Made by a program: the position numbers and the translations under genes | Part shown: positions 1 through 20,353 of the stretch, in pieces | Layout of the letters: the number at the start of each line of letters is the position of its first letter | Numbering within the stretch: the stretch's first letter is position 1 | The notes under the pieces: model-generated | The model's database searches: none | Told to the model about the DNA's origin: nothing | What the model saw: only the letters and a program-made list of their open reading frames with translations | Assembly: GCA_043799545.1 (NCBI GenBank) | Contig: JAZDNO010000001.1 | Coordinates: forward strand, 1-20,353 | DNA from: Methanobacteriota archaeon | GTDB taxonomy: Archaea; Thermoplasmatota; Thermoplasmata; SG8-5; DAIRED01 | DNA length: 20,353 nt | Direction: 5' to 3'

Positions 1-1
1 A

Positions 2-391
2 GATTATACAACGATCGGAACAGCAATAATGGATACGAATGGTATCATTCAAAATAATAAAAAAGTTGTAGATTATAGCTCGTCATCGAATACGAATATT
101 GTACTTAGCTCAGATAGCACATTAGATAACAATGACAATACACATCTTTGCTGGGATAATTCCAGGTCGATTCAATACATGAAAATAAATAAAACGGGGA
201 TCCCGATAATCAATACCACAATAATTACAGAATCCTCGGTCATCGGCTCGTCGATATATGTTTCAGGAGTGAGCATATTAATAAACAAATCTGGTTTGCC
301 AATTGTTATTTGTACAAAGCAAAGCGGCTTTCATCACCCATATGATACTGAATTATATATATTAAAAGCTAGACAGTCACTAAATTCCTAA
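2..391 (+). CDS. 3' part of a low-GC gene, possibly a beta-propeller-type secreted/surface protein (5'-truncated by the window)
   Basis: The frame is open from base 2 (DYTTIGTAI precedes the ATG at 29) to TAA at 391. LDNNDNTHLCWDN..IQYMKINKTG resembles the lD..g.iHivW....i.Y.k blade repeats of archaeal surface proteins. GC is about 34% over 1-360. Confidence 0.5.
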   Translation, partial: DYTTIGTAIMDTNGIIQNNKKVVDYSSSSNTNIVLSSDSTLDNNDNTHLCWDNSRSIQYMKINKTGIPIINTTIITESSVIGSSIYVSGVSILINKSGLPIVICTKQSGFHHPYDTELYILKARQSLNS

Positions 392-398
392 AAATAAA

Positions 399-449
399 CC
401 GCCCCGCGCAAGTGGGCTTTCCGCAGAAAGGGGGCCAGCGGAGGGGCGG
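399..449 (-). terminator. GC-rich hairpin followed by a T-tract on the minus strand; possible terminator
   Basis: CCGCCCC (399-405) pairs with GGGGCGG (443-449). An inner CTTTC/GAAAG stem has a c(UGCG)g loop on the minus strand, which continues TTTATTTTT. Confidence 0.35.
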
Positions 450-660
450 AAGGGTCGGCGGGAAAGCGATTTAACAGCAGGGGGCACAGAACCGTTTCGT
501 AACGAAGTCCAGCTCCTCGGCTGAGAACTTCATTGTATTGACGAGATGTCGCGTGGATGCTCGCGTTCAGGATCCAGCCCATCGTTGAACATTTTAAGGT
601 GCTTTATTTGTAGAAATCCCCATATTGAGTTGCCCGAATTAGTTACCAGAAAAAATTAGG

Positions 661-726
661 TGCTCCCGTCGGGACTGGTGGCAAGGAAGCCGGTTTCCAT
701 TTCTTGCCAACGGGCCAGATGGGAGT
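661..726 (-). repeat. Hairpin carrying a 14-bp copy of the tRNA-Glu 3' end (att-like remnant or degenerate tRNA-like unit)
   Basis: TGCTCCCGTCGGGA at 661-674 is identical to 755-768. Inner inverted repeats are TGGCAAG/CTTGCCA and CTGG/CCAG. The distal end (ACTCCCATC on the minus strand) resembles the tRNA 5' end. Confidence 0.6.
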
Positions 727-754
727 ATTGGTTCGGAACAATAAAAATTGTAAA

Positions 755-827
755 TGCTCCCGTCGGGATTTGAACCCGAGTCGAAGCCTCGAGAGGGCTT
801 CATGATTGGCCACTACACTACGGGAGC
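755..827 (-). tRNA. tRNA-Glu(CTC), no intron, CCA not encoded
   Basis: The reverse complement is GCTCCCGTAGTGTAGTGGCCAATCATGAAGCCCTCTCGAGGCTTCGACTCGGGTTCAAATCCCGACGGGAGCA. It has a 7-bp acceptor stem, anticodon stem AAGCC/GGCTT with loop CTCTCGA, T arm TCGGG-TTCAAAT-CCCGA and discriminator A, followed by a T-tract. Confidence 0.97.
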
Positions 828-932
828 GGTTGTCAGAGGTTTTTCTGCGTAGCTCCCGTATGTGCACGGACGCGGCCGCAGCCAGGCGTCCAGTGCCTAC
901 GGGAGCGGTTATCAGAGGTTTTACTGCGTAGC
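818..932. repeat. Two 36-bp direct repeats (34/36 identical, period 79) that include the first 10 nt of the tRNA
   Basis: ctacgggagcggttgtcagaggtttttctgcgtagc (818-853) versus ctacgggagcggttatcagaggttttactgcgtagc (897-932). Confidence 0.9.
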
Positions 933-1045
933 GACCGTTGTGCCCAGACGTGCCGCAGCATACGTCTGGCCCATGGGAGCGCGCGATGCCATCCCGTATG
1001 TGCGCCGACGTGCCAGCAGGCATACGCCCAGCGCCTACGGGAGTG
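852..1045 (-). ncRNA. Array of three related tRNA-acceptor-like hairpins (852-906, 931-980, 990-1045), putative structured RNAs in the tRNA-Glu leader
   Basis: The units share a bulged-stem architecture with compensatory substitutions. Loops are c(UGCG)g in two units and c(UGCU)g in the third on the minus strand. The basal stem GCUCCCGUA/UACGGGAGC starts with the same sequence as the tRNA. Expression is not shown. Confidence 0.55.
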
Positions 1046-1095
1046 AGATTTACTCTCTCGTGTGTCCGCTTGGCACCGCCCCATTGCGCGAACCC

Positions 1096-1108
1096 TTTAA
1101 TACCTTTC
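1096..1108 (-). promoter_or_regulatory. Putative BRE-TATA promoter for the hairpin array plus tRNA-Glu
   Basis: The minus strand reads GAAAGG-TATTAAA. No TATA-like element is visible directly upstream of the tRNA itself. Confidence 0.5.
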
Positions 1109-1113
1109 GCGAA

Positions 1114-1132
1114 GAGGATGCCGGGCATCCTC
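1114..1132. promoter_or_regulatory. Perfect 9-1-9 palindrome between divergent promoters, candidate operator
   Basis: GAGGATGCC-G-GGCATCCTC. Confidence 0.4.
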
Positions 1133-1139
1133 CCACCCC

Positions 1140-1151
1140 AAAAGGTAAATA
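1140..1151 (+). promoter_or_regulatory. Putative BRE-TATA promoter for the surface-protein gene
   Basis: AAAAGG-TAAATA lies about 27 nt before the GTG at 1179, consistent with a near-leaderless transcript. Confidence 0.45.
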
Positions 1152-1178
1152 TCCGCACGGGCATGACCCGTCTAGAGG

Positions 1179-3191
1179 GTGAATTCCATTCGTTTCCAGG
1201 TAGTATCTGGCGCGTCGATTTTGATGATCGCGGTCCTCCTATTCGGAGCCTTCGCATCTGGAGCAAATCGTGCCCCGAGCGCGCCTGAACCATCGGAGGT
1301 GGGCGCACCCACAACAGCAGCGGGCGCCGACACGACTTTCGACATCCCAGTCCAGCTCGGATGGAACTTCATCTCGGTTCCTCTGGTGCAGTGGAACACA
1401 ACGATATTGGCTGTGCTCGACGACCATGATGGGAACAAGGATACGAATTGGACGCTGGCGCAGTGGATGGACCCAGTGACAAAGGTGTGGAAGAACTACA
1501 ATTGCTCCCTGCCGGCCAACGACCCCCTGAACGATCTCAGCCAGGTGAACCATACGATGGGCATATATGTGAAGATAACGGACCCGGGCAGCGACAGTGC
1601 GCTCCGCGTCAACGGGACGGTGCCGGGCGCTGTGAATATACCATTATACGAGGGATGGAACATGATCGGCTACCCGACAATAGATGACTCGGCACTCAAC
1701 GTCAGTTCCCTAAAGGCTTCCACCGATGTCACAAGCGTTCAGAACCGCGACCGCCTGGATTACCCCGGTTCGTATGTCCTCAAGCGCGGCGAGGGATACT
1801 GGATGAACGCGAGCTCGAACTGCACTTGGACCATCAACAACACAGTCTTGGGCCCGCTGCCAGTCATCACCCTTATTTCACCGGCCAACAACTCCGTGTT
1901 CACACCGGGGACCATTATCGATTTCCGCATCAACGGCAGCTCGCCCCATGTGACATTCTCCGTAAGCGGGGGGCCATGCGGCAATCTCTCTGCGCCTTAC
2001 GACCTGAGAACAGGCAACTGGTCCGACGGAGTAACCATCGTAAACATCTCCGCTGAGGATGCCAACGGGACGGCCAACAGGAGCTATCGCTTCGTCGTCG
2101 ATTCCCAGGTGCCGAATATCATTCTCGTATCCCCGGCAGAAGGAAGCAAGCTGCGGGCGGGCCAGATTCTGGATTTCAACGTCACCGAGGACAATCTGGC
2201 AAGCGCGAACTACACGAACGGCATATCCGTTGTAAACTTCACGGCGCCTTTCGATATCGACACCACGGGATGGCCATCAGGGCTGGTATCATTGACTATC
2301 AATGCAGTCGATCTGGCAGGCAACATTGCGACCGATTCGTTCAAGTTCGATTTCGACGGCACCAGGCCAACAGTGACCGTCACGACGCCAGTCAACGGGA
2401 GCATGGCTGTCAGGGTGGACGCCAAACTTGTGCTCCATTTCTCGGAGCCGATGAACCGGACCGCGACCGAGAGCGCGCTGTCTATCACGCCGACCGTGGG
2501 GTTCGGGACCTTCACCTGGAGCTCGGCAGACAGGCAAATGACCGTGGTTTTATCAGAAAACATGACCCAGAGCACGAGGTACCGGGTCAGCCTGAACGCG
2601 CTTGCGAGGGACACCGTCGGCAACAGCATCAACTCGACATATCGCTGGGAGTTCACCACATGGCTCGACACGGACGGCGACGGACTGCCCAATAACCAAG
2701 ACCAGGACGACGACAACGATGGGTACATGGACCAGATGGATGCGTTCCCGCTGGACCCGACAGAATGGGCCGACACGGACGGAGACGGAATAGGGGACAA
2801 CGCCGACCTGGACGACGACAACGACGGTATCGCGGACATCAACGACGCATACCCCCTGGACAAGTACGAGAGCGCAGATTCGGACGGAGACGGCGTCGGG
2901 GACAACCAGGACGCTTTCCCCAACGACCCGACCGAAACGAAGGATTCAGACGGCGACGGCGTGGGAGACAACGAAGACTTCCTCCCCTACTTCGACAACA
3001 ACCTGTTCTACGTTCTGGTGCTCGTGGTCCCTTGCTTCACGGCAATCATCGTGACCTGGCTCGTGACAAGGTCCAGACATCGTAGGATGGCCGCGGAGAA
3101 GACCCACGCGCCAAAGGACTGGACCGCGGAGCAGCCGCCGACAAAGAAGACCGAGCCGCACGACCCGATGGCTCCACCGCCCGAGGACTGA
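1179..3191 (+). CDS. Membrane-anchored cell-surface protein: signal peptide, GWN-motif domain, Ig-like domains, thrombospondin type-3-like Ca-binding repeats, C-terminal TM helix
   Basis: Hydrophobic N-terminus, paired LGWNFISVP/EGWNMIGYP motifs, many N-x-S/T sequons, an Ig-like segment (LHFSEPMNRTATESALSITP), DxDGDG repeats, TM segment LFYVLVLVVPCFTAIIVTWLV followed by RSRHRR. Confidence 0.85.
   Translation: MNSIRFQVVSGASILMIAVLLFGAFASGANRAPSAPEPSEVGAPTTAAGADTTFDIPVQLGWNFISVPLVQWNTTILAVLDDHDGNKDTNWTLAQWMDPVTKVWKNYNCSLPANDPLNDLSQVNHTMGIYVKITDPGSDSALRVNGTVPGAVNIPLYEGWNMIGYPTIDDSALNVSSLKASTDVTSVQNRDRLDYPGSYVLKRGEGYWMNASSNCTWTINNTVLGPLPVITLISPANNSVFTPGTIIDFRINGSSPHVTFSVSGGPCGNLSAPYDLRTGNWSDGVTIVNISAEDANGTANRSYRFVVDSQVPNIILVSPAEGSKLRAGQILDFNVTEDNLASANYTNGISVVNFTAPFDIDTTGWPSGLVSLTINAVDLAGNIATDSFKFDFDGTRPTVTVTTPVNGSMAVRVDAKLVLHFSEPMNRTATESALSITPTVGFGTFTWSSADRQMTVVLSENMTQSTRYRVSLNALARDTVGNSINSTYRWEFTTWLDTDGDGLPNNQDQDDDNDGYMDQMDAFPLDPTEWADTDGDGIGDNADLDDDNDGIADINDAYPLDKYESADSDGDGVGDNQDAFPNDPTETKDSDGDGVGDNEDFLPYFDNNLFYVLVLVVPCFTAIIVTWLVTRSRHRRMAAEKTHAPKDWTAEQPPTKKTEPHDPMAPPPED
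2667..2987 (+). repeat. Coding TSP3-like (DxDxDGxxDxxDAFPxD) repeats
   Basis: DTDGDGLPNNQD, DTDGDGIGDNAD, DSDGDGVGDNQDAFPND and DSDGDGVGDNED in the translation. Confidence 0.85.
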
Positions 3192-3311
3192 GCCCGGACG
3201 CCATTTTAGCCCGGTCGAGCCGGGATGGGTGGTGAGCTAGAGTGATTTCATGTGGGAGGTAAAACGAGACGCGTGTGAGCCAGAGAGGCGAACGTGGATA
3301 AGGGGTTGTCG

Positions 3312-3488
3312 TGCTCCAAACGCTTTCTTTGCGAGGCCAATGTCCGAACTGTTCAGGTCGAGCGAGCAGGCTGAGCCCGAGTTTCTTTGCTCCAAACGCT
3401 TTCTTTGCGAGGCTAATGTCCGAACTGTTCAGGTCGAGCGAGCAGGCTGAGCCCGAGTTTCTTTGCTCCAAACGCTTTCTTTGCGAGG
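3312..3488. repeat. 76-bp tandem repeat, about 2.3 copies, intergenic
   Basis: TGCTCCAAACGCTTTCTTTGCGAGG starts at 3312, 3388 and 3464. The two full units differ only at one C/T position (gaggccaatg versus gaggctaatg). Confidence 0.92.
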
Positions 3489-3525
3489 GCTCAGCCAGCG
3501 CAGCGAGACTCAAAGAAAGGGTTTG
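3445..3525. repeat. Dispersed structured intergenic element, copy 1
   Basis: Perfect 10-bp inverted repeat GGCTGAGCCC/GGGCTCAGCC (3445-54/3487-96) interleaved with a 15-bp inverted repeat with 1 mismatch (3469-83/3511-25). Strongly similar to 6130-6205. Confidence 0.85.
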
Positions 3526-3590
3526 ACCAAAAGTATTTTAGGAGAAGAAGATATCCACGAACATCATTGCGCCGGGAGGCTGGCCAAGGG

Positions 3591-5174
3591 ATGCAGAAAG
3601 CGCTCCTCGATGTTTTGAACCTACGGTCCGCAGAGGCCCTCCAGAGGGCTCTATCACTAGTCCCGGGTTCGCCCGCCGACCCCACTCCCCAGGAGACTCT
3701 GGAATTCCTCGGAACGGCAGTCTCCGAAAAGCTCTCGTCGATGAAGCTGGACGAGCTGAAGGCGAAGGCTCAATCATGGGGCGTGGAGGCGAAGGGGAAG
3801 AAGAAGCAGGCCGTGGTCAATTTCATTCTCGAATCCCCAGCCGGGGCCGAGGCCGCGTTCACCGAGTTCTTCGGCAAGGTCGAGCAGCCCAACGAGGTGG
3901 AGCTGGAGGCGATCGGCAGGGACATCGAGCAGGCCGTCAAGGAGGCCGAGAGCTCCGATCTGCTGCGGCCCGAGGAGCTGGACGAGATAAGGCGGCTGCT
4001 GGAGCAGCACAAGGCGCTCGCAGTCAACTTCCGGGAGCCGGAGCAGCTCATGGGCAGGGCGATGCAGAGCCTTGGGGCGCGGGATATGGAGGACGCGCTG
4101 AGGTCCGTTCAGAACTCCATGGGGCTGGCTCAGCAGGCGGGGGACAACTTCCGGCGCTTCGCGACTGCAACACTGCTTTCGGCTGCTGACAACCTGATAA
4201 ACACGACGCATCTGGCCGAGTCGAACGACCACGAGGCGAAGCGTGCTCTCAGCTACGCCCTCTCGGCCTACAGGGACGGCCTGCCGGACATGGCCAACGC
4301 CATCCATCCGTTGGTCGAGAAGTGCGTGTGCATATTCAAGGACGAGCTCATCGCTCTCAACGAGGCGTACCAGACAAAAAGGCTTCTCGTGTCCAATTTC
4401 AAGAACCAGGGAGTGGACACGTTCAACGCCGAGCGGTACATGAGGCGCATCGAGGACGCGCTGTCGGCCAGGAACCACTCCGAGGCCTGGGAGTACCTGG
4501 AGAAGGCTGAGAAGTCCGTCGTGGAATCCCGAAACGCGTGGATGACGCAGATTCAGAGCGAGGTTCCAGTCGCCGAGAACGTCATCCAGGAGGCGCGGCA
4601 TCTCGGGGCGGACACGCAGGAGGCGGAGCGGCTCATTGCGCAGGCCAGGGTGGCCATGGACGCCCGAGATTACGCTTTATGCGCGGAGCTGACGAAGCGC
4701 AGCACGCGCAAGGCCATGGAAGCCCAGCAGCAGCAGATAGAGAGGGCGGGGGAACTCCAGCGCAGGCAGCTCCAGAAGGCCGACTCGAGCCTCGCAACCA
4801 CGTACCCGCTTTTGCAGGAGGCGAGAGCGTATGGCATGGACATAGCGTTCATGGACCAGCTGGCCCAGAGCCTCCGGGTCGCCGTGCAGGCCGGGGATTA
4901 CGTCAATGCGACCAGCTATGCCAAGGACCTGGAGGAGGCAGCCAGGCTCATGCGCCCCAAGGTGGAGGCGGAGAGGGAGCGCGTCGCCCAGCTTCAGTCG
5001 CCGCTCGGGGGGCCGTGCCCGAGCTGCCAGCAGAACGCGGTGCGGTTCCTCGAGACCGGCTTCGGCAGGTGCCTGTCCTGCGGCTACATCTTCTCGTACC
5101 AGATTCCCCAGGTGGCGCAGGAGAAGAAGAAGTGGGGTCTGTTCAGGGGCGGTGCAAATGAGCAAGGTCGGTAA
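3591..5174 (+). CDS. Hypothetical 527-aa protein: SAP/Rho-N-like N-terminal motif, long helical repeats, C-terminal Zn ribbon
   Basis: ATG 3591 follows GGAGG and is preferred over the 3567 start. Motifs: LSSMKLDELKAKAQSWGV, repeated helical units (ARHLGADTQEAERLIAQA, ARAYGMDIAFMDQL), CPSC-x13-CLSC and KKKWGLFRGG. Confidence 0.8.
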   Translation: MQKALLDVLNLRSAEALQRALSLVPGSPADPTPQETLEFLGTAVSEKLSSMKLDELKAKAQSWGVEAKGKKKQAVVNFILESPAGAEAAFTEFFGKVEQPNEVELEAIGRDIEQAVKEAESSDLLRPEELDEIRRLLEQHKALAVNFREPEQLMGRAMQSLGARDMEDALRSVQNSMGLAQQAGDNFRRFATATLLSAADNLINTTHLAESNDHEAKRALSYALSAYRDGLPDMANAIHPLVEKCVCIFKDELIALNEAYQTKRLLVSNFKNQGVDTFNAERYMRRIEDALSARNHSEAWEYLEKAEKSVVESRNAWMTQIQSEVPVAENVIQEARHLGADTQEAERLIAQARVAMDARDYALCAELTKRSTRKAMEAQQQQIERAGELQRRQLQKADSSLATTYPLLQEARAYGMDIAFMDQLAQSLRVAVQAGDYVNATSYAKDLEEAARLMRPKVEAERERVAQLQSPLGGPCPSCQQNAVRFLETGFGRCLSCGYIFSYQIPQVAQEKKKWGLFRGGANEQGR

Positions 5175-6087
5175 GCCAGTCAAGGACATCGGGCTTCGGA
5201 AGGGCATGACCGTGAAAGAGCTGGTCGCCGCCTACGGCGAGGGCTGCGGGTTCTCGGCGAAGAAGCTGGCCGACGCCTCGGAAATACTCACGGAGATGAG
5301 GAAATCCAAGGAATGCGTCAAGTTCCTGTCCTTCCCGGCGTGCATCATCGCCACAGGCACGCGCGGCGTCATCACGAAGATGATACGGGAGGGGATGTGC
5401 GACGTCATCATCACCACTTGCGGCATGGTCGACCACGACTTGGCCAGGACCGTCAAGGACTATTACCACGGAAGGTTCGAGGCGGACGACGCCGAGCTGT
5501 ACGAGATGGGCATCAACCGCCTGGGAAACGTGTTCGTGCCGAACGAGAGCTACGGCATCGCGCTGGAGAAGCTCGTCCAGCCGATTCTGGCCGAGCTATG
5601 GAAGGGAGGGATGCGCCGACCGGGCACCGCAGAGCTGCTGAGGGAGTTCGGCAAGAGGGTGAAGGATTCGGACTCCATCCTCAGGGCGGCGTACGAAAAG
5701 AACGTCCCGATCTACGTTCCGGGGATAACGGACGGGGCCTTCGGCTCGCAGCTCTGGATGTTTTGGCAGGAGCACCGGGAGTTCGCCATAGACCTGATGA
5801 AGGACGAACAGGATCTCATGGACATCGTTTTCACGGCCAAGAAGACCGGCGCGGTCATGGTCGGCGGCGGCATCTCGAAGCACCATACAATCTGGTGGAA
5901 CCAGTTCAGGGACGGTTTGGATTACGCGGCATACATCACGACCGCGCCCGAGCACGACGGCTCCCTTTCCGGGGCGAGGATGCGCGAGGCCGTCTCTTGG
6001 GGTAAAGTCAACACCAAAGCTAGATACGTAACAGTAGAGGGGGACGCTAGCGTCCTCCTGCCCCTGATTGTGGCCGCGCAACTTTGA
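5158..6087 (+). CDS. dys: Deoxyhypusine synthase
   Basis: Motifs TGTRG, VFVPNESY, GGGISKHHTIWWN, EHDGSLSGA and EAVSWGKV (active-site Lys). The start is ATG 5158, overlapping the upstream gene by 17 bp. Confidence 0.96.
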   Translation: MSKVGKPVKDIGLRKGMTVKELVAAYGEGCGFSAKKLADASEILTEMRKSKECVKFLSFPACIIATGTRGVITKMIREGMCDVIITTCGMVDHDLARTVKDYYHGRFEADDAELYEMGINRLGNVFVPNESYGIALEKLVQPILAELWKGGMRRPGTAELLREFGKRVKDSDSILRAAYEKNVPIYVPGITDGAFGSQLWMFWQEHREFAIDLMKDEQDLMDIVFTAKKTGAVMVGGGISKHHTIWWNQFRDGLDYAAYITTAPEHDGSLSGARMREAVSWGKVNTKARYVTVEGDASVLLPLIVAAQL

Positions 6088-6129
6088 GGGCGGAACGCCA
6101 ATACAGTATCGGTTGAACCGAGCCGGTGA

Positions 6130-6205
6130 GGTCCGAGTTTCTTTGCTCCAAATGCTTTCTTTGTGAGGACCGAGCCAGCGAGGTGAGACTCAAAGAAAGG
6201 GTTTG
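6130..6205. repeat. Dispersed structured intergenic element, copy 2
   Basis: ccgagtttctttgctccaaatgctttctttgtgagg...gagactcaaagaaagggtttg aligns to 3453-3525. Its stem GGTCC/GGACC replaces AGCCC/GGGCT. TTTAATA at 6216-6222 follows, about 22 nt before ATG 6244. Confidence 0.85.
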
Positions 6206-6243
6206 CGCGAAAGAATTTAATACGCCTTGCCCATTCACACATC

Positions 6244-8157
6244 ATGGACGGGAAACGCATTGTCAAAGGTCTGCTCGCTTTAGCAATCGCTTCGGTTTTC
6301 ATCGTCAATCTCGCGCCCGCTGGCTCGGCCCAGGCCGACCAGAGCTACGTGAAGGTTTCCACCGATTATCAGCTTCTCGGCGCGCAGGACCTGCACGGCG
6401 GCGGGCATCTGACCTACACGCTTGAGGGAGTCGCTGCGCAGGATTTGCGCCAGAAGGTGCTGGATGTCTACGACGGCGCCGTTTCGCCGTTCGTCCACAA
6501 CGGGCAGATAGAATCCTCGGAACTGAAGTACAGCGAAGCGGCTGGGACGTACATCGCGGACATCGAGCGCGCCCTCGAACGGGTGAGCTTCTTCGCAGGC
6601 AGCACGGTGTCCTTCGACCCGCTGCACGAAGGCCAGGGCGAGCCCATAACAGTCGATGCGGAGGGTTTCGTCGGCGAGAGCGTTGCCGACAGCACCGCCC
6701 CAATCAACATCTACCTCTACTTCGACGCCCAGCAAATGAGCGGTGCCAGGCCGACGGTGAGCCTCGTCGCGCGCGAGCTGTTCGAGGCCCTCTACTCGTC
6801 CCTCTCATCTCCCTGGACTGGCAAGTACATCTACACTCACATGGACTACCGCGTCGGGCTGCCAAGCTTCTCGAACACGCGCGTGACGGTCGGGGACATC
6901 TACGTCTTCAGGACGCCCGCCGGGGTCATCACCAAATACGACGTGACTTTCACGGGGGCCAACTACCCCACTGACCGTGCGGCGTACTCGTCTTTCGACT
7001 TCATCGAGAACGCCCAGGTCTCGTTCATCGTCATGTTCGTCTGCGCGTACTTCACCTCGGCCATGCCCAGCAGGGCGTGGGCAAACTACAAGCTGTCACA
7101 CCCGCGCAGGTACAGGCACAAGGCCAAGAAGATAAAGTGGATACACATACTCAGCAAGGTCCTGATAATATTCATGCTGATATTCTACTTCGTACCGAAC
7201 CTGTTCATGGTCTTCGGCGCCTCGCTGTACCTCAGCGGCGCCGTCATATGGATATTCGGCATAGTCTGCACCGTGGCCATGTTCGTGCTTGCGAAGAAAT
7301 TCTACGACAAGGCGCTGTCCACGATTCCCGAAGAGCCCATCGTCGCCCCGAGGCCGATGGCTCCCGCTCCGCAGCCCATGGCCGCGCAACCGGTCCAGGT
7401 CGTGGTTCAACAGCAGCCCCAGCAGGCGGCTCCGTCGGGTCCCCCGTGCGGCATGTGCAGGCAGGCAATCGACAACCACGACGATATGACGAAGTGCACC
7501 TGCGGGAAGGTATACCACAAGCACTGCATCGTCAACGTCAAGGCCTGCCCGTTCTGCTCCACCCCGTTCCCGGGGATGGTTAAAACGAAGGACGTCCAGT
7601 GCCCGACCTGCGCCGAGATGAACAAGATTCCCGAGGAAGCGAGCCTCATGTCCACCAAGTGCAAGGCCTGCGGAACCCTTCTGGCGAAGATAGAGCCCGG
7701 GTACAATTACCTCGTCATCAGCAAGGACCGCGCAACGGTATACAACGTGATGGTCAACATGCTGAAGTCGAACAAGATGGTCGGCCTCTGCATCACCTCC
7801 ACCTTCCCGGAGAAGATTAAGAAGGAGTATGACCTCAAGAACGCCGAGGTCGTCTGGGTTTCCGACACGACGGGCGACCCGACGATATTGAACCCGAAGA
7901 GGCTCGAGTTCGAGACCATGCGCACGATAGGCAACTTCCTCAAGGGGCGCCCGAACGCCATCCTGATGCTAGATGGCTTCGAATACCTGATAGTCGAGAA
8001 CGGATTCGAGAAGGTCCTGAAGTTCATCAAGAAGATAAACGACCTGAGCTCGGTCAACCACTCGACGTTCCTGGTCCCGATGGGCGGCGACTCGATAACG
8101 CCGGAGCAGATGGGCATCCTGCGCAAGGAATTCGATAAAGTTATTGAGGGATTATAA
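6244..8157 (+). CDS. Membrane protein: signal/anchor, extracellular domain, about 3 TM helices, Pro/Gln linker, C4HC3 RING/PHD-like finger, Zn ribbon, C-terminal DUF835 domain
   Basis: CGMC-x12-CTC-x4-H-x2-C-x6-CPFC, then CPTC...CKAC. The C-terminus GLCITSTFPE...VVWVS...LMLDGFEYLIVENGFEKVLKF matches DUF835. Confidence 0.85.
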   Translation: MDGKRIVKGLLALAIASVFIVNLAPAGSAQADQSYVKVSTDYQLLGAQDLHGGGHLTYTLEGVAAQDLRQKVLDVYDGAVSPFVHNGQIESSELKYSEAAGTYIADIERALERVSFFAGSTVSFDPLHEGQGEPITVDAEGFVGESVADSTAPINIYLYFDAQQMSGARPTVSLVARELFEALYSSLSSPWTGKYIYTHMDYRVGLPSFSNTRVTVGDIYVFRTPAGVITKYDVTFTGANYPTDRAAYSSFDFIENAQVSFIVMFVCAYFTSAMPSRAWANYKLSHPRRYRHKAKKIKWIHILSKVLIIFMLIFYFVPNLFMVFGASLYLSGAVIWIFGIVCTVAMFVLAKKFYDKALSTIPEEPIVAPRPMAPAPQPMAAQPVQVVVQQQPQQAAPSGPPCGMCRQAIDNHDDMTKCTCGKVYHKHCIVNVKACPFCSTPFPGMVKTKDVQCPTCAEMNKIPEEASLMSTKCKACGTLLAKIEPGYNYLVISKDRATVYNVMVNMLKSNKMVGLCITSTFPEKIKKEYDLKNAEVVWVSDTTGDPTILNPKRLEFETMRTIGNFLKGRPNAILMLDGFEYLIVENGFEKVLKFIKKINDLSSVNHSTFLVPMGGDSITPEQMGILRKEFDKVIEGL

Positions 8158-8221
8158 GGTCACCCAATAAACCCATTTTATTTGTTAGCGAAAGCGCATT
8201 TGATTGACTGCAATCTGTATT

Positions 8222-8833
8222 TTATTTCTTGCCCTTAGAAGGACTCTTGCGAGGAAGGCGAGGGTTGTGTGGAGGATTCCACTCTGGAGCACCTTTCGCC
8301 TCGACCCCAACGGATGACGCAATCCTCGCGGCGACAAACAGGACCAAGTCGTCGATTCTCTTCGGCTTGTGGTAAAATGCTGGCATCGCAGGCAGCACTA
8401 TTCCGCCCGCAAGGGTCAGTTGCCTCATGGCTTCAATCATCGGGAGGCTCAAAGGCGTCTCGCGCGGCACGACGACCAGGCGCCTGCGTTCCTTCAGCGC
8501 CACCGCAGCGGACCGGGTGATGAGGCTGTCCGAGATTCCATATGCAATCTTGGAAAGTGTCGACATCGAGCACGGCACTACGACCAAAGCGTCGAACCGC
8601 CTGCTGCCGGAGGCGGGCCAGTCGCCAACGTCGGAGTCGACCAGCGTTTCGCATGCAAGGGCTTCGAGCGATCCCGCGCCCCCCTCGATTTCAGAATCGA
8701 GAATCTGGCGCGCTGAAGCGGTAATTATCAGACTGGCCTTGTGACCTCCGGCCTTCAGAATTCGCAGGAATTCCAGAGCGTACGGAGCGCCGGACGCTCC
8801 ACTTACACCGACGACTATCTTTAGGCGCCCCAT
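8222..8833 (-). CDS. ubiX: Flavin prenyltransferase UbiX
   Basis: Motifs IVVGVSGASGAPY, PASGS, VVPCSMSTLSKIA, ALKERRRLVVVPRETP and PAMPAFYHKP. The start is ATG 8833; the 9433 extension overlaps the upstream gene. Confidence 0.95.
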   Translation of the reverse strand: MGRLKIVVGVSGASGAPYALEFLRILKAGGHKASLIITASARQILDSEIEGGAGSLEALACETLVDSDVGDWPASGSRRFDALVVVPCSMSTLSKIAYGISDSLITRSAAVALKERRRLVVVPRETPLSLPMIEAMRQLTLAGGIVLPAMPAFYHKPKRIDDLVLFVAARIASSVGVEAKGAPEWNPPHNPRLPRKSPSKGKK

Positions 8834-8838
8834 CGCAC

Positions 8839-9549
8839 TCAATCCGTGATTATTTCGAAACCGTTCTTCGTCGCCAGCAGAGGGAAGTATGCGCGGTCGT
8901 GCTCGCTCTTCCTCATCTTCACCACGCTGAGGAAAAGGTTGACGCTGCGGTTCTCGCGCTCCATGTCCAGGTGTATGATGCCGTCCGCTAGGAAGTCCTC
9001 TACTCCGAACATGCCGAACTGCTGCTTGTCGGGTTCCAGCATCTCTGAGATGACGAACGTCGTCATGCCCAGCTCCCTGAGCTTCTCGAAGAGGAAGAAT
9101 ATGTCGCTCCGCGGGTTCTTGAACTGGCTGAGCGAATAGAGGGCGGCGAGCGAGTCCAGAACGAGCACGTCGCAGCCGAACTTGTTCTTGTATCCCAGCA
9201 CCGTCGTCACGATGGACTCGACCCAGTTGATGTCCTGGCCCGTGACCTTGAGCTGGTTCTCCTTCCGCAGGCGGGTCATGTCTATCACGATTATGCCCGT
9301 CTCGGGGAGCGTGCGCGGGTCCATGTTGAGCCTGACCATGTGCTCGAGAAGGCTGACGCGGCTCTGCTCCAGCGTGAGGTAGATGCCCCTGCTGCGCTTG
9401 TTCTTGGCCTGGTTGAAAAGGATGTTGAAGCACAGTGTGGATTTCATCGTTCCAGCCCTTCCGCAGACCAGCACAAGATGCCCCTTCGGGATTCCCCCCT
9501 CCATCCGCTCGTCCAATCCTTTGACGTACGTGCGTATGCGCTCTTCCAT
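8839..9549 (-). CDS. Single-domain KaiC-like (RecA-superfamily, RAD55-type) ATPase
   Basis: IRTYVKGLDERMEGGIP, Walker A variant GRAGTMKS, YLTLEQ, Walker B VLVLDSL, EDFLADGIIHL and VVKMR. Confidence 0.9.
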   Translation of the reverse strand: MEERIRTYVKGLDERMEGGIPKGHLVLVCGRAGTMKSTLCFNILFNQAKNKRSRGIYLTLEQSRVSLLEHMVRLNMDPRTLPETGIIVIDMTRLRKENQLKVTGQDINWVESIVTTVLGYKNKFGCDVLVLDSLAALYSLSQFKNPRSDIFFLFEKLRELGMTTFVISEMLEPDKQQFGMFGVEDFLADGIIHLDMERENRSVNLFLSVVKMRKSEHDRAYFPLLATKNGFEIITD

Positions 9550-9573
9550 GCGGACTGAATTGGTCAGGGGGGT

Positions 9574-9603
9574 TAAAAAGGTTAGGTTAGAAACCCATTA
9601 ATA
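9574..9603. promoter_or_regulatory. Divergent promoter region (KaiC-like gene versus STAND-TPR gene)
   Basis: TTTTTAA on the minus strand lies about 25 nt before ATG 9549. TTAATA at 9598-9603 on the plus strand lies upstream of TTG 9643. Confidence 0.4.
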
Positions 9604-9642
9604 CTCCGTAGAAAATGATGGTACAGAGAGAAGGTCGATTGC

Positions 9643-11988
9643 TTGGCTGCCAAAGACTTCGCCGGCCGCGAAAAAGAGCTCGAAATGCTCAGCAACTACA
9701 TGGATGACGCAAATGCCGGGCGGGCGACCTACGTTTTCATATCGGGCGAGTCGGGGATGGGCAAGTCCAGGCTCGCCGACGAATTCACCTCCAGGCTCAG
9801 AAGCAGCGCGCACGTCCTCCGCCACAGGAACACGCCGGGGGAGCGCTCGGTGCCGTTCGCCGGATTGCGGGAGCTTCTGACCCAATGCAAGAGGGAAAAG
9901 GTCGGCGGTCCCGGCGAGCTGGTGAAACTGCGGGACATCCTGGACGCAAAGTCGAAGGGCAAGGGGGATTTGAAGAAGGAGCGGGACGTGCTCCAGTCCG
10001 GAGTGCTCGCGTTTTTCGCCGAGGCCTCAAAGCTGAAACCGATTGTCATCTCGTTAGGCGAGGTGCAGTGGCTGGACGAATCCTCTGTGGCGATGCTCCA
10101 AAGGATGGTCCACGACCTCAGGAAATCCAGGGTTCTGCTCATAGGCACCTACTGCCCGGACGAACTGGAAGACTCTGCGGGGAACGCCCTGCCTTTCACG
10201 GAGGCGCTGGCTTCGATGCTCGTCGAAGGGCTGGTGGCGATGATGCCCCTCGACCGCCTCAGCGAGGAGCGGACGGGGGAGCTTGTGGCGCAGCGGGCGG
10301 GACTGAAAAGGCCCGACCCGAACCTCACGCGCCTCATCTTCGCCGAATCCGAGGGTCTTCCCCTGTTCACAATAGAAATCGTGGACTCGTTGCTGGAATC
10401 GGGGATTCTCGACCCCGAGAAGAAGGGGATGGCCAAAGGCTTCGACGCTTCCAAATTCAAGATGCCCAAGGGGGTCAAGGAGGCCATCGGGGAGAGGCTG
10501 GACGCGCTGCACGCCGACGTGAGGGAGGTTCTCTCAAGCGCATCCGTCCTGGGAAACGAGTTCCATGCAAAGGTCCTGACAAAGATATTGAGCGCCCCCA
10601 AAATCGTCATAGGTTCGGCCCTCGCCGAGCTCGTATCCAGGAAACTCATCATCGAGGTTACGGGAGCGGAAGAGGAGACCTACCGGTTCGCCCATTCCAA
10701 GGTTCAGCAGGTCGCTTACGCCCGACTCGGAAAATCTGTTGCCGCGGCAATCCATGCCAAGGCGGCCAAGGCGCTCCTTTCAATCCACCCAGAAGTACCG
10801 GAATGGGTCGCCTACGAACTCGTTCCGCATTTGTCCGCCGCTGGAGAGCACGAGCAGGCCGCGAAATACTGCCGAAAGGCGGCGGCATTCGCCACGAACT
10901 CCCACGCAATCGAGGAGGCGTTGCGTTACTACAAGATGGCGCTCGACTCGCTCACGAAGGTCCAGCCGTCCAGGGGTCGGGACCTCGCAGAGGCCGACAC
11001 CCTTGTCGAGTTGGCCGGCGTCCAATATTCAGGCGGAGAGTGGGATGCAGCGCTCGCCAGCTACCGCAAGGCGTTTGCCATAGGAGAGAAAACCGTGGAG
11101 GCTGCGGCCATGTCGAAGGCGTCAGCCGGACTGGGCGAGGTGCTGCGCTTCCGGGGGGATTATTCCGAGGCAAAGATAAATTTCCGGCGCGTGCTCGACC
11201 TGGCCATCGGCTCCGAGGACGATTTGGCGCTGGCGGTGGCGCTCAAGGGACTTGGCTACATCGAATGGCGCCTGGGCAAATTCGACGAGGCCGAGAGCCA
11301 TTACACCAAGGCGTACGAAATCGCCAAGAGGCTTAACGACTCGGTTCTCTTGGGCATCGTGACGCTGGAACGGGGCAACGTCTGCACTGCAAGGGGGGAC
11401 CTCGCCGGAGCCGAGAGAGGCTACCGCGAGTCCATCGCCTTCACGCAGTCGGGGGAGGACGCCTTCACCCTGGCGCGGGCGTACAACAACCTCGGAGACA
11501 TCTCCCTCCAGAGGCGCGACTGGACGTCCGCCATCTCGAACTTCGAGATGTGCTCCGGCATCGCCCGGTCCATCTGCAACCATGACCTGCTCGGCTGGTC
11601 CCTTTTCAACCTCGGGGAGGCCCTCGCAAAGAAAGGCGAGCTCGACAAAGCCGAGGCGGCCTGCGTCGAGGCGCTGGCAATCCTGTCCAAGTTGAACGAC
11701 AGGACGGGCATCGCCGGCATCCACAAAAACCTGGGCGTAGTGCACTCGCTGAGGGGAGACTGGAAGAAGGCTGAAAAGTCCTTCTCGGAAAGCGCCAGGA
11801 TGGAGGAGGAGATGAACACTCCGCACGCACTGGCGGAGACGTACATCGAGTGGGGCGAGGCGCTGGCCCGTAAAAAAGACATGACGGGTGCGCGGGAGAA
11901 GCTGACACACGCTATCGAGCTGGCGGATAAGATAGACGCGAAGGAATTCGCGAGGCGCGCGAGGGAGGCGCTGGAGTCCCTGAAGTGA
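9643..11988 (+). CDS. STAND-type (AAA_16/MalT-LAL-like) NTPase with helical/winged-helix region and TPR repeats
   Basis: FAGREKELE, Walker A GESGMGKS, ESEGLPLFTIEIV, YRFAHSKVQQVAY and several TPR-like units (ARAYNNLGDI, WSLFNLGEAL, AGIHKNLGVV). The TTG start is the first possible start after an in-frame stop. Confidence 0.88.
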   Translation: MAAKDFAGREKELEMLSNYMDDANAGRATYVFISGESGMGKSRLADEFTSRLRSSAHVLRHRNTPGERSVPFAGLRELLTQCKREKVGGPGELVKLRDILDAKSKGKGDLKKERDVLQSGVLAFFAEASKLKPIVISLGEVQWLDESSVAMLQRMVHDLRKSRVLLIGTYCPDELEDSAGNALPFTEALASMLVEGLVAMMPLDRLSEERTGELVAQRAGLKRPDPNLTRLIFAESEGLPLFTIEIVDSLLESGILDPEKKGMAKGFDASKFKMPKGVKEAIGERLDALHADVREVLSSASVLGNEFHAKVLTKILSAPKIVIGSALAELVSRKLIIEVTGAEEETYRFAHSKVQQVAYARLGKSVAAAIHAKAAKALLSIHPEVPEWVAYELVPHLSAAGEHEQAAKYCRKAAAFATNSHAIEEALRYYKMALDSLTKVQPSRGRDLAEADTLVELAGVQYSGGEWDAALASYRKAFAIGEKTVEAAAMSKASAGLGEVLRFRGDYSEAKINFRRVLDLAIGSEDDLALAVALKGLGYIEWRLGKFDEAESHYTKAYEIAKRLNDSVLLGIVTLERGNVCTARGDLAGAERGYRESIAFTQSGEDAFTLARAYNNLGDISLQRRDWTSAISNFEMCSGIARSICNHDLLGWSLFNLGEALAKKGELDKAEAACVEALAILSKLNDRTGIAGIHKNLGVVHSLRGDWKKAEKSFSESARMEEEMNTPHALAETYIEWGEALARKKDMTGAREKLTHAIELADKIDAKEFARRAREALESLK

Positions 11989-11992
11989 TAAC

Positions 11993-12223
11993 ATGACCTC
12001 CGAACTCTCCAGGAAGCTGCAGAACGTCATGTCCCGCGAGATGGGTCAGCTCGGCAAGTTCATAGTCCAGAAGCAATGCAAGGACCTCGGCATAGATTCC
12101 GAGGAGATAAAACCGGAGAACCTACCGCAACTGGCCAAGGCATTTTCCAAGGTGATGGTGACCTTTGGGGGAGAGGCGAAGGCGCAGAACATCGAGAGGG
12201 AGATCAGGAAGCTCGCAGGATAG
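11993..12223 (+). CDS. Small 76-aa all-helical hypothetical protein
   Basis: It lies 4 bp after the STAND gene with host-like codon usage. MGQLGKFIVQKQCKDLGID...LPQLAKAF resembles small helical partner domains seen in archaeal signalling loci. Confidence 0.7.
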   Translation: MTSELSRKLQNVMSREMGQLGKFIVQKQCKDLGIDSEEIKPENLPQLAKAFSKVMVTFGGEAKAQNIEREIRKLAG

Positions 12224-12226
12224 TAC

Positions 12227-13675
12227 TCACTTCTCGACCTTTGTCCCCTCGTCGATTTCAATCAGCCGCCGGACGAGCTTCATCTTCTCCTCGATGTCCG
12301 AGTTCGCCCTTATCACCATGCCCGCGCCGTCCGGCGAGCCGCCGCCGTGCATCGTGCCCGGCACGCCCGAGCCTATCGTGAGCCACTCGATGAGCCGCGC
12401 GAGCTTCACCCGCGTCTCGGCGGTCGAGTTCGCTTTTAGGTATTTCTTCACGAGCCCTCCGTGCTCGGGACTCTCCAAGTCCTTCCAAGACGGCATGCAT
12501 CCCGTCTCTGCTATCCCTCCGCCGATTTCCTGCGCGAGCCGCTTCGTCTCGTAAGGCAACGTTGCGACATGAACCTTGTTGACGTTTGCCAGCAGCGGGT
12601 CGCACGTCCACACGCCGGACGGGTGTTTCTTCCCGCACGCAGCCGCGGCGATGCCGACCGCGAAGGTCGTCTCGTTGTTTATTGTCATCTTGTTGAGCTT
12701 GTCGCCGAACGCTTTTTCGTTGAGGCCGTTCGCTCGCGCCAGAAGCGCCGACGCACCGACCATGAGGTCGCCCTGCCCCGCGACGCAGCCCCCTATCGCG
12801 CTGCGGTAAGGCGAAATGAACGACATGATGTTCTTCATCGTCCACTCCCACTCGCCGTTCATGAAAACGCGCTCCCTTGGAACGAAAACATCCTCGAAGA
12901 AAACGTAGCCCTGCGTTATTCCGCCGCACTTAACGGGGTTGTCCCAACCGTCCTCGAAGTCGCGGCCGTCGCTCGGGTGGCGGGCTTCGATTATCGTGAT
13001 TCCCTTCTCGTCTTTCGGGGTGACGAACGACACGGAATAATCCTTGTCGTCGACCTTGTAGCCGGAGCCAGGCAGCACAAATATCTCGTGCGATGCCGCC
13101 GCGCCCGCAATCTGGACCTTCGCCCCTCGCACCGTGATTCCGTCGTCGCTCGTTTCAACGACGCGCAAATTCATGTCCGGGTCCTTCTGCTTGTGCGGAG
13201 GCAAAGAGCGGTCCCCCTTCGGGTCAGTCAGCGCGCCGCAGACGCTTATGTCGCGCTTTTGGGCTTCAATCAGCCAGTTCTTCAAATTTTCGTGATATTT
13301 CGTACCGCGCTCTTTGTCGATTTCCCACGCCGTCGCCCACGTCGCGTTGACGGAATTCCACCCGACGCAGCGACCGCCGGTGCACGTCCCCGTGAGGTTG
13401 AACATCAAGCGCTTCATCCGCGAATTCGCCCACATGTCCTCCATGTTTTCTATCAGCGTGAGGTATCTTGAGACGCGCTCGCCGGAGAAGCTGGACACCT
13501 TCGTAACGACGTCTCGATGCTGAGAGTCGTGCTGCGCCGCGTAGATCTGCGCGTGACCCGAAACTGCCCTTCGCGTCGCCGGATGCGTCGTGACATCCTT
13601 GATTAATTCTCCGAACTTGTGGACGTTCGGGCGCATCTCCCTGAGGCTCTCGCGGTACTGCTCTGGCGTCTTCAT
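12227..13675 (-). CDS. 4-hydroxybutyryl-CoA dehydratase (AbfD)/HpaB-family flavoprotein, divergent
   Basis: MKTPEQYRESL start (ATG 13675, GAGGT upstream), ALTDPKGDRS, VRGAK, FEDVFVPRERVF, GGC and MHGGGSP. Confidence 0.88.
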   Translation of the reverse strand: MKTPEQYRESLREMRPNVHKFGELIKDVTTHPATRRAVSGHAQIYAAQHDSQHRDVVTKVSSFSGERVSRYLTLIENMEDMWANSRMKRLMFNLTGTCTGGRCVGWNSVNATWATAWEIDKERGTKYHENLKNWLIEAQKRDISVCGALTDPKGDRSLPPHKQKDPDMNLRVVETSDDGITVRGAKVQIAGAAASHEIFVLPGSGYKVDDKDYSVSFVTPKDEKGITIIEARHPSDGRDFEDGWDNPVKCGGITQGYVFFEDVFVPRERVFMNGEWEWTMKNIMSFISPYRSAIGGCVAGQGDLMVGASALLARANGLNEKAFGDKLNKMTINNETTFAVGIAAAACGKKHPSGVWTCDPLLANVNKVHVATLPYETKRLAQEIGGGIAETGCMPSWKDLESPEHGGLVKKYLKANSTAETRVKLARLIEWLTIGSGVPGTMHGGGSPDGAGMVIRANSDIEEKMKLVRRLIEIDEGTKVEK

Positions 13676-13798
13676 TTTAACGACCTCTCGGCGGAGAATC
13701 GTCTTGCGAGGTAATAGTTTTATCGTCGCAAAAAAAAATGAAAACTCAGATAACGTTATAAGCAACAAATGCCTATACCTCCCACGGAGGAACATCCA

Positions 13799-13867
13799 AT
13801 GGCACCAAAGAAGAAGGCTGCGAAAAAGAAAGTTGCAAAGAAGAAGACAGCCAAGAAGAAGAAGTAA
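13799..13867 (+). CDS. 22-aa Lys/Ala-rich microprotein MAPKKKAAKKKVAKKKTAKKKK (histone H1-tail-like)
   Basis: GGAGG at 13786-90 lies 8 nt before the ATG, and TTATAA at about 13756-61 is upstream. Codons show synonymous variation (AAG/AAA, GCT/GCG/GCA/GCC), and a hairpin follows. Confidence 0.7.
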   Translation: MAPKKKAAKKKVAKKKTAKKKK

Positions 13868-13881
13868 AACGTTTAAGATCT

Positions 13882-13926
13882 GGATGGGGGGAGTTATCTA
13901 CTATTTTTATTCGTTTCCTCCCATCC
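13882..13926 (+). terminator. 11-bp hairpin after the microprotein gene
   Basis: GGATGGGGGGA pairs with TCCTCCCATCC (one G-U) around a 23-nt loop containing a T-tract. Confidence 0.45.
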
Positions 13927-13973
13927 GCAAAAGCTTGATATATCCGCTTCAATTGTTAGGCGCGGGTGAGCTA

Positions 13974-14723
13974 ATGAAAGACCTCGAAGGCCGGACGGCC
14001 CTCGTCACGGGCGCGTCGCGGGGGATAGGGCGCGCGATTGCGTTTGCGCTCGCAAGCGAGGGAGCCAGCGTTGCCGTAAATTACCTCAAGAGCGGTTCAA
14101 AGGCTCGCGAAGTCGTCAGAGAAATCCGCTCGGCGGGAGGCGAGGCCGTCGCGATAAAAGCGAATGTTTCCGACATCGCGGAGGTAAAAAAAATGCGCGT
14201 CGAGATTTTGAAACGTTTCGGCGAGGTCGAAGTTCTAATAAACAACGCGGGCATACACCAGCACCTAAAATCGTGGGAGCTGGACATCGCGGATTGGGAG
14301 AATGTCATCGGGACGAACCTCACATCGATATTCAACACGGCGAACGTTTTCGCTCCCGCAATGAAGAAGGCTAAATGGGGGAGAATCGTCAACGTCGCGT
14401 CCGTCATCGCATACGTCGGAACCGACCACGAAATGCACTACGCCGCATCGAAAGGAGGTTGCATATCGGCGACGAAGGCCATCGCGCTGGAGCTCGCGCC
14501 GCACGGCGTGCGCGTCAACGCGGTCGCGCCGGGCTACATCGACACGGACATGACGAAATTCTCTTCCGAGAAGGAGAGGCGGTTCCATCTCGCGAAGATA
14601 CCGATGGGTCGGCTGGGTGTGACGTCGGAAATTGCCGATGCCGTGGCGTTCTTATGTTCCGAGAAAGCATCTTACATTACGGGCTCTGTATTACACGTCA
14701 ATGGCGGTCTGGCGCTTCTTTAG
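13974..14723 (+). CDS. Short-chain dehydrogenase/reductase, FabG-like
   Basis: TGASRGIG, NNAGI, YAASK and NAVAPGYIDT. The start is ATG 13974 after GGTGAG. The specific substrate is unknown. Confidence 0.92.
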   Translation: MKDLEGRTALVTGASRGIGRAIAFALASEGASVAVNYLKSGSKAREVVREIRSAGGEAVAIKANVSDIAEVKKMRVEILKRFGEVEVLINNAGIHQHLKSWELDIADWENVIGTNLTSIFNTANVFAPAMKKAKWGRIVNVASVIAYVGTDHEMHYAASKGGCISATKAIALELAPHGVRVNAVAPGYIDTDMTKFSSEKERRFHLAKIPMGRLGVTSEIADAVAFLCSEKASYITGSVLHVNGGLALL

Positions 14724-16027
14724 AACAGGTATCCCCAAGTCATCAGCCTGTCGCCGTTCTCGTTCCATTTCTCCGCGATGTCGTTTCTGTAGAACATGTT
14801 CGGTATCGTTATGTTCTTGACGCGCGAGTATGCCTGCCTCCGGGCTTCGTCGACGGTCGTTCCGCCTCCTGTAACGACCAGCCCGTAACCTGAGATTCCG
14901 GCCATGACCCAGTCGTTCTCAACGAGCTTCACGTCCCCGAGATGTACTCCGTCCGCTGCGGGCTTCTTGAACTGAATCACCGCGCCCTCGGAGTACTTGC
15001 GGAACGCCGCCGGGTCGTTGAAAGGGAAAGGAGGAGTGGCGAGAACGACCCCCACCTGGAAACCGCGTCGCGCTTTCAGCTCGTGCCTTTCTCCGCGGGC
15101 CATCGCCGCGAGAGACTCGCCCCACGGACCCTGGACGCCCTCCATCTGTATCGATATCGTCGGGTAGCCGAACCGCGACGTGAACTCGAGCGGGTAGACG
15201 CCGCGCGAGTTTGCGATGCAGTTGATGTCTATGTAACCTACGTAGCCGGAGGCTGCGAGCTTCGGCTGCATCTTCGCCATCGTCTCGCGGAAGATGACGT
15301 TCGGCTGGGACCAGTACATCAGCGTTCCCATCTCGCCCGTCGAAGGCCCGATGTCCCCGGGGAACATTCGCTTGTGCTCGAAGTTCGTGCAGACGGGCAT
15401 CGCGAACTCCTTGCCGTTGAAAAATGCGCCGACGGCGACCTCGACTCCGTTGGCGTGCTTCTGGAGCTGGAATATCTTTATCAGCTTGCTCCAGCGCTTC
15501 TTGTAGAGCCGCAGGACTTCTATTACGTCCGCGCCGTCCTCCTCCTGCCCGACGAATAAAAGCTCCTTCTGGTCCTCCGCCTCGCCCGAGGGCTTTATGA
15601 CGTAGCGGTCCGGCTTTTCCTTCACGAATTTTATCGCCTCGTCGAAGTCCGTGAACTGCCACTTAGGGAGGATGTTTATCCCCGCGGACTTCAGCTCGTC
15701 CTGCCCGAAGTCGCGGTCGTCCTCCAGCCTGTCGGTGTATGCGCTCCCGCCAACCACCGCATTGCCGTCCTTGCGAAGCGCGTCCGCGATTTCGCCAAAG
15801 CCGATGTCATCGAAAACTACGACGTCCGCCCATCCTTTGTGCGGTTCCCATGCGTCCACTTTTTCGACGAAGCCGTCGCAGACGTCCTTCTGGCACTTCT
15901 CGGATATGAAGTAGCGCACTTCGTGCCCCTCCTTCCTCACCTGCCAGGCCAGGTCGCCGATGAGGGCGTCCTTCGAAACGAACAGGAACTTGAGCTTGGG
16001 TTTTTCTGGAGGCGAGTCGTTTCCCAT
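14720..16027 (-). CDS. PurD-like (GARS-family) ATP-grasp enzyme, atypical
   Basis: LEDDRDFG, YVIKPSG, EHKRMFPGDIGPSTGEMG, LEFTSRFGYP and YRNDIA. The canonical GxGGREHA N-terminal motif is absent. Confidence 0.8.
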   Translation of the reverse strand: MGNDSPPEKPKLKFLFVSKDALIGDLAWQVRKEGHEVRYFISEKCQKDVCDGFVEKVDAWEPHKGWADVVVFDDIGFGEIADALRKDGNAVVGGSAYTDRLEDDRDFGQDELKSAGINILPKWQFTDFDEAIKFVKEKPDRYVIKPSGEAEDQKELLFVGQEEDGADVIEVLRLYKKRWSKLIKIFQLQKHANGVEVAVGAFFNGKEFAMPVCTNFEHKRMFPGDIGPSTGEMGTLMYWSQPNVIFRETMAKMQPKLAASGYVGYIDINCIANSRGVYPLEFTSRFGYPTISIQMEGVQGPWGESLAAMARGERHELKARRGFQVGVVLATPPFPFNDPAAFRKYSEGAVIQFKKPAADGVHLGDVKLVENDWVMAGISGYGLVVTGGGTTVDEARRQAYSRVKNITIPNMFYRNDIAEKWNENGDRLMTWGYLF

Positions 16028-16031
16028 TTTC

Positions 16032-16793
16032 TCACGACCGAGGGATGCGCGGCGATTTCATTAACTTACCCTTGAATGATCCAATGTTTTTATTTTCGGA
16101 CTTGAGATAAGTTCGCCATCGCGGAAGGATTTTCCTCATCAGCGGATGGAGCCGCTCGTGGCCCGTGAAAGGCGGATACTCCCCACCGTTCAGGCGCACC
16201 CTCAGCTCCTCGTCGGCTATGAGCTGGATTATCGCGTGGTCCAATTCCTTGGTTTCGAAATACGAATGCAATATCTCGTGCCACAGATAGACTGTGGTAT
16301 AGTTCGGCCAGTCTTCGCTGTGCCCCCAGGCTATCTTGCCTCCGCCGAGGCTCATCCCGTTCTTCAGGCTCGGGTGGGTAATGTAGGCTGTGAATTTCCT
16401 TGCGAGGTCCAGGCCGGTGATCTCATGTATGATGGATTCTGCGCGTTCGGCGTTCGAGTGCCACTGTTGCTCGCAAACCGAAAGATATTCCTCGGTGCTC
16501 TCGCGGACCGGGGAATATTCCTCAGAGGCTTTGAGCGCGGAGAAGAACATTGGCAATTCCGTTGACAGAGCCGAGATGTTGCGAAGCGCCAGGCTGTCCG
16601 GCGACGCCCATCCCACCAGCAGTTCGTAGCATGTCTTCGACTGTTTCCAGGCTCGGGACTGGAAATCCCCGAGTTCCTTCCCGTCAACCTTTGACGAGAA
16701 CCTGCCAGCATGCACGTTGGAGAGAGTATGCGCGACAAGGTAATTGTCGTCAATCTTGAACGTCAGCTTCATCTCGTGAGGTGTATGAATCAT
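16032..16793 (-). CDS. Hypothetical protein with an HEXXH motif (putative zinc metallopeptidase)
   Basis: LWHEILHSYF is followed by a candidate third ligand in IADEELR. The start forms an ATGA overlap with the upstream gene. Confidence 0.65.
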   Translation of the reverse strand: MIHTPHEMKLTFKIDDNYLVAHTLSNVHAGRFSSKVDGKELGDFQSRAWKQSKTCYELLVGWASPDSLALRNISALSTELPMFFSALKASEEYSPVRESTEEYLSVCEQQWHSNAERAESIIHEITGLDLARKFTAYITHPSLKNGMSLGGGKIAWGHSEDWPNYTTVYLWHEILHSYFETKELDHAIIQLIADEELRVRLNGGEYPPFTGHERLHPLMRKILPRWRTYLKSENKNIGSFKGKLMKSPRIPRS

Positions 16794-17869
16794 GAGTTTT
16801 TATCGTTTTCCTTCCGACTTGCTCCTTTCCACCTCATTGCGAGAAGCGCGATCTCGATGGCTATTAGCGCGGCGCAGGCATTCAGAAAAATTATCGCGAC
16901 CCCCATCCTCGTCGGGTCCTTCGCGAAGCGGATTACGAAGATGTCGCGCGCCGGCGGCTCATAACCATCCCAAAGGTCCGCATAGTGGAGGAAGATGGGT
17001 TCCCCCGTAATCGCAAAAAGTTCCCGGAGCTGGGCAATGTGAAGCTCGTGGTACCCTTCGCTCGAGACCGACCCTTGGATGTTGTATATGCTGTAGCGGC
17101 CGTTGTCGTACGACGGCAATCCGGCATCAAGGGCTCGCACGCCCAAATCGAAAAAAGCTTTCGCCTCGGCGCTTCCGGTCAGGTTGTAAAAATCGTGGAG
17201 GCCGATGAGCGTAGCCATCATGCCGTTCAGCACCCTCGGCTGGGTCCCGCCATCGTCCGCGTATTCTTCGTACCACCAGCCGTCAGCGGATTTGTAGGTG
17301 AAGCCTCCGTCGCCGTTGCCGATGTAGAAAGAGTTGAGCGCGAGCTGGGATGCATTGGCATACGCCGAATCGTTTGTCAGCGCTTGCGCCCTCGCCAACA
17401 CCTGCAAAAAGAGCCCTTGGGCCATCCCGGAGCGCCATGGGGCGGTCATGTTGCAGGCCGGCCAGGGATAGCCGTATTCCAGAAACGAGCAGTTGCCAAT
17501 CACCGTCGAGTTGCCGACCAACCAATCTACGCAATTTAGGAACGGCTGCAAAGCGGAGCCGTCCCCGGAAGCGCCTTCTTCATAATATTCGAGCGCCACC
17601 TGTGCGACGGTCACGGGGTTTCTCTGGACGCCTATGTCCGCGCCGTATGCGCTGCCGTAATCGGAAAGCGGTATGCCCCGCTCGTCAATCGTGATTATAA
17701 TGGCATCCCCCCGCGTCTCCTTGACGAAAACAGACGATATCGCATCCCTCGACGGTGCCTCCGTCGCGTTCGAAACGATGAGAGCCACGGTAATCGAGAT
17801 GGCAATTAAAATCAATCGGCGCTTTAGCCATTCCTTTGTGACGTATTTCTTGAGACGCGACGGCATCAT
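16790..17869 (-). CDS. Membrane-anchored D-glucuronyl C5-epimerase C-terminal-domain protein
   Basis: APWRSGMAQG, WYEEY, VLNGMMATLIGLHD, LPSYDNG.YS.Y and YHELHIAQL, with hydrophobic helices at both termini. Confidence 0.85.
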   Translation of the reverse strand: MMPSRLKKYVTKEWLKRRLILIAISITVALIVSNATEAPSRDAISSVFVKETRGDAIIITIDERGIPLSDYGSAYGADIGVQRNPVTVAQVALEYYEEGASGDGSALQPFLNCVDWLVGNSTVIGNCSFLEYGYPWPACNMTAPWRSGMAQGLFLQVLARAQALTNDSAYANASQLALNSFYIGNGDGGFTYKSADGWWYEEYADDGGTQPRVLNGMMATLIGLHDFYNLTGSAEAKAFFDLGVRALDAGLPSYDNGRYSIYNIQGSVSSEGYHELHIAQLRELFAITGEPIFLHYADLWDGYEPPARDIFVIRFAKDPTRMGVAIIFLNACAALIAIEIALLAMRWKGASRKENDKNS

Positions 17870-17905
17870 CGTTCCAAGCCTGCAAATTGGATATCGGTCA
17901 TCGAC

Positions 17906-18961
17906 CTAAAAAGCTTCGCGCATCGACGACCCCGTCCCCGGTCCTTTGGGCCACAGCATCCCGTCTCTGAAGTCGAGCGGATGGCACACGTCCTTCACCA
18001 GCATGAACTGCGAGTCAAGGTCCGCCCATTTGACCAAGTGGGAGTTGGCGCTCGCGAAGTGCAGCGCCCCAGCCAGCGAGACGCCAGATTCGCCCATGCA
18101 GCCAATGAGAGCGCGCGCACCCCGCTCCGCAAGGATGTCGGCAATCTTGCACGCGGGGCGGATTCCGCCGCACTTCATCAGCTTGATGTTGAAGAGGCTC
18201 ACTCCCTTGTCCAGCAGCGCCTCGTAGTCGCGCATCGATTTGACGGACTCGTCGGCCATTATCGGAACCGGGGACTCCTTCGCAAGCTTTGCCAGGGAAT
18301 CGACATCGTCCGCCAATACGGGCTGCTCGACGAACTCGACCTCATTCTCCGCCGCCGCCTCTGCGAACCTCATCGCCCGCGCGAAATCGTACCCCTGGTT
18401 CGCGTCGCACCAGAGCCGCACGGACGGACCGACGGCCTCCCTGACGGCGCGGACCGTCTCGATGTCCCGACCGATCTCTGCCCCGACCTTGAGCTTCAAT
18501 GCGCGGAAGTCCTTGGCGAGCGCCGTTGCCTTGGCCGCGGCCTCCTCGGAGCCCATCAATCCTATAGTCATGTCAGTGAGGAGTGGCTCATCGGAACCGC
18601 CCAGCATCTCTCCCACGGATTGGCCAATCCCCTTTGCCAGCGCATCGTGGAATGCTATGTCGATTCCGGCCCTGACCGCCGGAGCCGCGGGCGCCTCTCG
18701 TTCCAAGAAATCCATCAAGATCTGTGCGCTGGAGAAGTTCCTGCCGGCGAGCTTTGCCTTGAGCACGAACAGCGATGACGATATGCTCTCCCGGGTTTCA
18801 GCCGTGACGCTGTTCGCGGAGCTGGCTCCCAACCCCATGATGCCCTCCAAGGAAAGACGGACGATGGCGCACCTCACGGTGTCCGACGAGCCCGTAGCTA
18901 TCGAAAAGCGCTCCTTCCTCGGAAGCTCCGCCATTTTGAAATCGAGGGTATCTATTCGCAC
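17906..18961 (-). CDS. Dipeptide epimerase (L-Ala-D/L-Glu epimerase-like), enolase superfamily MLE subgroup
   Basis: RFSIATGS, KLKVG, DANQG, EQP, ADES, NIKLMKCGG and DLD. Confidence 0.9.
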   Translation of the reverse strand: MRIDTLDFKMAELPRKERFSIATGSSDTVRCAIVRLSLEGIMGLGASSANSVTAETRESISSSLFVLKAKLAGRNFSSAQILMDFLEREAPAAPAVRAGIDIAFHDALAKGIGQSVGEMLGGSDEPLLTDMTIGLMGSEEAAAKATALAKDFRALKLKVGAEIGRDIETVRAVREAVGPSVRLWCDANQGYDFARAMRFAEAAAENEVEFVEQPVLADDVDSLAKLAKESPVPIMADESVKSMRDYEALLDKGVSLFNIKLMKCGGIRPACKIADILAERGARALIGCMGESGVSLAGALHFASANSHLVKWADLDSQFMLVKDVCHPLDFRDGMLWPKGPGTGSSMREAF

Positions 18962-18991
18962 AGGCGATAATCGGCGAGGGGGTTGATATCC

Positions 18992-20353
18992 CTAGCGCCC
19001 TTCCTCCCACTTTCCGAGCGTCCGCTTCAGATTGTGGTGGCACGCATCCCTCAGGTCGCAGCCTGGGCACTTCGGGCTCCTCGGCAGGCAGGTCTCCTGT
19101 CCGTGCCGCACCATGAGGCGGTTGATTTCAATCCAGTGCCGTTGCGGGACCACTCTCTCCAGCTCGACTTCGGTCTCCTCGGGCTCCTTTGTCGAAACGA
19201 GGCCGAGCCTGTTGGAAATCCTGTGGACGTGCACGTCGACCGGTATCGCCGGGATTCCGTAGCCGTAGACGAGGACGCAGTTCGCTGTCTTGCGGCCGAC
19301 CGCTGGAATCGTCAGCAGCTTTTCCATCTCGCGGGGGACAACTCCGCTAAAGTCGTCCATAATTTTAGCAGCTGCAGCCTTGAGGTAGCGAGCCTTCGTC
19401 TTGTAGAATCCAGATGGCTTGACCAGGCGCTCGACGTCTGCCGTCGGTGCCTTGGCCAGTTTCTCCGCGGTGTCGTAAACGCCGAAGAGCGCCACAGACG
19501 CCTTGTGCGTGCTCTCGTCCCGGGTACGCTGCGAGAGGATTGTCGAAATCAGGACATGGAAAGGGTCGCGCGAGGCGATTTCCACATCCTCGTTCCCGCC
19601 AACGTCCCTCCCGGGGAACGCCCCAGCACCGTAGAGCTTGCGCATCCTGGCGACCAGCTCGCGCGGCTCGGGCCTGCGCATCTCAAGGATTGCCAGCGCC
19701 TCCCCGACGACGAAGAGAGAGCCGCACGCGAGGACCATGTCTTTCGGCCCCGCGCGGTCGGCGGCCAAGGCGAGCGCGTCGGCGATTGTCGGGGCGATGG
19801 CGACCGGTTTTCCCGAGACCATCGCCGCCAGCTTCCCCGGCTCGATTGCGCGTGAGTATCTCGGGCGCGTTGCGACTACCTCGTCCGCGAGCGGTGCGAC
19901 CGCATCCAGGTATCCGCGATGGTCCTTGTCCTTCATCATTCCTACGACGAGGATGAGGCGGTCATAGGCGAACGTCTCGGTTATCGTCTTGGCGAGGGCG
20001 CGCGCGCCCTGAGGATTGTGCCCGCCGTCAAGAACGACAAGCGGCTTCGTGCGCCAAACGTGAAGGCGGCCTGGCCAAACGGCATTTGCCAAACCGCCCC
20101 TGGCGGCCTTCTGCGAGATGCCAAAACCGATGGAGGCTTCCAAAGCCGCGAGAGCCATCGAGGCGTTGGCGAGCTGGAACTCGCCCACGAGCGGGATGTC
20201 GTACTCCCCCGACAGGCCCCCGAATCCCAAGTATGAGAATTTCTGGCGTGTGGAATTTTTCCTGCCAGGCTCCGCCTTGAAATGGAAATCCCTGCCCAAA
20301 CGGAGGACTTTGGAGCCGCGTTCCCCGGCGATGCGCTCGACGACCTCCAAGGC
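18992..20353 (-). CDS. FolC (folylpolyglutamate synthase-like Mur ligase) C-terminal part fused in frame to endonuclease III; 5' end outside the window
   Basis: FolC motifs: GEFQLANA, WPGRL, LDGGHNP, MMKDKD, CGSLFVVGE. Nth motifs (18992-19681): LISTILSQRT, HhH IPAVGRKTA, VDVHV, C-x6-C-x2-C-x5-C. There is no stop between the two parts. Confidence 0.85.
   Translation of the reverse strand, partial: ALEVVERIAGERGSKVLRLGRDFHFKAEPGRKNSTRQKFSYLGFGGLSGEYDIPLVGEFQLANASMALAALEASIGFGISQKAARGGLANAVWPGRLHVWRTKPLVVLDGGHNPQGARALAKTITETFAYDRLILVVGMMKDKDHRGYLDAVAPLADEVVATRPRYSRAIEPGKLAAMVSGKPVAIAPTIADALALAADRAGPKDMVLACGSLFVVGEALAILEMRRPEPRELVARMRKLYGAGAFPGRDVGGNEDVEIASRDPFHVLISTILSQRTRDESTHKASVALFGVYDTAEKLAKAPTADVERLVKPSGFYKTKARYLKAAAAKIMDDFSGVVPREMEKLLTIPAVGRKTANCVLVYGYGIPAIPVDVHVHRISNRLGLVSTKEPEETEVELERVVPQRHWIEINRLMVRHGQETCLPRSPKCPGCDLRDACHHNLKRTLGKWEEGR

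Follow-up and report, generated by a model that had tools for sequence, protein, structure and literature searches.

Each of three hairpins in front of a tRNA-Glu(CUC) gene begins, on the tRNA strand, with the 5′ end of that tRNA and closes with an inverted copy of it. This raises the question of whether such an array encodes small RNAs that mimic a tRNA acceptor stem or is the trace of a process acting on the DNA of tRNA gene edges. The array lies in the window analysed here, the 20,353-nucleotide contig C11 of G000, a 2.06-Mb, 58% G+C, 94%-complete assembly of an uncultured Thermoplasmata archaeon. The nearest relatives of its deoxyhypusine synthase come from uncultured Thermoplasmata MAGs, among them an SG8-5/'Proteinoplasmatales' MAG. 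A sequence-only reading had proposed the first answer. We favour, with slightly better than even confidence, an account of the second kind, in which a fast-turnover, gene-less DNA module of ~79 bp borders tRNA-Glu, -Gln and -Asp genes on their 5′ side and is passively co-transcribed as their leader. The features of the locus are given below in the direction of transcription. R1 denotes a covariance model built from unit plus spacer, and the promoter matrix is a position weight matrix from 18 module-free G000 tRNA promoters.

1094-1108, minus strand: BRE/TATA-type promoter box of the tRNA-Glu(CUC) transcription unit; promoter matrix 10.3 bits, the top score of the leader.
991-1044, minus strand: unit 3 (distal), with a slightly decayed 5′ copy ACUCCCGUAG and inverted copy UACGGGAU; R1 52 bits.
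981-990, minus strand: short spacer of 10 nt after unit 3.
931-980, minus strand: unit 2, decayed, with 5′ copy GCUCCCAUGG and an inverted copy that is the ACGGUCGC variant; R1 56 bits over 907-980.
907-930, minus strand: spacer 2, UACGCAGUAAAACCUCUGAUAACC, A/T-rich, promoter-like and partly palindromic; 90% identity to spacer 1; matrix 7.4 bits at 908-921.
852-906, minus strand: unit 1 (tRNA-proximal), in which the 10-nt tRNA 5′ end is copied perfectly and, after the inner hairpin and ACA, a 9-nt inverted copy follows that is perfect too; R1 88 bits.
828-851, minus strand: spacer 1, UACGCAGAAAAACCUCUGACAACC, with a small CAGA/UCUG hairpin inside; matrix only 2.8 bits.
755-827, minus strand: tRNA-Glu(CUC) gene; ARAGORN, and Rfam RF00005 at 60.2 bits.
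739-754, minus strand: T-rich tract uuuacaauuuuuauug abutting the tRNA-Glu 3′ end, a likely archaeal terminator judging by its sequence; the same layout stands behind most G000 tRNAs.
661-728, minus strand: downstream module, with an inverted copy of the tRNA 3′ end ACUCCCAUC (2 mismatches), an inner hairpin and a direct 14-nt copy of the 3′ end UCCCGACGGGAGCA; found by repeat search.

The array is a period-79 tandem repeat, since spacers 1 and 2 are 90% identical, as are positions 818-859 and 897-938. The stable, homologous hairpins claimed upstream of tRNA-Glu are real. On the tRNA strand unit 1 folds at -39.3 kcal/mol (z -6.2; 0/200 shuffles equal it), unit 3 at -30.4 kcal/mol (z -4.0) and unit 2 at -20.7 kcal/mol (z -1.4), the last with its apical stem and c(UGCG)g loop intact, as had been noted, and its basal stem decayed. 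The basal stem of unit 1 does reproduce the acceptor stem, containing all 7 bp of it and 2 further pairs (GCUCCCGUA/UACGGGAGC). Compensatory swaps had also been read between units 1 and 3. Those from GCAC/GUGC to GCGC/GCGC and from GGC/GCC to GCC/GGC stand, while the 6-bp helix is compensated only in part (4 Watson-Crick pairs, 1 G-U pair and 1 mismatch).

The downstream module at 661-728, a fourth module of the locus that the earlier reading had missed, is followed by a T-run at 647-657. It folds at -24.1 on the tRNA strand versus -37.0 (z -5.2) on the plus strand, and its orthologues in the congeneric genome G001 and metagenome contig L191 keep the flanks, with a different inner core in L191.

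A module of ~79 nt consists of tRNA bases 1-10, an imperfect inner hairpin with a UGCG loop, an inverted copy of bases 1-9 and an A/T-rich spacer of ~24 nt; the direct copy reaches up to tRNA base 13 in some relatives. Bases 1-10 are followed on the 5′ side by a G, a 4-bp helix, a U bulge, a 6-bp helix, a 2-nt bulge, a 2-3-bp helix and the UGCG loop; the 3′ side comprises the returning strands of the three helices, ACA, the inverted copy and the spacer. In unit 1 the inner hairpin reads 4 bp, U bulge, 6 bp, CU, 3 bp and UGCG loop. The 3′ arm inverts the 5′ end of the tRNA rather than repeating its 3′ end directly, and runs on into the complement of U8 and A9, and up to that of base 13 in relatives. 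The whole forms an irregular helix of ~22 bp closed by a 4-nt loop, which is not a 12-bp acceptor/T minihelix, and the 69 nt between the direct repeats of a unit hold no ORF. Decay of the basal stem is recurrent, being seen in unit 2 and in the ACGGUCGC and ACGUGAGC variants.

The bulged ACA had been likened to a relaxed bulge-helix-loop site of the splicing endonuclease. A bulge-helix-bulge (BHB) site consists of two 3-nt bulges on opposite strands with a 4-bp helix between them. In the units ACA does lie beside a 4-bp helix on the 3′ strand, but its 5′ partner is a single U (a U-U mismatch in one unit subtype) and an extra G stands opposite ACA, so that the resemblance fails. In the conserved CACA one may see what is left of the complement of tRNA bases 10-13 (GUGU), and with this the ACA bulge can be explained without a splicing motif. 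The tRNA-Asp units of sister families still carry the perfect 13-nt complement. A tRNA-intron reading, with the unit spliced out between identical copies, was likewise rejected, there being no BHB around the junctions in either fold.

No known RNA family had been recognised in the leader, and this held. Rfam, both at gathering thresholds and at E up to 1, matched only the tRNA at 755-827 and nothing in 828-1110, and ARAGORN called the same single tRNA, with no cloverleaf in 828-1110. The tRNA and pseudo-tRNA readings of the units were therefore dropped, as the models recognise only 755-827. Run on related Thermoplasmata genomes and metagenome contigs, R1 returned 30 units in 7 related genomes and 3 metagenome contigs (L191, L196 and L201). 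Five are in G000 (three in the window, one before tRNA-Glu(UUC) and one before tRNA-Gln(UUG)), nine are in G001, and further units occur in G002, G003, G008, G012 and G015. Each of the 30 immediately precedes either another unit or a gene for tRNA-Glu, -Gln or -Asp, and none is solitary.

The basal stem tracks the identity of the adjoining tRNA. The outer arms are GCUCCCGUAG/UACGGGAGC in Glu units and GCCCUGGUAGUG/ACCAUGGC in Asp units, while in the Gln units of G001 they are AGUCCCGUGG/CACGGGACU, matching that genome's own tRNA-Gln, which starts AGUCCCGUGG. Within the G001 Gln array the two proximal units carry AGUCCCGUGG…CACGGGACU, and likeness to the tRNA falls step by step in the distal ones. 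Modules of the same logic with unrelated cores occur at other G000 tRNAs (Thr/Asn, Met/Ile, Gly, Cys and class II) and at the tRNA-Glu genes of sister families. Permutation tests on the G000 tRNAs agree with a wider habit: 11/37 have their own first 10 nt copied upstream (control mean 1.4, maximum 4) and 13/37 their own last 10 nt copied downstream (control mean 0.8, maximum 3). The units specific for tRNA-Glu, -Gln and -Asp are one instance of a broader habit of the order that has apparently gone undescribed, the literature searched containing no account of such modules.

Close relatives allow arrays to be compared behind orthologous promoters. Before tRNA-Asp there are 0 units in G000, 1 in G001 and 2 each in G002 and G003. 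Before tRNA-Glu(UUC) there are 1 in G000, 3 in G001, 2 full units and a truncated relic in L196, and 3 and a relic in L201; before tRNA-Gln, 1 in G000 and 5 in G001; before tRNA-Glu(CUC), 3 in both G000 and G001 and 2 in L191. The tRNA-Asp site, empty in G000 and filled in G001 with the same promoter ahead of both, differs by the unit and a 12-13-nt direct repeat of the gene start; the empty site can equally stem from deletion between direct repeats. Cores and flanks are also reshuffled. The core GCGCUCGACGCCUGGCUUCGGCCGCGUCGGCGC has different flanks in the G001 Glu(CUC) array and in L191, near-identical cores are shared by the G000 Glu(UUC) unit and one G001 Gln unit, and the same 33-nt inner core is seen with different inverted copies, spacers and neighbouring tRNAs. 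Conversely, orthologous flanks enclose different cores, and the inner cores before tRNA-Glu(CUC) differ among the genomes compared. From one close relative to the next, arrays thus lengthen, shorten and trade their inner cores.

Direct repeats of a tRNA segment around foreign DNA are a hallmark of tyrosine-integrase insertion, and each unit could be an attL/attR pair with an arm remnant, left after near-total deletion of an element at the tRNA 5′ end. Tyrosine integrase genes do lie beside G000 tRNAs, one of them right behind tRNA-Glu(UUC) (C10:219117-219668). The uniform ~79-nt design with its inverted copy and covarying hairpin, the tandem arrangement and the recurrence of the design with unrelated cores at other tRNAs all speak against such an origin, as does the absence of units by covariance model from the viral contigs scanned (100 of 123 IMG/VR stretches, themselves the output of two exact-pattern scans). 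A simple att scar was set aside, with only 69 nt between the repeats and no ORF, integrase or cargo in them. We regard the integrase origin as very improbable.

The 30-unit alignment shows strong covariation, although it is model-guided, having been fitted to the covariance model, and so favours pairing scores: 89% of the cells are paired versus 27-42% with the partners slid, 14/19 pairs are changed on both sides, and double-change cells number 101 versus 33 in shuffles. Some structure is maintained in the units. The units contain 12 G-U and 11 A-C cells, whereas 456 pairs in the acceptor and T stems of G000 tRNAs, pre-selected for ≤1 non-standard pair each, contain 19 G-U, 0 A-C and 0 other mismatches. 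The sense-minus-antisense folding energy averages -0.06 kcal/mol, with the sense strand better in 14/30 units. Because pairing is equally good on both strands, the data do not argue for maintenance at the RNA level, and a DNA hairpin, or selection for Watson-Crick pairs alone, fits equally well as RNA structure. Something nevertheless reads the structure, as the conserved U bulge, CACA and UGCG loop and the strictly Watson-Crick covariation show; such a reader could act at the RNA level.

As had been claimed, the only good BRE/TATA box by matrix lies upstream of all three units, at 1094-1107, where its 10.3 bits exceed the 99.9th percentile of background. The orthologous box is kept in G001 (L004) and in L191. 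Internal promoters in the spacers were considered and rejected. The spacers do contain BRE/TATA-like sequence, but it ends 1-5 nt before the next copy: the spacer 2 box at 908-921 (7.4 bits) ends 1 nt before the next unit, and that of the tRNA-proximal spacer, at 2.8 bits, ends 1 nt before the gene, versus 21-40 nt upstream for real boxes. No T-run terminator interrupts the array, and a sigma-70 and terminator scan, which is not applicable to archaea, returned nothing useful. Since the only good promoter is upstream and no T-run lies within, the array is very probably transcribed as the 5′ leader of pre-tRNA-Glu. Loss of RNase P in the lineage, considered as a candidate, is ruled out, as five further genomes of the order do contain its RNA (RF00373), at scores below those elsewhere in the class; it was not found in the 94%-complete G000 assembly.

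Such a transcript had been read as polycistronic, yielding tRNA-Glu and three small mimic RNAs. A shared leader is the part of this proposal that is likely to hold; dedicated mimic RNAs are not. Functional small RNAs released by RNase P or RNase Z, whether acceptor-mimicking decoys or substrates or a regulatory leader, would suit the probable co-transcription, a basal stem that equals the acceptor stem and follows the tRNA, the strong covariation with conserved apical loop and bulges, and the normal though low-scoring RNase P RNA of the order. They fit poorly with 0 to 5 copies among close relatives, decayed basal stems and shuffled cores, with the lack of a G-U excess over A-C (12 vs 11, against 19 vs 0 in the filtered tRNA stems) and of any strand preference in folding energy, and with units that have no T-arm-like element, no BHB geometry and no matching Rfam family. 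Because copy number varies within a genus, basal stems decay and cores are shuffled, the units do not look like dedicated tRNA-mimic RNA genes, and we consider functional small RNAs of any of these kinds decidedly doubtful.

The module account explains the same data as follows. A module would have been inserted or duplicated at the 5′ edges of tRNA genes in one uncultured Thermoplasmata lineage, and a recombination or insertion process on short direct repeats would then alter the arrays. With the only good promoter on the far side of the array from the gene, the long structured leader would be transcribed passively and presumably removed by RNase P, and acceptor mimicry would be a by-product of gene-end duplication. 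The process is confined to gene ends, leaves a direct and an inverted copy around a hairpin, and shows expansion, contraction and core exchange. These traits look more like gene-end duplication or insertion than purpose-built decoy RNAs. Each unit family is limited to tRNAs with similar 5′ halves, which fits either homology-dependent spread (ectopic conversion) or sequence-guided insertion.

The inverted copy may be retained for a mechanical reason. In silico, a naked spare 5′ copy is predicted to capture the tRNA 3′ acceptor strand with probability 0.997, whereas in a growing transcript the unit hairpin would already be complete at 55-100 nt, when the tRNA 3′ end is still far from being made. 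The spare 5′ end would then be locked in a local hairpin that forms first during transcription and therefore would not compete with the real 5′ end for the acceptor strand. This insulation idea rests on kinetic, co-transcriptional folding, because for the natural unit equilibrium RNAfold favours the swapped pairing by 5.5 kcal/mol. In this modelling, early hairpin formation may explain both why duplications are tolerated only when self-paired and why the basal stem matches the tRNA. The insulation is not kept up without exception, because in many units the 5′ copy is perfect and the inverted copy carries mismatches.

What might move such modules is a separate matter, for which an IS200-type gene offers a lead. 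In E. coli, a Y1 transposase reads REPs, each consisting of GTAG and an imperfect hairpin (PMC3479197). The junction between tRNA copy and hairpin falls right after GTAG (tRNA positions 7-10) in Glu and Asp units, so that GUAG stands at the 5′ foot of the inner hairpin. The units could accordingly be REP/IS200-type non-autonomous single-stranded DNA elements whose hairpin is recognised, whose inverted copy guides them to the tRNA 5′ end and whose direct copy restores the gene, with a Y1 (HUH) transposase acting in trans, cutting after …GUAG| and pasting. The conserved bulges and strand-symmetric Watson-Crick pairing would suit a DNA hairpin, and an IS200-type Y1 gene (G000:C25:29915-30367) has one full-length orthologue in 16/22 genomes of the order, including 7/7 of those at least 90% complete, at 54-89% identity. 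A Y1 gene that is single-copy and passed on vertically follows the pattern of RAYTs (bioRxiv 10.1101/2024.07.17.603846). Moreover, the 3′ flank of the Y1 gene carries an imperfect hairpin and, 4 nt beyond it, a pseudo-tRNA 5′ part, an arrangement conserved across families.

Several observations weigh against this origin. The Y1 proteins fit the NCBIfam IS200/IS605 models (113 and 109 bits) and reach only 40 and 19 bits with RAYT against a cut-off of 80, the protein of G000:C25:29915-30367 scoring 109 and 19 bits, respectively. The hairpins flanking the gene are unlike the Glu-type core and are not dispersed, BLAST of the Y1 gene flanks against the genome having returned no dispersed copies. 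The G001 Gln units have GTGG (GUGG in the RNA) in place of GTAG, junctions fall at other tRNA positions in the other module families of G000, Y1 relatives occur also outside the order and some are multicopy, and IS200/IS605 elements are not known to make target duplications. We therefore consider a REP/IS200-type origin unlikely, and treat the Y1 transposase as a candidate mobiliser of the units on circumstantial grounds. A fuller version, which we hold to be quite unlikely, would make the units an archaeal counterpart of REPIN-RAYT: single-stranded DNA hairpin elements moved in trans by Y1, with the inverted copy as a programmable guide of 9-13 nt, the spare gene end making insertion harmless and the arrays forming a fossil record of past tRNA 5′ ends.

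If the module description holds, many tRNAs of a whole archaeal order arise from precursors whose leaders, 80-400 nt long, consist of acceptor-mimicking hairpins. For tRNA processing this poses the question of how RNase P chooses its site among several look-alike stems, and for genome evolution it would represent a process that copies gene ends both directly and inverted, in units that turn over between species. Should the Y1 transposase drive the modules, Archaea would have their first REPIN-like, guide-bearing system. On the practical side, the units can mislead the annotation of tRNAs and small RNAs in metagenome-assembled genomes.

Compared with known systems, the units share single traits with several. 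Integron attC sites were rejected as a match, the unit ends being tRNA-derived (GCUCCCGUAG / UACGGGAGC) with no GTTRRRY (R''/R' = RYYYAAC … GTTRRRY). Like t-elements and mascRNA-type signals, the units place an acceptor-like stem, a potential RNase P target, inside a longer transcript; unlike them, they have no T-arm or elbow and turn over fast, and the only match of the mascRNA model, a sub-threshold one, was to the tRNA itself. The attL/attR sites of tRNA-targeting integrases also carry a direct repeat of a tRNA segment, with an incoming copy that restores the gene, but the units are 79-nt periodic, have an inverted copy, lack integrase and cargo and target the 5′ end.

Two resemblances go further. 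Tandem, tRNA-adjacent repeats that each contain a copy of a tRNA end and are co-transcribed with the gene occur at E. coli tyrT as the 178-bp repeats and rtT RNA. The tyrT/rttR locus is mentioned in bioRxiv 10.1101/2024.07.17.603846. The units similarly lie beside a tRNA in tandem at period 79, each starting with the first 10 nt of the tRNA, whereas those of E. coli are found downstream, reproduce the 3′ end alone and are not known for an inverted copy, a covarying hairpin or a genome-wide habit. An Rfam search of the leader gave no rtT match, and the resemblance is best taken as analogy, not homology. With REP/REPIN-RAYT systems and the ends of IS200/IS605 elements and of the gene-free derivatives of these (PATEs) the units share an imperfect palindrome with conserved bulges, a preceding GTAG, occurrence in arrays and a lineage-conserved single-copy Y1 gene. 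Many dispersed extragenic copies would be expected of REPs, whereas G000 has five units, all before tRNA-Glu or -Gln. The units also have a 9-13-nt inverted target copy and a direct repeat, and the transposase types as IS200. Membership in that class was rejected on these grounds, with copies not dispersed, no gene of RAYT class and Y1 flanks unlike the units. As analogies, the E. coli tRNA-linked repeats and the REP/IS200-type hairpin elements are the nearest to the units described here.

When the entire putative tRNA-Glu(CUC) precursor (window 755-1075) is folded at equilibrium, the acceptor stem of the tRNA has a probability of 0.0, and the 3′ strand of the tRNA is taken up by the unpaired 5′ copy in hairpin unit 2, the decayed one. 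As modeled, tRNA-Glu(CUC) could mature properly only if it folded co-transcriptionally or were cleaved early. The tRNA and all of the hairpins are also spanned by a 223-codon open frame on the minus strand (window 643-1314), which is almost certainly spurious, such frames being typical of G+C-rich sequence.

A motif that is BRE/TATA-like and in part palindromic (CAGAaaaaccUCUG, AAGGaaaaCCUU, AAAAGCUUUU and CAAAcgcUUUG) recurs in the spacers, both in the window (828-851 and 907-930) and at loci L002, L004, L033, L034 and L039, with covariation between its two halves. A role for this motif as promoter of the next copy was considered and rejected because the distance to that copy is too short.

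On the other side of the tRNA, the downstream module (661-728), which carries copies of the tRNA 3′ end, folds at -37.0 kcal/mol (z -5.2) on the plus strand versus -24.1 kcal/mol (z -1.9) on the tRNA strand; the mismatched positions read A-C on the tRNA strand and become G-U on the plus strand. Since this folding bias toward the plus strand is absent among nine other downstream modules of the same genome (5/9), it may be due to chance.

Genes for a transposase, a candidate mobilizer of the units, and for integrases lie near other tRNA genes of the genome under study (G000).

Transposase and integrase genes near tRNA genes in G000
C25:29915-30367 (= L208:1459-1914), IS200/IS605-type Y1 transposase, adjoining a class II tRNA at C25:30497-30582
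C10:219117-219668 (L211), tyrosine integrase, directly behind tRNA-Glu(UUC) at C10:218939-219012, on the opposite strand
C25, further integrase gene near tRNA-Val
C12, further integrase gene near tRNA-Arg

Exactly one full-length Y1 orthologue (identity 54-89%) is present in each of 16 of the 22 genomes of the order, including all seven that are at least 90% complete. On its 3′ side the Y1 gene is flanked by an imperfect hairpin and, 4 nt further on, by a pseudo-5′ part (~55 nt) of the neighboring tRNA, an arrangement kept in G000 and two related genomes (G004 and G007). A similar hairpin and pseudo-5′ part, without a transposase, precede the tRNA at C24:88554. The stretch immediately 3′ of tRNA-Glu(UUC) is kept in the related genome G001.

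In another order of the class, in a genome (G029) where no Y1 transposase was found, the first 34 nt of tRNA-Glu(CUC) are copied in its upstream leader (locus L021). This copy is interrupted after base 13 by a hairpin-rich insert of ~190 nt, and is followed by a 23-nt spacer and the real tRNA-Glu(CUC) gene.

A search of the G000 assembly for RNase P RNA (RF00373) gave no hit. The RNase P RNA of the order seems unusually divergent: it scores 127-157 bits in the five further genomes tested from the order, against 165-232 bits for the most part elsewhere in the class.
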